Below, in pieces: positions 1 through 64,000 of a stretch of 64,000 nt of DNA. This DNA is from an archaeon. GTDB lineage: Archaea > Undinarchaeota > CAZHTU01 > JBDRCC01. A program made the position numbers and the translations under genes. Position 1 is the stretch's first letter; each line of letters begins with the position of its first letter. The notes beneath the pieces are model-generated. The model worked only from the letters and a program-made list of their open reading frames with translations. It did no database searches and was not told the origin of the DNA. The DNA is taken from positions 54,691-118,690 of the forward strand of contig JBDRCC010000021.1 in assembly GCA_043822065.1 (NCBI GenBank), written 5' to 3'.

Positions 1-141
1 GCAAGGTTCGCAATATTCCTCCTTATAGTCACTTTCATCCTAAAGAGCATGAGCTCCAAGCCAAGGCTGCCGAAATTCCTCCAGTCCAACAAGGTCCAGC
101 CGACGGTTATGAAACAGTATCCTGGCAACAAATCCAATTAA
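1..141 (+). CDS. 3' end of a gene entering the window (membrane protein C-terminus, partial)
   Basis: Frame 1 is open from base 1 to TAA at 139-141 (ARFAIFLLIVTFILKSMSSKPRLPKF...). It has a hydrophobic stretch and host-like codon usage. Confidence 0.55.
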   Translation, partial: ARFAIFLLIVTFILKSMSSKPRLPKFLQSNKVQPTVMKQYPGNKSN

Positions 142-198
142 ACCCCCTTTTCCCATCCTGAGCCAGAATATTTATATCCCCTCAGCCACCTGCAAACC

Positions 199-810
199 AT
201 GATTGAGCGCAAGGCCGCGTTTTTGGCGCTAATCCTCGCATCGGCAGGCACCGCCATGCTCTATGCAATACCCCAGGGCTACGGCGTCCCGCACACACCC
301 ATCCAAAAAATCACACCATCCTACGAGGGCGTGCCCGTGGTCGTCTCCGGCTCAGTCAGCCAGATAAAATCCACGGAGAAAGTTACACTCCTTACACTAT
401 CCGACGGCGAAGCCTCAATCCTCGTCCCTGTCTTCGACAAGGCGGAAGAATTCTCCATCGGAGAGGCGCTTGATGTCTCCGGCAAGGTCCAGCTCTACAA
501 CGGCGCGCTTGAGGTCATCCCGTCGGCAATATTGCGGGCGCCCCCCGCCCAAGAAAAAAACTTCGTCTCCGTTTCCGAGATAGGCGCTTCCTGGGAGAGC
601 CGGAGCGTCCGCATCCTCGGCAAGGTCGTCTCCTCCAAGGAATACAAAGACAGCCAGCTCATAAGCGTCGAGGACCACACTGGAAAAATAGATGTCTACA
701 CCGCACGGAAATACGAGCTTTGGAACGGCGACTACGTCTCGGTTGACGGAACCGTTTCAATGTACAAGGGCATGCCTGAGGTCAAAGCCACATCAATAGA
801 AAGGCTTTAG
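199..810 (+). CDS. Membrane-anchored tandem OB-fold nucleic-acid-binding protein
   Basis: N-terminal TM helix, then two OB-like repeats (V-x-V-x-G-x-V...L-x-D-x-x-G/A-x-I...V-x-G-x-V-x-x-Y-x-G-x-x-E). TTTATAT box at 171-177. Confidence 0.75.
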   Translation: MIERKAAFLALILASAGTAMLYAIPQGYGVPHTPIQKITPSYEGVPVVVSGSVSQIKSTEKVTLLTLSDGEASILVPVFDKAEEFSIGEALDVSGKVQLYNGALEVIPSAILRAPPAQEKNFVSVSEIGASWESRSVRILGKVVSSKEYKDSQLISVEDHTGKIDVYTARKYELWNGDYVSVDGTVSMYKGMPEVKATSIERL

Positions 811-813
811 CCG

Positions 814-1290
814 CTACCTTGGCGGCATCATGTCCTTTATGGACCTTGAGCTTACCACTGTCACGTTCCCGAGCGGGTCGACGTTCGGAAGTATCTTAGT
901 CCTCAGGTGCCCGAGCAGGAGCCTTGCAACGTCTGCGTGCTCCTCTTCACCCTCGACTATTATCGTGTCCCGCGGCGCGGCGCCCTTGCCTGCGACGACC
1001 GTGAAGAGCAGGTCAGCTTCGATTTTTGACTTCTTAAGCGGGAACTTCTTTTTTGAGCCGATGACCTTTGCCCCGAACCGCCTCGTCGGCATTGGCTTGC
1101 CGTTCTCGTCAGTCTCCTGCCGCCCCGTTGGGACGTCGTGCTCCTGCACCCTGATGTTTGCAAGGAACGTCCCCTTTTCGGTTATCTGCTCGTTTACTTC
1201 CTTGACGAGCTCTATGTCCGTCAGGATATCTCCTATTATCTCAAATGACTTCGCATGCGAGGGAATGAAGGTTATCTCGAAAAACTTCAT
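814..1290 (-). CDS. Hypothetical protein (158 aa)
   Basis: Host-like codon usage from the ATG at 1290 (MKFFEITF). The upstream extension in the ORF track runs through AT-rich promoter sequence. Confidence 0.65.
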   Translation of the reverse strand: MKFFEITFIPSHAKSFEIIGDILTDIELVKEVNEQITEKGTFLANIRVQEHDVPTGRQETDENGKPMPTRRFGAKVIGSKKKFPLKKSKIEADLLFTVVAGKGAAPRDTIIVEGEEEHADVARLLLGHLRTKILPNVDPLGNVTVVSSRSIKDMMPPR

Positions 1291-1369
1291 GCATATACTA
1301 AGCATTTTGTTATTTAAATCTGTAGTGATTTGAAAAAACATTAAATACTCTACAAACAAAATACATCCT

Positions 1370-1890
1370 ATGTCAAAAACTCCCCCTGCCAATTGGCGAT
1401 CCCGTCTCGTTAAACTTGATGCAGATGAAATAGTAGACTATTTAATAGCAGAACAAGAACAACAACTTAAGGAGAAAAGCCATCTGATGAGACTGAAGTT
1501 GTTTTTAAAGAAATTAAAAAACTCCTTAAAATATGCGAGAGTTTTGGAGTGGAAGGAGATACAGCTGAGCACGCGATACAGGACTTTTTAACTGTCTGTG
1601 GAAAAGACTATCTCTCTCCAGAGAATAGGGCTGAAATGCAAAAAATTGAGGATGAGGTGACTATTATCGGAAGGCTCAGAACGAAGAAAGACACGTATAT
1701 CTATGTACTAAAATTCATCAAGAAATTTGATGAACCTGTTAGTTTTAAGATGCTAAATCTTGCGCCAAAATCTTATCTGAAAGATAAATATAAACCTTTT
1801 ATACTAGACCTTGAAAGATTTAATATAATCCAAATAGATAGAAGCAAAGGCGAACGCAATTACCTCTATTCATTAAATACGCTTGGCTAA
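1370..1890 (+). pseudogene. AT-rich gene split by a -1 frameshift; C-terminal winged-helix-like domain
   Basis: ORFs 1370-1591 and 1549-1890 overlap, and the -1 frame is open from 1471. The C-terminus LDLERFNIIQIDRSKGERNYLYSLN resembles a wHTH recognition helix plus wing. Confidence 0.55.
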
Positions 1891-1922
1891 TCTATTTAAT
1901 TGGAAAGAATTATCAATCTCTC

Positions 1923-2432
1923 ATGATAACCATTCTTAGGCTTTCCCACCGCATTTCGAGGGACAAGCGGCTCTCGACCCACCTCGGGCTTGTAGCCCGC
2001 GCCTTCGGCGCCGACAAGGTCATCTACACCGGCGAAAAGGACGAGCACCTGTTTGAGTCCCTCCGCAAGGTCGCAGGCGACTGGGGCGGAAAGTTCGAGG
2101 CGGAGCACGCAAAGAGCTACCGCAAGGTCATCAAGGAGTTCAACGGAACTGTCGTCCACCTGACGATGTACGGCATGCCAGTCCAGGACAAGGCCGCCGA
2201 GCTCCGCGGCAAGGACCTTTTGATAATCGTCGGCGCCGGGAAAGTCCCGGGCGACGTCTACGAGCTGGCTGACTATAATATTTCAGTCACACTCCAGCCG
2301 CACTCCGAGGTCGCAGCCCTCGCAATCCTCCTGGACAGGCTCCAGAACGGCGCAGAGCTTTCCAAAACGCACTCCGGCGCGAAGAAAAAGGTTATACCAA
2401 ATGCCAAAGGCAAAACACTCATTCAGGATTGA
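1923..2432 (+). CDS. trm56: tRNA (cytidine(56)-2'-O)-methyltransferase (SPOUT)
   Basis: Motifs LRLSHRISRDKRLSTHLGLVARAFGAD, VHLTMYG, IVGAGKVP and QPHSEVAALAILLDRL. Confidence 0.95.
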   Translation: MITILRLSHRISRDKRLSTHLGLVARAFGADKVIYTGEKDEHLFESLRKVAGDWGGKFEAEHAKSYRKVIKEFNGTVVHLTMYGMPVQDKAAELRGKDLLIIVGAGKVPGDVYELADYNISVTLQPHSEVAALAILLDRLQNGAELSKTHSGAKKKVIPNAKGKTLIQD

Positions 2433-2616
2433 GATAGACGGCGAAAAAAGGCAGCTAAGCCTAAGGCCAGGCGCGAATGTCGATGGCCTCCTAACCGAAC
2501 TCGGCTACACCTCCGAGGACTACCTCGCAACAATCGATGGCAGGCTTTCCCACCCCTCCACAAAAATCTCCCCCTCCATGAAGATAAAACTCCACCGGGT
2601 GGCTTCCAGTGGCTAA
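2401..2616 (+). CDS. MoaD/ThiS-family ubiquitin-like sulfur carrier (SAMP/TtuB-like); C-terminus is -SG
   Basis: 71-aa beta-grasp-type pattern. It overlaps both trm56 and the downstream thiolase and ends HRVASSG. Confidence 0.75.
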   Translation: MPKAKHSFRIEIDGEKRQLSLRPGANVDGLLTELGYTSEDYLATIDGRLSHPSTKISPSMKIKLHRVASSG

Positions 2617-3526
2617 GTGCTTCTTATGCAAAAAGCCCGCGGTGATAGACTGCAGGTACGGGGCGAAGTCCTACTGCGCAGGCTGCTTCACCAAGACAAT
2701 CGACCAGCGGATAAGCAAGACAATCCGCATACACGAAATGATAAAAACGCACGACCACGTCGCAGTCGGGTACTCCGGCGGGAAGGACTCCGGCCTCGCC
2801 CTCTACAAGATTGCCCAGCTTTCGAAGAAGCTCCCCATGGAAATCACGGCAATCACGGTCGATGAGGGCACGAAGGGCTACCGCGACAAGTGCATTGAGC
2901 TCACGAAAAAGTACTGCAAGGAGCTCGGTGTGAGGCAGGAAGTAGTCTCCTTCAAGCAGATGTTTGGCATCACCATGGACCAGGTCGCAGGAAAAAAGCT
3001 CCGGAAGGGCACCTGCTCCTACTGCGCGGTATACCGGCGGAAGGCGCTGAACAATGCCGCCCGTGAAATCGGCGCGGACAGGCTTGTCATCGCCCACAAC
3101 CTCGACGACGAGGTCCAGTCCATAGTCATGAACTACTTCCGCGGCGACCTTGAGCGGTCAGCCCGCCTCGGCGCCAAGTCCTACCCAGTCTACCCGGGCT
3201 TCGTCCAGAGGATTAAGCCCATCCGGAATGTCCCTGAGCGCGAGACGCTCGCCTACTGCCTGATAAAGGGAATACCGTTCTACGAAAAGCGCTGCCCCTA
3301 CTCGCACGACGCTAGCAGGAACGACGTGAAGCGCATGCTCAACCAGTACGAGTCAATCCACCCGGGGACGAAGCAGTCCCTCCTGAACTCCTTCGACGAC
3401 CTCCTTCCGCTCCTGAAGGCGAAATACAGGCTCGAGAGGCTAAACCCCTGCGCGGAATGCGGCGAGCCTGCGTCCGGCGCAGTCTGCAGGCCATGCTCCT
3501 ACCTGAAGGAAATTCAAAAACGTTAA
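2609..3526 (+). CDS. ncsA: tRNA 2-thiolation protein (NcsA/TtuA/Ctu1 family)
   Basis: N- and C-terminal Zn-finger CxxC pairs, PP-loop SGGKDS, CSYC motif, AHNLDD and CPY. Confidence 0.92.
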   Translation: MAKCFLCKKPAVIDCRYGAKSYCAGCFTKTIDQRISKTIRIHEMIKTHDHVAVGYSGGKDSGLALYKIAQLSKKLPMEITAITVDEGTKGYRDKCIELTKKYCKELGVRQEVVSFKQMFGITMDQVAGKKLRKGTCSYCAVYRRKALNNAAREIGADRLVIAHNLDDEVQSIVMNYFRGDLERSARLGAKSYPVYPGFVQRIKPIRNVPERETLAYCLIKGIPFYEKRCPYSHDASRNDVKRMLNQYESIHPGTKQSLLNSFDDLLPLLKAKYRLERLNPCAECGEPASGAVCRPCSYLKEIQKR

Positions 3527-3551
3527 ATACTTCCCAGCCCAAATTACCCTT

Positions 3552-3815
3552 GGTGGCTAGGCGGGGAGATAGTCGTACCCTTTACGCGAAATCGACTTCA
3601 GCGCGGCCGAATGCCCTTTTGAGGCGGATAGGCTTTCTAATCTAGCCGTTTCCAAGCGTCGAAGCCCTGCCCTCAGGGGTGGTGCATCTGGACGAACCGG
3701 GCCAGGCGGGGAACCGTGCAACCCTAATCCTTATGTATTACGCTCTGCGGATCACGGGGTGGAGTTTGGATCGGTATTGGATTAGTTTGCACTAGCGTCG
3801 ATTAAGGGTGCCACC
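3552..3815 (+). ncRNA. ffs: Archaeal signal recognition particle (7S) RNA
   Basis: Ends pair (GGTGGC/GCCACC). The Alu domain has complementary loops AGTCG/CGACT. Helix 8 motif GCCAGG-CGG-GGAA-CCG-TGCA. TTAAATA box at 3523-3529 and a T-tract after the gene. Confidence 0.9.
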
Positions 3816-3820
3816 ACCTC

Positions 3821-3867
3821 AACCTTTTTCTTTTTAAAAAAGAAAAACGTTGGCGAAAAAGAAAACT
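3821..3867. repeat. Dispersed Y-R-R hairpin/triplex-type repeat, copy A
   Basis: AACCTTTTTCTTTTTAAAAAAGAAAAACGTT-GGC-GAAAAAGAAAACT; same architecture as the copies at 14336, 23075 and 53873. Confidence 0.65.
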
Positions 3868-3873
3868 GGACAA

Positions 3874-4863
3874 ATGACCAATTCCACTGACAACACACAA
3901 TTAAAGACTTGGGTACCCCTGCTAATATTCTCCATTATGCTTACCTGCGGCTGCACTAGCTATTCAGAGCCAACCAAACCTGGCCAATTCGCAGACCAGG
4001 GCGGCGCTGGCGCATTCAACCTCAGTGGCACTCCTGCAGCATCTTACTGCTATTCTGACGCCGAAGTGGCTGAGCTGAATAACGAGATGCTGGATGTCTT
4101 TAGGGACCTTGTCGAACCGAGACGCTATTATCATGGAATACGGCGGGATGTCGAATACTCACCGGCCCATGGCATAACAATGAACAACGTCCTTGAGATC
4201 CCAGAGGAAGTTTACCTTGAGTACACCTACCTGTACAAGGATTACGCTGTAGTAGATACTCACTACGCACCCGACGGCGTTGAGCGGATGGTCAGCCTAA
4301 AATTCCTGGTGCCAGCGGATGCCGAGACGGAATTCAGCCCGTCCGAAGTGCAGGGCTTTGTCAAGGGGTACATGGAAAAGCGCGCAAGATACTTCAACAC
4401 AGATTTTAGCGAAATAGAATTCGGGAAGCCGGTATACCATGACTGGGACTCCTCCTGGGAAATGGGGATAGCGCGCAAGAAGGACGGCGCCGTCTCAATT
4501 CCAGGCGGCGCCCAATTCACAATATCCAACTATGGCGTAGTCTACCACTTTCTCGCCTCCGAGGATGCCGTAGGGACTATAGTCGCTGTTCCAGACCTTG
4601 AGCTCCCCGCAACCCCCAAAATATCAAAATCCGACGCGGAGCGAATCGCAAAGCTCCAGGACGGCATACCTCAGACACCCATAATCGAACGCGCCGAGAT
4701 GTCATTCAAGACTGTATGGAGCAATGAAACCTGCATAGACTACTGGCTGTTGTGGACCATCGACTTTTCCTGTACAGGCTCTGACGCAAAATACGATAAA
4801 ATAATAATCGACGCGCTTGATGGCTCAGTCGTTGCCAAGACGTTCAAATGCTACGCAACATAG
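3874..4863 (+). CDS. Secreted lipoprotein with PepSY/YcdB-like C-terminal region
   Basis: Hydrophobic signal ending LTCGC (lipobox-like), plus PKISKSDAERIAK and IIIDALDGSVV motifs. ATG at 3874 is preferred because the TTG at 3850 lies inside the repeat. Confidence 0.65.
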   Translation: MTNSTDNTQLKTWVPLLIFSIMLTCGCTSYSEPTKPGQFADQGGAGAFNLSGTPAASYCYSDAEVAELNNEMLDVFRDLVEPRRYYHGIRRDVEYSPAHGITMNNVLEIPEEVYLEYTYLYKDYAVVDTHYAPDGVERMVSLKFLVPADAETEFSPSEVQGFVKGYMEKRARYFNTDFSEIEFGKPVYHDWDSSWEMGIARKKDGAVSIPGGAQFTISNYGVVYHFLASEDAVGTIVAVPDLELPATPKISKSDAERIAKLQDGIPQTPIIERAEMSFKTVWSNETCIDYWLLWTIDFSCTGSDAKYDKIIIDALDGSVVAKTFKCYAT

Positions 4864-4917
4864 TCTCCATAGCCCAAAGAAAAAACATATAGATACAATC
4901 AGTCTAATCAATGTCAT

Positions 4918-5003
4918 GCGGAGGTGGCAGAACCTGGTTAACGCGCAAGCCTGCTAAGCTTGTGGGCCTTTGGCCCGTTCGAGTTCAAATCTCGACCTCC
5001 GCG
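4918..5003 (+). tRNA. tRNA-Ser (GCU), long variable arm, no intron, CCA not encoded
   Basis: Acceptor stem GCGGAGG/CCTCCGC, anticodon arm CAAGC-CTGCTAA-GCTTG, variable arm GGGCC-TTT-GGCCC, T arm TCGAG-TTCAAAT-CTCGA, discriminator G. Confidence 0.96.
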
Positions 5004-5026
5004 CTCAACCTTTTCTTTTAGAACTA

Positions 5027-5401
5027 CTACTCTAACTTATTTCCAACCAGCGTGTCCACCATCCACCAGAAGATGAACACAAACAGCACCGGGTACAGCT
5101 TCGTGCCCTGGAATTCAAAGACCGGTATCTTGTCAATCTGCGTCAGGAACATGGTCGCAGACATCGACATCATCCATACCGCATGGAAAGCAAAGTGCTC
5201 CATCGTCTTCCTGTAGACGTACATCATCCCAAGCCCCACGAGAGTCACGGACAGGGCGATGTAAATCATGAACGGCACGGATGGCTTGATGTTGTTGTAC
5301 AGGTTGTAGGCCTCAGTAAACAGGAATAGGGACCCTACCAGCAGGAAGACATACCCGAATCCCCGCCCAAAGTCCTTGCCTACGCCGTCTTCAGTCACCA
5401 T
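5027..5401 (-). CDS. Hypothetical membrane protein (~4 TM)
   Basis: 124 aa with hydrophobic segments; TATA-like box upstream. Confidence 0.7.
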   Translation of the reverse strand: MVTEDGVGKDFGRGFGYVFLLVGSLFLFTEAYNLYNNIKPSVPFMIYIALSVTLVGLGMMYVYRKTMEHFAFHAVWMMSMSATMFLTQIDKIPVFEFQGTKLYPVLFVFIFWWMVDTLVGNKLE

Positions 5402-5447
5402 ACAATAATATTCTCCCTTCGCCTATATAAACCTACCAAGCGCCGCC

Positions 5448-6095
5448 CTACTTTAGAGAAAGCTCCTCGATAACCCTTTCCGAGTCAACTTCCGTGTTGA
5501 CGCACCCTGCCCGCGTGAGCTGCACGCCGTGGAGGCAAAGCCTCTTCTCGTGCGTCCTTAACCCGGCGAGCTGCATCTCCTTCAGGCAGGCAACGCCGAA
5601 AATCCCCATTGGCTTCAGCCTTTTCACTATCCTGTCCACGAAGCTCCCGCCCGGAACGACAAAAACCCTGTACCCGAGCTTCTCCGCGCTCTTTTTTATC
5701 TTGCCAATGGAGCACGCCCCGCAAGCCCTGCACTGGATTCCGTCCTTGTTCAGCGGCGCAGGGCAGGACTCAGCCCGGAGGCACTGCGGCAGGAAAAGAA
5801 TCCTATCCTTGTACGCGGTCTTCCTGAACCCCGGCAGGTCAGCCCTGTTCCTTATGTCGAGGCAGAGCTTGTCGATGGTGTCCTTTTCGACGCCGAAATA
5901 GTGCCCAATCTTTATTATCGGGAAATAAAGCGTGTAAAACACCCACAGGACGGCTGTCGGCAGGAAGAGCTTCTCTTTCCGGTACATCCAGAACCCCGCA
6001 GCAAATGCAAACATCACCAGGACAAAAAACGCGCCGAGCGCGAGGACTGCCACCCTACCTATATTATAATACGAAACCAGTGCAAGAACGCCCAT
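5448..6095 (-). CDS. DUF116-family protein (N-terminal TM helices, Cys cluster)
   Basis: LFLPQCLRAESCPA...GIQCRACGACSI...VVPGGS...GVACLKE...GCVNT pattern. Start reassigned to MGVLALV at 6095. Confidence 0.8.
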   Translation of the reverse strand: MGVLALVSYYNIGRVAVLALGAFFVLVMFAFAAGFWMYRKEKLFLPTAVLWVFYTLYFPIIKIGHYFGVEKDTIDKLCLDIRNRADLPGFRKTAYKDRILFLPQCLRAESCPAPLNKDGIQCRACGACSIGKIKKSAEKLGYRVFVVPGGSFVDRIVKRLKPMGIFGVACLKEMQLAGLRTHEKRLCLHGVQLTRAGCVNTEVDSERVIEELSLK

Positions 6096-6244
6096 GATAG
6101 TAATCTGAAGCGCGGAGTATTTAACCCTTCCGCGGCAGAGAAAAATTCTACCCGATGCACGCTGCACTGGGCAAAATCGACGACAAAAAGCTTGATTAGC
6201 CGGAACTCAAAAACTTTTTAAATGAGATGCCCATCCTATGCGCA

Positions 6245-6355
6245 ATGGGGCCGTATTCAGTTCCTTGGTCAACGTTTCTTGCCTGGGTGGTAGCCCTGGG
6301 AAGCGTAGCCCTTGCAATAGTCTGGGCTAGATGGTACACCCCAGAGGAGATTTAG
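6245..6355 (+). CDS. Small single-TM symporter accessory protein (36 aa, not in ORF track)
   Basis: MGPYSVPWSTFLAWVVALGSVALAIVWARWYTPEEI*. Its stop abuts the symporter ATG (TAG-ATG), and a TTTTTAAA box lies ~23 nt upstream of its start. Confidence 0.75.
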   Translation: MGPYSVPWSTFLAWVVALGSVALAIVWARWYTPEEI

Positions 6356-7789
6356 ATGGAAGAGACCATGATTTATGGCTCAGTCATCTCCGTCTACCTT
6401 CTTTCCCTCATACTCATCGGCTACGTCGCCTCAAAGAGGCACAAGACCTCGGCCGGCTTCTTCCTTGCCGGGAGGAGCATCGGGCCCTGGGTAACCTCAT
6501 TCTCATTCATCGCCGCGTACTTCAGCTCGGTGATTGTCGTCGGCGGGGGCGGCTTCGGGTACAAGTACGGCATGGCGACCCTGTGGATAAGCGCCATGAA
6601 CGTGCTCGTCGGCTGCACCCTTGCCTGGATACTGCTCGGGCCGAGGCTTAGGAAATTCACAACGCGGCTTGACACGATAACCGTCCCTGACTTCATCTCA
6701 AAGAGGTTCGGCGCCCCGTTCGCAAAGAGCTATTCCGCGGTCATCCTGTCCATGTTCCTTATAATCTACTGCATCAGCGTCCTCAAGGGGATGGGGAACA
6801 TCTTCGAGGGGCTGATGGGCATGGACTACAAGACGGGAGTCATAATCTCCGGCCTGATAATCGCGGTCTACGTCGCAATCGGCGGGTACCTTGCAGTCGT
6901 CTGGACCTCCTTCATCCAGGCGTGGATAAAGATAATCGGCTTAATCCTCCTGACACTCGCAACCCTGAAGGCGGTCGGCGGCTTCGAGGCGGCGCACGTG
7001 CAGCTTGCGGCGGTGAACCCGGGCTACGTCTCAACCCCAGGGGTATGGGGATGGGCAGGCCTGATATCATACGCATTCATATTCAGCTTCGGCGCCTGGG
7101 GCATGCCCCAGCTGCTGGTGAGGTTCTACTCGATAAAGGACCTGAAGACCCTGAAGCTCGGCACAGTCCTGGTGAGCGTTGGCGCCCTGATGGCTTTCCT
7201 CCCGTTCTTCAACGGCGCAGTTTCACGGTTACTGCTTCCAGACCTCGCAAACCCGGACCTGGCAATCCCGATGCTTTCCAAGATGGTCCTTTCCCCGTGG
7301 CTGGCGGCAATATTCCTCGCCGCGGTGGTCGCGGCAGGCATGTCCGCGTTCTCCTCAATCCTCATAGTCATCAGCAGCTCCATAGTCAAGGACATCTACC
7401 AGACGAGCATCAACAAGAACCTTGACGAGAAGATTTACCTCCGGTACAGCCGGGTCGTAAGCCTCATAGTTGGAATCATAGCAATCATGGTCGCGCTCAA
7501 CCCGCCGGCGATGATATTGGTCCTCGCTGCGTTCTCCTGGGCTGTCGTCGCCTCAACCTGCCTGTGGCCGATAGTCCTCGGCGCGTGGTGGAAGGGCGCA
7601 ACCCGCTGGGGCGTCACTTCCTCAATGGTCGTAGGCTCGCTGTTCGCGATGTCATGGATGCTTGCAGGGAACCCGTACGGGGTGCACGGCTTCATACCGG
7701 GCGTTGCAGTCGCCCTAATAGTCCTGATAGTCGTCAGCCTGTTCACTGAGAAGCCTTCTGAAAAGATAATAAAGAAGCTCTGGTCCTAA
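6356..7789 (+). CDS. Sodium:solute symporter (SSS family, PanF/PutP-like)
   Basis: FFLAGRSIGPW, GGYLAVVWTSFIQ and GMPQLLVRFYS motifs; ~13 TM helices. Confidence 0.92.
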   Translation: MEETMIYGSVISVYLLSLILIGYVASKRHKTSAGFFLAGRSIGPWVTSFSFIAAYFSSVIVVGGGGFGYKYGMATLWISAMNVLVGCTLAWILLGPRLRKFTTRLDTITVPDFISKRFGAPFAKSYSAVILSMFLIIYCISVLKGMGNIFEGLMGMDYKTGVIISGLIIAVYVAIGGYLAVVWTSFIQAWIKIIGLILLTLATLKAVGGFEAAHVQLAAVNPGYVSTPGVWGWAGLISYAFIFSFGAWGMPQLLVRFYSIKDLKTLKLGTVLVSVGALMAFLPFFNGAVSRLLLPDLANPDLAIPMLSKMVLSPWLAAIFLAAVVAAGMSAFSSILIVISSSIVKDIYQTSINKNLDEKIYLRYSRVVSLIVGIIAIMVALNPPAMILVLAAFSWAVVASTCLWPIVLGAWWKGATRWGVTSSMVVGSLFAMSWMLAGNPYGVHGFIPGVAVALIVLIVVSLFTEKPSEKIIKKLWS

Positions 7790-9075
7790 GCCTTTTCTTT
7801 TCTCAGGTCTATTACCCTCTTTGCCTTGCCCTCGCTCCTCGGCAGGCTGTTGAACCCGCCAAGCTCGACGCTCGCCTTTATCCCGAGTATGGACTGTATG
7901 CCGTCCTGGAGCGCCCTCTGGAGCTCAGGCGTCGGCTTCGTCCTCTCGTCAGTCTCAATCTTGATGGTCAGCTTGTCGAGGAGGTCCCTGTCAATCACTA
8001 TCTGGTAGTTCGGGCTTGCCCCCGGCACCTGGGTTATCACGTGCTCAATCTGGCTCGGGAAGACGTTCACCCCGCCCACAATGAGCATGTCATCGCTCCT
8101 GCCGCCAATCCTCATTATCCTAGGGTGGCTCCTGCCGCAGGCGCACTTGTCCTCGTTGAGTATTGTTATGTCCCTCGTCCTGTACCTTATCAGCGGCATG
8201 GACTCGCGTATCAGCGTCGTCACGACGAGTTCGCCCTTCTCACCAGGCCCAAGGACCTCCTGGGTCTCTGGGTCGATTACCTCGGCATAAAAGTAGTCGC
8301 TCCACAGGTGCAGGCCGTCCTGCTCCTCGCACTCTATCGCGACGCCCGGCCCGTACAGCTCTGACATGCCGTACATGTCGTACGCTTTCATCCCGAAGGC
8401 CTTCTGTATCTCCCGCCTCATGCCGTCCGACCACGGCTCAGCGCCGAATATCCCGCGCTTTATCGCCAGGTCCTTTTTCGGGTCTATGCCGTCCGCCTTT
8501 GCGGCTTCCGCAAGGTAGAGCGCATACGACGGGGTGCAGCACAGGACAGTCGACTGCATGTCTTTCATTATCATGAGCTGCCTCTTGGTATTCCCGGTCG
8601 CGACCGGTATGACCGCGCAGCCGAGCCTCTCTGCCCCGCCGTGGAACCCGAGCCCGCCCGTGAACAGCCCATACCCGTACGAGTTCTGGACTATGTCCTT
8701 TGAGGTGGCGCCAGTGCAGGCATAGCACCTTGCCATAAGCTCGTACCAGTCGTCAAGGTCCTTTCTCGTGTAGGACACGACTGTCGGCTTGCCTGTCGTC
8801 CCGGAGGACGCGTGGAACCTGTTTATCCTGTCAGTCGGGACTGCGAGTATTCCGTAGGGGTAGTGGTCCCGGAGGTCTGTCTTGACGGTGAATGGGAGCT
8901 TTGAAACGTCCTCAAGCTTCTTGATGCCGGAAGGCATAATCCCTGCCTCCTTGAGCCGCCTCTTGTATAGCGGCACATTGTCATAGCAGTGCTTCACGCT
9001 CTTCTTTATCCTCTGGAGCTGAAGCTTCTTTATCTCCGAAAGTTTCATTTTTTCCATCTTTTCGTGGTACATCAT
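7786..9075 (-). CDS. paaK: Phenylacetate-CoA ligase
   Basis: HASSGTTGKP, YGYGLFTGGLG, FGAEPWS, YGMSE, RYRTRD and GRSDDMLIVGGVNVFPSQIE motifs. Confidence 0.93.
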   Translation of the reverse strand: MMYHEKMEKMKLSEIKKLQLQRIKKSVKHCYDNVPLYKRRLKEAGIMPSGIKKLEDVSKLPFTVKTDLRDHYPYGILAVPTDRINRFHASSGTTGKPTVVSYTRKDLDDWYELMARCYACTGATSKDIVQNSYGYGLFTGGLGFHGGAERLGCAVIPVATGNTKRQLMIMKDMQSTVLCCTPSYALYLAEAAKADGIDPKKDLAIKRGIFGAEPWSDGMRREIQKAFGMKAYDMYGMSELYGPGVAIECEEQDGLHLWSDYFYAEVIDPETQEVLGPGEKGELVVTTLIRESMPLIRYRTRDITILNEDKCACGRSHPRIMRIGGRSDDMLIVGGVNVFPSQIEHVITQVPGASPNYQIVIDRDLLDKLTIKIETDERTKPTPELQRALQDGIQSILGIKASVELGGFNSLPRSEGKAKRVIDLRKEKA

Positions 9076-9121
9076 TCACTCCCCCGATTTCTTAATAAAC
9101 ATAAAATTTATATCCTTAGCC

Positions 9122-10282
9122 ATGGGAGAATTTCTTCCTTCTGACAGGATGGCACGCATACGCCCATCCCGCATACGCGAGCTGTTCGACCTTGCGCAGG
9201 GAGTCGAGGGCATAATAAGCTTCGGCATAGGCGAGCCCGACTTCAACACCCCTGAGCACATAAAGGAAGCCTGCAAAAAGTCGCTCGACAGCAACCAGAC
9301 GCACTACTCCCCGACCGCCGGGATTTTCGAGCTCAGAAAGGCGCTTGCGGAGAAATACCAGACCCAGTACAACACCACTTACGACCCGAAGTCCGAGATA
9401 CTCATAACCGTCGGCGGTTGCCAGGCGCTGTTTGTCATACCGCTCTGCTTCCTCAACAAAGGCGACGAGCTGATAATCCCCGACCCGGGGTTCCTCACCT
9501 ACGAAGCGCAGGCGCACATCGCCGACGCCAAGCCGGTCTTCCTCTCAATGAAGGAGACGGACGGGTTCAAGGTGGACATTGACGCCCTCGAGAACACAAT
9601 AACGGAAAAGACCCGCATGCTCATCCTCAACTTCCCATCAAACCCTACGGGCGCGATGATGTCCAAAAAGGAGTTTGAGCAGGTAGCCGAAATCGTCGAG
9701 GGCAAGGATATCATCGTCGTTTCGGACGAGTGCTACGAGCCCATAGTCTACGACGGCTACAAGCCGGTCCACTTCGGGGAAATCCTCCGCGAGCAGACAA
9801 TCGCAATCAACAGCTTCTCAAAGACCTACGCAATGGCTGGCTGGAGGGTCGGCTTCGTCACCGCCCCCGCGGGAATGATGAAGCAGCTCTACAAGATACA
9901 GCAGTATTCAGCAGCCGCGGTGAGCACCCCGATGCAGGAGGCATGCGTTGCGGCGCTGAAGGGCCCCCAGGACGCTACAAGAAAGATGGTTGAAGCGTAC
10001 GACAAGCGGAGGAAGTTCCTCGTCCGCGCCCTCAACGATGTCGACGGAATCACCTGCCCGAACCCCGGCGGAGCCTTCTACGTCTTCCCAAACATAAAGG
10101 AAACAGGCAAGACATCCGACGAGGTCGCCAAGCACCTGCTCACCGACGCAAAGGTCGTCACCGTCCCCGGAAACTCGTTCGGCGCGCACGGTGAGGGCTA
10201 CCTGCGGCTGACTTATGCCACCTCAATGGCGCAGATAAAAGAGGGGGCGGAAAGGATAAAAGAATCAATCGCTAAATTGTAA
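9122..10282 (+). CDS. PLP-dependent class I/II (aspartate/aromatic) aminotransferase
   Basis: GEPDF, NFPSNPTG, SDECY and SFSKTYAMAGWRVG (PLP lysine). Confidence 0.93.
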   Translation: MGEFLPSDRMARIRPSRIRELFDLAQGVEGIISFGIGEPDFNTPEHIKEACKKSLDSNQTHYSPTAGIFELRKALAEKYQTQYNTTYDPKSEILITVGGCQALFVIPLCFLNKGDELIIPDPGFLTYEAQAHIADAKPVFLSMKETDGFKVDIDALENTITEKTRMLILNFPSNPTGAMMSKKEFEQVAEIVEGKDIIVVSDECYEPIVYDGYKPVHFGEILREQTIAINSFSKTYAMAGWRVGFVTAPAGMMKQLYKIQQYSAAAVSTPMQEACVAALKGPQDATRKMVEAYDKRRKFLVRALNDVDGITCPNPGGAFYVFPNIKETGKTSDEVAKHLLTDAKVVTVPGNSFGAHGEGYLRLTYATSMAQIKEGAERIKESIAKL

Positions 10283-10283
10283 G

Positions 10284-12146
10284 ATGGCAGATATTCTCGT
10301 TTCCGCAAAGCCAGGCACCCAGCTCCTTCTTCTAGGAAATGAAGCCATAGTGCGCGGGGCGCTCGAGGCTGGCGTGTCATTCGTCTCGGCATACCCTGGC
10401 ACGCCATCGTCAGAAATCTGCGACACATTCTCCAGGATTGCCAGGGACGCCGGGATTTACATGGAATACTCTACCAACGAGCTGGTCGCCCTTGAGGCGG
10501 CAGCCGGCGCGGCACTCTGCGGCGTGAAATCCATGACGAGCATGAAGCATGTCGGGCTCAACGTCGCTGCAGACGCGCTGATGTCCCTCGCATACGGGAA
10601 AATCAAGGGCGGCTTAGTCATCGTTTCAGCCGACGACCCCGGCTGCCACAGCTCCCAGAACGAGCAGGACAACAGGCTCTACGGGCAGCTTTCCTACCTT
10701 CCAATCCTCAGCCCCTCCGACCCGCAGGAGGCAGGGCAAATGGCAAAGGAGGCGTTCCTGGTTTCCGAGAGTCACCAGTGCCCGGTCATACTCCACACCA
10801 CCACCCGCGTAAGCCATGCGGCGAGCCAGATAAAAATCCAGCCGAAGCCCCAGCCAAAGCTAAAGGGCGAGTTCACAAAGGACATGCAGCACCACGTCAT
10901 GCTCCCGCTCAACGCAAGGAAGAACCGCAAGGAAATCATCCAGCGCCTTGAAACGCTCCGCTCCGAGCACGAGAAATCCTGGTTCAACAGCCTTTCCGGG
11001 AATTCCGATTTCGGGATACTCACCTCGGGAGTCTCCTACAACTACGTCCTTGAGGCCCTCTCCTCCCTGAAGCTCAAGGCGAAGGTGCTCAAGATAGGCA
11101 CAATACACCCGCTCCCAGAAAAGCTCATTTCCAAGTTCCTCACGGGGCTCAAGACCGCCCTCGTCGTTGAGGAGCTTGAGCCGTACCTCGAGCTGAACCT
11201 CCGCGCAATTGCGAAGGACGCGAACCCCAAGGTGAAACTACTCGGCAAGGCATCCAAGCACATCCCGCTCGACGGCGAGCTCAACACAAGGATAGTTACT
11301 GAAGCGCTCGCTGCAATACGGAAAAAGAAGCCGCCAGTCGACTACTCCAGGCGCGACGCCCTCGTCCGCAAGATAACCCTCCTCCTCCCCACCCGCCCGC
11401 CAGTCATGTGCCCCGGCTGCTCCCACAGGTCGGCATACTACGCAATCCAGAAAGCCACGAAGAAGTCCGCAGTCTACCCGGGCGACATCGGCTGCTACAC
11501 CCTTTCCGCCCTCCCCCCGCAGCGGGCGATGGACACCTGCATCTGCATGGGCGCGAGCACGGGGATATCCTGCGGCGCCTCAAAGGTTTGCGGCAAGCCG
11601 GTAATCGCCTCGGTCGGCGACTCGACGTTCATGCACGGCGCGATACCCGGCCTGATAAACGCGGTCTACAACAATGCAAAGTTCACCTTAGTCCTCCTTG
11701 ACAACACTACAACCGCAATGACCGGCCACCAGCCGCACCCCGGGACAGGCGTAGCCGGCGGCGGGAGAAAGACCACGATGGTAATGCCGGAGGACGTTGC
11801 GCGCGGATGCGGCGTCAAATTCGTAGAGGTCGTTGACGCTTTTGACACTAAAAAAGTCCAGGATGTCATCAGCCGCTCGCTCCACCACGACGGCGTCTCC
11901 GTCGTCATATGCAGGCAGGAGTGCGCATACCTCCTCAACAGGCGCAGGGTCAAGACACGCGAGAAGATAATACCCTACAAGGTCAACGCGGACAAGTGCA
12001 TCGGGTGCAAGCACTGCATAAACGACTTCGGCTGCCCCGCAATCCTCCTGCGCGGGGACAAGGTTTACGTAGACGCCATGCTGTGCAACGGCTGCGGGGT
12101 CTGCGAGCAGGTCTGCCCTGTTAAGGCGATAGGGAGGGAGCAATGA
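10284..12146 (+). CDS. iorA: Indolepyruvate:ferredoxin oxidoreductase alpha subunit
   Basis: LLGNEAIVRGA, YPGTPSSE, MKHVGLNVAAD, SSQNEQD, CPGCSH, GDIGCY, GDSTF and C-terminal 2x[4Fe-4S] motifs. Confidence 0.95.
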   Translation: MADILVSAKPGTQLLLLGNEAIVRGALEAGVSFVSAYPGTPSSEICDTFSRIARDAGIYMEYSTNELVALEAAAGAALCGVKSMTSMKHVGLNVAADALMSLAYGKIKGGLVIVSADDPGCHSSQNEQDNRLYGQLSYLPILSPSDPQEAGQMAKEAFLVSESHQCPVILHTTTRVSHAASQIKIQPKPQPKLKGEFTKDMQHHVMLPLNARKNRKEIIQRLETLRSEHEKSWFNSLSGNSDFGILTSGVSYNYVLEALSSLKLKAKVLKIGTIHPLPEKLISKFLTGLKTALVVEELEPYLELNLRAIAKDANPKVKLLGKASKHIPLDGELNTRIVTEALAAIRKKKPPVDYSRRDALVRKITLLLPTRPPVMCPGCSHRSAYYAIQKATKKSAVYPGDIGCYTLSALPPQRAMDTCICMGASTGISCGASKVCGKPVIASVGDSTFMHGAIPGLINAVYNNAKFTLVLLDNTTTAMTGHQPHPGTGVAGGGRKTTMVMPEDVARGCGVKFVEVVDAFDTKKVQDVISRSLHHDGVSVVICRQECAYLLNRRRVKTREKIIPYKVNADKCIGCKHCINDFGCPAILLRGDKVYVDAMLCNGCGVCEQVCPVKAIGREQ

Positions 12147-12736
12147 AAACCCTCAACATAGTTGTCGGCAGCGTCGGCGGCCAGGGCGCAATCCTCCTCT
12201 CAAGGCTCCTTGCCAACACTGCGATGAAGGCCGGCATCAACATCAGGGTTGGCGAGACCCACGGGATGGCCCAGCGGGGCGGGGTCGTCGAGACGCACAT
12301 CCGGTTCGGTCCAGGCGCGAAGGGGCCGCTCGTCCCGGAGGGAGAATGCGACGTCCTTATAGGGATGGAGCCAGCAGAGGCGCTCAGGTTTGCGCACTTC
12401 ATGTCCTCGAAAGGCACAATCCTGTGCAACACACACCGGATAGTCCCGGTCCCAGTTTCGCTCGGCTTTGCAAAATACGCTGAAAATAGTGAACTCATCT
12501 CCTCACTTGGGAAATTCTGCAAGGACGTCCGCGCGTTTGACGCGACAGCGCTTTCTGCCCAGGCCGGGAACAATATCGCAACCAACGTCGTGATGGTCGG
12601 CGCCATTGCCGCCCTTGGCGTCCTGCCTTTCAAGACCGAGGACCTGAGGGAGGAGATTGCCACCCTTCTGCCGAAATACAAGGAAGTGAACCTGAAGGCG
12701 TTTGACCTCGGGTACGGCCAAATCAAAGGGAAATGA
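12143..12736 (+). CDS. iorB: Indolepyruvate:ferredoxin oxidoreductase beta subunit
   Basis: VGGQG and ETHGMAQRGGVV motifs; ATGA overlap with iorA. Confidence 0.95.
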   Translation: MKTLNIVVGSVGGQGAILLSRLLANTAMKAGINIRVGETHGMAQRGGVVETHIRFGPGAKGPLVPEGECDVLIGMEPAEALRFAHFMSSKGTILCNTHRIVPVPVSLGFAKYAENSELISSLGKFCKDVRAFDATALSAQAGNNIATNVVMVGAIAALGVLPFKTEDLREEIATLLPKYKEVNLKAFDLGYGQIKGK

Positions 12737-13586
12737 AAATACCGCTCAAACGGTTTGGGGTGAGCTTTTCTTCCATGGTAGCGCTTGACATGGATTCTCA
12801 CTGGTGTGGCGGCTTTGGCGGGGCTGCAGCCGCAGTCATAAACGGGCTTGCGGCCATATCGCATGAGATTGGGCTCGGATACGTGGAGCTCGGGATGGTT
12901 TCGCCTATACTCCCTCCATCATTCTACGCAGAAAATGCCAGCCTGATCCGCGAAACGCTTTCCGGGCTCTCCCTCACCGTCCACACTGACTGCTGGCAGG
13001 GCACATCCCTCATAAGCCCAAGCGATGCCGTGCGCAGCGCAGCAGTATCCGAGCTCTCAAATCAAATCCAAATTGCGGCGACAGTCGGAGGAACAATAGC
13101 AGTCGTCCACCCAAACATAATTGATTCGCCTGCTAAGGTAGTCCAGACGCATACTGACCGCACTCTTGCAGAGTCGCTTAGGAAGCTTGCCTCAGTCGCG
13201 TCAGACAATGGGTTACTGCTCGGGCTCGAGAATATGTCCCCGAAGTGCGGCTACTGTGTCACGCTCTCAGAAATAGAGCGCATCCTGTCAATGGGCGGTT
13301 GGAGGATGTCGGCGTCGTGCTCGATACAGGCCACAGCATATGGGGCGGGGAGGATGCTACATCCTTTTTCGAAAGGCTCGGCGCCAGGGTGATACATGTC
13401 CACCTCCACGACAGTCCAATCGACAAGGAGGGGGCGCACATAGCCCTCGGCGAGGGGAAACTTGACGTAATGAGATTCCTAAAATCCGCGAAGGATTACA
13501 AGGGTGCATTCATCCTCGAGATGAAATCTGAAGCGGACATCAGAAAGAGCGTAGCCTACCTTAAACAGGCAGGCATCATCAATTAG
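12733..13586 (+). pseudogene. Sugar phosphate isomerase/epimerase (AP-endonuclease-2 TIM barrel), frameshifted near 13295-13300
   Basis: N-half (VVHP, LGLENM) is in one frame; C-half (LDTGH, HVHLHD, HIALGEG, ILE) is in the -1 frame. One extra T in GGCGGTTGGAG restores GGLEDVGVVLDTGH. Confidence 0.8.
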
Positions 13587-14001
13587 TGCCGCGTTTTCTG
13601 AACCGCAGCTCCAAAACATAACTCCGCAGCCTCTTCCAGAGGCGGCCAGTGTACGCAAGCTTTACCGCCATCTCCAAAGTGAAGCCCAGTCTCGCAGGGT
13701 AAATCAAGTTGCCTTTTTGCGGACAGAACCCTTTTGGAAGCGCACCAGCAATCCACCCTGGAAGCGCAAGTTCGTTAGCCGGTCCGCTCTTCTTAATCTT
13801 ATACCCAAGCTCATACAAAGATGCCATATCGCCCGCAGTTATCGACACGGTGAGTTTTCCGCCAAGCCTGCTTTTCACCCATCTCTTGTCAAGCCACATC
13901 TCCTTGGCGCTTTCTTTCCCAACGATTACTATGTCATCCCCACTGAAGTCTATCCTCGACAGCGGCTCGGAGTCCTTTAGGCTGATAGTCTTTTCCGGCA
14001 T
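13579..14001 (-). CDS. Hypothetical protein
   Basis: 140-aa ORF with ATG start and a TATA-like box upstream; convergent with the previous gene. Confidence 0.55.
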   Translation of the reverse strand: MPEKTISLKDSEPLSRIDFSGDDIVIVGKESAKEMWLDKRWVKSRLGGKLTVSITAGDMASLYELGYKIKKSGPANELALPGWIAGALPKGFCPQKGNLIYPARLGFTLEMAVKLAYTGRLWKRLRSYVLELRFRKRGTN

Positions 14002-14075
14002 GACATAAATATTGCTGCTACTAGTTTATAACCCTAGCTCGAAATGTATAAATCCGCCTTGCGTATCCCTATCCC

Positions 14076-14447
14076 ATGTTTTGGGACTTTGTCGGAGTAA
14101 CCGCCGCGGCTCTGGTTTCTGCCAGCTTCCTCGCCCAGATACACAAGGGATGGAAAACGAAAAAGATGGATGACGTTTCCGGCTGGATGTTCCTGATAAT
14201 CCTCGCCGGCATGCTCCTATGGCTCCTGTACGGCATCCACATACAAGATAACATAATCATCGGTGCGAACGCCGTCGGATGCAGTTTGCAGGCGGTAATC
14301 CTCCTTATGAAACGCCAGCTCCAGACCCGAAACCCAGCCTTTTCTTTTGGAAGAAAGGCTCTGGATCACCCAAAAGAAACCAATAGTCTTTGCCTCTACC
14401 GAAATATAAAAACTCAAGGCCTTCGAGCCAGGCTACAAGCAGATTAA
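14076..14447 (+). CDS. SemiSWEET/MtN3 (PQ-loop) 3-TM transporter with aberrant C-terminal extension
   Basis: FLAQIHKGWKTKKMDDVS...LWLLYGI...IIGAN pattern (AQ instead of PQ). The last ~40 codons read through a dispersed repeat. Confidence 0.8.
   Translation: MFWDFVGVTAAALVSASFLAQIHKGWKTKKMDDVSGWMFLIILAGMLLWLLYGIHIQDNIIIGANAVGCSLQAVILLMKRQLQTRNPAFSFGRKALDHPKETNSLCLYRNIKTQGLRARLQAD
14336..14386. repeat. Dispersed Y-R-R hairpin/triplex-type repeat, copy B
   Basis: AGCCTTTTCTTTTGGAAGAAAGGCT-N10-CAAAAGAAACCAATAG. Confidence 0.7.
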
Positions 14448-14464
14448 AGAAATATGATATTTAC

Positions 14465-15181
14465 TTATTTTCTCAAACTTTTTAGAATGACCAGTTCGTC
14501 ATCTGCCAAAACATTCTCCAATGCCTTTTCAATCTCTATATCCAATAACCCTCTCTGCTCAAAGCCGAACTTCTCTTTTAGCACTTCTCTCATCTCATCC
14601 TCTGGCGCATGAACCGACATAACCTTTTTCCTTTGGACATAGGCGGCAGCCAAAGCAAAATCATTCATAGCAACAAAGATGCCCCTTACCCCTTTGGAGC
14701 TTCTGTATCGTGGGGCGATATAAATGCTAAAGCCAATTATCCTATCCTTCAAAAAGGCAGTTTCCATAACTCCTACCGGCCTGCCACCGATAAATGCAAC
14801 TATTACCGTGTACGGCTGCCGCCTATTGAGGGAGCTCTTGTAGTACTCTAGGGCAGCTTCTATCTCGTTCGGGGATGCCTCAGCAACATGTTTAGGGAGC
14901 CGGTATCCCCTACAGTAAAATCCTATTTCTCCTTTCACATCCTCAAAATGAAGGGAATACCAGCCCAAATAAAGCGACTCGGAATCGCTCTCGTTAAACT
15001 TCTTTACCAATGGACCCATGTTAACAATTTTCCTCTCCCCCTTTGTTCCATAGACTTCTTTTAGCACCCGTTCCTTGTTTTGCGCATTCAAGCCCTCAAT
15101 ATAAAATCCATCTGGGAGGTCTTCTAAATTATTGAACATGGACAGAAAGTCAGCCTTCTCAAGCCTTAAATCAAGTCGCAT
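14465..15181 (-). CDS. Protein with C-terminal GNAT-like acetyltransferase fold (AT-rich islet)
   Basis: IVAFIGGRPVG...SIYIAPRYRSSKG...KFGF resembles GNAT motifs A/B. Confidence 0.55.
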   Translation of the reverse strand: MRLDLRLEKADFLSMFNNLEDLPDGFYIEGLNAQNKERVLKEVYGTKGERKIVNMGPLVKKFNESDSESLYLGWYSLHFEDVKGEIGFYCRGYRLPKHVAEASPNEIEAALEYYKSSLNRRQPYTVIVAFIGGRPVGVMETAFLKDRIIGFSIYIAPRYRSSKGVRGIFVAMNDFALAAAYVQRKKVMSVHAPEDEMREVLKEKFGFEQRGLLDIEIEKALENVLADDELVILKSLRK

Positions 15182-15277
15182 GACTATGCTTACTACCTTA
15201 CAGATATTTAATAATTAGTCCTTATTATTTCAAGACCAGAAATATAAAAACTAAAACAGCATAATCTTGATAATAAC

Positions 15278-15679
15278 ATGAAAATAGAGTTTGGTCTTTT
15301 CACAATAACTGCCATGCAAGGAACCTGCCCGATGGGCTTCTTTATAGATGTGGAGGGGAAATGGGTTGAGAGAATCTTTAAACGAGAATTTGATGGCATC
15401 AAAACAGAGGACATACTCAAGACCGTTAAAAAAATTACTGATGACCGAGCTGACGTTTATGGAAGCGAGGATCTCCGATGGCAATTCGTAATATCAAAAA
15501 ATAGTAGTATGCTAAAGTTGATCAGCATCCAAGGAGTCGATGCATGCATACTCCCAGATCTAAAGAACCCTCAGCAAATTGATTGGTTGATAAATTTTCA
15601 CAATTATCTCTGCGATCTTCTAAAACAAGACAACCTTAAAGTCGAGGAGAAACAAATCTCCAAACAGCTGGAAAAATGA
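15278..15679 (+). CDS. Hypothetical protein (AT-rich islet)
   Basis: 133-aa ORF with a TATAAA box upstream and an ATGA overlap with alaX. Confidence 0.6.
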   Translation: MKIEFGLFTITAMQGTCPMGFFIDVEGKWVERIFKREFDGIKTEDILKTVKKITDDRADVYGSEDLRWQFVISKNSSMLKLISIQGVDACILPDLKNPQQIDWLINFHNYLCDLLKQDNLKVEEKQISKQLEK

Positions 15680-16386
15680 CTGAAATGCTCTACATGACTG
15701 ACAACTACGTAAAAGAGTTCGACGCCCAAGTCCAGGAAGCAGGAGACGGCTACGTCATCCTCGACAGGACAGCCTTCTACCCCCTCGGCGGCGGGCAGGA
15801 GACCGACCAGGGCTGGTTGGAACTCGAAGGCAAAAAAATATTCGTTAAGGAAGTAACAAAAAAGGACGGCGTCAAGCACTTCCTCGACGGGGAGGTTCCC
15901 CCGAAAGGCGCCAAAGTCCATGGCATCATAGACTGGGACCGGCGGTACGCGCACATGCGGATGCACACCGCCCAGCATTTGATATCTGCTGTTGGCGCGC
16001 GCATGTACAATCTTGATACCCGCGGCAACCAGATACATGCCGACAGGTCGCGAGTTGACTTCTACCCAGCACATTTTGACGATGCCGGGCTGAAAAAGCT
16101 AGAGGACGAGTGCAACCGGGTAATCGCAGAAAACCATCCAATAAAAATATTCGAAGTCCCGAGAGAGGAAGCAAAGCAGAAGATTGCCAGGGTGTGGCGG
16201 GGGTACATCGACCGGGTGCCGCCATCAGTGAAAATCCTCCGCATGGTGGAAATAGACGGCGTAGACTGCTGCATGTGCGCCGGCACGCACATTTCAAACA
16301 CCTCCGAAATCGGCAGGATTAAAATCCTCGGCAAGGACAACAAGGGCTCTGACATCGAGCGCGTAACTTACACCCTTGAGATGTAG
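15676..16386 (+). CDS. alaXM: Alanyl-tRNA editing protein AlaX-M
   Basis: LDRTAFYPLGGGQETD, HMRMHTAQHL (HxxxH) and CAGTH (CxxxH) motifs. Confidence 0.93.
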   Translation: MTEMLYMTDNYVKEFDAQVQEAGDGYVILDRTAFYPLGGGQETDQGWLELEGKKIFVKEVTKKDGVKHFLDGEVPPKGAKVHGIIDWDRRYAHMRMHTAQHLISAVGARMYNLDTRGNQIHADRSRVDFYPAHFDDAGLKKLEDECNRVIAENHPIKIFEVPREEAKQKIARVWRGYIDRVPPSVKILRMVEIDGVDCCMCAGTHISNTSEIGRIKILGKDNKGSDIERVTYTLEM

Positions 16387-16469
16387 CCAATAACCTTTTA
16401 ATTCTGGCGACCAATATCCCTCCAAACTCTCTTAAACCCATTAAAACTTCCTTAATCCCCCGGGTTTAT

Positions 16470-19400
16470 ATGGCAAGCCAAAAATTCGACCCAATAAAAA
16501 TCGAGGAGGAAGTCCTCACGTACTGGAAGGAGAAGGACCTATCCGCCCTCCTAAAGAAGAAATACGAGGGCAAGAAGAAGTACTATTTCCTCGACGGCCC
16601 GCCCTACATGAACATGCCCCCGCACGTCGGGCACGCAAGGACGAGGGCAATCCGCGACCTGATTCTCAAATACAAGCGAATGAACGGCTACGACGTCCGC
16701 CTCCAGGCGGGGCACGACTGCCACGGCCTGCCCATAGAGGTCAAGGTTGAGGAGGAGATAGGCTCAAGGACGAAGGACGACATTGAGGCGTACGGCATTG
16801 ACAAGTTCCTGGCTAAGTGCAGGGAGCGCGCAGAGCGCTTCGTCTCGGTTTGGTCTGACTTCTACGAGAGGTTTGGCCTCCACCTGTGGTTCGACAACCC
16901 GTACATGACCATGGACAACAAGTTCATCGAGTCCTCCTGGCACTTCTTCAAGCAGGCGGAGAAGAAGAAGCTCCTCTACAAGGGCTCAAGGATAGTCGAG
17001 TGGTGCCCGCGGTGCGAGACCCCGCTCTCGAACTACGAGGCTGCTGACAACTACAAGGACGTCAGCGACATTTCGGTATACGTCCGCTTCCCAGTCTCCG
17101 GAAAAAAGAACGAGCACCTTTTGATTTGGACAACCACCCCCTGGACCCTTCCCGCAAACATGTGCGTTGCGGTCAACCCGAAATTCACCTACGCCCGCGT
17201 CAAGCACGGTGGCGAGATACTCATAATGGCGAAGGAGCTCGCCCCGGCGGTCATGAAAGCCTGTGGCATTGAGCAGTACGCCATCCTCGACGAGTTCAAG
17301 GGCGAGAAGCTCCTTGGAACGAAATACGTCCACCCCCTCCGTGATGAGGTCCCAATCCAGAAGGACTTCAGGGACAAGAACATCCACTCGGTCGTCTTCG
17401 CAGACTACGTCACCCTCGAGGACGGAACCGGCTGCGTCCACACCGCACCAGGGCACGGGACTGACGACTACAACACTGGCGTTAAGTACAAGATATCCCT
17501 CTTCAGCCCGGTCGACGAGAAGGGCAGGATGACTAAAGAGGGCGGGAAATATGCAGGTGAGTACGTCAAGGACGCAAACCGGCTGGTAATACACGACCTC
17601 AACCAGAAAAAGCTCCTGCTGAAGGAAAGCGCTATCGAGCACCGCTACGCCCACTGCTGGAGGTGCGGGACGCCGATAGTCACAAGGGCTTCTGCCCAGT
17701 GGTTCATCGCAGTCGAGAAAATCAGGGACAAGCTCATCAGGGAGAACAAGAAGGTCCAGTGGGTCCCTGCATGGGCTGGGGAAAAGAGGTTCCACAACTG
17801 GCTTGAGGGCGCGCGCGACTGGTGCATCTCAAGGCAGAGGTACTGGGGCATACCCCTTCCGATATGGCAGTGCGGGTGCGGGAAATACGAGGTGCTCGGC
17901 TCCCTGGAAGAGATACGGAAGAAGGCAAAATTCGAAGGCAGCCCTGACCTGCACAAGCCCTTCATGGACTCGCTCAAATGGAAATGCTCATGCGGCAAGG
18001 AGATGAGGCGCGTCCCGGACATCGCCGACGTCTGGTTTGACTCCGGCTCCACCACCTGGACAACCCTGAACTACCCGCAAAACCCGAAGGAGTTCGAGCG
18101 CTGGTTCCCAGTGGACTTCATCACCGAGGGGCTCGACCAGACGCGCGGCTGGTTCTACACACTCATGGTCGAAAGCGTCGTCTGCTTCGACAAGGCGCCC
18201 TACAAGACGGTCCTGATGAACGACTTCGTCCAGGACAAGGACGGGAACAAGATGTCCAAGTCGGTCGGCAACGTCGTCGACCCCTACGACGTCATGAAGA
18301 AGCACGGTGCCGACATCCTTCGCTTCTACCTGATAAGCGAGACCCAGCCCTGGGACCAGCTCAAGTTCAACTGGGACAACGTCCTGATAACATACAAGAT
18401 GGCTAACATCCTCTGGAACTCCTACCGCTTCTCCAAGACCTACATGGACCTCGCCTCCTTCGACCCGATGCAGAAGCCGGGAGCGTCAGCCGAGGACAAA
18501 TGGCTCGTCTCAAGGACGAACAGCCTCGTGCAGGAAGTCACGGAGTGCTTCGAGAACTTCGACCTATTTACGGCGTCACGCAAGCTTTCCACTTTCATAT
18601 CTGACGACCTCAGCCGGTGGTACATTAAGCTCATACGCAACAGGACAGACGACCCGGCGGCGCTGGCTACCCTGTACTACGCAATAACGCGCCTTACCCG
18701 CATGCTCGCCCCGTTCATGCCATTCATCTCCGAGGCAATCTACCGCGACCTTGAGGGCGGCGCCTCAGTCCACGCCGAGCCCTGGCCCGCCACGGACAAG
18801 AAGGCGATAAACAGGAAGCTCGAGGACTCGATGGAAAGCGCAAAGCAGGTCTTTGAGGCGGTCTCAAGGGCGCGCCAGCGCGCCGGGATAAAGCTGAAGT
18901 ACCCGCTCAGGACGCTCTACGCCCCGAAGGCGCTCGAGCCTGTTGCCTCAGTCCTCAAGAGCCAGTGCAACGTCAAGGAAGTCGCATTCAAGACCCCCGA
19001 TGTTTCAATCCGGTGCAAGCCGCTGTTTGCGAAACTGGGCCCCAAGTTCGGGCTTAATGCAAAGGACGCAGTTGACAGGATATCCAAAGCTGACCCGGTT
19101 GCCCTCCGGAAGCAGCTGAAGAAGGGCGCCGTCAAGCTCGGCAAGTACGAGATACTCCCTGAATACGTCGAGTTCGAGGATGCCATGCCCAAGGGCATTG
19201 TCGCTGAGGAGACTGCCGCCGGCAGGGTCTACCTTGACATAGCCCAGGACAAGGAGCTCCTCGAGGAGAGCCTGGTCAGAGAGGTTATCAGAAACATTCA
19301 AGAACTAAGGAAGCTTAACAATTACATGGTTGGGGAGCGCATACTTCTCGAGGTCGAGACCGACAAGGATGCCGAGGAAATTCTGAAAAAATACGACACC

Positions 19401-19514
19401 CAGCTCACGGACGGCGTTTCTGCAAGCCAGGTGAAGTTCGTGAAGCTGGCAAGGACGCTTGGCGAAATAGGGTATGGCGAAACGAAGGTGCGCATAAACT
19501 TCAGGAGGCAATAA
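16470..19514 (+). CDS. ileS: Isoleucine-tRNA ligase (archaeal/eukaryotic type)
   Basis: DGPPY, HVGH, DCHGLPIE, WTTTPWTLP, GTGCVHTAPGHG, WCISRQRYWG, EGLDQTRGWF and KMSKS motifs. Confidence 0.97.
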   Translation: MASQKFDPIKIEEEVLTYWKEKDLSALLKKKYEGKKKYYFLDGPPYMNMPPHVGHARTRAIRDLILKYKRMNGYDVRLQAGHDCHGLPIEVKVEEEIGSRTKDDIEAYGIDKFLAKCRERAERFVSVWSDFYERFGLHLWFDNPYMTMDNKFIESSWHFFKQAEKKKLLYKGSRIVEWCPRCETPLSNYEAADNYKDVSDISVYVRFPVSGKKNEHLLIWTTTPWTLPANMCVAVNPKFTYARVKHGGEILIMAKELAPAVMKACGIEQYAILDEFKGEKLLGTKYVHPLRDEVPIQKDFRDKNIHSVVFADYVTLEDGTGCVHTAPGHGTDDYNTGVKYKISLFSPVDEKGRMTKEGGKYAGEYVKDANRLVIHDLNQKKLLLKESAIEHRYAHCWRCGTPIVTRASAQWFIAVEKIRDKLIRENKKVQWVPAWAGEKRFHNWLEGARDWCISRQRYWGIPLPIWQCGCGKYEVLGSLEEIRKKAKFEGSPDLHKPFMDSLKWKCSCGKEMRRVPDIADVWFDSGSTTWTTLNYPQNPKEFERWFPVDFITEGLDQTRGWFYTLMVESVVCFDKAPYKTVLMNDFVQDKDGNKMSKSVGNVVDPYDVMKKHGADILRFYLISETQPWDQLKFNWDNVLITYKMANILWNSYRFSKTYMDLASFDPMQKPGASAEDKWLVSRTNSLVQEVTECFENFDLFTASRKLSTFISDDLSRWYIKLIRNRTDDPAALATLYYAITRLTRMLAPFMPFISEAIYRDLEGGASVHAEPWPATDKKAINRKLEDSMESAKQVFEAVSRARQRAGIKLKYPLRTLYAPKALEPVASVLKSQCNVKEVAFKTPDVSIRCKPLFAKLGPKFGLNAKDAVDRISKADPVALRKQLKKGAVKLGKYEILPEYVEFEDAMPKGIVAEETAAGRVYLDIAQDKELLEESLVREVIRNIQELRKLNNYMVGERILLEVETDKDAEEILKKYDTQLTDGVSASQVKFVKLARTLGEIGYGETKVRINFRRQ

Positions 19515-20965
19515 TGTACTCAAAAAAGCTGGACAATGCTGAACACGGCTTCTCTTTCTCTGACGCACTCCTTCTGCCGGAGGAATCCTCCATAGAGCCT
19601 ACGCAGGTCAACGTCTCGTCAGTTTTCTCCAAGGGCATACCGCTGAACCTCCCGGTCATCGCGGCTGCGATGGACACGGTCTCAGAGAAGCAGATGGCGG
19701 TGACAATGTCCCGCCTCGGCGGCTTAGCCGTAATACACCGCAACATGGGCCGCGAGGAGCAGGCAAGGCAGGTGCAGGAGGTCAAGGACGCCAGCTTCAT
19801 CAAGTTCTCAGTGCTCTCATGCTCACCAGACTCAACAGTCCAGCAGACCAGAAAGACCATGGAGGATAACAATGTCTCCGGCCTCCCAGTGCTTGAGGGC
19901 GACAAGGTCGCAGGGATAATCACCTACACCGACATACGATTCGCCGACAGCGAGAAGGGCAAGGTGCGGGACTACATGACAAAGGACCTCATCACCGTCC
20001 CGCTCGACATCCAGATGGACGAGGCGCTCAAGATAATGATGAAGAACAAGATTTCGCGCCTCCCGGTGCTCAAGGACAACAAGCTCATTGGAATAATCAC
20101 GGAGGGGGACATCCGCAGGGAGCAGGGGCATAAAAACGCCCTGCGCGACAAGACCGGAAGCCTGCGAGCGGTTGCCGCGGTCGGGCCGTTTGACATAGAG
20201 CGCGCCAGGATGCTCGACAAGGCAGGCGCGGACGCGATAGTCATCGACACGGCGCACGGGCACAACATGAACGTCGTCAACGGCGCAAAGAAGATAATCA
20301 AGGAAGTCAGCTGCGACGTCGTGGTCGGGAACATAGCCACTTCCAAGGCGGCGGAGGCGCTAATCTCAGCAGGCGCTGACGCAGTCAAAGTCGGCATAGG
20401 CCCTGGAAGCATCTGCACCACGAGGATAATCGCAGGCGTCGGGGTCCCGCAGCTGTCTGCCATCGCAGCAGTCGCAGACGTCGCCCACGAGCACAAAGTC
20501 CCGGTAATCGCGGACGGCGGGATAGTCTACTCCGGCGACATAGCCAAGGCGATAGCCGCAGGCGCGGACTGCGTCATGATAGGAAACCTCCTCGCCGGCA
20601 CGGACGAGGCGCCGGGAAGGCTCACAATCGTAGAGGGGCGGAAATACAAGCAGTACCGCGGGATGGGCTCGCTCGGCGCGATGGCAACCTCCGCAGACAG
20701 GTACTTCCAGGACGGGGTCGCGAAGGCAAAGACGGTCCCGGAAGGAATAGAGGGGCTTGTCCCGTACAAGGGCCCGGTAGCGGATGTACTCCACCAGCTT
20801 GTCGGCGGGCTCAGGGCGGCGATGGGATATGTCGGCGCAAAGAGCGTGCCGGAGCTTAAGAAAAAGGCAAGGTTCATCCGCATGACTCCGGCCGGGGTGC
20901 AGGAGTCCCACCCCCACGATGTCCTTATAACCGACGAGGCGCCCAACTACTACAAAATAAGATAA
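19514..20965 (+). CDS. guaB: IMP dehydrogenase with CBS pair
   Basis: AAMDTV, GIGPGSICTTR (catalytic Cys), IADGG, YRGMGS and PEGIEG motifs. Confidence 0.97.
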   Translation: MYSKKLDNAEHGFSFSDALLLPEESSIEPTQVNVSSVFSKGIPLNLPVIAAAMDTVSEKQMAVTMSRLGGLAVIHRNMGREEQARQVQEVKDASFIKFSVLSCSPDSTVQQTRKTMEDNNVSGLPVLEGDKVAGIITYTDIRFADSEKGKVRDYMTKDLITVPLDIQMDEALKIMMKNKISRLPVLKDNKLIGIITEGDIRREQGHKNALRDKTGSLRAVAAVGPFDIERARMLDKAGADAIVIDTAHGHNMNVVNGAKKIIKEVSCDVVVGNIATSKAAEALISAGADAVKVGIGPGSICTTRIIAGVGVPQLSAIAAVADVAHEHKVPVIADGGIVYSGDIAKAIAAGADCVMIGNLLAGTDEAPGRLTIVEGRKYKQYRGMGSLGAMATSADRYFQDGVAKAKTVPEGIEGLVPYKGPVADVLHQLVGGLRAAMGYVGAKSVPELKKKARFIRMTPAGVQESHPHDVLITDEAPNYYKIR

Positions 20966-20996
20966 TTTTTTATAGCCCCGGCGATTATGGTAAACC

Positions 20997-21647
20997 ATGT
21001 ACATTATACTTGCCGGAGGGGGCAAGCTCGGCGAGTCCCTGGCAGCAATCCTTGTAAAGAAGAAGCACGACGTAGTTGTCATTGAGATGCTGAAGCCCAG
21101 AGCCGAAGGCCTTGCCGAGCGGCTTGACGCACTTGTGCTCGAAGGCGACGCGACCAACCTTGAACTCCTTATGCACGCCGGGATAGAAAAGGCGGATGCC
21201 GTAATCGCCATGATGGGCGCCGACACGAAAAACCTCATGGTCTGCGAGCTTGCAAAAAAGAAGAAGGTAAAGAAGATACTCACCCGGCTGAACGAGTCGT
21301 CCAACATGCAGGTCTTCGTCGGGGTTGCCGACACCATAATCGACCTGTCAAGCGTCACGGTCTCAGCATTCCTGAACGCAATCACAGTCACGAGCGAATA
21401 CGTCATGGACACCCTCTGCGAGGGGAAGGTCCAGCTCGTCCAGGTGCCGATAGCCGCCGGCTCAAAGATGATTGGCAAGACGCCCTCAAAAATCGAAATC
21501 CCTGAAATACACATGAGCATCCTCATTGAGCGCGGGGGCGAGACGATATTCAACCCGTCCGAGACGGAGCTCCGGGAGGGCGACATGCTGTACGTGCTTG
21601 CGAAGTCGGAGGCTGTCGAGAACTTTGTCAAGAAGATAAAGAAGTAA
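20997..21647 (+). CDS. trkA: Trk potassium uptake NAD-binding subunit
   Basis: IILAGGGKLG Rossmann (RCK-N) motif, GDAT, and an RCK-C domain. Confidence 0.92.
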   Translation: MYIILAGGGKLGESLAAILVKKKHDVVVIEMLKPRAEGLAERLDALVLEGDATNLELLMHAGIEKADAVIAMMGADTKNLMVCELAKKKKVKKILTRLNESSNMQVFVGVADTIIDLSSVTVSAFLNAITVTSEYVMDTLCEGKVQLVQVPIAAGSKMIGKTPSKIEIPEIHMSILIERGGETIFNPSETELREGDMLYVLAKSEAVENFVKKIKK

Positions 21648-21648
21648 C

Positions 21649-23073
21649 ATGCGCAGCGTACTATACTATACCGGGCTGTCCCTTTCCATTCTCGGTCTTC
21701 TCCTTTTCGTCCCGGCTGCGGCGGCTTATTTACTATCCGAGCCGGTGGCGCCATTCCTCATAGCCTCTGCCGCAAGCATCATCCCCGGGCTGATCCTCCT
21801 TAAACTCGGCCGCAGGTCTGACCTCTCCCTAGGGCGGGCGTTCATCTTTGCGACTGCCATCTTCCTGCTTATGGCCCTTGTCGGCTCAATCCCCTTCCTC
21901 CTTTCAGAGGGATTCACAGGCGGGCTGCTCGACGCATACTTTGAGTCAATGTCCGGTTTCACCACAACCGGGCTGAGCCTGATAACAAACGTTGAAGCCC
22001 TGCCGGGAAGCCTTCTCATCTGGCGGAGCTTCACCCAGTGGATTGGCGGGATAGGCATCGTCGTCCTCTTCCTTTCCCTCCTTGTCCAGCCTGGAATCTC
22101 CTCCTACTACCTTTCCAAGGTCGAGGGAAAAGACCAGCGCATCTGGCCTTCAATCGTCAAGACAAGCAGGGAGCAGTTCGGGATATACCTCCTCTATACC
22201 GCCCTTGGCGCAGGCGCCTTCATGCTCATAGGCCTCTCCGCTAAGGACTCCATAATCCATGTCTTTTCCTCCGTCAGCACGGGCGGCTTCTCCTCATACA
22301 ACTTCAGCGTCGAGGCGCTTGAGGCGCTCGGCAACCCATACCTCGTCGACATGGTAGTCATAATACTCATGGTCGCGGGCTCGACCTCTTTCCTCCTCCA
22401 TTCCAAGCTCCTCCGCGGCGATTACAAGAGGTTCATCAAGAACAGCGAGGTCAGGCTGTTCTACATCATAATCCTCCTGGCATCCGCCATCCTCGCATAC
22501 GACCAGTACCTTGCGGGGCAGAGCCACTTCATCAAGAACGCGGTCTTCCAGTCGTTCTCAGCCCTTACCACAACCGGCTTCGTGAACATAGACATTGCAT
22601 CCATGTCAACCCTCGGGCAGTACATACTGGTGGTTCTCATGGTCCTCGGAGGCTCTTCCGGCTCGACATCAGGCGGAATAAAGATGATTCGGCTCCTGAT
22701 ATTCATCAAGTCGCTCTCCTACGCCCTGAAAAAGGCGATACTCCCGCCCGAGTCGGTCATCCCGTTCAAGATAGGCGACAACTCATTCGAGCAGCCGGCG
22801 GTCCTCGTCCTCGTCGGCTATTCTCTCCTCTACCTAATCCTCCTGGGGCTTGGCACGCTTGTGATAGTCGCGGACGGGTTCACATTCATGGAGTCCCTGT
22901 TCGAGTCGACATCCGCCCTCGGCACGGTCGGCCTGACGCTTGGAATCACAGCAAAGCTCGGCACTGCGAGCAAGATAGTGGTCATCCTTGAGATGCTCCT
23001 TGGCAGGCTTGAAATCCTCCCAGTGTTCGGCACCCTGCTCATGCTCACAAAATACGGAAGATTCTCCGAATAG
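21649..23073 (+). CDS. trkH: Trk potassium uptake membrane subunit
   Basis: FESMSGFTTTGLS, QWIGGIG, STGGFS, GSTSGGIK, SALGTVGL and LGRLEI motifs. Confidence 0.95.
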   Translation: MRSVLYYTGLSLSILGLLLFVPAAAAYLLSEPVAPFLIASAASIIPGLILLKLGRRSDLSLGRAFIFATAIFLLMALVGSIPFLLSEGFTGGLLDAYFESMSGFTTTGLSLITNVEALPGSLLIWRSFTQWIGGIGIVVLFLSLLVQPGISSYYLSKVEGKDQRIWPSIVKTSREQFGIYLLYTALGAGAFMLIGLSAKDSIIHVFSSVSTGGFSSYNFSVEALEALGNPYLVDMVVIILMVAGSTSFLLHSKLLRGDYKRFIKNSEVRLFYIIILLASAILAYDQYLAGQSHFIKNAVFQSFSALTTTGFVNIDIASMSTLGQYILVVLMVLGGSSGSTSGGIKMIRLLIFIKSLSYALKKAILPPESVIPFKIGDNSFEQPAVLVLVGYSLLYLILLGLGTLVIVADGFTFMESLFESTSALGTVGLTLGITAKLGTASKIVVILEMLLGRLEILPVFGTLLMLTKYGRFSE

Positions 23074-23074
23074 T

Positions 23075-23126
23075 CCGACCCTTTCTTTTTAGAAAAAAGA
23101 AATGGTACGCTATCCAAAGAAAAACT
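23075..23126. repeat. Dispersed Y-R-R hairpin/triplex-type repeat, copy C
   Basis: CCGACCCTTTCTTTTTAGAAAAAAGAAATGGTACGCTATCCAAAGAAAAACT; close match to copy D. Confidence 0.75.
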
Positions 23127-23155
23127 ATCTTAGTCCTCGCTCCGCTCGGAGTTAT

Positions 23156-23194
23156 AAAAAAAGAAAAAAGGAGGCAGGAAGAGATATCCTGCCT
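23156..23194 (-). terminator. GC hairpin plus U-tract terminator of the lipoprotein gene
   Basis: Minus strand AGGCAGGA-TATCTCT-TCCTGCCT followed by CCTTTTTTCTTTTTTT. Confidence 0.7.
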
Positions 23195-23205
23195 TTTGCC
23201 TCCGC

Positions 23206-24675
23206 CTATGTGCTTGCGCTCGACAGGTAGAGGTTTGTTATGGTCCCGCTTGCCGACTTGCCCTGGTAGGTGAACCCTATCGTCAGGGTCGCTGGGTCAG
23301 TCGTCGAATAAATCGATGACGTGCTCGCCGGCCAGCCCTCTCCCTGCGGGAAGTCGAGGTATATCAGGAACGGGCCGAGATTATCGGCGTTTATATCTGG
23401 CGATGCTGTACTCAATACATCATCAGCCTCAAGAACTTTGTGCACCGTAAGCGGGTAGCTCTTGGTGTTCTCGTTCCTTATGCTTGCAGACCAGATGCCC
23501 GTGTTGCTGAATGTCTCATTGCTCGTTATGCCGTTGAAGCTGGCGTGCGCAACGACTACGAGGTATTCGTCCGTGTCCTGTATCTGCCAGGCGGTCGTGC
23601 TTGTGCCGTCAACGTTTATGGGCGCAGCGCCGTCCATCCTCTTCGCCATGAAGTTAAAATTGTACGGCGTTCCGGCAACCTTTATGCTCTTGACATACCC
23701 GGTGCCGCCTGCGTACAGGTCCACAGCGTCGTCCTTCCCGAGGTTGAGCTCGGTGTAGGTGGAGATTGCCTCAACCATCACGGTTGCTTCGCTCTCCTGG
23801 AAGTACCTGTACCTGACGTTTGCGACCATCGGGAACCTTGTCTCCCTTATCGGCGCGTCAACCAGGCTGAACTTGCAGCTGAGCGTCTTCTGCCCGTTGA
23901 TGAGCTTCAGGTCCTCTGCGAGGAGAACCCTGCTCGCGTCATCATAGTCGAAGTCGCAGTCCGCGGTCGGCTCGAAGTCGCTTGACAAGTCGCTGATGTC
24001 TACCCTTATGGAGTCTATGACATCAAGGTCGCCGTCAATGCTCTTTATTATCCCGTCGCCGTCGTTCCTTATGGTGAACCTGACGCTTGTCGCGCCGTCG
24101 CCCTCAGGGTCTGCCCTGAGCGGGTTCTGCGCTATCACCGACACGGAAATCGGGGCGTTCGAGCACTGGACGCCGGCGTCTATTGCCGTATCGCCGCTCT
24201 TCTGCCTCTGCCTCCATTCGTCATTCGGTATGAAGACTACGTCGGCCTGGCCGGATGAAACATAATCATAGCTGAGCCTTGCCTTGACATTTATAGTCTG
24301 GGACTCAAGCGTGCCAAGGTCTGCTGGGGCCTTAAGCTCCCACTCAGTCACCGCTGGCGCCTCTATTCCCTCGACATGCTCCTCAAGGTCTCCAAGGCTC
24401 TGGACTAGGCTTTCGCCCGCCTTTTTAGTGAGACCTCCAAGGCTTGTTATCTCAGCCTCTGTGCCTGTTGCTTGGGCGTCGCCCATGTTCTCAACTTTCA
24501 TCAAAAATACAATGTCTTCCCCAACGAGGATGCTTGGTACATCCGGCTGGAAAAGCTGTATCACTACCCCGCTGACATCGTCGGGCGTGCAGGTGCCCAT
24601 GGCGTCTCCGCCACCGCCTCCGCTTATGCACCCGAGTGCGAGAAGGGGCAATAACAGTACTAGATATCTCTTCAT
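23206..24675 (-). CDS. Acidic surface lipoprotein with Ig-like/CARDB-type beta-sandwich domains
   Basis: MKRYLVLLLPLLALGC lipobox, Gly linker, VENMGD and IRNDGDG strand motifs; GGAGG SD upstream. Confidence 0.75.
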   Translation of the reverse strand: MKRYLVLLLPLLALGCISGGGGGDAMGTCTPDDVSGVVIQLFQPDVPSILVGEDIVFLMKVENMGDAQATGTEAEITSLGGLTKKAGESLVQSLGDLEEHVEGIEAPAVTEWELKAPADLGTLESQTINVKARLSYDYVSSGQADVVFIPNDEWRQRQKSGDTAIDAGVQCSNAPISVSVIAQNPLRADPEGDGATSVRFTIRNDGDGIIKSIDGDLDVIDSIRVDISDLSSDFEPTADCDFDYDDASRVLLAEDLKLINGQKTLSCKFSLVDAPIRETRFPMVANVRYRYFQESEATVMVEAISTYTELNLGKDDAVDLYAGGTGYVKSIKVAGTPYNFNFMAKRMDGAAPINVDGTSTTAWQIQDTDEYLVVVAHASFNGITSNETFSNTGIWSASIRNENTKSYPLTVHKVLEADDVLSTASPDINADNLGPFLIYLDFPQGEGWPASTSSIYSTTDPATLTIGFTYQGKSASGTITNLYLSSAST

Positions 24676-24761
24676 TTATATGCCTCCTTTAAAGGATAGT
24701 AGCAGTTTTCGCGCTTCCTCTATTTAAAGGTTTTTATATTAGGAAACCCTTTCTCTTGGGC

Positions 24762-25139
24762 ATGGAACCTGAGGAAATGCCAGAGGGGATACCTGGCGGG
24801 GACGAAGAGCCAATAGTCCCCTCATTAGATACCGCGAAAAAGTCACTTATTAAGTCAGGCCTCGGCTGGAAGCTCGGGGTGGTCGTGGTCGCAGTAATCC
24901 TAGCAGTTATTATGATTCGGTTCTTCCCGAAAGCGGAGGATACCACCAGCTTTGTCGACAGCCAGACCGAGGGCGTGGTTGACACTGAAACCCGGTTTGT
25001 CTCCTCATGCCAGGGCTCAGCCTGGTTCACAAGCGGCTGCAAGGGCCCTCCGTCGGATGACGTAATCGCATCTGCAGAGGGGAACATAGGAACGACAGAC
25101 GAAGCGACAATCAGGCGCCTTTGCCAGTGCTGGAGTTAA
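24762..25139 (+). CDS. Hypothetical single-TM protein
   Basis: Acidic N-terminus, one TM helix and a Cys-containing C-domain; TATA ~25 nt upstream. Confidence 0.65.
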   Translation: MEPEEMPEGIPGGDEEPIVPSLDTAKKSLIKSGLGWKLGVVVVAVILAVIMIRFFPKAEDTTSFVDSQTEGVVDTETRFVSSCQGSAWFTSGCKGPPSDDVIASAEGNIGTTDEATIRRLCQCWS

Positions 25140-25372
25140 ACCTTCTTCAGAAACCTAACGATTTCTTCCCTTTTCTTAATGGTCCAGTATACCGGCTTGC
25201 CGACTCCGAGCTTGTTCATTACAACAAAGCCCTCGTCGAGCAGCTTCCTAAGGTACTTGTTGGCCGTAGTCGTAGCCATGTGCGCATGCCTTGCAATCTG
25301 GGCAGTGTGCGCAATTCCCTCCTTCATGAGGTATTCTAGTATTTTTACCATCCAAGGGTCGTGCTCTATCAT
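25136..25372 (-). CDS. Small winged helix-turn-helix transcriptional regulator
   Basis: KILEYL...AHTAQIARHAHMATTTANKYLRKLLDEGFV...YW; GAGGTGA SD upstream. Confidence 0.85.
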   Translation of the reverse strand: MIEHDPWMVKILEYLMKEGIAHTAQIARHAHMATTTANKYLRKLLDEGFVVMNKLGVGKPVYWTIKKREEIVRFLKKV

Positions 25373-25394
25373 CTTTCACCTCAACAAACCAATG

Positions 25395-25431
25395 CTCCCT
25401 CTGCGTGGAAACCCAATCCATCAGAAGGGAG
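25395..25431 (-). promoter_or_regulatory. Hairpin/inverted repeat in the 5' leader of the wHTH gene
   Basis: Minus strand CTCCCTTCTG-ATGGA-TTGGGTT-TCCA-CG-CAGAGGGAG, located between the TTTATAAA box and the SD. Confidence 0.5.
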
Positions 25432-25498
25432 GTATTTTTATGTGCCGAGCCATTTATAAATCTTTCTATTTCCGCCCAACCTTTATTTCCAGTCGAGA

Positions 25499-25804
25499 CT
25501 ATTCAGCTAAATATGCCTGGGCGTGCGGCACTCCGCATATCCTGAAAACACCCTCCGGCTTGACCAAGCCGAGCTCAATCCCTATCGCGACAGCCTTCTC
25601 GCCGACGAGGTTAATCGAATCCGCGTCCCGGAGCCTCACCCTGACCTGCTCGGGGGTAGCCCTCTCGCCGCGGTAGAACGAAGCATGCGCCTTGAGGTCA
25701 AGAATCCGTCCTGTCTCATCGTCCTCGAACACCTTGTCTATGCAGTCGCAGTCGCATACCGCGACGATGACCTTCCTGTCCGCGCGCATGACCTTCATGT
25801 ACAT
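25499..25804 (-). CDS. DUF424-family protein
   Basis: IVAVCD...FYRGE...ADSINLVGEKAV...GVPHAQ pattern. Confidence 0.88.
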   Translation of the reverse strand: MYMKVMRADRKVIVAVCDCDCIDKVFEDDETGRILDLKAHASFYRGERATPEQVRVRLRDADSINLVGEKAVAIGIELGLVKPEGVFRICGVPHAQAYLAE

Positions 25805-25834
25805 AACCAGAATTTCTCCGCGCGCTTAATATAA

Positions 25835-26719
25835 TTATCCGATTAGGTATACCCCGCCCAGTATCAGCAGGGTTGCCACGAGCTTTATCCAGAATGACCC
25901 TCCGCTCGAATCCTCTTTGACGATCTGCGGCATCACCTTACCCAACACAGTCGTATAAAACAGGACAAACAGCGGCTGCACTGAGACCAGCCCCACGACA
26001 AGTGACACAAGGCCGCCTGTCAGCGCACGGATATACATCAGCCAACCCACAAATGCTATTGAAAACGAGGAAAAGACAAGAAGGACCGGCTTTGGGCCAG
26101 ACACATCCCCCCTAAAATCATCCCTATAACTCTTCTTAGCCCAGAGCGACAGCCCTGCCAAGCCAGCCCCCAAGTAAACTGCACTTATTATCAGGACGTA
26201 GTCCGCCAGCCCGGTCGCCCACTTTGTCCAGACATCTATAATCGCCCATATGAACCCTGCGAGCACCATCATCAACGCAGCGTCGCTTCTCTTCAAAATC
26301 CCTGAAACCTTTCTGAAGCTTATCAGGACGGCGCCTGCAATCACCATAATGACGCCAGCATAGCCCTGCGCCCCCGCCCGCTCCCCGAGCAAAAGCGCGG
26401 CAAGTATGAGCACAAAAATCGGAGCGACGTATATCATGGGCACAACCCGCGACGCCTCCTCGACTTTCAGCCCCTTGAAGTACAGCATTACTGCAAAGAA
26501 GTTCAGCGCCCCGATAATTAAGCCCCCGTAAAGGATATTCCTCGGCAGGCTGCCTCCCTGAAACGCCCACACTGCGGCGCCGAATATCAGGTTTAGGGGC
26601 GCACCAAGCATGATGACCGACAGCGGGTTCCTTATGTGCCTGTCTATGATATTCTTGTCAATAACATTCCCTACCGCCCATACGGCGCCCGCAGCTATCG
26701 CAAGCCAGTACCATAACAT
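25835..26719 (-). CDS. EamA/DMT family transporter
   Basis: Two EamA halves, ~10 TM helices, EASRVVP and LLGER motifs. Confidence 0.88.
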   Translation of the reverse strand: MLWYWLAIAAGAVWAVGNVIDKNIIDRHIRNPLSVIMLGAPLNLIFGAAVWAFQGGSLPRNILYGGLIIGALNFFAVMLYFKGLKVEEASRVVPMIYVAPIFVLILAALLLGERAGAQGYAGVIMVIAGAVLISFRKVSGILKRSDAALMMVLAGFIWAIIDVWTKWATGLADYVLIISAVYLGAGLAGLSLWAKKSYRDDFRGDVSGPKPVLLVFSSFSIAFVGWLMYIRALTGGLVSLVVGLVSVQPLFVLFYTTVLGKVMPQIVKEDSSGGSFWIKLVATLLILGGVYLIG

Positions 26720-26753
26720 AACCCTTTTAATTCTCAGCCCGGTTTATATCAGT

Positions 26754-27701
26754 ATGCGAACCCTCTGGCTCGAAGACAGCAAACTGAAGATGGTCGACCA
26801 GACGCTTCTCCCGCACGAGAAGAAAATCATCGAATTGTCAACCGTCGAGCAGGTCGCAGCATCCATCAAGACCATGCAGGTCCGCGGCGCCCCGGCAATC
26901 GGCGTCGCAGGCGCGTACGGCATGGCAATTGCAAAGCTCACAGGCTGCGACCTGAAAAAAGCCGCAGCCCTCCTCACGTCCACCCGCCCCACCGCATACA
27001 ATCTCTTTTACGCTGTCGACCGCTGCCTCAAGTCCAAGGATCCTGTCAAGGAAGCGGCCCAGATAAACACGGAAGAGCTCGGCCGGTGCAAGAAAATCGG
27101 CGAAGTCGGCTCAAAGCTAATCAACGACGGCTGTAAAATCCTCACCCACTGCAACGCAGGCGCGCTTGCCTGCCCGGACTACGGCACCGCACTCGCTCCG
27201 GTCTACCACGCCCACGCTTCCGGCAAGAAAGTCCATGTCTACGCGGACGAGACCCGCCCCCGCCTTCAAGGGGCGAAGCTCACCTGCTTTGAACTAAAGG
27301 AGCATGGAGTCCCGTTCACCCTGATAACTGACAATATGGCCGCTTATCTCATGAAGACACAAAAAATTGACCTCGCCATCGTCGGTGCCGACAGGATAAC
27401 TGCCAACGGCGACTTTGCAAACAAAATAGGCACGTACTCGCTAGCGATAAACGCCAGCTACCACAAGGTGCCGTTCTACGTCGCGGCGCCGTTCTCCACA
27501 ATCGACTTCTCCCTGACGTCCGGCGACCAGATAAAAATAGAGGAGCGCCCGCCAGATGAAGTGAGAATCATCAACGGAAAGCCAATTTCGGTCGAGTGCA
27601 ATGCCTGGAACCCGTCATTCGACGTCACACCAGCCAAGCTCGCCGCCGGGATAATAACTGAAAAAGGGATTTTCAAGCCGTCCGGGCTACCGCAGGAATA
27701 G
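26754..27701 (+). CDS. mtnA: S-methyl-5-thioribose-1-phosphate isomerase (eIF-2B-like family)
   Basis: DQTLLP, VRGAPAIG, TRPTAYNL, THCNAG, ETRPRLQG, GADRI, NKIGTY and NPSFDVTP motifs; start MRTLW at 26754. Confidence 0.92.
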   Translation: MRTLWLEDSKLKMVDQTLLPHEKKIIELSTVEQVAASIKTMQVRGAPAIGVAGAYGMAIAKLTGCDLKKAAALLTSTRPTAYNLFYAVDRCLKSKDPVKEAAQINTEELGRCKKIGEVGSKLINDGCKILTHCNAGALACPDYGTALAPVYHAHASGKKVHVYADETRPRLQGAKLTCFELKEHGVPFTLITDNMAAYLMKTQKIDLAIVGADRITANGDFANKIGTYSLAINASYHKVPFYVAAPFSTIDFSLTSGDQIKIEERPPDEVRIINGKPISVECNAWNPSFDVTPAKLAAGIITEKGIFKPSGLPQE

Positions 27702-28229
27702 CAGGACCAGAGTCAGGGCAAAATAAATCACGAACAGGGTCTCGTCCCCGTACATCTTCTTCATTGAATGGGCAAGCACGTACAGGTAGCCGATAAAGCC
27801 GAGTATTATGCTCCCAAAGAATATCACGAAGTTGGCAAGGTTGTAGCCCATAAGGTACACAAAAGATGCAACCACCGTCGTTGCAACACTCACAAAGAGC
27901 ATCGGCCCGAAAGAATACCCAACTATCTTGAATATCTGCCGCGGCTCCTCCTTGTATCCGGCGACCTTCGCTGCAACCACCAACACAGCCCAGGAGTACA
28001 CCCAGAACCCGCCGAGGGAAATAAAGCCCATGAATATGACGCTAGGGAGGATGAGCGTCCAGTTGGGCATGTAGATTACCGGGATGATAAAAGCGCTCGG
28101 GAGAAGCAGGAATATGCTGGCGAGTATCCATATCAGCAAAGGGACGTGCACACTTTCCTTGGAGTACTTGACCGCCTTCTCTGGCTCCCGTATCAGCTCC
28201 ATAATCAGCCCATATGTCTTTCTTAGCAT
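27687..28229 (-). CDS. Yip1-like membrane protein
   Basis: LIREP at the N-terminus, ~5 TM helices and the FKIVGYSFGP motif. Confidence 0.65.
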   Translation of the reverse strand: MLRKTYGLIMELIREPEKAVKYSKESVHVPLLIWILASIFLLLPSAFIIPVIYMPNWTLILPSVIFMGFISLGGFWVYSWAVLVVAAKVAGYKEEPRQIFKIVGYSFGPMLFVSVATTVVASFVYLMGYNLANFVIFFGSIILGFIGYLYVLAHSMKKMYGDETLFVIYFALTLVLLFLR

Positions 28230-28308
28230 AATACAGGTAAATCTGCCGTCCTATATAAAACTTGACAATACAGTAAAGCTTATACATTAGGCAGACTAGA
28301 TTAATCTG

Positions 28309-29520
28309 ATGCTTGAGCTCTTCGAATACATAACGAGGACAACTGCCGCGGCAGGCTTCTCCATCCTGTTCGGCGCGGTCGTCTGGCGGCTGAAGATGAC
28401 CTACCACGACCCGGACGAAGATCTCCACGAAAACGCGCTCAAGCTGTTCAAGGGAGTCTCCTACGGTGGGTTCAAGCTTTTCCTCCTCTACTTTCTCATC
28501 ATGCCGCTGGTCCCAGAGCTGCCCCTCTCGGCAAAGATGCAGGACTTCCTCCACATCCTCTTCATAGGGCTCGTCTTCATACTCGGCGTCGAGCTTTTCG
28601 CCTATGCGTTCACCCACTTTGCGAAATACGAGAAGGAGATTTACGCTCTCGGCATAATCGGCGGGATAACCCGCTCTGAGGCCGTCACGGCGCAGTTCAT
28701 GGACGAGGTCAAGGCAAACCCGTCCGTAATCCCGGAGGCGGTTGACGTTGTCCTAATCGCCTCGACTGTCATGTTCTACAGGAACGCCCTCCTAATCCTC
28801 GCAGCAAGCATCCCACTTTTCTATAAGACTGCAATTCCCCTCTTCGCTATGGCGATCGTCTCAACAATCCTCGTCAAGCGGAGCGTCAGCAGCTCGGAAA
28901 AGCAGGACATCAAGCTGAAAGCCGTCTCGCTTAGGACAGCCTTCAAGATTGTCGTCTTCTTCGCAATAGTCACAGCCGCAATAGACTTCGCTGCAAAATA
29001 CGGCAGCCTCGGCCTCTACGCGATAGCCGCAGTCGGCGCCCTCGGGGGTGCCCTCCCTGTGGTCTTCTCGACCCTGACCATGCTCCGCGTCGAAACTATT
29101 TCCCTCGACACCGCCGCCCTGATGATTTTAATAGCCACAATAGTCGCATACGTGAATGACATTCCGATGCTTTACATCTTCAAGCAGAAGGAGTTCGCGA
29201 AAAGCCTCCTGAAGGAGCAGTGGCTCCCGCCCCTCGTGGGCATCTTCACGATATACCTGATGATGCAGGGGCTGTCCATTGATTTGGGGTTTTTGGACAT
29301 ACTTTTCCTCATCCCGCCGCTTTACACCGGGGTTGCCGCAGCCGCCCTGGCGGCAGCCTTCGTGACCGTCCTCTACTACCGCAGGCGAAGAACTATCCTA
29401 CGGCAGCCCCTCCCACCGCCGAAGCCGTATCGTATTCCCCCAAAGCCGGCGAAGAAGCCGCCGGAGCCAGACGAGAAGCCGAAGGGGCCGGACTTCAAGC
29501 CGAAGATAGATTCTGACTAA
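28309..29520 (+). CDS. DUF4010-like multi-pass membrane protein with Pro/Lys-rich tail
   Basis: GIIGGITRSEAVT and IASTVMFYRN resemble DUF4010 motifs; ~11 TM helices. Confidence 0.6.
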   Translation: MLELFEYITRTTAAAGFSILFGAVVWRLKMTYHDPDEDLHENALKLFKGVSYGGFKLFLLYFLIMPLVPELPLSAKMQDFLHILFIGLVFILGVELFAYAFTHFAKYEKEIYALGIIGGITRSEAVTAQFMDEVKANPSVIPEAVDVVLIASTVMFYRNALLILAASIPLFYKTAIPLFAMAIVSTILVKRSVSSSEKQDIKLKAVSLRTAFKIVVFFAIVTAAIDFAAKYGSLGLYAIAAVGALGGALPVVFSTLTMLRVETISLDTAALMILIATIVAYVNDIPMLYIFKQKEFAKSLLKEQWLPPLVGIFTIYLMMQGLSIDLGFLDILFLIPPLYTGVAAAALAAAFVTVLYYRRRRTILRQPLPPPKPYRIPPKPAKKPPEPDEKPKGPDFKPKIDSD

Positions 29521-29577
29521 TACCGGCATGCCACTGTCAAGCAAACTTTATAAATCTGCAAGATAACCCTTTATCTA

Positions 29578-30921
29578 ATGGACGACCTAAGCGCAATCCT
29601 AGAACAGCTATCGAAGGAGGCAGGCAAGAGCGAAGCCGAAATCAAGAAGCTCATTTCCAAAAAGCAGAAGGAGCTGTCCGGCCTGGTCTCAGACGTCGGC
29701 GCCGCGCACATAGTCGCGAGCGAGCTCGGAATCCTGCTTGAGTCCAAGCCCTCCGAGCAGTCCCGCTTCAAAATCCACGACCTCATCCAGGGCATGTCCT
29801 GCGTCGACATTTTCGCCCGCGTCAGCGCCGTCTTCGAGCCAAGGGAGTTCAAGAAAAAGAGCGGCGAACAGAGCAAGGTCGCAAGCGTCGAGCTAACCGA
29901 TGAAACCGGCAAAACCCGGCTCGTCCTATGGGGCGAGAACGCAGACCTCGTCAAAAAGCTCCACAAGAACGACGCAGTCCACGTCCACTCAGCATACGTC
30001 CGCACAAACCGCGGCGCCGTTGAAATCCACCTGGGCAGCCGGGGTTACCTCGACATCAACCCCGAGGACGCGCCAGAACTGCCCGAGGCCAAGGAGGCAC
30101 TCCTCAAAATCTCTCACTTAACTCCGGGCGCCAGCTCGGTTGACATGCTCGCAAGGGTAATCCAGGTCTTCGGGACCAGGGGCTTTACCCGCCAGGACGG
30201 CGCCGAGGGCAAAGTGGCCACCATCATGCTCGGCGACGAGACAGGGACCATTCGCTGCTCTTGCTGGGACGACGCAGCAGACCGGGCGCAGAAGCTGACC
30301 CCGGGCGACCTCATCAAGCTAGAGAATGCCTACACCCGCGCCGGGCTCCAGGGCGTCGAGCTCCAGGTCGGGTGGAGGGGCAGGTTTTCGAAGGCGCCGA
30401 AGGCTTCAGCTCTCCCCCCTCTCAACAAGTTCCGCGAGACCTCAGAGCGCGCACGCATCAGCGCCCTCTCCCAGGGAGACCAGTACAAGGAGGTAAAGGC
30501 GGCAATCGTCGAAATATTCCCCGGCGAGGTAGTCTTTTCCTTCTGCCCTAACTGCAACAAGAAAGCCGACTCCAAATGCCCGGACTGCGGGGCGCAGCCG
30601 GAGCCGATACTCATACTAAACGCGCTTCTTGACGACGGGACAGCCCAAATCCGCGGCGTCTTCTACCGCACCCAGGCTGAAAAGCTTCTCGGCTTCACTG
30701 CCAAGGAAGCGCTCAAGCTCAAGGCCAGCGGAAAGGATTTAGTATCAGAAGCTAGAAGGATACTCGGCACGGAGCTCCTCGTCTCCGGCAACGTAAAGCA
30801 CAACGAGTACTTCAGCTGCCTCGAGCTGGTCGCAAGGGAGGTAAGCCAGCCGAACCCGATAAAGGAGGCAGACATCATAATCACAAGGATTGAAAACCCA
30901 ATCCCAGTGATAATCAAATAG
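29578..30921 (+). CDS. rpa: Replication protein A (three OB folds plus Zn finger)
   Basis: Repeated DETG-x-x-R-x-x-x-W OB signature and CPNC...CPDC Zn ribbon; directly upstream of radA. Confidence 0.9.
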   Translation: MDDLSAILEQLSKEAGKSEAEIKKLISKKQKELSGLVSDVGAAHIVASELGILLESKPSEQSRFKIHDLIQGMSCVDIFARVSAVFEPREFKKKSGEQSKVASVELTDETGKTRLVLWGENADLVKKLHKNDAVHVHSAYVRTNRGAVEIHLGSRGYLDINPEDAPELPEAKEALLKISHLTPGASSVDMLARVIQVFGTRGFTRQDGAEGKVATIMLGDETGTIRCSCWDDAADRAQKLTPGDLIKLENAYTRAGLQGVELQVGWRGRFSKAPKASALPPLNKFRETSERARISALSQGDQYKEVKAAIVEIFPGEVVFSFCPNCNKKADSKCPDCGAQPEPILILNALLDDGTAQIRGVFYRTQAEKLLGFTAKEALKLKASGKDLVSEARRILGTELLVSGNVKHNEYFSCLELVAREVSQPNPIKEADIIITRIENPIPVIIK

Positions 30922-31010
30922 CCGCCGCCCGGGGTACAGCCCCGGATACGGTCGGACGCGGCCCAGCCGCGCCCGCTGCGCGTGAACAGTAACTCACGCA
31001 AAAAGGAGGA
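30922..31010 (+). promoter_or_regulatory. GC-rich multi-hairpin intergenic element between rpa and radA
   Basis: CCGGGG-TACAG-CCCCGG, CGCGGC-CCA-GCCGCG and GCGTGA-ACAGTAAC-TCACGC, followed by an AGGAGG SD. Confidence 0.55.
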
Positions 31011-31015
31011 AAAAA

Positions 31016-31951
31016 ATGTTAGACGACATAACCAGCCTCCCCGGCGTAGGGGAGCAGACAGCTGAAAAGCTTCGCGAACTCGGCTATGCAACAATTGACG
31101 TCATAGCCACAGCCAACCCGGACGACTTTGTCGAAAACATCGGCATATCAGCCGAGAAGGCCAACAAGATGATAGCTGCCGCAAGGCAGATGTACGACGT
31201 CACCTTCGAGACCGCAGACCTGCTTCTTGAGAAACGGAAGAGCGTCACCAAGCTCACCACCGGCTCAAAGAAGCTCGACGAGCTGCTCGCCGGCGGGGTT
31301 GAGACCAAGTCAATAACCGAGTCCTACGGCGCCTACGGCTCAGGCAAGTCCCAGATTTCAATGCAGCTTGCAGTCAACGTCCAGCTCCCGGTCGAGCAGG
31401 GCGGGCTTGACGGCAAGGCAGTGATAATAGACTCAGAGGGCTCTTTCAGGCCTGAACGGGTGAAGCAGATGGCAGAATCCCTCGGCTTAGACTCGGACAC
31501 AGTTCTGAAAAACATTTCCATAGCACGTGCATACACCTCGGACGAGCAGATGATGATTGCCGAGAAAGTCTATAACATGGCAAAGGACGGGGGCATAAAG
31601 CTCCTGGTCGTCGACTCGCTGACGGCTTTGTTCCGCTCGGAGTATACTGGCAGGGGAATGCTCGCCGAAAGGCAGCAGAAGCTGAACAGGCACCTCTCAA
31701 TACTCCACAAGATTGCCGACGACTTCAACGTGGTCGTCTACGTCACGAACCAGGTCCATTCAAAGCCTGACATGTTCTTCGGAGACCCGACCGCCCCAGT
31801 CGGAGGGCACATCTTGGGCCATGCAGCGACCTTCAGGCTCTACCTCCGCAAGTCTAAGGGAAGCAAGAGGATTGCAAGGCTTGTCGACGCCCCGCACCTG
31901 CCTGACGGCGAGACAGTCTTCAGCGTCTCAGAAAAAGGCGTGCACGATTAG
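31016..31951 (+). CDS. radA: DNA repair and recombination protein RadA (no intein)
   Basis: N-terminal HhH (LPGVG), Walker A GAYGSGKS, LLVVDS, GRGMLAERQQ, TNQV and GGHILGH motifs. Confidence 0.97.
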   Translation: MLDDITSLPGVGEQTAEKLRELGYATIDVIATANPDDFVENIGISAEKANKMIAAARQMYDVTFETADLLLEKRKSVTKLTTGSKKLDELLAGGVETKSITESYGAYGSGKSQISMQLAVNVQLPVEQGGLDGKAVIIDSEGSFRPERVKQMAESLGLDSDTVLKNISIARAYTSDEQMMIAEKVYNMAKDGGIKLLVVDSLTALFRSEYTGRGMLAERQQKLNRHLSILHKIADDFNVVVYVTNQVHSKPDMFFGDPTAPVGGHILGHAATFRLYLRKSKGSKRIARLVDAPHLPDGETVFSVSEKGVHD

Positions 31952-31955
31952 GGAT

Positions 31956-31995
31956 TAAGCCCCTCCTGCAGGGGCTTACTTCTTATTTTTTCTTT
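31956..31995 (+). terminator. Hairpin terminator after radA (between convergent genes)
   Basis: TAAGCCCCT-CCTGC-AGGGGCTTA followed by a T-rich tract. Confidence 0.7.
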
Positions 31996-32288
31996 TTCCT
32001 CAGCCTCAGGTCTTCCCTTATCGCCTTGGGCATCTTCAGGTCCTTTTCCTCTTCAAGGAGGGTCTCCTCTTCCCTTTCCAGCCTCTCCTCCTCTCTCTCG
32101 AGCTTTTCCTCCTCTTTCTCAAGAACCTTTACGTCGTGCTCGAACTCCTTTACCTCTCTGAGCTCTGTCATGAGGTACAGCCTCAGGCGCCGGAGGTGGA
32201 TGGTAAAAGCTATCAGGAAGACTACAATCAGCGACATGTACAGCGCCGCCAGCTCTACAAGTGGTATGTTTACTCCGAATACGTGCAT
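31983..32288 (-). CDS. Small TM plus coiled-coil protein (paralog of 34452-34751)
   Basis: MHVFGVNIPLVEL, a TM helix and E/K/R heptads; 4 nt downstream of the TSP3 gene. Confidence 0.75.
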   Translation of the reverse strand: MHVFGVNIPLVELAALYMSLIVVFLIAFTIHLRRLRLYLMTELREVKEFEHDVKVLEKEEEKLEREEERLEREEETLLEEEKDLKMPKAIREDLRLRKKKK

Positions 32289-32292
32289 GCTC

Positions 32293-34380
32293 TCACTTCT
32301 TTCTGCTTTTGGCAGCCGCCTTCCTGTACCTGAACATTACAAGCCCGAGTATTACCAGGGCCGCTGTCGGCAGTACTACCATGAACACCAGGAGCGCAGT
32401 CCCGACCGAGGTCGAAACGCTCACCGGCTCACGCTCGGTTATGTCCACTATCTCCACCGAGTTATCTAACTCAATGCCGTTCCTGCTTAGGGTCGCGAAT
32501 ACTGTGTACTTGGCCTGCTTCATGGTTGAGGGCAGGTTATAGTCCTTGTACGTGACGTAAACCCCAGAATCAACTGTCGGCTCGAAGACATCAGCTATTA
32601 CAGTCCCCTGTTCGTCATTAAGGTTGACCTCTACTGTAACTGTCTGCCCAAGGAGCTCCGCCCTGTTTATTATCGTGTAAATCCTAAGGGAGTCCTTCCT
32701 CTCGTTCAGCAGTGTCGGCTCCGGTGCAACGAGGAAATCCGGCACCTCTATGTTTATCCTGACGTCCTCGACTGCGAGCACATCCCCCTCAGACCTGACC
32801 AAAATGCTTATGTCCTCTTGCGCAGGAATCTCGTACATCGGCGTAGCAACCTGGAAGTTGACAGTCAGCGTGTCCATAGGCTTCAGGCTCCCCCACCTCT
32901 GCGGCTCAGTGACCACCCAGTAGTCGGGAGTCCCCACAAGGACTTCAACATCGCCGTATGCCTTGGTGTCCGTGTTGGTTATCTTCACCGTTACCGGGAA
33001 GATGTCAAGCGTCCTGACCTGCTGCGGCACTGAAACATAGTCTATAGAAACGACCGGTTTGAAATCTTCGGCAATCTCGATTACTTCCCTCTCAAGCTCG
33101 ACTGCGTTCGCCCCTATGGCGAAAACCGAAAGCCCTGGCACCTCAGTCTCAAAGTAAAGGAAGTCGTCGTCCTGGTCTCCAGTTTCCGTGTCGGCAAGGC
33201 TCCAATCCTTTTCAAGCCTGTAGAAGTCCACCTGGGACTCATCGATGTTGTTTTTCACTATCCAGTCCTTCGTGACCTTGTACTTTACCCTTACTGCGTC
33301 TATGTCCTCTTCTTCTATGTTCTTCTTGTCGACGGTTATGTACTGTGTCTTGTCCTTCGGGACGGTTGGCGCCTCAGGAGTCCCGATAAGCGCCTTGAAC
33401 TTCAGTTCCACATTCGCCAGGTCCTTATTCGGCTTTATGTAGACCTCCTCTATTCCAATCCTGCTCTTGCCAACTTCCACTTTCGTGAACTCTCCGGCTG
33501 GCAGGCTGCCGACATCTATAGTCTTCCTCCTGCCTATCCCGACAAACTCAAACTGCTGGGCAGCGCCCCTGCCGGAGGGCTCCATGCCGGTGTCAACCTC
33601 TACATTGCGGTCGTCCACAGCGTCGCACGTGTCCCCTATCCCATCAGAGTCCTTGTCAGCCTGCGCCGGGTTCGGGTCGTTCAGGCAGTTGTCGCAGGCG
33701 TCCCCAACGCCGTCAGCGTCGCCGCCGTCCTCCTGTCCAGGGTTCGCCGTAAACGGGCAGTTATCCGGTGGGCTTGTAATCCCATCCCCATCCCCGTCAA
33801 GCACTCCAAACTCCGGGTCGCACGGGTTTCCATCCCCATCATCATCATGGTCCTCCTGCCCAGGGTTGTACAGCGTCGGGCAGTTGTCGCAGGCGTCCCC
33901 AACTTCGTCTACCATATCCTCGTCAGTGTCAGCCTGGTCACTGTTGGCGTCCATCAGGCAGTTGTCGCAGGCGTCCCCAACGCCGTCAGCGTCGCCGCCG
34001 TCCTCCTGTCCAGGGTTCGCCGTAAACGGGCAGTTATCCGCCGTATTTATTATCCCATCTGAGTCCGAGTCCAGCGGCGGCAAGATTATGTTGCAATCTC
34101 TGCATATCAGGTAGTATTGGTTATAAAGTGCAATGTAGTCGTCATAGAGCTGGCTCGCTTCATACTCGATTAAGGTATCCATAACGACAAGGCACGTTGC
34201 TTCGGTACCTGGCAGGCAAAGGATGAGCGTGGTATTAATCGGCGGCCTGATTATCGGCTTAGGCTTTATAATATTAATAACCGGAACTCCACCCTTCGCA
34301 GCCTCTGCAAAGTGCGGCATAACTAAAATCACTAAAAGCAAAACTAAGCACAGTTTGGGGATGAAATTCTTTGACGTCAT
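32293..34380 (-). CDS. Surface protein with thrombospondin type-3 Ca-binding repeats and a PGF-pre-PGF-like domain, C-terminal TM anchor
   Basis: Signal peptide, repeated DNCPxxxNPxQxDxDxDGVGDAC, VKYKVTKDWI...PGLSVFAI, and a TM helix plus basic tail. Confidence 0.85.
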   Translation of the reverse strand: MTSKNFIPKLCLVLLLVILVMPHFAEAAKGGVPVINIIKPKPIIRPPINTTLILCLPGTEATCLVVMDTLIEYEASQLYDDYIALYNQYYLICRDCNIILPPLDSDSDGIINTADNCPFTANPGQEDGGDADGVGDACDNCLMDANSDQADTDEDMVDEVGDACDNCPTLYNPGQEDHDDDGDGNPCDPEFGVLDGDGDGITSPPDNCPFTANPGQEDGGDADGVGDACDNCLNDPNPAQADKDSDGIGDTCDAVDDRNVEVDTGMEPSGRGAAQQFEFVGIGRRKTIDVGSLPAGEFTKVEVGKSRIGIEEVYIKPNKDLANVELKFKALIGTPEAPTVPKDKTQYITVDKKNIEEEDIDAVRVKYKVTKDWIVKNNIDESQVDFYRLEKDWSLADTETGDQDDDFLYFETEVPGLSVFAIGANAVELEREVIEIAEDFKPVVSIDYVSVPQQVRTLDIFPVTVKITNTDTKAYGDVEVLVGTPDYWVVTEPQRWGSLKPMDTLTVNFQVATPMYEIPAQEDISILVRSEGDVLAVEDVRINIEVPDFLVAPEPTLLNERKDSLRIYTIINRAELLGQTVTVEVNLNDEQGTVIADVFEPTVDSGVYVTYKDYNLPSTMKQAKYTVFATLSRNGIELDNSVEIVDITEREPVSVSTSVGTALLVFMVVLPTAALVILGLVMFRYRKAAAKSRKK
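33681..34040. repeat. Identical 87-bp direct repeat within the TSP3 array (33681-33767 and 33954-34040)
   Basis: TCAGGCAGTTGTCGCAGG...GGGCAGTTATCCG occurs twice with no mismatch. Confidence 0.9.
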
Positions 34381-34451
34381 GCCCTTTTTATATACTACCT
34401 TGTATAAAAACGTCCGCCATTATTAAATATATATAAACCATCTAAACTCCC

Positions 34452-34751
34452 ATGATAGTCTTCGGATTTGAGGTCTCAATACTGCAGCTGATACTTGGCT
34501 ACGCCGTACTCAGCGGCGCCTGCCTGATATTCCTGGCTGTCGAGCTCTACAAGCTGAGCTCGCTCCTTCTCCTTGAAAAGGGCGCCCTAAGCTCCTTCTC
34601 CAGCGGTCTCAAAGAATTCGAGGCGGAAGAAAAAAAGATAGCGCTCGAGGAAAAACGGATATCGAAAGACGAGCGCGAGATAGCCGAAGAGGAAGGCAAG
34701 CTCAAGGGCATAATCTCCCGCGCCGGCAAGCGCATCAGGCGCAAAAAATAG
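34452..34751 (+). CDS. Small TM plus coiled-coil protein (paralog of 31983-32288)
   Basis: MIVFGFEVSILQL, a TM helix, EEK/DER heptads and a basic tail. Confidence 0.75.
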   Translation: MIVFGFEVSILQLILGYAVLSGACLIFLAVELYKLSSLLLLEKGALSSFSSGLKEFEAEEKKIALEEKRISKDEREIAEEEGKLKGIISRAGKRIRRKK

Positions 34752-34802
34752 CCCTATGAAAGGGTATTTAAACAGCACTTTAGAAAATATATTCGAGGAA
34801 AT

Positions 34803-37800
34803 GTGGTTGGAAAATTAGAGCTGTCATCCATCTTAGGCATTGTGATATTTATCCTAGGGGCACTTATCTGGACCACCACCCCCGCTGGGTTCCTAATGCG
34901 CGACCACCTGACCGGCTTCGCAACCTTGAACGCCGGCGATGCGTGCACCATCGACAGCGACTGCATATCCGGCTACTGCAGGAACGACTACGACGGCGGG
35001 AGCTTCTGCGCGGAAAACTCGACAGCCTGCGTGCATGATACCAGCCAGTACCCCTCAGAAGATAATCCGTTCTCGACAAACATTTCGGACTACAATGGTA
35101 GTGATTATCATTGCAAGGATGGTCACTGGTCTGAGGACCCGTTCCAGAACTCAAGGACGTATTCCAGTCTGGACTTCTCGGCCGCAGGCATGAACGCATC
35201 AACCGCGGTTACCGTCTTGGAAGGCGCAATCCTGCAGTCTGCGACGCTCTCAGCAAAGTTCAACGGCACCCAGGCATACTGGATGACTTACAGCGCCTCA
35301 CCCGATGACACCCGCCTCACTTACGACTCAGCAGCGTCGTCCGAGCCTTCTGTCCTCCTCCATCCCAATGGGGACGCCTCAATAGTCTGGACTGACGCAA
35401 GGGAAGGGGGAGAGGAGGTTTACTACAAGAAAATAAATGCAACAGGCAGTATGCTGGTCAACGACACACGCCTCAGCGCGGGCGGGCTGACGTCTAGGTA
35501 CGTCTCCGCAGCCATTGACACCGCAGAAAATATCTATCTCGTTTGGGAGGACGCGCAGGATGTATACTTCAAGAAAGCCAATTCTACGGGCGGGGAGCTC
35601 GTTTCACCGACACAGCTCACCAATAGCACTGATGCCTACCGCCCTTACGTAGCCCTTGACAGCTCAGGCAGCATCCATATAGTCTGGTACGACCGCAGGG
35701 ACTGGGTGAAGGGCGCTGACATCTACTACACTAAAATAGACGGCAGTGGGGCTACAGTCGTCGATGACATGCGGCTGACTACAAGCGGCACCGGAAGCTC
35801 CCCAATTGCGGTCGTAGACGCATCAAACAGCGTCCACGTCCTCTGGGTGTCGTCCTCTGAGGTCTATTACACAAAACTCGACAACAGTGGGAACACTATA
35901 ATAGACGACACCCAAGTCACCTCAACAGGGGCGAAATCAAATTTTCCGCATGCCACGGTCGATTCCTCAGGTAACATCTCCTTTGTTTGGACGTATGAAC
36001 TCGTTTTACATTCGGTTTCTGAAATATACTACAAGCAGTTAAACCTGACCGGCTCAGAGCTGATAGGAGACACTCAGCTGACATATACTTCTGCTTTCGC
36101 ACAGAAGCCGAAGATTGTAAACCAGTCTTGCGCGCTTTTTGTTGCCTGGTACGATTCCCGCACAGGTAACAATGAGGTATACTACAAGAAGCTTAACGCA
36201 ACTGGCGGCACGCTGATTAACGATACGCAGGTGACCAACGATGGCGGCGCCTCCACATACCCCACTGTTGCGGTCGATCCAGACCTAAGCGTCTATATAG
36301 CATGGCAGGACGACAGAGCCGGGAACAGCGAGATATACTTCGAGAGGCAGAGCTACGGCTCAAACCAGATTACCGCAACCCTGGAAGTCCCGGCAGCACC
36401 GCCGGCGGTTACCCTCAGTAACTCAGGCACCTACTACTCCCTGAATATGACCTCCCAGCTCCAGCAGTACATGAACTCCTACTGCACATCGGGCAACTGT
36501 ACAATGCCGATAACTGTCTCGGTCAACTCCCAAGCATTGGTAGTCCTAGACAACCTCGCAGTAGTCTACGCGACGATGCCAGTCCTTGACGCGCTGTCAA
36601 ACCAGACCATTGTGACAAACCAGCCGTTTGTGTATGACATAAACGCCTCTGATTTGGACGGCGGGCCACTTACCTTCTCTGACAATACTGCCCTCTTCGA
36701 CATTGACCCGGCAAGCGGCGTAATATCTTTCACCCCAACAGAATTTGGCAGCCACTTGGTGAACATCTCAGTATCAGACGGGACCTACTCTGACTCCCAG
36801 GTAGTTCTCTTTACCATAAACTCGCTGTCGGAATGCACCTACGATGCCGAATGCCCGTCGGGCTACTGCAGGAACGACTACGACGGCGGCAAATTCTGTG
36901 CTGTCAACACGACAGCCTGCGTCCACAATGGAGATCAATACCCGTCAGAAGCTGCCTACTCCTCAAACAAGATAACACTCGCACCAAGCACTTACAGGTG
37001 CAGAGGCGGGCACTGGTCTGAGGACCCGTTTGGCAACAACAACACATTCTCTGACGTGTCGTTCATCGAGGCAAAAACGGATAGCTCATCCTTCATCGCC
37101 CCCCCTATACGGATGATATTCGATTCCGCGTATATGGACGTCAGCGGCAAACCAATTACGCTTGCCCCCGGCGCTTACATGGGGCCATACACTGACTCTC
37201 TCAACGATGTCGCCTTCATAGACAAAGAGACGGTCAACGGAGATACGAAATTCTTTGTTTCAGGCGGCTACTACCAACCAAGTTTGTTCAAATCCGCGGT
37301 TGCAGTCTACAATTACTCAAACGGCGCATTCAATCTTGAGAACATGACACTCCTTTATATCAATGAGAAAGCATGTGGCCTCGACGCAACCACTGTAAAC
37401 GGCGAAACGAAAGTCTTTGTGTCAGCAACGGGCTCTAGCGGAGTTGTGCTGGCGGTCTTAAACTACACAAACGGGAAGCTTTACGTAGAAAACTATACCG
37501 CCACTCCAATTGGAACTATTACTGAACAAGAGGTGGCAGTCGCCTTCGATGCCGGAGGGCAGAAAAAGATATTGACCACGCTTAAGCCGAGCCTCAACAC
37601 AAATGCGCTCATGGTGTTTAACTACACTAACGGCAAGCTATACGCGGAAAACTACACGCTTGTGAACAGCTCAATAGAGCTCATATTTGACGCTGCTGCT
37701 GGCGCAATAGACGGCCAGCCAAAGATTTTCATCAGCGGATATTTTATTAAAATGCCGGAGTTTGTGTTTGAGGCGGTATTGGCGGTATACAACTACACCG

Positions 37801-39890
37801 ACGGAAAGCTCTACGAGGAGGACATACTCCGCGACCCAGCCAATACTTATGCATACGGCGTTGCAGTCGCAAACATAAGCTCTCAGCCAAAGATACTGGT
37901 TACTGGATACAGTTCTAACTCCAACATCTACACCAGCATCTACAACTACACTGGCGGGAAGCTTTACCAGGAGAACTTCACCACTCTCCGATTGGCGCCG
38001 TCTTCCGGTCAGGCGGTAGCACTTGCCGAGTTTGGCGGGCAGGAAAAAATACTCTCTGCCGGATCTGTGACGGACGGGGTTTCCCCTTCCAGCAATACCG
38101 ATTTCCTGTTCGTTGTATACAACTATACTGAAGGCAAGCTGCTCGTCGAGAACTACACGATCCAGGATAACAACGCAAACTACGATTCCGTTGCCTCCGT
38201 TACTGTCGCCAACATAAGCGGAAGGCAAACCGCAGTATTCGTGGGGGACAGCGGCGCGGGAGGCAGCAATATAGGAAGAATTATGGCATACGATTACTTC
38301 CTGGAAAACGTTACAGAAACCCCGTACGACGTTTCCGTTGACGTTGGCACCGATAACTCTGTTGAATGGCAGTACACCAGCTATCTAAACCAATCAGTTG
38401 CGCCGCACACAATCGACCTAAAGAGCACGCTCGAATCCCTTACACAGACTTGTGAGGATGCCGACCATGACCTTTTCTGCGACTCTATACTGATAGACGT
38501 CTCCGTTAGCGGGAGGGGAGTAATAACCCTAGATAACCTCCGCATAGCGTACAGTTACTACCCAGACACCGGCCAGGCTTGCCAGGAGAATCTTAACTGC
38601 TCGCTGCGCTACTGCAGGAATGATTACACGGCTCAGAAATACTGCGCGTACAATGCCTCCACCTGCGTCCACGACGGCGATTGGTACCTCTCACAAGGCT
38701 TGTTCTCAAGCTTGATGGACGCGTATGGCACGAATAGACGGTGCAACCTCGGCCACTGGTCGCAGGACCCATTCGCCGATGGCAACACTTACGCCTATGC
38801 GATCTTCAACAGCAGCTTCGGCGAAATGAGCTCAAACGCCTCCATAATCATAAGGCCTTACAAAGGCGGGAACGTCACCGAAGCCCACTTCTTCGTAACC
38901 TCCGAAACCAATGTCACAAACAACACCCTCAACAACGTCACAATAGACGTAGGCAATGACGGCACATACGAGTGGAATTACACGGGTAACTTCACACAAA
39001 CCCAGTCACCGGTTAACCTTTCGTTCGCATCAACCCTCACAGAGCTTGCAGCAGGCTGCACCAACACAAACGATGCCTATTGCGACGGCATATACATCAA
39101 CATCTCCGCCAACGGAGCTGGAACAGTAACCCTTGACAACCTCCTTATAGACTACAGGCTGCACGACGGCACCGGCTGTGATGCAGACTACAAATGCAAT
39201 TCGCTCCACTGCGTCCATGGGACTTGCAGACCGACATACCCCTACCCTAATGACGGGTACTGCGACCCAGGGGAGTACTGCGAAAATGAAAATGCCTGCT
39301 GCAATGAAATCACTGTCCTGCCTGCATATCCGCGGCTTCCCCGGCCCGGTCAGATGCCTTCAAGACCGCCTTCAAGCGCGCCGCAGGTAGAGATTGACGG
39401 AACCACAGGGGGAGGCGGCGAAAAAGGGTCGATAGAAGGGACTGGAACCAAAGCAGCAATAGCTGAAGACACGGAAGTAATGGCGGAGCGTGAGAGCTGG
39501 TGCACCCCGATAGTAATAATAAAGAACGTGGTGCCCGTAGTGAGCATCGTGCACACCGAGGACGGGCCGATACTAATTGAGCTTACCGACTCGCAGGGCG
39601 TATCGCTCAAGTGTGTCCACATAACGGTTGTATTCACATCAGGTCAAGTCTTTACCCTGAGGACGAACGAGCTCGGCTTTGCAGAAATAAAGACCTACGA
39701 AGGCGATCCGCTCGAAGTAAGGATTGAGGAGGGTGGAATAGCGCTTGCAACACTCAACAAGGATGAGCTGGCAGCCGCGACCACAATGATCTCGCCGGAG
39801 GCAGCCCGTCAATTCAGCACGTGGATGGTAATTGCCCTTGTAGTGATGATACTACCCCTTATCTTCTTCTACCTTATGATGCGGCGCTGA
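34803..39890 (+). CDS. Very large modular surface glycoprotein (Cys-rich repeats, beta-propeller-like repeat blocks, cadherin-like domain, C-terminal TM)
   Basis: Three YCRNDY...CVH...GHWS(E/Q)DPF modules, repeated IVWxD..EVYYKK and VYNYTxGKLYxEN blades, many NxS/T sequons, GTG start. Confidence 0.8.
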   Translation: MVGKLELSSILGIVIFILGALIWTTTPAGFLMRDHLTGFATLNAGDACTIDSDCISGYCRNDYDGGSFCAENSTACVHDTSQYPSEDNPFSTNISDYNGSDYHCKDGHWSEDPFQNSRTYSSLDFSAAGMNASTAVTVLEGAILQSATLSAKFNGTQAYWMTYSASPDDTRLTYDSAASSEPSVLLHPNGDASIVWTDAREGGEEVYYKKINATGSMLVNDTRLSAGGLTSRYVSAAIDTAENIYLVWEDAQDVYFKKANSTGGELVSPTQLTNSTDAYRPYVALDSSGSIHIVWYDRRDWVKGADIYYTKIDGSGATVVDDMRLTTSGTGSSPIAVVDASNSVHVLWVSSSEVYYTKLDNSGNTIIDDTQVTSTGAKSNFPHATVDSSGNISFVWTYELVLHSVSEIYYKQLNLTGSELIGDTQLTYTSAFAQKPKIVNQSCALFVAWYDSRTGNNEVYYKKLNATGGTLINDTQVTNDGGASTYPTVAVDPDLSVYIAWQDDRAGNSEIYFERQSYGSNQITATLEVPAAPPAVTLSNSGTYYSLNMTSQLQQYMNSYCTSGNCTMPITVSVNSQALVVLDNLAVVYATMPVLDALSNQTIVTNQPFVYDINASDLDGGPLTFSDNTALFDIDPASGVISFTPTEFGSHLVNISVSDGTYSDSQVVLFTINSLSECTYDAECPSGYCRNDYDGGKFCAVNTTACVHNGDQYPSEAAYSSNKITLAPSTYRCRGGHWSEDPFGNNNTFSDVSFIEAKTDSSSFIAPPIRMIFDSAYMDVSGKPITLAPGAYMGPYTDSLNDVAFIDKETVNGDTKFFVSGGYYQPSLFKSAVAVYNYSNGAFNLENMTLLYINEKACGLDATTVNGETKVFVSATGSSGVVLAVLNYTNGKLYVENYTATPIGTITEQEVAVAFDAGGQKKILTTLKPSLNTNALMVFNYTNGKLYAENYTLVNSSIELIFDAAAGAIDGQPKIFISGYFIKMPEFVFEAVLAVYNYTDGKLYEEDILRDPANTYAYGVAVANISSQPKILVTGYSSNSNIYTSIYNYTGGKLYQENFTTLRLAPSSGQAVALAEFGGQEKILSAGSVTDGVSPSSNTDFLFVVYNYTEGKLLVENYTIQDNNANYDSVASVTVANISGRQTAVFVGDSGAGGSNIGRIMAYDYFLENVTETPYDVSVDVGTDNSVEWQYTSYLNQSVAPHTIDLKSTLESLTQTCEDADHDLFCDSILIDVSVSGRGVITLDNLRIAYSYYPDTGQACQENLNCSLRYCRNDYTAQKYCAYNASTCVHDGDWYLSQGLFSSLMDAYGTNRRCNLGHWSQDPFADGNTYAYAIFNSSFGEMSSNASIIIRPYKGGNVTEAHFFVTSETNVTNNTLNNVTIDVGNDGTYEWNYTGNFTQTQSPVNLSFASTLTELAAGCTNTNDAYCDGIYINISANGAGTVTLDNLLIDYRLHDGTGCDADYKCNSLHCVHGTCRPTYPYPNDGYCDPGEYCENENACCNEITVLPAYPRLPRPGQMPSRPPSSAPQVEIDGTTGGGGEKGSIEGTGTKAAIAEDTEVMAERESWCTPIVIIKNVVPVVSIVHTEDGPILIELTDSQGVSLKCVHITVVFTSGQVFTLRTNELGFAEIKTYEGDPLEVRIEEGGIALATLNKDELAAATTMISPEAARQFSTWMVIALVVMILPLIFFYLMMRR

Positions 39891-41544
39891 CCTTCCCGTT
39901 TCGCAGAATGAGCTTCCGGTCTATTCCCCTCAGCCCGCTGGTGTGGTGGGTTATTATTATGGTCGTCTTGCCCTTCGTCACCTTCTCGAGCGCACTATAG
40001 ACTGCTTTCTCAGACGCCTTGTCAAGGCTTGAGGTCGCTTCATCCAACACTATTATGTCGGGATTCTTCAGCACAGTCCTTGCTATGGATATCCTCTGCT
40101 TCTGCCCGCCAGAAAGGTTTGAGCCGCGCTGGCCAACACAGGTGTCATAGCCGTGGGGCAGGGACTTTATGAAGTCGTGTATGTTTGCGACCTTTGCTGC
40201 CTCCTCTACCTCTTGGTGGGTCGCGTTCAGCTTTCCGAAAAGTATGTTTTGCCTTATCGTTGTGTTGAACAGTACCGACTCCTGGCTTATCACTCCAATC
40301 TCCTTTCTGAGGGATGCAAGCTTAAGGTCCCTCAGGTCCTTCCCGTCCAGCTTAATGCTGCCCTTGACTGGGTCGTAAAACCGCATGAGCAGGTCAACAA
40401 TGGTCGACTTGCCCTCTCCGCTCGGGCCGCTGATAAGCACCTTCTCCCCTGGGTTTATCTCAAAATCAACCCCCCTCAGAACCGGCTTCTTTTGGTCGTA
40501 GGCAAAATGCACCCCGCTGAACTCAATCCAGCCCCGCACTCTTCCCAACCTCTTTGCCATCTTCCGTTCCTTCACCTCTGGCGCCGTGTCCAGGAAGCTG
40601 AAAACCCGGTCCACCGAGACCATCGTGCTCTGTATGGCTATGTTCACAGTCCCTAACGTAGACACCGGCCCGAAAAGCATTTCTATGTACGCCATCAGTG
40701 CGACAAGCGTCCCGAGGGTCATGATACCGACTATCACATAATACCCGCCAAGGGAGAATATGACAAACATCGGCATGAAGGTGACAAAACCTATCATGAC
40801 GCCAGCCATAGCTGATATCACCGAGATCTTCACGCTCATGTTTATCAGCGACTTAGACTTCTTCTTGTAAAGCTCGAGCTCGTACTTCTCCCTGATGAAT
40901 GTCTGCACGAGCTTAATCAGGGCGAGCTTCTCCTGCAGGAAGCCGAGGATGTCCGCGCTTCTCACGCGCAGTTTCCTCTTCTCAACCTTAATTTTTTTCC
41001 CGTAATGCAGCTGGAGCTTTACGTACAGCGGGAATACCAGCAGGGACGCAAGCGTCACCTTCCAGTTAAGGTAAAGGCAGACGACCAGTATTGCAGTGCC
41101 TGTGAATATGTTCAAAAGGACGTTCGTCAGCAGGATTTCTATAAGGTCGTTTATCCCCGCTACGTCAACAACAAGCCGGGTAAGTATGTCCCCAAGCTTC
41201 TTCTTGTTGAAAAAGCTCATGCCGAGGCGCTCAATGTGGGAAAACAGCTCCACCCTTACGTCATACGTTATCCGCTCTGTTAGGAGAGTTGACGCGTACG
41301 CCATCACAACAGATATCCCACTCCCTATAAGGAATATTCCGACATACAGGCATATCAAGATAACGAACAGGCGCATATTTCCCCCAATCAGGACATCGTC
41401 TATCAGTATTTTCATAAGATAGGGGTTTACAACAGAAATAAGCGAGGATACGACGAGAATAGAAAATGCGAGTGTGAACAGCCTCAAGTGCGGCCGTCCG
41501 TACTGCAGGACGCGGAATACCTTCCTTATGAATGTAGCTGGCAT
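39874..41544 (-). CDS. ABC exporter, fused permease plus ATPase (ABCB/MsbA-like)
   Basis: TM domain, GPSGEGKST, LSGGQKQR, LDEATSSLD and an H-loop. Confidence 0.93.
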   Translation of the reverse strand: MPATFIRKVFRVLQYGRPHLRLFTLAFSILVVSSLISVVNPYLMKILIDDVLIGGNMRLFVILICLYVGIFLIGSGISVVMAYASTLLTERITYDVRVELFSHIERLGMSFFNKKKLGDILTRLVVDVAGINDLIEILLTNVLLNIFTGTAILVVCLYLNWKVTLASLLVFPLYVKLQLHYGKKIKVEKRKLRVRSADILGFLQEKLALIKLVQTFIREKYELELYKKKSKSLINMSVKISVISAMAGVMIGFVTFMPMFVIFSLGGYYVIVGIMTLGTLVALMAYIEMLFGPVSTLGTVNIAIQSTMVSVDRVFSFLDTAPEVKERKMAKRLGRVRGWIEFSGVHFAYDQKKPVLRGVDFEINPGEKVLISGPSGEGKSTIVDLLMRFYDPVKGSIKLDGKDLRDLKLASLRKEIGVISQESVLFNTTIRQNILFGKLNATHQEVEEAAKVANIHDFIKSLPHGYDTCVGQRGSNLSGGQKQRISIARTVLKNPDIIVLDEATSSLDKASEKAVYSALEKVTKGKTTIIITHHTSGLRGIDRKLILRNGKVSAAS

Positions 41545-41581
41545 CTAACCACTAATAAGTTCTCAATATATAAAACAGCAC

Positions 41582-41618
41582 AAAAAATGACGATGTAGCG
41601 GACGTCCGCCCGCTACAT
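41582..41618 (-). terminator. Hairpin plus U-tract terminator after the small peptide gene
   Basis: ATGTAGCGG-N8-CCGCTACAT, then CGTCATTTTTT on the minus strand. Confidence 0.7.
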
Positions 41619-41638
41619 TTAAACAGTTTTTCTATTAA

Positions 41639-41902
41639 CTAGCTCCTAACTAGCTCCTCCGGTGGCAATAGCTCCCGTGGCTTCTTTGCCTGGCCTGGTG
41701 CCATGCCGCAGCCGAACTGCACCGGAATCCTTACTAGCTCTTCCCTTACTGGCAGTGCAGCAATAAGCTCTATCTGCCCTGAGAGAACTTCCCTCTGGAG
41801 TACCTCTTCAACTAGTTCGTCTTCCCTTCCGAAGCCTTTTCCTGGTGGCATTGCTGGAACACACACCATCATTTTTAGTTTTTCAAGTTTTTCTTTCATC
41901 AT
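41639..41902 (-). CDS. Small 87-aa protein with two Cys...M-x-PG motifs (possible peptide precursor)
   Basis: Own TATA (TTTTATA), AGGTGA SD and terminator. Contains VCVPAMPPGKG, GCGMAPGQAKK and ELV repeats. Confidence 0.7.
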   Translation of the reverse strand: MMKEKLEKLKMMVCVPAMPPGKGFGREDELVEEVLQREVLSGQIELIAALPVREELVRIPVQFGCGMAPGQAKKPRELLPPEELVRS

Positions 41903-41949
41903 AAAATTCACCTATCCTATCTATGCCACCACCTCTATAAAAATATTTC

Positions 41950-42723
41950 TCAAAACTCCAGGATAAGGTCAAGCCCCGTTCCGGCCCACAAAATCTTGGA
42001 ATACTCCGCATAATGGCGCTCCAAGGCACCCCCTTCCTGCAAAAGTTCCAGGTAGGACGGGTACTTCTTCCGCAGCTTGCGGTAGAACATTCTCAACTCC
42101 GGCACGCGCTCTTCCACAACAGGCTCGACTGCATCAAAAAAGCCATCCTGGGCGCAGAGGCTTGAAAACTTCTCACTGAGGCGCGCCTCGACGCCCGGGT
42201 CAATACTTGCCGTGAGCTCTCCGAACATCGCAAACCAGTCGACGCACGTCAGGTAGTTCATAAGCCTGAACCCGCTCCATTCAGAAGTCCGCTTAAACCA
42301 AGCCACAATGCCCTTGTCATCCACCTCTAGAACGCCCGAAATGAACTCCTCCAGGTAGCCCTTCCCAAATTCTGACCCGACAAGCCCCCAGGCAAAAAAG
42401 TCAAAGAAAGAGTCTAGCGAACGTATCACCCAAGCCCCAACCCGCGCATCCCGTTCGCCCCTCTCCATTTTTTTAAGAGCCGAAAGCTTCCCACCTATTT
42501 GCGGAGTTACTGCAGGCAGCACCCACCCCTCTTCTAGTATCTTTGCATGGCAGAGGTAGTGCAGAAAAATCGGCTCGTGCGCCTTCTCGTACGGCAGGTG
42601 CTCCATGACAAAAGTGTCGCCCTGCAAGTCGGCGACCCAATGAACCCCTTCAATAAGCCTAACTTTAGACATGAGCCTGAGCTTTTTTGCCCCCATCTCA
42701 AAAATCTCGTCGTACCCGGGCAT
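41950..42723 (-). CDS. Hypothetical protein with HxxxH (HYLCH) zincin-like motif
   Basis: PIFLHYLCHAKI; ATG at 42723 is coupled to the upstream stop (TAAAATG). Confidence 0.6.
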   Translation of the reverse strand: MPGYDEIFEMGAKKLRLMSKVRLIEGVHWVADLQGDTFVMEHLPYEKAHEPIFLHYLCHAKILEEGWVLPAVTPQIGGKLSALKKMERGERDARVGAWVIRSLDSFFDFFAWGLVGSEFGKGYLEEFISGVLEVDDKGIVAWFKRTSEWSGFRLMNYLTCVDWFAMFGELTASIDPGVEARLSEKFSSLCAQDGFFDAVEPVVEERVPELRMFYRKLRKKYPSYLELLQEGGALERHYAEYSKILWAGTGLDLILEF

Positions 42724-42724
42724 T

Positions 42725-43333
42725 TTATACAAACACGAAGCCGAACCAGGCCGTTGCTATCCTGAACGAAAGCCAGACAATCGCGGTGTAGCTTATCAGC
42801 TTGGCAACAGTCACAAGTATTATGAAATCCCGCATCTTCATCTCGCTCAGCCCGGCGATGAACGCGACGATGTCGCCAGGGAATATAGGGAACAGGACGA
42901 AGATGAACAGTATTATGTTCCCATAGTAATCCCAGAATTTCTGGAAGGCGTCTATCGCCTCCTTGTCAACCCTCTTGTACACCCAGGCCTCCCTCAGCAT
43001 CCTTGCCGTGTAGAAGCTCACTATGAAGCCAAGGGTGTTGCCGAGCAGGGCCATGATGACTATAGTGTACAGCTTCTGCTGCCCGAGGACCGCCGCCCCG
43101 CCAATGACCGGCTCGGTTGGGAATGGGATAAGGGTGCCTGCAAGGAACGCCACAAAGAATATTCCCCACGGCCCGTAGTTCTCCGCGAGCGCAATACCCT
43201 TCTCGACGATGACCGGATTATTCAGCCCCCACTCGCGCAGGAAGTAAAGCGTCAGAAATATGATGATCAGCGAAACCACTGACACCATTGAGAAAATCTT
43301 GAAGTATTTTGTCTTTGTCAGTTTTTGCCGCAT
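42725..43333 (-). CDS. DedA/VTT-domain membrane protein
   Basis: FLAGTLIPFPTE, LGNTLG..FYTAR and PIFPGDIVAFIAGL motifs. Confidence 0.85.
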   Translation of the reverse strand: MRQKLTKTKYFKIFSMVSVVSLIIIFLTLYFLREWGLNNPVIVEKGIALAENYGPWGIFFVAFLAGTLIPFPTEPVIGGAAVLGQQKLYTIVIMALLGNTLGFIVSFYTARMLREAWVYKRVDKEAIDAFQKFWDYYGNIILFIFVLFPIFPGDIVAFIAGLSEMKMRDFIILVTVAKLISYTAIVWLSFRIATAWFGFVFV

Positions 43334-43365
43334 CGCATTATATAATATAGAACAAAGCTATAAAA

Positions 43366-44001
43366 CTATTTCCTCAATTTCTTGTACTCTAAGTACGAGT
43401 ATGCCATCACATAAATCAGGAAGAAAATTATATACCCGACTATAATCAGCGCGGCGTGAGCCTTAAGCCACAAGGCGAATAAAAGCACAACCCCCGTCAG
43501 CTGGAGAAGCCTTCCGCCAACTTTATTCGTCCTCTTCCACACGCCTTCGTCGGCCAGCGCCCACGGCGTCCGCATCCCAATAAAATAGTTCCGCCTGCTG
43601 TTTATGCAAAGCTCCCCTGCGAAGTACAAAAGCGCCAAAAGCGCCGGCGCCATTGCGAAGTTCATGGAAAAGCTCCTGCCAAGGTTTGCGAAAAGGGCAA
43701 GGGCATAGATGTACGCCATGAACAGTATCATGACAAGCCTGAACCGCATGTACTCCCCCTCAAACTTCTTGAAGTTCTCCTTGTAGACCATTATCTTCGG
43801 GATAAGCATGAACAGCCCAAGCACGCCCAGGTTCACAAGCGGCAGAAGGAACGTGCCCCAAAACCTTGGCATATAGCCGTCAACTTCGCCTGCGGCGTTC
43901 CAGTGGCTCGCCATCCTCTCCGGCAGGGACGGATACAAAAAAGCCCCGGCTAAGAAAGTTACAGCTATGACTGCCAGTGCAATCCAGTCTTTTTTGCCCA
44001 T
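43366..44001 (-). CDS. SdpI/DUF1648-family membrane (immunity-like) protein
   Basis: LPERMASHWNAAGEVDGY (DUF1648) and RNYFIGMRTPWALADEGVWKRTN (SdpI). Confidence 0.9.
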   Translation of the reverse strand: MGKKDWIALAVIAVTFLAGAFLYPSLPERMASHWNAAGEVDGYMPRFWGTFLLPLVNLGVLGLFMLIPKIMVYKENFKKFEGEYMRFRLVMILFMAYIYALALFANLGRSFSMNFAMAPALLALLYFAGELCINSRRNYFIGMRTPWALADEGVWKRTNKVGGRLLQLTGVVLLFALWLKAHAALIIVGYIIFFLIYVMAYSYLEYKKLRK

Positions 44002-44026
44002 ATTATGCCATAATGCGGGCCTGCTA

Positions 44027-45928
44027 CTAAACCTTTCCGTAATTCTTTTCGTAGAAGTCCCTGACTTCCTTCGGCGAGGGGATTTTGCACTTTTCCCAGG
44101 CGCCGATAATCTCCTTGAGCTTCTCCGCGCCTGTCTGCCCCTTGAACAGGTCCTTCATGAAGCCAGTCCGCTCCATTATGTCCCGCTTCCAGAACTCGAT
44201 TATCTGCTCCGGGGTGTAGAACCTTAGCAGGTTGAACCTCTTGCTGAAATCCTTCATGCCGTGCACCTGCTCGAGCTCCTTCGGGTCAGGCAGGAGATAC
44301 CCGTAGCACTGGTGCTTTATCCACTTCTTTATCTTCCTGTGCTCAATAAGGTCGACCAGCGCCTTTGAGTCGCGCACCGTTATCTTCTCGCCCTGCCCGA
44401 GGTACATCGGTTCGTCCCTGTCGTTCAGTTTTGATTTTCCGCTGTCGTCAAGGACTGGTATCTTGTTCCCGTGCTCATCTTCTTTCAGTACCTGATTCCC
44501 GTTAATGTCGAACTCGCCGACGCTTCCGGCGTTTACTATGAAGAACACGAGCTTCCCGCCCTCGCCAAGCCCCATATCAGAGTACATCTTGAGCTTCAGC
44601 AGCGCCTGCTGGCTCTGTTCGCGAACCATGAAGTCGGTAGCGGCATAAGAGCGCACCCGCGTTCCTGTCTTCTGCCCGAGAATCGCAGATGTGATAATCG
44701 TCTCACAGCCCGAGTCCAGCGCCACAGCCATCACAGGGTCTGTCACTCTGAACGCCGGATCCAGAACCTCGAACCTCTTGAAGCTGAGCGACTCGCTCTT
44801 GAGGTACTTCTTCCTCCCGCTTCCCCAGCCCGGGTTCAGCTCGCTGAACAGGAATATGAACCTGCCGTTTGTTGTTCCGGACGAGTCATACTTCGTGCAC
44901 TGAAGGCCCCCTACCTTTTGCCCTGGAATGACCTCCGGCACCTTGACATCGTGCCCGGCAATCTTCTTCATCACGTACCGCACGCCCTCGCAGTCGATGT
45001 TCATTGCAAGGACAACCGGCCTCTTGCCGTTCGGACCGGTTTCAGCCGACTTCATAAGACCCGGCCATTCCGGGCTGTCAGGGACAAGCCCCTGCGACTT
45101 TGCAAAGCTCGCAGCTTCGAGCCCAATCAGTTCGGCAGACTTTATCTTTCCGTTCTTGCCATACTCAGGCTTCCCAAGGAGCGCATCGTCCTGCTCCAAG
45201 TCAGGCCCGACTGACAGCGTCGTCTTTCCCGTCCCGCTCAGGCCCTTCATCACCCGGTCGCTCGTGCAGCCGGCGTGGTACGAGACCATCCCGTCGCCCT
45301 CGCCCCTGTTCCAGACAAGGGTCAGGTGCGGCTTCTTGTAGGCGCCGCCAAAATAGTCAACTCTAAGGCTCATCACCCTGCGGACGTCCTTGTCCATGTC
45401 GGAAAGGTCATAGAGCGTCAGCGGTGAGTCAGGGTCGTACTGCGGCCAAACTGCTTTGAGCCGTTTTTGGTACTCCTCAGGCAGCCGCTCCTGGACAACA
45501 TAGTTGAAGCACTTTGGCTTGACCCCTTTTTTCGGGGGAAAAATCATGAGCTTTATCATCCATGCCATGTACGCGGCGTGCGGGTTCTCAATGCTCGTCA
45601 CAACCCTGACGCCGGTCTCATACTCTGACTCTCCCTGGATTCCGTCCTGGACTATGACCTTGCAAGTCTTCAAATAATCCATCACAATCTCGTAAAGCTT
45701 CTTGCCGACCTTCGGATCGAACCTGTTCTGGTTCTTGCCGAGCTTGTAGCTTGCAGGGACCATGTAATTCGCCTTGTCCGGCCTCCTGCCCATCTGCGTC
45801 GAGGCGAACAGGTACTGCCCGTCCTTGGTGAAGACATAATACGGCTTCAGGAACTGTTTGAAGAATTCATCATTTGGGTTTAAAGTAATCCTCTTGTCGT
45901 CCAGCGCATATCCGGGTTGAAATTCCAT
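44027..45928 (-). CDS. pckA: Divergent ATP-type phosphoenolpyruvate carboxykinase
   Basis: YFGGAYKK, YHAG, P-loop GLSGTGKTTLS, EQDD, GLEAASFAK and TTNGR match the ATP-PEPCK catalytic motifs in order. Confidence 0.75.
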   Translation of the reverse strand: MEFQPGYALDDKRITLNPNDEFFKQFLKPYYVFTKDGQYLFASTQMGRRPDKANYMVPASYKLGKNQNRFDPKVGKKLYEIVMDYLKTCKVIVQDGIQGESEYETGVRVVTSIENPHAAYMAWMIKLMIFPPKKGVKPKCFNYVVQERLPEEYQKRLKAVWPQYDPDSPLTLYDLSDMDKDVRRVMSLRVDYFGGAYKKPHLTLVWNRGEGDGMVSYHAGCTSDRVMKGLSGTGKTTLSVGPDLEQDDALLGKPEYGKNGKIKSAELIGLEAASFAKSQGLVPDSPEWPGLMKSAETGPNGKRPVVLAMNIDCEGVRYVMKKIAGHDVKVPEVIPGQKVGGLQCTKYDSSGTTNGRFIFLFSELNPGWGSGRKKYLKSESLSFKRFEVLDPAFRVTDPVMAVALDSGCETIITSAILGQKTGTRVRSYAATDFMVREQSQQALLKLKMYSDMGLGEGGKLVFFIVNAGSVGEFDINGNQVLKEDEHGNKIPVLDDSGKSKLNDRDEPMYLGQGEKITVRDSKALVDLIEHRKIKKWIKHQCYGYLLPDPKELEQVHGMKDFSKRFNLLRFYTPEQIIEFWKRDIMERTGFMKDLFKGQTGAEKLKEIIGAWEKCKIPSPKEVRDFYEKNYGKV

Positions 45929-46080
45929 TGGCTTACACCTCGAAAGTCTTCTACTTAGCTGGGCGCACTATTTAAGGTTTTTCTTCCGCTGGAGTGCTGC
46001 TGCCTCCCGAGGTTATTTTAGCATACCTATACCTACCAACGGAACTAAAAGTGCAGAGGGGCATGCCGCCTTATAAAAAA

Positions 46081-47703
46081 TTATACTATGCCAAGCCGCC
46101 TTGCAGTTTTGGTTAGTATATCAGCGCACTGCAGGACCTGCTCAATAGGGCAGAACTCCTGGCTAGTGTGGGCGTAGTCCAGGTCCCCAGGCCCCTGGAC
46201 GACAACCTCTATCGGCACCTTATGCTTTTCCGATGCCAGCTTCAGCCAAAATGCTTCGCACGGGCCCATCGAGATTGTTTTTGCGCTTCCAAGCTCATTT
46301 TTTGTTGCTTCAAGCGCCTTAGAAATGAAGTCTGACTTCGTGTCCTGCAGATATCCCCGTGTCTTGAAGGAGAACCTTACCTTGCACTCAATTCCACCAT
46401 CCTTTGATGTGAGGGTCAGTACCTTTTGCTTGAGCCCGTAAACCGGATCCGGCTCTGTAGAGGTCGTGGCATCAGCGCTTCCAAACTGGCTCTTAAACCT
46501 TTTTGTAACTTCCCTGGAAATATGCTTCTCCATGTCCTTGAGCGGGTAGTCCGGGACTGTCCCCCACGAGCATAATGCAATGCCCTTGTTTGCCGGGGTG
46601 AGACTCTCACCCTTTTCTGCCTCAACAGCTGTCTTAAGCTTCAGGAGGAAGCATTTCATGGTCGGGTAGGGCCAGTCCCTTGGGAGCGTCTCCACGCCAA
46701 GCACGAAAGGCACGCCCCCATGTGAAAACAGCCCGCGCCCGTTGGTCTGCCTTACAAGCTCCCGGATTGCGCTCTTGCCCACCCCTGAATACGAGTGTGC
46801 TGATTCCCCCTCCACCTCAACCTCCTTTACCTTGCCGTATACCGCCATCTGCGGCGCCATAGGGTCGTGCGCCGCCGTCAGGCTTTCAGAGTAGAGCGGG
46901 ATGCCAGGGCGGATTTTTTCAAGCGAATAAACTGCCGGCAGGACCTTGAGCAGGTCGCCCACGGCATTCTTCGACTTAACCTCGACATTGAATATCATAT
47001 AGCCTATCCCAGAAACGCCGACGCAAAGCCTCGTGGGCTCAGTGATGTGGACATAGTCCGGCAGGAAGTCCGGACGGTGTGTAACCGAGTGGTCCGGAGA
47101 CAGGCCGACTAGCGCCCTCACGCCAGCAACATTCGTCTCCTCATTCTTCGTGTAAACCGCGCCAATAGTCCCGTTCAGGCTGGCCTCCCCGCTTAGCACG
47201 GCAGTGATTGCCCTCCTGTGCGCCAAAAAGATGCTCGCGACTCCGCCCTTCATGTCGCATGCCCCCCGCCCGTAAACATTCCCGTGAGAAATCTTTCCGC
47301 TGAACGGGTCTGCCTTTTTCAGCCTGTAGTCCTCGACCGTGACCGTGTCAACGTGCCCAAGCCAGAGGTAATACGGCCTGCGCCTTTTCTCATTCTCAAG
47401 AAGCACCAGGAGGTACTCCGGCTTTCTGATAAATCTCACGTAAATGCCTTTCCGGCTTCCAAGCCCAGAAAGGAAGCGCTTATACTCCTTCTCTAAGAAG
47501 TCAAGGACCTTGTCGCTTCCGCCCAAATCGCATACGAGCTCCCCACCCCGTCTGAACCACTCAACGCTTGGGATCTTCACAAGCTTGCTTAAAAGCTCAG
47601 CCGCCTCCGCGTAATCCTTGCTGTTGCGCACCATCAAGCTGATACTTGTTGCGTTGGGTATAATAATCTTTTCCCGAACGCCGCCTCCAGTCAAACTCTC
47701 CAT
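46081..47703 (-). CDS. M20/ArgE/DapE-family metallo-amidohydrolase
   Basis: GHVDTV, YGRGACDMKGG, NEE, TEPT and GPG...AHTSQE motifs; TTTATAT box 23 nt upstream of the ATG at 47703. Confidence 0.85.
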   Translation of the reverse strand: MESLTGGGVREKIIIPNATSISLMVRNSKDYAEAAELLSKLVKIPSVEWFRRGGELVCDLGGSDKVLDFLEKEYKRFLSGLGSRKGIYVRFIRKPEYLLVLLENEKRRRPYYLWLGHVDTVTVEDYRLKKADPFSGKISHGNVYGRGACDMKGGVASIFLAHRRAITAVLSGEASLNGTIGAVYTKNEETNVAGVRALVGLSPDHSVTHRPDFLPDYVHITEPTRLCVGVSGIGYMIFNVEVKSKNAVGDLLKVLPAVYSLEKIRPGIPLYSESLTAAHDPMAPQMAVYGKVKEVEVEGESAHSYSGVGKSAIRELVRQTNGRGLFSHGGVPFVLGVETLPRDWPYPTMKCFLLKLKTAVEAEKGESLTPANKGIALCSWGTVPDYPLKDMEKHISREVTKRFKSQFGSADATTSTEPDPVYGLKQKVLTLTSKDGGIECKVRFSFKTRGYLQDTKSDFISKALEATKNELGSAKTISMGPCEAFWLKLASEKHKVPIEVVVQGPGDLDYAHTSQEFCPIEQVLQCADILTKTARRLGIV

Positions 47704-47797
47704 CGGAAAAGCACCCTTAGAAACCCATATAAACGGGCAAACTTTTATCATAATACGTGCGCCTAGCAGCCACATTTATTATATAGGGGGTTAAGAA

Positions 47798-50700
47798 ATG
47801 AGATCGAATCTTTCAGACCATCGAGTAGACATCTTTGGAGCAAAACACATCCTGTTTGTTACCCTCTTAGGATTGGCGCTGATGGCTGCTAGCGTGAGCG
47901 CTGCCTGCTCCCCCGGGCCGGGAGAGTTCTGCTTCCAGATACCTGACCAGCCGACATGTACTGGTGCCGGATGCACATGGACGCCTCCAAACTACATCTA
48001 CCGCGGCACAACAGTTAACTCCTCAACAGGCCAAGCCATCATCCTCGTCAACGTAACTGCGAGCACGCCCTCCTTCTTCAAGTTCGCAGCCCAAATGGGC
48101 ATGGACCTTTCTGCAATGAACTGCAAAATCGACGAGGTTTCAAACCTTACCGACATAAACGGCAACTTCTCGCTCAACGTTTCAACCTTAGGCGCGCTTA
48201 ACCCAGCATCAAGCTGCCAGTTCCAGGGAGGGATGTACCCTATAACAATAACGGCACGCATGTATGATGACGTAGGCAACGTCACCTTCCTCACCAAGGA
48301 AGTCATGCAGCCGAGGGACAGGTCAATGATGCCTGCGCAGGCGCCAGACCTGAAGCTCTTCATGTCCCCAGCGGCAAACCTCTTTATCAGGCCTATGTGG
48401 AAGACTGAATACTTCGGTGCGGCTGACTCCGCAGCAGGAAACTGCACCTTTGAGATACAGGTCTACGACAACAAGACCAAGACACAGCTCTCCTTTGAGC
48501 AGGCTATCAATCTCTCCATAGAGGACGGCGGCTGGAAGCACATAGTCCTCCCCGCAAACCGCACCTACATGGTAACAATGATGACGTTCTCCAGCGCCCC
48601 AGGGTGCGCCCCGGTAGAGGGTCCGCCGGGTGCAGAGTTTGTCGCGTCGCCCCCACAGTCATTCATTTATGACACAAGCATAGCGGCGAGCTACGGCGCA
48701 ACAAAGACAATCTACACAGAGCCCATGCTCAACTGGACCGCAGTCCAGATAAACGGAACGATTTCAATGCCAGCCGGCGAGCATGCCGACGTCGTCGGGC
48801 TTGTCGCCCACGTAGTCCAATCCGCGGCTCCGTACGGCCACGGCCTCGGTCAGGGCATGATATCACCGCAGACGGATGCCCTTGCAAGAGACACTGGCGC
48901 CTACAACTTCAGCCTCCCGGGCTCTGCAACGCTCCAGTACATACTCGAGGCGTCAGCATACAACGCAACGACAAACACCTGGTACGTCGGCTACAAGCAG
49001 ATTGTCACCTCAACCGGTCCGCAGATTGCAGACTTTACGCTCTATCCTGCACTCGGCAGGGCGTCAGTCGCTTCAAACGCGTTCAATGACCTGAACAAAT
49101 CAATCATGAACTTCACTTTCCACGACTCAGGCAACGCCAACAGGTCGACTGACAGGGCTGGGGACATGAAGCTCACAGTATCCTACCCGGACGGCACATC
49201 AATCGACTGGATGCTCTTCAGCGACAGCGGAAGCGTCCTTCAGATGCCCATCCCGCTCTATGCGAACATAACCTACAACGCCTTCAGCCCGAGCTACGCC
49301 CCGAGGAAAGGGACGCTCAACTACACCGACCTGCTCGGCTACAACTCCACAGGGAACATACCAATCTACTTCAAGTCCTTCGACATGAAGCCCCCCGACG
49401 GCGGCAGCTTTGTGAACACGCCGTTCATGTACTTCTTCAAGTACGAAGCCGCCTGCAACGCGCCGGTGGTAAGCAGCCTGCAGGACCTCACTGCGCACCC
49501 GTGCTACCTAAACGGCCCGTTCCCGGCAATCGGGTTCTTCCCTGACATGGCAGCGACGGTCGAGAAGGTAAACCTGATAATGATAACCCCGACCAGCCCG
49601 CCGATAATGAACATGTACGTCGGAGTTGAGCTCGTCGAAACCGGCCCGCCGGACATTGAGTATTTCGAGTCCGCGATTGACACAATCACAACAGGCGCCA
49701 ACATCGAGAACATCTGGAAGTTCGGAAGCAAGGCGCCGGCAATATACGACTACTCGCTCGTCGGGGTGCCGGTCAACATGAGCCAGCTCAACGCAAGGGC
49801 AGGGTTCACGTCAAAGATTCCCATGCTCTACGACGACAACTGGAACATGGTCTGGAACGGCAGCCTGCCGGCGAACGAGAACGCCACCAACATCCCGTCC
49901 GACTTTTCTGACTACCCGAAGGACTTCTTCAACGCAAGCAGCCCGATGGCATGCACGGCATCCTACACACCTGGCACGACATACTGCTACTACAACGAGT
50001 CGGTCCAGATGGTCTGGTGGAGGTTTGAGCACTTCACAGGAGTTGCTCCGGGCTACACCGGCAGCGCAGGCGACTCGCCGAACGTGACCCTCAACACTCC
50101 GCTGAACTTGACTTACACCAGCAACCCGGCGGTCCTTTTCAACTTCACAGCATGGGATCCTGATATAGCCCCGGCAGACCAGGAGAACCTGACCTGCTAC
50201 CTCTGGATGTCGACGAACATATGCGACGACGTATACTCAATTGCGGCGCCGCCAAACGTCACCCAGAACAATACCGCAACGTCAATGTACCGGACCATCA
50301 CGTCGATGTATGACGGATGCTATGAATGGTACGTTAACTGCACCGACGGGTTCGGCAATGCTGGCTGGCCTGCAAGCCGCCGCCTCTACGTAGACACGTG
50401 GAACGCAACCACAAGCGTCGGCCACTCAGCGACCACCTGGTACACGTCTGCCACTATGAACATAACGTTCACGTGCACAGACCCGACTGCGGCGGGCACG
50501 CCGTCCGGGTGCAATGCAACCTACTACAGGTACATAGGCACCACCGGCTGGACTGCATGGACTGCATTGGACACTAGCAGCCTCACTGTCGGCGCCGACC
50601 TGCCGTACGAGGGCAACCTGACCTACCAGTACTACTCGCTGGACAAGACTCAAAACAACGAGTCCATCTACCTTGACGCCGCCCAGACGACCAACGTCCT

Positions 50701-52726
50701 CTGGGACAAGACAACCCCAGTCGTGACAGCATACAGCTACCCGAGCCAGACGAATGGCACAGACCCGTATGCAAACTACTCGCACTTCAACGTCACCGCG
50801 GTTGACGCATCGGACGAGGCGCTAAGCTGCATACTGTACGTCGATGACATTGCGCGGGCAAGCAATCTGACCGTCAGGAACAACACTGCCACGAACATGA
50901 CCAGTGCTGGAATCCAGCTCGCGGCAGGGACCCACACCTGGAACGTCACCTGCTCAGACCGGGCGGGGCACTCGAACTCAACCGCGATGAGGACCATCGC
51001 CATTGACGGCGTTGCACCGGCGACCTCGGTTGTCTGCAACGGCGCAGCCTGCTCGCAGACCAGCTGGTACTCCAGCGACGTAACTCTGAACTTCACCTGC
51101 ACTGACACCGGCGTTGCCGGATGCAGCGTCGTAGGCTACGCAGTCACAGGAGTCGCAAGCTGGACTGGAGTCTCAGCTAGCGGAGCCGGCTACCTGCTCA
51201 GCTCAGAGGGCAACAACACAGTCTACTACAACTCCACCGACGCCTTCGGGAATGTTGAGGCGACAAACACTCTCAACATCCTCATCGACAAGGGCGCCCC
51301 GGGAGTGACTGCAAATGCGCCAGCGCACTACTCGAACACAAGCAGCACGTCGTTCAGCGCGAATTTTACTGCAGTTGACGCCGTATCCTCGGCTATGATC
51401 TGCAGCCTGATGCTCGACGGCACGACAGCCCAGACGGGCATAACTGCACCTAACAATACTGCAGTCCAAGCCACAACGCAGACCGTTGCAGAGGGCGGCC
51501 ACTACTGGAACGTCACCTGCGCAGACTTGACAGGGCTTACGAACTCGACGTCGATCCGGAACTTCACAATGGACGCAACCGCGCCGTCTGTTTCAGCGGT
51601 AATCTCGCCGAGCCTGACTGTCAACAACACCTACGTCCTGCTGAATGTGACTGTCACAGATACGACAGTAACTCACGGCCAGTTTACCCTGACAAAGCCT
51701 GACACGACAGCCGTGACTGCAGACCTTAGCGTTGGTTCGACTAACCGGCTTTACAACCGGACCTACGTCGACCAGAACGGCACCTACTCCGTGACCTTCA
51801 ACATAACTGATGCTGTTGGCCTGCAGACTATTACCTCAAGCTACTCGTTTGCGGTAAAGCAGCCTGTCCAGGTTGTCATAAACGTCACCAACAGCACTGG
51901 CAGCTCTGGCGGGGTAATAGTTGAGTTCGTCGACCCGGCAACAAACCAGACAATAAATTCAACTAGCAGCACAACGTCGAACACTACCCAGCCGGCAACG
52001 GCTCAGCTGAACATAAAAATAACTGACACGGCGACGAACGTCTCATTCCTGCTGCCAGTGAACACAAACTCAGACGTAAGCTTCGCGCCTACTGCGCAGA
52101 AGGAGAACGCAAGCCTGGCGGCAGCGCCGACGGGAGTCAATGCCTCGATAGTACAGATGTTCTCGCCGAATGTCTCAGTCGCGGCGACAGCCTACCTGTC
52201 GTTTAACTATTCGCAGTACGGCTACTCCGACACAGCCGCGGCGAGCCTGAAGGCGTACAAGTGCTCGAGCTACAACTCGACGGCAGGCGTCTGCAGCGGT
52301 TCGTGGACTGAGCTAACAAGGACGTCCCTGAACACCGGAACCAAGATAGTCACCTTTGAGATTGGAACGACCTTCTCGACTTTCCTTGTTGGGCTGTACA
52401 CTGCCCCAGCAACCTCAGACACCGGCGGCGAGGATATCACGAGGACGAGCCCGTGGGGTCCATCAATCCAAGACACCGGCGAAAAGGAAGAGACCCCTCT
52501 TGAGGAAGCCCCGGAGGCGCCGGAATTGGTATCTGAGGAGGAAGCACCGCCAGCTCCGCCTACCGTGCCAGTTAAAGAGCCTGAAAAGGCTCCGCCAGCA
52601 GTCGCAACGGTTGAGGCGCCGCCCTACATGATAGTAGGCGTTGTAATCTGCGTCCTCGTCCTCGTCGGCGTCTTTTACTACGCCGTCGGGTCAGGCGCGA
52701 AGCCAAAGGCGAAATCCAGAAACTGA
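47798..52726 (+). CDS. Very large Ig-like-repeat surface glycoprotein with C-terminal TM anchor
   Basis: Signal peptide, repeated W(N/Y)VxCxD...N...R beta-sandwich units, dense NxS/T sequons, an E/P-rich stalk, and a TM helix plus basic tail. Confidence 0.8.
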   Translation: MRSNLSDHRVDIFGAKHILFVTLLGLALMAASVSAACSPGPGEFCFQIPDQPTCTGAGCTWTPPNYIYRGTTVNSSTGQAIILVNVTASTPSFFKFAAQMGMDLSAMNCKIDEVSNLTDINGNFSLNVSTLGALNPASSCQFQGGMYPITITARMYDDVGNVTFLTKEVMQPRDRSMMPAQAPDLKLFMSPAANLFIRPMWKTEYFGAADSAAGNCTFEIQVYDNKTKTQLSFEQAINLSIEDGGWKHIVLPANRTYMVTMMTFSSAPGCAPVEGPPGAEFVASPPQSFIYDTSIAASYGATKTIYTEPMLNWTAVQINGTISMPAGEHADVVGLVAHVVQSAAPYGHGLGQGMISPQTDALARDTGAYNFSLPGSATLQYILEASAYNATTNTWYVGYKQIVTSTGPQIADFTLYPALGRASVASNAFNDLNKSIMNFTFHDSGNANRSTDRAGDMKLTVSYPDGTSIDWMLFSDSGSVLQMPIPLYANITYNAFSPSYAPRKGTLNYTDLLGYNSTGNIPIYFKSFDMKPPDGGSFVNTPFMYFFKYEAACNAPVVSSLQDLTAHPCYLNGPFPAIGFFPDMAATVEKVNLIMITPTSPPIMNMYVGVELVETGPPDIEYFESAIDTITTGANIENIWKFGSKAPAIYDYSLVGVPVNMSQLNARAGFTSKIPMLYDDNWNMVWNGSLPANENATNIPSDFSDYPKDFFNASSPMACTASYTPGTTYCYYNESVQMVWWRFEHFTGVAPGYTGSAGDSPNVTLNTPLNLTYTSNPAVLFNFTAWDPDIAPADQENLTCYLWMSTNICDDVYSIAAPPNVTQNNTATSMYRTITSMYDGCYEWYVNCTDGFGNAGWPASRRLYVDTWNATTSVGHSATTWYTSATMNITFTCTDPTAAGTPSGCNATYYRYIGTTGWTAWTALDTSSLTVGADLPYEGNLTYQYYSLDKTQNNESIYLDAAQTTNVLWDKTTPVVTAYSYPSQTNGTDPYANYSHFNVTAVDASDEALSCILYVDDIARASNLTVRNNTATNMTSAGIQLAAGTHTWNVTCSDRAGHSNSTAMRTIAIDGVAPATSVVCNGAACSQTSWYSSDVTLNFTCTDTGVAGCSVVGYAVTGVASWTGVSASGAGYLLSSEGNNTVYYNSTDAFGNVEATNTLNILIDKGAPGVTANAPAHYSNTSSTSFSANFTAVDAVSSAMICSLMLDGTTAQTGITAPNNTAVQATTQTVAEGGHYWNVTCADLTGLTNSTSIRNFTMDATAPSVSAVISPSLTVNNTYVLLNVTVTDTTVTHGQFTLTKPDTTAVTADLSVGSTNRLYNRTYVDQNGTYSVTFNITDAVGLQTITSSYSFAVKQPVQVVINVTNSTGSSGGVIVEFVDPATNQTINSTSSTTSNTTQPATAQLNIKITDTATNVSFLLPVNTNSDVSFAPTAQKENASLAAAPTGVNASIVQMFSPNVSVAATAYLSFNYSQYGYSDTAAASLKAYKCSSYNSTAGVCSGSWTELTRTSLNTGTKIVTFEIGTTFSTFLVGLYTAPATSDTGGEDITRTSPWGPSIQDTGEKEETPLEEAPEAPELVSEEEAPPAPPTVPVKEPEKAPPAVATVEAPPYMIVGVVICVLVLVGVFYYAVGSGAKPKAKSRN

Positions 52727-52758
52727 TTGCAGGCGCCAGCCTGCAACCTTTATTTTAT
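52727..52758 (+). terminator. GC hairpin plus T-tract terminator
   Basis: TTGCAGGC-GCCA-GCCTGCAA-CCTTTATTTTAT directly after the stop codon. Confidence 0.75.
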
Positions 52759-52814
52759 GTCCCCCTAGTGCGCGCTCTGAAAGCTTATAATCTTCCGATA
52801 CATTAACTAAAGCG

Positions 52815-53834
52815 ATGAAAGACCTAAACTACAAGCTCGACAAGGCAGGCGCAATAAAGATTCACGAGGTATTCCCTGAGGCCTGCAGGAACGCGCTGGC
52901 AAGCGCAAGGAAGGTTGAGCTGAACTACCAGGTCCCGCGCGACATAATAATCGCAGGAATGGGCGGATCCGCCATAGGCGGCGACCTTCTGAAGGAGTGG
53001 CTCCCCGACCTAAGCATCACAATCGCCCGCGGCTATGACCTGCCGCTCTGGGCAGACAAAAACACCCTCGTAATCGCAAGCTCGTACTCCGGCAACACGG
53101 TCGAGACGCTGTCAGCACTTCAGCAGGCAATAGAAAAGGGCTGCATGGTCGTTGGAATCTCCGCAGGCGGAAAGCTTGAGCAGGTTTCCCTGAAAAGCGG
53201 GTTCCCCCTGATACGCCTGCCAAAGGGCTACCAGCCGCGGTATGCCGTTTCCCATTCATTCTTCAGCCTCGTCGCAGTAATGGAAAAAATAGGCCTTCTC
53301 TCCAAGTCCCTCAGCATCGAGACCTCTTTCGAGGCGCTTGAGAAGATGCGCGACGAGCTGAAGCACAGCACCCCGGCATCAAAGAACCCTGCCAAGGAGC
53401 TTGCAAAGAAAATTGGCAAGCACATACCGCTTGTCTACTCATCCGACCCGCTGAACTCAGTTGCGATGAGGATGAAGGCGGAAATAAACGAGAACGCCAA
53501 AATCCCGGCGTTCTGCAACTTCTTCCCTGAGCTGAACCACAACGAAATCGTCGGCTGGTCCTCCCCGCTAAGCAGGCAGTTCTTCCCGGTCTTCCTCAGG
53601 CACGGCTTCGAGTCCGAGGAGATGAAAAAGCGGATAGAGTTCACCAAGCGGCTTGCCAAGAAGAAGACTTCGATTTACGAATTCCACGCACGCGGCTCGA
53701 CAAAACTGAGCCAGATGCTCACCGCCCTATACTTCGGCGACTTCACCTCCCTCTACCTCGCGCTCATCAACAAGGTTGACCCTACGCCGATAAAGGAAAT
53801 AGAGGCGCTGAAGAAGTACCTCTCAAAAAAGTAA
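52815..53834 (+). CDS. Bifunctional phosphoglucose/phosphomannose isomerase (SIS)
   Basis: GMGGSAIGG, SYSGNTVET, QPR, ENAK and PELNHNEI motifs. Confidence 0.93.
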   Translation: MKDLNYKLDKAGAIKIHEVFPEACRNALASARKVELNYQVPRDIIIAGMGGSAIGGDLLKEWLPDLSITIARGYDLPLWADKNTLVIASSYSGNTVETLSALQQAIEKGCMVVGISAGGKLEQVSLKSGFPLIRLPKGYQPRYAVSHSFFSLVAVMEKIGLLSKSLSIETSFEALEKMRDELKHSTPASKNPAKELAKKIGKHIPLVYSSDPLNSVAMRMKAEINENAKIPAFCNFFPELNHNEIVGWSSPLSRQFFPVFLRHGFESEEMKKRIEFTKRLAKKKTSIYEFHARGSTKLSQMLTALYFGDFTSLYLALINKVDPTPIKEIEALKKYLSKK

Positions 53835-54027
53835 TTAAACGATATCTTTTTCGTTGATCAGCACAAAGCCGCCCGACCCTTTTCTTTTTGGAAAGAAAAG
53901 GGTACGGTATCCAAAAGAAAACCAATAGGAAAAACGTCGACGAAAAAGAAACTGCCGTAGTGCAGGTAATCTCTCTTAGCCGAAAGAATCAAACGATATC
54001 TTTCTCGTTGATTAGCACAAAGTCGCC
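53835..54027. repeat. Diverged 39-bp direct repeat of the PRC-barrel gene 3' end (53835-53873 and 53989-54027) enclosing a 115-bp insert
   Basis: 35/39 identical; the copies encode GGFVLINEKDIV* and GDFVLINEKDIV*. Confidence 0.9.
53873..53953. repeat. Dispersed Y-R-R hairpin/triplex-type repeat, copy D, plus a half copy
   Basis: CCGACCCTTTTCTTTTTGGAAAGAAAAGGGTACGGTATCCAAAAGAAAACCAATAG, then GAAAAACGTCGACGAAAAAGAAACT, which matches the 3' half of copy A. Confidence 0.75.
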
Positions 54028-54246
54028 TATTGCGCCGACTGCAGAGAACGGGAGCAGTATCCTTCCGCGCTCGTCGGAGATTATGTTCTCCATCTGCTGG
54101 GTAAGGTATTTTGTCGGCTCGACTATTATGTTGATAAGCTCTCCAGTAGACAGATCCGCAGTCACGTCAGAGACCTTTCCAAACATCTTTCCGCCTTCGC
54201 TGACGACGGTCTTCCCTTGCAAGTCTCTTATCAATATCCTGGCCAT
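53989..54246 (-). CDS. PRC-barrel domain protein (archaeal CdpB-like)
   Basis: LQGKTVVSEGGKMFGKVSDV..D..TGEL...PFSAVGAIGDFVLI. Confidence 0.88.
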   Translation of the reverse strand: MARILIRDLQGKTVVSEGGKMFGKVSDVTADLSTGELINIIVEPTKYLTQQMENIISDERGRILLPFSAVGAIGDFVLINEKDIV

Positions 54247-54286
54247 GATATCACCGAATCCTATATGGAGCTACTATTTAAATCTT

Positions 54287-54820
54287 TTATTCTTCCAGCC
54301 CCTTCAAAACATCCAGCACCTTCCGCCTAAAATCCCCAATTGTGCCGTCGTTTAGAACCTTATAATCCGCATTCTCTATACCCTGCCGCACTCCCCACGC
54401 CGCTTCACGCGCGTCCTTCTTCAGGAACTCCTCATAGCTCTTGATGTCATCCGTCCTCCCCCGTGCCTTTGCCCTTTTGAACCTCAGCTCAGGCGGGCTG
54501 TCAATGGAGACAACGACAATGTCCGGAAAGAATTTTCTGAACTCCTCTATCTCGTACAGGCTCCTTACGCCTTCGATGCAGCTCCTTTCAGCCTTAATCT
54601 CCGGCGCAAGCCGCTTTGCAACAGCGCCCATGCCCTCAAGCTGCCTGAGCTCGTTTGCGGCCATACCTACGTTTTCGACATTATACTCCAGCCCGCGCCT
54701 CTTCAGCTCCTTCTTGAAAACAGAGTTCATGTAATACGCTGTGTATCCGTTCTTCCTGAAAACCTCGGACGCCTCCCCCTTGCCCGAGCCAGGCATCCCG
54801 ATAAGCGCAACGACTATCAT
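54287..54820 (-). CDS. UPF0200 P-loop kinase (dephospho-CoA kinase/NMP kinase-like)
   Basis: IGMPGSGKG, IEGVRS..E, RGRTDD and ADYKVLNDG motifs. Confidence 0.85.
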   Translation of the reverse strand: MIVVALIGMPGSGKGEASEVFRKNGYTAYYMNSVFKKELKRRGLEYNVENVGMAANELRQLEGMGAVAKRLAPEIKAERSCIEGVRSLYEIEEFRKFFPDIVVVSIDSPPELRFKRAKARGRTDDIKSYEEFLKKDAREAAWGVRQGIENADYKVLNDGTIGDFRRKVLDVLKGLEE

Positions 54821-54902
54821 AATCCCAGTGAAGCGCAACTAATCTAAAAGCTTGTCCGTCCATGCCAGAAGGTTTATTAACCCAAAGAGTCAACATACAT
54901 TT

Positions 54903-55622
54903 ATGGCAAAGATAGACAAAGCAAAGATAATTCAAGAGTGGAAGTCCAAAGAAAAGCTTGGCCTGGACATAGCAAGGAAAGCCGAGGAGTGCCTCAAGCA
55001 GAGGGACTACGAGTTTTTCGACTTTGCCTCGATACTGTACATCCACGCGTCAACCGCATTCCTCCGCGCCCAAACGAAAAAAGCGGCTTTTTCAGGGAAT
55101 GAAAACCCCATGATATTCTGCTTAAACATGCACTTGAAATCCAAGAAAAAGATGCTTGAGGCGCTGGAGCAAACCGCCGAGACAAGCAAAATTGCGAATG
55201 AGGAATGGATGCAGATGGGCGAGGATTACAAAAAGGGCGTCGAGAACGACACTAAATACGTCCCGATTATAGCCGAGAAGATAGACCTCCTTTGGAACAT
55301 CCTGACGAGCGAGGGCATCCTGTCAATGCTGGAGGCTGGCGGGCTTGACAACAAGGCATTCCCTACCGGCTCGGATGAGTTCTTCGAAGAGATTAAGCTG
55401 CGGTCTGATGACTTCGTCAAAGAGGTCACGAGCCAATGCGAGAAATACTCGCTTAGCAAGCTGGAGACTGCAGCATTTGTCGACTACCTCGGCGCGCTGT
55501 TCGTGTACTCAATACGGACCCCAGAGCAGCTCGAGGCGTCCTACCGCGACCTTGCAGGCAGGGCCAAGCTACGCAGGGACATGGATGTCGTAAGAAAGCG
55601 CAGTGCAAGCTACAGGATATAG
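54903..55622 (+). CDS. Hypothetical helical protein
   Basis: ATG at 54903, ~22 nt after TTTATTAA; 239 aa. Confidence 0.65.
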   Translation: MAKIDKAKIIQEWKSKEKLGLDIARKAEECLKQRDYEFFDFASILYIHASTAFLRAQTKKAAFSGNENPMIFCLNMHLKSKKKMLEALEQTAETSKIANEEWMQMGEDYKKGVENDTKYVPIIAEKIDLLWNILTSEGILSMLEAGGLDNKAFPTGSDEFFEEIKLRSDDFVKEVTSQCEKYSLSKLETAAFVDYLGALFVYSIRTPEQLEASYRDLAGRAKLRRDMDVVRKRSASYRI

Positions 55623-55666
55623 CGCTATTCCGCCATCTTAATAAATCCTGAAATATTATCTTCCTC

Positions 55667-56212
55667 ATGCGCGCATTTATCGCGGTCCCGATAAGCGACG
55701 AGTCCAAGGAGCGCATTGCCGCCCTTATCCCGAAGCTCGCAGGCGGGAACTTCAACATAGTATACAAGGAGAACTTCCACCTCACCCTGAAATTCCTCGG
55801 CGAAATAGACGACCGCCAGCTGGAATCAGTCAAGTCCGTGCTATCCGGCTTCTCAAAGAATGAAAAGCGGTTCGAGGCGGAGCTGCAGTCGGTCGGCGTC
55901 TTCCCAAACCCTAGCTATATCAAGGTCATCTGGGTTGGCCTCAGCCCCGACAAGGAATATGCCGCCTTTGCCAAGCGGCTTGACGAGCGGCTTTCTTCCA
56001 TCAGCTTCAAAAAAGAAAAGTCCTACATCCCGCATATGACCTTCGCACGGGTCAAGTCCGTGAGCGAAAAGGACAAACTGAGGGAGTTCATAGACGCCCA
56101 TGCAAACGACACATTCGGCAGAGCCTCGGTTGACAGGGTAATCCTAATGAAGAGCGAGCTCCAGCCAGGCGGACCGGTTTACACCGAGCTTGCCTCTTAT
56201 CCATTGGCTTAG
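55667..56212 (+). CDS. thpR: RNA 2',3'-cyclic phosphodiesterase (2H family, LigT)
   Basis: MRAFIAV, HLTLKFLGE, PHMTFAR and SEL...GPVY motifs. Confidence 0.93.
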   Translation: MRAFIAVPISDESKERIAALIPKLAGGNFNIVYKENFHLTLKFLGEIDDRQLESVKSVLSGFSKNEKRFEAELQSVGVFPNPSYIKVIWVGLSPDKEYAAFAKRLDERLSSISFKKEKSYIPHMTFARVKSVSEKDKLREFIDAHANDTFGRASVDRVILMKSELQPGGPVYTELASYPLA

Positions 56213-56243
56213 TTATTTATACCTCGCTCCATTTACATCCCTC

Positions 56244-56714
56244 ATGCGGGGAATCTTGGGCGGAACATTCGACCATTTCCACATCGGGCACAAGCACTTC
56301 CTCAAGGAGTCCTTCCTGCACGCGGACGAGCTTATTATTGGAATCTCCTCTGACAAGTTTGCCAAGGCGCTCTCGAAACACCCACAGCCGCTCCAGGACT
56401 TCCGTACGAGGGAAGCAAAATTAGTGGAATACCTCAGAGTCACAGGAATGACTGACGACGTGCGCGTGATCGAGCTGAACGACACATACGGACCGGCGGC
56501 ATTCGAGGATGGCTTAGACGCCATCTTCTGCACCAGCGACACGCGCGCTGGCGCTGAAAAGATAAACCAGCTTCGGTTCGAGAAAGGCCTCCAGCCGCTC
56601 AGGGTTATGGAGATCCGCCTTGTGCGCACCGGTGACGGGAGCCCAGTCTCGTCTACACGAATCAGAAAGGGCGAAATAGACGAAAACGGGCATCGGAGGG
56701 AAGATGGAGATTGA
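56244..56714 (+). CDS. coaD: Phosphopantetheine adenylyltransferase (archaeal type)
   Basis: GGTFDHFHIGH, DTYGPA and VSSTRIRKGEID motifs. Confidence 0.9.
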   Translation: MRGILGGTFDHFHIGHKHFLKESFLHADELIIGISSDKFAKALSKHPQPLQDFRTREAKLVEYLRVTGMTDDVRVIELNDTYGPAAFEDGLDAIFCTSDTRAGAEKINQLRFEKGLQPLRVMEIRLVRTGDGSPVSSTRIRKGEIDENGHRREDGD

Positions 56715-57309
56715 AAAAGGAAAGCTGCTCGTGAAAACAGCGCGCGAGAAAATACTCGCCCACCTGTCCGGCAAAAAATACACCCTAAAAAGCGTGCCTG
56801 CAGAATTCAAGCGCAAGATGGGCGTATTCGTCACCCTTGAGACGCATCCGGCGCGTGAGCTCCGCGGATGCATAGGCTATCCCGAGCCAATTTTTCCTCT
56901 AATAGATGCTATTCTGGACGCGGCCGTCTCCGCCGCAACCAGGGACCCGAGGTTTCCCCCCGTCAGCGCTTCTGAAATGGAGAAGATAACAGTCGAGATC
57001 ACAGTCCTGACGCCGCCGAAGCAAATAAAAGTCTCAAGCCCGGCCGAATACCCCAAAAAAATAAAACTCGGGCGGGACGGCCTGATTGCTGAGGCGTCCG
57101 GCTTCAAGGGCCTTCTCCTCCCGCGGGTGCCTGTCGAGTGGAAATGGACTGTCGAGGAGTTCCTCAGCCACACCTGCCTGAAGGCAGGGCTTCCCCCTGA
57201 CCTCTGGAAATCCGGAAAAGTAGCCCTCTACTCATTTCAGGGCGAATTATTCGCAGAAGAGTCTCCTGGCGGAAATATAATAAAGAAAAACATCAAGAAT
57301 AATCTATAA
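56704..57309 (+). CDS. AMMECR1-domain protein
   Basis: GVFVTL, LRGCIG, DPRF, GRDGL, GLLLP and CLKAGL motifs. Confidence 0.93.
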   Translation: MEIEKGKLLVKTAREKILAHLSGKKYTLKSVPAEFKRKMGVFVTLETHPARELRGCIGYPEPIFPLIDAILDAAVSAATRDPRFPPVSASEMEKITVEITVLTPPKQIKVSSPAEYPKKIKLGRDGLIAEASGFKGLLLPRVPVEWKWTVEEFLSHTCLKAGLPPDLWKSGKVALYSFQGELFAEESPGGNIIKKNIKNNL

Positions 57310-57310
57310 C

Positions 57311-57823
57311 ATGGTTGAGCTGAAGAAACTGAAAAATGATGAAATAACTATTGATACATACAAAGACAAATATCATACGGAAATAATAAACTTAATACTC
57401 GGGATTCAGCAAAATGAGTTCCACGTACCTATATCTCTACAAGATCAACCAGACCTAATAAACATTCCAAAGTTTTATCAAACTAGGAACGGACAGTTCT
57501 GGGTAGCTTTATACAATAATCGAGTCGTTGGAACATTAGGGTTACTTGATATCGGCAATAGACAAGGAGTTTTACGAAAAATGTTTGTTGAAACGTCATT
57601 CCGTGGAAGTCAAATAGGAACAGCAAAAATATTATTGAATGAATTGATTAAATGAGCAAAAAAACATGATTTAAAAGGGATATACCTAGGAACAGTTGGA
57701 TCATACAAAGTTGCCCATCGTTTTTATGAAAAAAATAAGTATATTGAGATTAATAAAAAGGATTTGCCAAGGGGCTTTCCCATAATGAATGTGGATACAA
57801 AATTTTACTATTACAAAGTATAA
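57311..57823 (+). pseudogene. AT-rich GNAT acetyltransferase with an in-frame TGA at 57653-57655
   Basis: The frame continues for 55 sense codons after the TGA (AKKHDLKGIYLGT...AHRFYEKN...FPIMNVDTKFY), completing the GNAT fold. Confidence 0.85.
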
Positions 57824-57832
57824 TTTTCTTTA

Positions 57833-57853
57833 TTGAAGGGACACTTCCTTCAA
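57833..57853. terminator. Hairpin between the convergent GNAT and pyrH genes
   Basis: TTGAAGG-GACACTT-CCTTCAA. Confidence 0.45.
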
Positions 57854-57884
57854 GCTACCTCCCTACCCTCATCTCTCTTATCAT

Positions 57885-58547
57885 CTACCTGATTTCTGTG
57901 CCGTCGTGCTTCCCGTCGACTGCCCTTATGACATTCTCAGGGTCCTTTCCGTCAATAACAAGCGTCCTTATCTTTGACCGCTCAATCACCTTTGCCGCGA
58001 GCAGGTCTATCACGACGTTAGGCCCGGCAGCCATCAGGTAGCCGGCGCAAAGTTTGACCAGGTCTGGCGCTGACAGCCTCTTGAACTTCTTCGCGTCTGA
58101 AAATTTCCTCGGGTCCTTGTCGTACACGCCGTCCACGTTTGTCACGTTTATGAAAAGGTCAGCCCGCCAGGACTCCGCCAGCAGGGCAGAGACCGCGTCC
58201 GTGGTGTGGCCAGGCACAGTCCCGCCCATCACGACGACCTTGCCCTCAATCTTGAGCGCGTCAGCCACGGTCTTCACGACCTCAGGGTAGCAGTTCTCCA
58301 CCGCAGGTATGAGCAGGCTTGCGTTCAGCCGGGTGCAGTCTATGCCGAGCTGGTCGCAGAAGCCCTCGTTCGCGCCGAGCGCGCGGGCGACGGAGATGTA
58401 CTTCCTTGCAATTTTCCCCCCGCCTACCACGACCTTGACGTCGTGCTCCTTGGATAACCTTGAAATGGCCTTTCCGTAGCCCCTTACCCGCTCCTCTTCA
58501 AGCTCTGGCACAAGCACGGAGCCGCCAAGTGAGATGACCACCTTCAT
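57885..58547 (-). CDS. pyrH: UMP kinase (archaeal)
   Basis: ISLGGS, VVGGGKIAR, PGHTTDAV and TNVDGVYDKDP motifs. Confidence 0.95.
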   Translation of the reverse strand: MKVVISLGGSVLVPELEEERVRGYGKAISRLSKEHDVKVVVGGGKIARKYISVARALGANEGFCDQLGIDCTRLNASLLIPAVENCYPEVVKTVADALKIEGKVVVMGGTVPGHTTDAVSALLAESWRADLFINVTNVDGVYDKDPRKFSDAKKFKRLSAPDLVKLCAGYLMAAGPNVVIDLLAAKVIERSKIRTLVIDGKDPENVIRAVDGKHDGTEIR

Positions 58548-59212
58548 TTGCTTATCTTCCGGGCAGCGTCACTAATAAGCTTTTTTGAGAGCTTTCCTGC
58601 CTTGAGCGACTTTATCCCCTTAATCTCATCCGGGCTGGCCCGCGTCCAGTAAGACCCAAAGTGGTATGATAGGTAGCGCAGGAGCTTCTCGTCCTTGCCA
58701 TATCCGTCCACAACTATCGTTGACGCCTCGTCGCCGACCTTTGATTTTTCGACCGCCTTCAGGACGCGCAGCACGTCGTCGTGGCTTTCTACCGGTGCGC
58801 AGACCCGAACTATTATCCCCATCTTCTTGGCATCCTCTATCGCGTCGACAATATCATTCTCCAGCGGAAGCATCCTGTAATGGATTGAAACCACGCTGAC
58901 CGTGCTTCCCTTCTCAAGGTGCAGTATTACGTCGCTCTTGTACTGCGGGGCAATCTCCCGTTCGACCTCAACAAAGTCCGCGACTTCAGAGAACTCCTTG
59001 AGCCGCTTTATCCTGTCGCCCTCATAACCCTTGAACTCTCCGCCTGCCCAGTCAGGCCTCATGACGGCGACGGTCTGCAGGCTGGACTCCTCAAAAACCT
59101 TTTTGTCGTTCACCTTGTCTAAGTGTATCTCGACAAGGCCAGCCCCGGCTTTCTTCGCAGCTTCAATCTGCTTTAGCGCGTCCGGCCCCTTAATCTGAAC
59201 TATGAATCTCAT
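58544..59212 (-). CDS. Type I 3-dehydroquinate dehydratase-like TIM barrel (degenerate active site)
   Basis: GAGLVEIHLD, MRPDWAGGEFKG, DFVEVE, VSIH and IVRVCAP..S.DDVL follow the AroD layout. Confidence 0.65.
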   Translation of the reverse strand: MRFIVQIKGPDALKQIEAAKKAGAGLVEIHLDKVNDKKVFEESSLQTVAVMRPDWAGGEFKGYEGDRIKRLKEFSEVADFVEVEREIAPQYKSDVILHLEKGSTVSVVSIHYRMLPLENDIVDAIEDAKKMGIIVRVCAPVESHDDVLRVLKAVEKSKVGDEASTIVVDGYGKDEKLLRYLSYHFGSYWTRASPDEIKGIKSLKAGKLSKKLISDAARKISK

Positions 59213-59259
59213 GACAAATCTTATTAATCAATAATGCTTTGTGATTTTTATAGAGAACG

Positions 59260-60336
59260 ATGGACATCGAAAAAAGGATAGAACTGGTAAAGAAGCTCCC
59301 AACCGAGGAGCTTATAACCGAGGAGGACCTCCGCAGGCTCTTTGAGGAAAAGAAGCACCCTGCGGCATACGACGGGTTCGAGCCGTCCGGCCTTCTCCAC
59401 CTCGGCTCAGGCGTCATGCGGGCGATAAAGCTCAAGGACATGATGGATGCCGGAGTGAATTTCAAGCTCTTCATCGCCGACTGGCATGCATGGGTCAACC
59501 AGAAGTTCGGCGGCGACCTTGAAAAAATTCAGACCGCAGGAAAGTACTTCATGGAGGGCTGGAAGGCGTGCGGCGTTGACATGTCCAAGACCGAAGTCGT
59601 CTGGGCTTCAGACCTTGTCAAGGACCCGGAATACTGGAAGACAGTGCTTGACGTGGCAAGGAAGACCACCCTTAAGCGGATGATTCGCGCCGGGACAATC
59701 ATGGGAAGAAAAGAGGAGGACATGCTCTACACCGGGCAGCTTTTCTACGGGGCAATGCAGGCGACAGACCCATTCTACCTAAAGGTCGACATATGCCAGC
59801 TCGGGATGGACCAGCGCAAGGTCACAATACTATCGCGGGAAATTGCGGAATCCCTCGGCTTCAGGCCGGTTGTCTGCGTGCACCACCACCTCCTCCTTGG
59901 GCTTTCAGGCCCGGTCCGCATGGGCAAGTGCGAGCCAGAGGACGCTGTTGAGAACAAGATGTCAAAATCAGTGGCAGGGAGCTGCATCTACATCCATGAC
60001 TCTGAAGCGGAGATAAAATCAAAAATAAACTCAGCATACTGCCCAGAGAAGGTCATTGACTCCAACCCGGTTGTTGAGCTCTGGAAGTACATAATATTCA
60101 ACAAGTTTGATTCCAGGACGATAAGGCGCCCTGCAAAATTCGGCGGCGACATCGAAGTCCAATCCTATGCAGAGCTTGAGACGAAGTACTCCTCCGGCGG
60201 CCTGCACCCAATGGACCTGAAGTCCGCGACTGCCGAAGCTCTGAACGAGATACTCGAGCCTGTCCGCAAGCACTTCTCCAAGGGCAAGCCGAGCGAGCTG
60301 TACGAGAAGGTCAAAAGCTTCCAGCTCACGCGCTAA
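59260..60336 (+). CDS. tyrS: Tyrosine-tRNA ligase (archaeal type)
   Basis: YDGFEPSGLLHLG, IADWHA, YGAMQATD, LGMDQRK, KMSKS and LHPMDLK motifs. Confidence 0.96.
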   Translation: MDIEKRIELVKKLPTEELITEEDLRRLFEEKKHPAAYDGFEPSGLLHLGSGVMRAIKLKDMMDAGVNFKLFIADWHAWVNQKFGGDLEKIQTAGKYFMEGWKACGVDMSKTEVVWASDLVKDPEYWKTVLDVARKTTLKRMIRAGTIMGRKEEDMLYTGQLFYGAMQATDPFYLKVDICQLGMDQRKVTILSREIAESLGFRPVVCVHHHLLLGLSGPVRMGKCEPEDAVENKMSKSVAGSCIYIHDSEAEIKSKINSAYCPEKVIDSNPVVELWKYIIFNKFDSRTIRRPAKFGGDIEVQSYAELETKYSSGGLHPMDLKSATAEALNEILEPVRKHFSKGKPSELYEKVKSFQLTR

Positions 60337-60337
60337 A

Positions 60338-60345
60338 TATAAATA
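60338..60345 (+). promoter_or_regulatory. TATA box for the serS leader transcript
   Basis: TATAAATA ends 22 nt before the uORF ATG, the same spacing as other leaderless genes in the window. Confidence 0.6.
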
Positions 60346-60367
60346 ACATTATCACCATCTCCCTACC

Positions 60368-60400
60368 ATGGCATTCGGGGAATCATCCTCTAGTTCTTGA
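60368..60400 (+). CDS. Putative serine-sensing leader peptide MAFGESSSSS
   Basis: ATG GCA TTC GGG GAA TCA TCC TCT AGT TCT TGA; five tandem Ser codons, 117 nt upstream of serS. Confidence 0.7.
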   Translation: MAFGESSSSS

Positions 60401-60476
60401 AGACTCATACAGCCCCCGCTATGCCCAACAAAAAACAAGCCGGGCAGCCAGGGGTTTATGAATTCAAGGGCGCCAT
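60395..60476 (+). promoter_or_regulatory. Long irregular hairpin overlapping the leader stop codon (candidate attenuator)
   Basis: Nested pairings CTTGAA/TTCAAG, TCATA/TATGA, AGCCCC/GGGGTT and TGCCC/GGGCA around an A-rich loop. Confidence 0.6.
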
Positions 60477-60517
60477 AAAGATAAATATGCAAAAAACATT
60501 GGGAAGTGTGATGAAAC

Positions 60518-62026
60518 ATGAAATTTGAGCTGAAAGGCAGCATGGCCCTGACGAAAAAAATAGAGAAGAAAGTGCTTGAGCCCCTAATCTCTGAGGCGAA
60601 CAAGACCATAATGAAGAAGGGCGCCTCCTCCGGCGGCGGCTCCACTATCGACTCTTTTTCAGTCTCAGGCACCGACCTGAAGCTCGAGATATCCAGCGAC
60701 CGCTACGTCCGCGCCCATGACGGCATGCTCCGCCTGAGGAAGTTCCTTGCGGAAAAAGCCGGAAGGGAGCACAAAATCGGCTTTCGCGGGATTACTATTG
60801 ACGAGTACAAGATAACTTTCGACGTGCCAGCCCCGCCTGAAAAGGAAATCAAGCTCCCGCTGGTAACCAAGATTTCATTCTCCGGTAAGAAGTGCACCGT
60901 CCTCCTGAAAAACATAGACGAGGACTTCCTTGCGAAGAACTACATCGACCGGATAATCAACCTCATCAATGAGAAGGCCCAGCCGGGCTACGGCGGCAAG
61001 ACCGAGCACTGGGAGCTCCTCTGGCAGTCCGGAAAGAAAAACCATATTTGGGACAAGGACCCGACAGCCGAAATGGAAAAGCTCGGCTGGCTGCAGCGGA
61101 CAAAGTCCCGCGGGCAGTGGATATTCGGCCCAGTCCCGACACAGATAATGCGGACGATGGAGCAGATAGTGGTCGACGAGATAATCAAGCCGCTCGGCTT
61201 CAGGGAGATGATTTTCCCGAAGCTCGTCACCTGGGACGTCTGGGCGAAGTCCGGCCATGCGAAGGGCATATACCCGGAAGCCTACTACGTCTGCCCGCCC
61301 AAGACCAGGGACAAGGAGTACTGGGAAGACGTCATAGACTACTTCAAGATAACCGGCGAGGTCGACACCAAGACCATCAAGGAGAAAATCAAGGAGCCGA
61401 TTGGCGGAATGTGCTACGCGCAGTGCCCGCCCTTCTGGCCATACCTCGACGGCAAGACGCTTTCGAAGGACGACCTCCCGCTTAGGGTGTTCGACAGGTC
61501 AGGCCCCTCCTTCCGCTACGAGGGCGGCGGCATCCACGGGATAGAGCGCGTGGACGAGTTCCACAGGGTTGAGCTTGTCTGGATGGGCACCCCGGAGCAG
61601 ACGTCCAAGGTCCACCAGGACATCCACGACAGGTTCCAGGAGATATTCAAGAACATCTTTGACTTCGAGGTCAGGACTGCATGGGTCACGCCATGGTTCC
61701 TTGCGCAGGAGGGCTCGACAAAGCTCGCTGACGAGAAGAAGACTATAGGCACAATCGATTTTGAGGCATACCTGCCCTACCGCGGGACGCGCGAGGACAG
61801 CGAGTGGCTCGAGTTCCAGAACGCATCGAACAACGGCCCGAAATACCCCGTCGCATTCAACGTCAAGGCGCAGGGCAACCCGGAGCTTTGGTCAGGCTGC
61901 GTCGGCGTCGGATTGGAGCGCTGGCTTGCAGTCTTTGCAGCGCAGAAAGGGCTCGACCCGAAGAACTGGCCTGAGCCGTTCAAGAGACGGTTCGGCGGGA
62001 ATGCCAGCGGGTTCAGGTTCCTTTAG
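60518..62026 (+). CDS. serS: Serine-tRNA ligase, methanogen (rare, Zn-dependent) type
   Basis: Long N-domain with RYVRAHDGMLRLRK; motifs YAQCPPF, DRSGPSFRYEGGG..GIERVDEFHRVE, WLEFQN and WSGCVGVGLERW. Confidence 0.93.
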   Translation: MKFELKGSMALTKKIEKKVLEPLISEANKTIMKKGASSGGGSTIDSFSVSGTDLKLEISSDRYVRAHDGMLRLRKFLAEKAGREHKIGFRGITIDEYKITFDVPAPPEKEIKLPLVTKISFSGKKCTVLLKNIDEDFLAKNYIDRIINLINEKAQPGYGGKTEHWELLWQSGKKNHIWDKDPTAEMEKLGWLQRTKSRGQWIFGPVPTQIMRTMEQIVVDEIIKPLGFREMIFPKLVTWDVWAKSGHAKGIYPEAYYVCPPKTRDKEYWEDVIDYFKITGEVDTKTIKEKIKEPIGGMCYAQCPPFWPYLDGKTLSKDDLPLRVFDRSGPSFRYEGGGIHGIERVDEFHRVELVWMGTPEQTSKVHQDIHDRFQEIFKNIFDFEVRTAWVTPWFLAQEGSTKLADEKKTIGTIDFEAYLPYRGTREDSEWLEFQNASNNGPKYPVAFNVKAQGNPELWSGCVGVGLERWLAVFAAQKGLDPKNWPEPFKRRFGGNASGFRFL

Positions 62027-63137
62027 CCGCCAATAGCAGCTTTGGATTCTCGAGTATGCCTGGCGTGTGCCTGCACAGGAGGACGAGCATCATTATCATC
62101 TCCTTGCAGGCCTTAGTGTTCTTAAGCTTCAGCCCAGCCGAGTCGAGGCTCTCAATTATTAAGTCCATGCACCAGTGGTCTATCTCAGATACTCCCCCCT
62201 TATCATTAGAATTTTTTATAAGCTGGGCAATTGTAACCTTTAGGGTGCTATTCCGGAGAATATGCGCAATCGCCTTCAGCCCGTCGTTGTTTAGGTAGGC
62301 TGAAGCAAACTTGAACCTTATGCTGATGCCGAACATGTTCGGCGAGAAAAGCTCGTTTTCTGCTGCCCCCCTTGCATGCCCCCAGTCCTTGCGGAATACT
62401 GCAGACGAAATGTCCCATACTCCAAGAGCCCACGTCAGGACCATGCACGCCCTTGCTATTTTGTTGGTCATCCTCTCGGTCCCCTCTGACAGGAGGATAG
62501 TGTTTGTTATCGGGAACTCCGTCGTCATCCCCGTCTGGACAGCCTTCCGCATGTAGTTTGTATTCTCCGCAAACTTCTCGAAGTCTCCCTCCTCCGCGTA
62601 TTTTACAAGGCTCTGGAGGCTGTACTTCTGGTCCGAATAATACTTGATAAGGTTGTCAAGGGCATAGCTGCTCTTTTCCTCGAGAAGGGCAAACGCAATC
62701 TTTTTAGAGATTATCTCCCGGATAATCTCATTCTTGATGACCTTTTCAAAGATAATCGCATTAGGTTTCTTCTCAGACGACCAGGCAAACTCAAAGCTTT
62801 CTGGCGTCCGGTCAATCCCCTTCTTCTTGCTGGCAATAGACAGTATATCCCTTGTCTCGCGCTCAATCTCCTTTGAAACAGCCTCAATCTTCTCATTTGT
62901 CGCAAGGTCGCCTATATGCGAATAAACAAACCTGAAGAAAATACCTGCGTCCATGCCGCTGGTAAATTTTTCGATGTCGCACTCCTTCTGCATCTGAAGC
63001 TTCCGCCCGACGGCGGCGACAAGCCCCTCTTCCTTAACCTTCTTCGAGAGCTTCTCCTCCGAGTCCCTAAGCCCGTTCTTAAGCGTATTCAGGGCAAGTT
63101 CATATCCAGACGGCGTAAGTTTCTCTTCAAGTTTCAT
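62013..63137 (-). CDS. Hypothetical helical protein (374 aa)
   Basis: Long ORF with ATG start and TATA upstream; no recognisable motif. Confidence 0.65.
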   Translation of the reverse strand: MKLEEKLTPSGYELALNTLKNGLRDSEEKLSKKVKEEGLVAAVGRKLQMQKECDIEKFTSGMDAGIFFRFVYSHIGDLATNEKIEAVSKEIERETRDILSIASKKKGIDRTPESFEFAWSSEKKPNAIIFEKVIKNEIIREIISKKIAFALLEEKSSYALDNLIKYYSDQKYSLQSLVKYAEEGDFEKFAENTNYMRKAVQTGMTTEFPITNTILLSEGTERMTNKIARACMVLTWALGVWDISSAVFRKDWGHARGAAENELFSPNMFGISIRFKFASAYLNNDGLKAIAHILRNSTLKVTIAQLIKNSNDKGGVSEIDHWCMDLIIESLDSAGLKLKNTKACKEMIMMLVLLCRHTPGILENPKLLLAAKGT

Positions 63138-63227
63138 ACTCCACTTATCTGTGTTTTACTTTAATAAGCTTTATCCATCGAGAAAAAGCTTATTAATCGG
63201 ATTTCCATCTACCTGCCGTGATAGAGC

Positions 63228-64000
63228 ATGAAATTTGAAAAGCCGCTTTTAATGATACCTGGACCGGTCGAGGTCTACAAGGAAGTATATGATGTATTGG
63301 GCGAGCCGATAATCGGGCACAGGACCTCTGACTTTGGCGCCCTTTACCGCGAAGTCTCAAAGAAGGCTGGCAAGGTCTTCGAGACGAAGAATGATGTTTA
63401 TCTCCTTACCTCTTCAGGCTCTGGTGCAATCGAAACCGCAGTGGTCAACACAATCAGCCCGGGGGACAAGGTCCTTTCAGTGGTCATCGGCGTCTTCGGC
63501 GACAGGTTTGCCAAAATGGCAAGGACCTACGGCGGCGACGTCACCGAGCTCAAGATTGACTGGGGCAAGGGTGCGACCCCGCAGCAGGTGAGGAAGGCGC
63601 TTGATGTGTCAGGCGCAGACATAATCACAATCACGCACAACGAGACATCGACCGGCTGCACAAACCCAATCGGCGAGATTGCGGAAGAGGTTGCGGACGA
63701 CGCGCTGATGCTCGTCGACGGCGTGTCGTCAGTCGGCGGGATAAAGTACCAGCACGACAAGTGGAACATCGGCGTTTCCCTTACCGGCTCGCAGAAGGCT
63801 CTCTGCGTCCCGCCAGGGCTCGCCCTCATAACATTCTCAAAGCGCGCATGGGAAAAGGTCGAGCAGACCACGACCCCGCGGTACTACTTTGACATACGAA
63901 AATACAAGAAGTACTACGACGAGAAGGGGGAGACCCCGTACACCCCGGCAATCGGCCTAGTGATGGCGATTGACAAGTCCCTTGACATAATTCTGGAGAC
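63228..64000 (+). CDS. Class V PLP aminotransferase (serine-pyruvate/phosphoserine aminotransferase-like), truncated by the window end
   Basis: Read directly from sequence: LLMIPGPVEV, IGHRT, SSGSGAIE, THNETSTG, LVDGVSS and TGSQKALCVPPGL (PLP Lys). Confidence 0.92.
   Translation, partial: MKFEKPLLMIPGPVEVYKEVYDVLGEPIIGHRTSDFGALYREVSKKAGKVFETKNDVYLLTSSGSGAIETAVVNTISPGDKVLSVVIGVFGDRFAKMARTYGGDVTELKIDWGKGATPQQVRKALDVSGADIITITHNETSTGCTNPIGEIAEEVADDALMLVDGVSSVGGIKYQHDKWNIGVSLTGSQKALCVPPGLALITFSKRAWEKVEQTTTPRYYFDIRKYKKYYDEKGETPYTPAIGLVMAIDKSLDIILE

What the first reader, a model, noticed from the sequence alone, without database searches (positions are those of the whole stretch)
60338..60517. Candidate serine-sensing leader peptide and attenuator controlling an archaeal seryl-tRNA synthetase
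Seen: between tyrS and serS, a TATA box (60338-45) sits at leaderless-start distance from a 10-codon ORF, MAFGESSSSS* (60368-60400). The five Ser codons differ (TCA TCC TCT AGT TCT), so this is not a simple DNA repeat, and it samples the UGA, GGA and GCU isoacceptors. A run of five Ser codons has a chance of about (6/64)^5 = 7e-6 per position, yet it lies before the one gene whose substrate is serine. The last Ser codon and the stop form the 5' base of a long hairpin (60395-60470). Leader bases CGGGG (60376-80) could instead pair with CCCCG (60414-18), and ATGGC pairs with GCCAT (60472-76), giving alternative folds that depend on ribosome position. Established: runs of regulatory codons in leader peptides are the hallmark of bacterial ribosome-mediated attenuation (trpL, hisL, and pheM before pheST), and archaea couple transcription and translation. 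Inference: ribosome stalling on uncharged tRNA-Ser switches serS on. There is no U-tract after the hairpin, so the output may be FttA/aCPSF1-dependent termination, RNA cleavage or translational control rather than a classical terminator. I know of no characterised archaeal aaRS leader-peptide attenuator. Caveat: a second AT-rich box (ATAAATAT, 60481-88) could be an independent serS promoter.
Basis: partly seen in the sequence, partly recalled or inferred. Interest (0 to 1): 0.92.

Follow-up and report, generated by a model that had tools for sequence, protein, structure and literature searches.

The report
Conserved serine-codon leader ORF before archaeal serS
A ten-codon reading frame ending in five serine codons sits at a predicted transcript start ahead of an archaeal seryl-tRNA synthetase gene, recurs in a distant relative, and looks like an amino-acid-sensing leader peptide of a kind so far described only in bacteria.

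Summary
MAFGESSSSS* (60368-60400) starts exactly where the genome's own promoter model predicts a transcript start.

The comparative test succeeded once I looked far enough upstream. The one relative with a similar serS (G001, 64% identity) carries a homologous leaderless ORF, MVSQSSSSS*, ahead of a serB-serS operon. The Ser codons differ only at third positions, while the other codons differ and include an indel.

The same genome has a sister element, MTAKVCCC*, ahead of cysteine synthase. Four other archaeal genomes have Cys-run leaders there too.

I read this as a Ser-tRNA-charging sensor that works like bacterial leader-peptide attenuators and most resembles the mycobacterial leaderless polycysteine ORFs.

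The output step is not shown:
- No T-tract terminator follows the leader.
- Predicted access to the serS start does not change with ribosome position.
- A second TATA box could drive serS on its own.

No expression data exist, and only two Ser leaders are known.

The parts
60331..60346 (+). BRE/TATA promoter of the leader (TATAAATA at 60338-45)
   Evidence: 13.0 bits on the genome's own promoter matrix, with predicted TSS 60368. The homologous box in G001 scores 12.8 bits at offset 0.
60368..60400 (+). Leaderless 10-codon leader ORF MAFGESSSSS*
   Evidence: Read. The homologue MVSQSSSSS* in G001 shares an invariant CCTACCATGG and AGTTCYTGAAGA.
60383..60397 (+). Five consecutive Ser codons (TCA TCC TCT AGT TCT), the proposed sensor
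   Evidence: In G001 four of the five differ at the third position only, and AGT is kept as the fourth codon. AGT (3%) and TCT (10%) are the rarest Ser codons in this genome's genes. Four tRNA-Ser isoacceptors are present.
60370..60380 (+). 5' arm of helix P1
   Evidence: Duplex with 60414-25 has -18.2 kcal/mol, and 0 of 1000 shuffles of the arm do as well. P1 is the MFE of the nascent RNA.
60414..60425 (+). 3' arm of P1, shared with the long hairpin, so the two folds exclude each other
   Evidence: The G001 leader pairs its 5' end with a segment 11 nt after its stop (-15.2 kcal/mol, p 0.001).
60393..60471 (+). Long hairpin whose base overlaps the last Ser codons and the stop
   Evidence: -32.1 kcal/mol, z -3.7. 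No Rfam match at E up to 10 except one noise hit. No other copy in the genome.
60473..60488 (+). Second promoter-like box ahead of serS
   Evidence: 11.8 bits with predicted TSS near 60510, which gives an 8-nt leader to the serS ATG. Leaders of 4-30 nt follow 95 of 426 intergenic promoter hits.
60518..62026 (+). serS, methanogen-type seryl-tRNA synthetase: the gene downstream of the leader
   Evidence: PF18490 plus PF00587. NF002120 at 623 bits, above the cut-off of 611.
59260..60336 (+). tyrS, upstream neighbour, not part of the unit
   Evidence: NF006330 at 412 bits. In G001 the gene upstream of the leader is different, and similarity begins at the TATA box.

Best explanation
The ORF at 60368-60400 is a regulatory leader peptide gene of a serine-specific unit. 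Transcription is predicted to start at its ATG, so the mRNA is leaderless.

Five consecutive Ser codons, drawn from both codon boxes (TCN and AGY) and biased to rare codons, sit directly before the stop. This makes the time a ribosome spends on the leader depend on the supply of charged tRNA-Ser.

The ribosome's position decides which of two exclusive folds forms:
- helix P1, where the 5' end pairs with the segment 13 nt after the stop; or
- the long hairpin 60393-60471, which re-uses that same segment.

The unit controlled is serS here and serB-serS in the relative G001.

Shown: the ORF, its promoter geometry, its conservation at the codon level, the two folds, and a sister Cys leader in the same genome.

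Inferred: that the ORF is translated, that stalling occurs, the direction of the response, and the output. My best guess for the output is control of downstream translation or RNA fate, not intrinsic termination.
For: (1) Homologue in G001 (same order, serS 64% identical). It has a TATA box at the same distance, an invariant CCTACCATGG, five Ser codons, TGA, then AGA..TACAG. All 10 first and second positions of the Ser codons are kept but only 1 of 5 third positions. The N-terminal codons differ and include a 3-nt indel. Similarity starts at the TATA box and fades after TACAG. The gene upstream differs.

(2) In G001 the leader precedes SerB (TIGR00338, 240 bits, cut-off 144), whose end overlaps serS. 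The link is therefore to serine genes, not to tyrS.

(3) Rarity. This is the only intergenic ATG-ORF with 5 or more Ser in the genome. It is also the only run-bearing upstream sORF that combines a run of 4 or more with a promoter hit of 13 bits.

(4) Sister element. MTAKVCCC* lies 115 nt ahead of cysteine synthase (TIGR01136, 379 bits). Cys-run-plus-stop leaders occur at 5 of 30 cysK loci examined, in at least four families. Three sit beside a tRNA-Cys(GCA) gene called by ARAGORN, and a fourth sits beside a tRNA with a likely intron whose anticodon was not determined.

(5) All 7 leaders have a promoter hit of 12.8-16.0 bits with a predicted TSS 0 to 4 nt before the ATG.

(6) The 5' end pairs with a segment 11-24 nt after the stop: p <= 0.001 in 3 of 6 leaders tested, and 0.034 in a fourth.

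(7) Of 26 annotated genes (out of 45) that have an upstream sORF with a run of 3 or more, the only two amino-acid-specific ones are serS and cysK, and both have the cognate run.
Against: - Only two Ser leaders exist, and both are in one order.
- 14 of 15 evaluable methanogen-type serS relatives lack one within up to 2.5 kb upstream; these are 29-57% identical. Also lacking one: 4 of 4 bacterial-type serS loci, 3 of 3 other SerB-like loci, and 149 of 150 relatives in a profile search.
- No T-tract follows the leader in G000.
- Predicted access to the serS start is 0.55-0.59 whatever the ribosome mask.
- In G001 the masks give 0.51, 0.26, 0.55 and 0.38, with no clean switch, and that fold is not significant (z -1.2).
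- A second TATA box (11.8 bits) could make serS independent of the leader.
- G000 has no serB, so the leader may be a leftover.
- An ATG at a predicted TSS is not unusual by itself: 9 short ORFs among 143 orphan promoter hits, about the chance rate.
- The two P1 helices are not column-for-column homologous, so this is not strict covariation.
- There is no RNA or ribosome data.
Confidence: 0.6

Rival explanations
1. Vestigial leader. The element was a working serB-serS leader in the ancestor. In this genome serB is gone, serS is now driven by the second TATA box, and the leader plus hairpin is an intact but uncoupled leftover or a stand-alone short transcript.
For: - No SerB in G000 (best tblastn E 0.33; no match).
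- The second TATA box scores 11.8 bits with an 8-nt leader, a common class here.
- The hairpin does not touch the serS start in any modelled state.
- The 9-mer ACATTGGGA before serS matches the end of serB in G001 at the same relative place.
Against: - At 64% SerRS identity, unconstrained DNA should be randomised. Yet TATA, ATG, all five Ser codons, the stop and a lineage-specific P1 are intact.
- The genome is compact (median spacer 38 nt), so 181 nt of junk is unexpected.
- The genome is only 82% complete, so the absence of serB is not proven.
Confidence: 0.2
2. Structured RNA element with no translation. A 5' UTR or small RNA of about 109 nt (60368-60476) that closes on itself and is conserved for an RNA-level role. 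The reading frame is incidental.
For: - 60368-60476 folds at -41.8 kcal/mol, z -4.1, with its 5' and 3' ends paired.
- The promoter is placed exactly at its 5' end.
Against: - Variation at every third base across 15 nt, with all first and second positions kept, is a coding pattern and not a helix pattern.
- The hairpin itself is not conserved in G001.
- There is no Rfam family.
- The sister elements end in Cys runs ahead of Cys genes.
Confidence: 0.08
3. Chance ORF in an ordinary spacer that holds a tyrS 3' hairpin and one or two serS promoters.
For:
- An ATG at a predicted TSS occurs at the chance rate.
- Most relatives lack the ORF.
- The scan that produced the finding covered very many windows.
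Against: The homologous ORF with the same design in G001 and the Cys counterpart in the same genome and four others cannot be explained by chance.
Confidence: 0.05
4. The short ORFs encode working micro-peptides, with poly-Ser or poly-Cys tails acting in trans.
For: The ORFs are conserved and probably translated. Bacterial leader peptides with trans roles are on record: peTrpL, seen only as titles and abstracts in the listing.
Against: Only the run is conserved: AFGE versus VSQ, and four to eight unrelated residues precede the Cys runs. In each case the run matches the amino acid of the gene downstream.
Confidence: 0.03

Closest known systems
Mycobacterial polycysteine leaderless short ORFs (Cys 'ribulon'), Canestrari et al., bioRxiv 10.1101/834739 (abstract, Discussion and two passages read)
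   Same: - The sORF starts at the transcript's 5' end and has consecutive codons for the amino acid of the downstream genes.
- There is no intrinsic terminator.
- Several loci in one genome share the design.
- The cysK leader of this genome is predicted to work the same way: access to the start region goes 0.31 free, 0.87 stalled, 0.25 terminating.
   Different: - The domain is Archaea, with TATA/BRE promoters.
- The sensed amino acid is serine and the target is an aminoacyl-tRNA synthetase (plus serB in the relative).
- For serS itself no duplex that hides the start site was found.
- The run always abuts the stop, and the 5' end pairs behind the stop.
- Their supplementary tables of sORFs could not be seen.
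Actinobacterial candidate leader peptides (Seliverstov et al. 2005, PMC1262725; passages read)
   Same: [quoted passage not shown] It also reports candidate attenuators ahead of the aaRS genes trpS and leuS.
   Different: Those are bacterial. The trpS and leuS cases have classical terminators with poly-U. No serine case and no archaeal case is reported in the passages read.
Classical ribosome-mediated transcription attenuators (trpL, hisL, pheM-pheST of E. coli); recalled, not looked up here
   Same: A short leader ORF with a run of cognate codons, mutually exclusive RNA helices, and an aaRS operon as target (pheST).
   Different: No hairpin-plus-U-tract terminator here. The mRNA is leaderless. 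The run lies at the very end of the ORF, not in the middle.
T-box leaders ahead of serS in Firmicutes (recalled); Rfam families
   Same: They sense tRNA-Ser charging ahead of serS.
   Different: They sense it by direct tRNA binding, with no ORF. No T-box or any other Rfam family matches 59000-62000.

Membership tests
Classical leader-peptide transcription attenuator (trp/his/phe type) | Short ORF with a run of codons cognate to the regulated gene | tested here: met
   Five Ser codons ahead of serS. The same holds in G001 ahead of serB-serS.
Classical leader-peptide transcription attenuator (trp/his/phe type) | Mutually exclusive RNA helices whose choice depends on ribosome position | tested here: met
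   P1 (60370-80 with 60414-25) and the long hairpin share 60414-25. The nascent RNA folds P1 and the longer RNA folds the hairpin. This is in silico only.
Classical leader-peptide transcription attenuator (trp/his/phe type) | Intrinsic terminator (hairpin followed by a U-tract) ahead of the gene | tested here: not met
   The longest T run between 60401 and 60517 is 3. G001 has only UUUU.
Classical leader-peptide transcription attenuator (trp/his/phe type) | Expression responds to supply of the amino acid | not testable with these tools
   The organism is uncultured. No RNA holder was listed.
Leaderless sensory sORF, translational attenuation (mycobacterial polycysteine type) | The sORF begins at the transcription start | tested here: inconclusive
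   Predicted TSS equals the ATG in G000 and G001 (13.0 and 12.8 bits). No 5'-end data.
Leaderless sensory sORF, translational attenuation (mycobacterial polycysteine type) | Consecutive cognate codons conserved as codons | tested here: met
   Only third positions vary between G000 and G001.
Leaderless sensory sORF, translational attenuation (mycobacterial polycysteine type) | An RNA duplex hides the downstream ribosome-binding site and is blocked by the stalled ribosome | tested here: not met
   Access to the serS start stays at 0.55-0.59 in all states. For the cysK leader of the same genome the feature is met in silico.
Leaderless sensory sORF, translational attenuation (mycobacterial polycysteine type) | Several loci in one genome share the design | tested here: met
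   Two loci in G000, with Ser ahead of serS and Cys ahead of cysK. No third was found among 108 run-bearing upstream sORFs.
Known RNA families (T-box, riboswitches, sRNAs; Rfam 15) | Match to a covariance model | tested here: not met
   One hit at E 0.68, an lncRNA model far below its gathering score. Only tRNAs were found at the leader loci of relatives.

The most novel reading that the evidence does not exclude
These small-genome archaea run a ribosome-read regulon. Leaderless mini-ORFs of the form M + 4-8 residues + a run of 3-6 cognate codons + stop sense tRNA-Ser and tRNA-Cys charging. They control serB-serS and cysK-tRNA-Cys units.

They do this without intrinsic terminators, through a fold in which the mRNA's own 5' end pairs just behind the stop codon.

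This would be the first ribosome-mediated amino-acid attenuation in Archaea. It would also be the first leader-peptide control of a seryl-tRNA synthetase in any domain, as far as my searches and recall go.
Probability: 0.55. Interest if true: 0.9.

Novelty: new variant of a known kind. Interest (0 to 1): 0.8.

Why it matters
Ribosome-mediated attenuation is a textbook bacterial mechanism. Five full-text searches listed no archaeal leader-peptide attenuator, and I recall none.

The case for a counterpart in Archaea rests on three points:
- Archaea couple transcription and translation.
- This genome starts most mRNAs at the ATG.
- A conserved Ser leader and a more widespread Cys leader are both present.

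If real, this gives a concrete, sequence-defined system for asking how an archaeal ribosome signals to downstream expression without a hairpin-plus-U terminator. It also gives a simple search rule for other genomes: a promoter, an ATG, a few codons, a homo-codon run and a stop, ahead of a cognate gene.

It also shows that organisms with about 1 Mb of DNA keep dedicated sensing for serine and cysteine, two linked pathways.

Tried and rejected
Conservation, first pass. I looked only 300-400 nt upstream of serS in 15 relatives and found nothing. That was misleading for G001, where those bases lie inside serB. correct it.

Widening the Ser family:
- The pattern TCNTCNTCNAGYTCNTGA in 401 genomes gave roughly 90 matches against a similar number for the reversed control. 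All 30 loci I looked at lie inside long open frames. About 60 matches were not inspected.
- A sequence-only profile of the two leaders, searched in 150 relatives, gave only G000 and G001 above noise. I read 3 of the 8 weaker loci, and they are ordinary leaderless gene starts or coding sequence.
- Nothing lies upstream of bacterial-type serS in 4 relatives, upstream of 3 other SerB-like genes, or upstream of the tRNA-Ser and tRNA-Cys genes of G000.

Public collections. The metagenome and genome collection scans gave only serS relatives of 54-66% identity. The 66% one starts inside serS, so it has no upstream sequence. L014 and L024 were dropped from the count for that reason.

Expression. No RNA holder was listed. 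The contigs laid cover only 60136-60239, 60699-60734 and 60899-61100, not the spacer.

Other readings of the hairpin:
- Rfam gave nothing.
- There is no other copy in the genome.
- I saw no likeness to the four tRNA-Ser genes by eye.
- C/D-box and H/ACA readings were considered by eye and dropped, because spacing and boxes do not fit.
- The minus strand folds about as well (z -3.2 for 60390-60475, but -2.5 against -4.1 for the whole unit).

serB remnants in the spacer. Only 7-9-mers matched, at E 1.8 or worse. The idea that MNSRAP* (60458-78) is the old serB start rests on about 50% identity and is not claimed.

GTGAT ahead of serS as a Shine-Dalgarno site. It is not enriched ahead of operon-internal genes (1.6% against 1.9%), unlike GGAGG and GGTGA.

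Output mechanism. Ribosome-mask folding shows no effect on the serS start and no clean switch in G001.

Not done. I did not ask for supplementary files.

Full report
WHAT IS THERE

The window lies in a 1.03-Mb, 22-contig archaeal genome, 82% complete and 52.9% G+C. tyrS (59260-60336) and a methanogen-type serS (60518-62026) are confirmed.

The 181-nt spacer between them is long for this genome, where the median spacer is 38 nt.
- TATAAATA at 60338-45;
- an ORF ATG 60368 to TGA 60400 = MAFGESSSSS*, with Ser codons TCATCCTCTAGTTCT;
- a long hairpin;
- a second AT-rich box.

PROMOTER GEOMETRY

I called 1070 genes crudely, covering 91% of the genome, and looked upstream of the 378 that have at least 60 nt of spacer. 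There is an A-rich block at -35 to -33 and a T/A-rich block at -30 to -23 from the start codon, with little Shine-Dalgarno signal.

A 16-nt matrix (AAAAAAnTTTATATA) was refined on the 293 of those genes that start with ATG. It places its best hit at -39 to -36 in 125 of the 237 genes where it scores above 3 bits.

Of 590 genome-wide hits at 11.5 bits or more:
- 242 have a gene start within 3 nt of the predicted TSS;
- 111 have one 4-30 nt downstream.

So most mRNAs here are leaderless or nearly so.

On this matrix, 60331-46 scores 13.0 bits and predicts a TSS at 60368, the A of the leader's ATG. The box at 60473-88 scores 11.8 bits and predicts a TSS near 60510, 8 nt before the serS ATG.

An ATG at a predicted TSS is weak evidence on its own. 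Among 143 intergenic promoter hits with no gene start within 30 nt downstream, 25 have an ATG within 2 nt. Sixteen of those open ORFs of 20 codons or more, several of them very long and so likely genes my crude caller missed. Nine open ORFs of 14 codons or fewer, which is about the chance rate.

CHANCE

Runs of 5 or more Ser codons are commoner than (6/64)^5 suggests: 91 in the six frames of the genome. Most are in or opposite coding sequence.

In 512 intergenic regions (85,907 nt, both strands), 15 ATG-ORFs carry a run of 4 or more of any residue. Only this one has 5 or more Ser.

That puts the chance for the serS spacer at roughly 0.001-0.008. Given how many windows the scan read, this is not enough by itself.

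RNA FOLDS

- The hairpin 60393-60471 folds at -32.1 kcal/mol (z -3.7).
- The whole of 60368-60476 folds at -41.8 kcal/mol (z -4.1) with its ends paired (ATGGC/GCCAT). The minus strand gives z -2.5 for the same stretch.
Its duplex energy is -18.2 kcal/mol, and 0 of 1000 shuffles of the 5' arm do as well.
- P1 is the minimum-energy fold of the RNA while it is 59-73 nt long. Once 60460 and beyond is made, the long hairpin, which re-uses 60414-25, takes over.

So two exclusive folds exist, and the five Ser codons and the stop lie in the loop of the first.

THE COMPARATIVE TEST

No genome of the same genus or family is held. The order has three genomes and the phylum 17.

My first look, 300-400 nt upstream of serS in 15 relatives, found nothing. 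In G001 (serS 64% identical) those bases are a serB gene whose end overlaps serS. About 40 nt ahead of that serB lies MVSQSSSSS*.

The two leaders align:
- The TATA boxes are in register.
- CCTACCATGG is invariant.
- The Ser codons are TCTTCATCCAGTTCC in G001 against TCATCCTCTAGTTCT here. All ten first and second positions are identical, four of five third positions differ, and AGT is the fourth codon in both.
- TGAAGA and TACAG are kept after the ORF.
- The residues before the run differ (AFGE against VSQ) and include a 3-nt indel.

Similarity begins at the TATA box (the upstream genes differ) and fades after TACAG. The G000-derived matrix scores the G001 box at 12.8 bits with the predicted TSS on the ATG of MVSQSSSSS, not on an earlier in-frame ATG.

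At 64% SerRS identity, unconstrained spacer DNA would not align. The every-third-base pattern is what selection on codons gives.

The G001 gene behind the leader is phosphoserine phosphatase, with ACT and HAD domains and TIGR00338 at 240 bits. The leader therefore travels with serine genes.

G000 has no detectable SerB (the genome is 82% complete).

Beyond G001 the leader was not found:
- 14 of 15 evaluable methanogen-type serS loci lack a run of 4 or more Ser plus a stop within up to 2.5 kb upstream (L014 and L024 were dropped because the contig starts inside serS).
- Other negative searches are listed under Tried and rejected.

A SISTER ELEMENT

I scanned all same-strand upstream sORFs of the genome for runs, giving 108 rows. 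The Ser leader is the only one that combines a run of 4 or more with a strong promoter hit.

The scan also turned up MTAKVCCC*, 115 nt ahead of a gene that is cysteine synthase (TIGR01136, 379 bits, cut-off 344).

Of the 45 genes with an upstream sORF carrying a run of 3 or more, I annotated 26. The only two amino-acid-specific genes among them are serS and cysK, and each has its cognate run.

Upstream of cysK homologues, ORFs ending in 3-6 Cys codons directly before the stop occur at 5 of 30 loci:
- G000;
- G016 and G008, in the same phylum but other families;
- G027 and G325, in another lineage.

G001's locus has only 119 nt upstream and cannot be judged.

A tRNA-Cys(GCA) gene lies between the leader and cysK in G016 and G008, and just after cysK in G325. 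In G027 a tRNA with a likely intron follows cysK.

All five Cys leaders have promoter hits of 14.3-16.0 bits with a predicted TSS 0-4 nt before the ATG.

For the G000 cysK leader, the stretch right after the stop pairs with the GGAGG site of cysK (-39.2 kcal/mol, z -3.0). Masking a ribosome footprint on the Cys codons raises predicted access to the start region from 0.31 to 0.87 or 0.70. A terminating ribosome gives 0.25.

This is the mechanism shown experimentally for mycobacterial polycysteine leaderless sORFs (abstract and Discussion of 10.1101/834739).

The pairing of the 5' end with a segment 11-24 nt behind the stop is seen in both Ser leaders and, with varying strength, in the four Cys leaders tested; the G325 leader was not tested. 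The p values are <0.001, 0.001, 0.034, <0.001, 0.26 and 0.09.

HOW IT MOST LIKELY WORKS, AND WHAT IS NOT SHOWN

I take the Ser ORF to be a sensor of tRNA-Ser charging. It has five consecutive Ser codons from both boxes, so more than one isoacceptor is sampled (four tRNA-Ser genes are present). Three of the five are the two rarest Ser codons, AGT at 3% and TCT at 10%.

A ribosome held on them covers the 5' arm of P1 and the base of the long hairpin. A ribosome that finishes frees both.

What this changes downstream is open:
- There is no T-tract, so archaeal intrinsic termination is unlikely.
- Access to the serS start is predicted at 0.55-0.59 in every state.
- In G001 an anti-SD-like CCACUCC overlaps the P1 3' arm next to the GGGGUGA site of serB. 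This hints at translational control, but the modelled states (0.51, 0.26, 0.55, 0.38) do not give a clean or correctly signed switch, and the fold is not significant.
- The second TATA box may give serS a leader-independent transcript.

I therefore put 0.6 on a working Ser-sensing leader and 0.2 on a leader that is real in the lineage but uncoupled in this genome. The remaining probability is split among an untranslated RNA element, chance and a micro-peptide.

COMPARISON WITH WHAT IS KNOWN

It works like bacterial leader-peptide attenuators. It is not a member of the classical class, because the terminator is missing.

It is closest to two things:
- the mycobacterial leaderless polycysteine sORFs;

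The same 2005 study that described the latter predicted attenuators ahead of trpS and leuS (PMC1262725, passages read).

A haloarchaeal ribosome-profiling paper reports uORFs, but in the three passages I read it links none of them to amino-acid sensing; 'leader peptide' does not occur in its text and 'attenuation' occurs only in its reference list (PMC7261190).

The listings of five searches show no archaeal leader-peptide attenuator. Subscription journals are outside that library.

VERDICT

- It is a new variant of a known kind.
- Interest is high.
- The main weaknesses are that only two Ser leaders exist and that there are no expression data.

Noticed in passing
L036 1425-1451 (= G000:C22:5924-5950, + strand), outside the window: The sORF MTAKVCCC* lies 115 nt ahead of cysteine synthase (cysKM). 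It has a promoter hit of 14.3 bits 4 nt before the ATG and T5 tracts after the stop. The post-stop segment pairs with the GGAGG site of cysK. Ribosome-mask folding predicts a switch of 0.31 to 0.87.
   Followed up: yes
L038 (G027), L040 (G016), L041 (G008), L121 (G325): 110-280 nt upstream of cysK: Leaderless ORFs end in 4-6 Cys codons plus a stop: MNTMDLCCCC, MKLNLCCCC, MNTDKICCCCCC and MRKMACCCCC. tRNA-Cys(GCA) lies between leader and cysK in L040 and L041, and after cysK in L121. In L038 a tRNA with a likely intron follows cysK. Together these look like a leader-cysK-tRNA-Cys unit.
   Followed up: partly
whole genome G000: The genome is mostly leaderless. The promoter motif AAAAAAnTTTATATA starts 36-39 nt before the ATG. 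SD-like 4-mers are enriched only ahead of operon-internal genes (44% against 21%). The 16S 3' end reads GGATCACCTCCT.
   Followed up: yes
window 60511-60528 (+): A 5-codon ORF, MKHEI*, starts exactly at the TSS predicted for the second TATA box. It overlaps the serS ATG (60518) out of frame and could compete with serS initiation on that transcript.
   Followed up: no
window 60458-60478 (+): A 6-codon ORF, MNSRAP*, preceded by GGGG, lies buried in the 3' arm of the long hairpin. Its AUG becomes accessible (0 to 0.75-0.91) only when a ribosome is modelled on the last two Ser codons. It may be a relic of a serB start, but the similarity is weak.
   Followed up: partly
window 60337-60354 and 60430-60500, minus strand: There are promoter-like hits on the minus strand (10.9 and 8.8 bits, predicted TSS near 60315, antisense to the tyrS 3' end). 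Two T6 runs also lie on the minus strand, inside the hairpin loop and near 60491-96.
   Followed up: no
G000:C7:31667-31690 (+), 243 nt ahead of the RNA polymerase subunit B gene: The sORF MGTQRRR* ends in an Arg run plus a stop. Its promoter hit is weak (1.5 bits) and the downstream gene is not arginine-specific. This is probably chance.
   Followed up: partly
L026 about 2330-2360, upstream of serS in an Altiarchaeia MAG: A roughly 30-nt copy of the serS start (including the ATG and first codons) is repeated about 140 nt upstream of the real start.
   Followed up: no
phylum-level searches: With this query, methanogen-type SerRS was found in only 4 of the 17 genomes of the phylum (G000-G003). 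Several others carry the bacterial-type enzyme. The closest serS outside the order (54-57%) is in Altiarchaeia-labelled MAGs, which suggests transfer of serS.
   Followed up: partly
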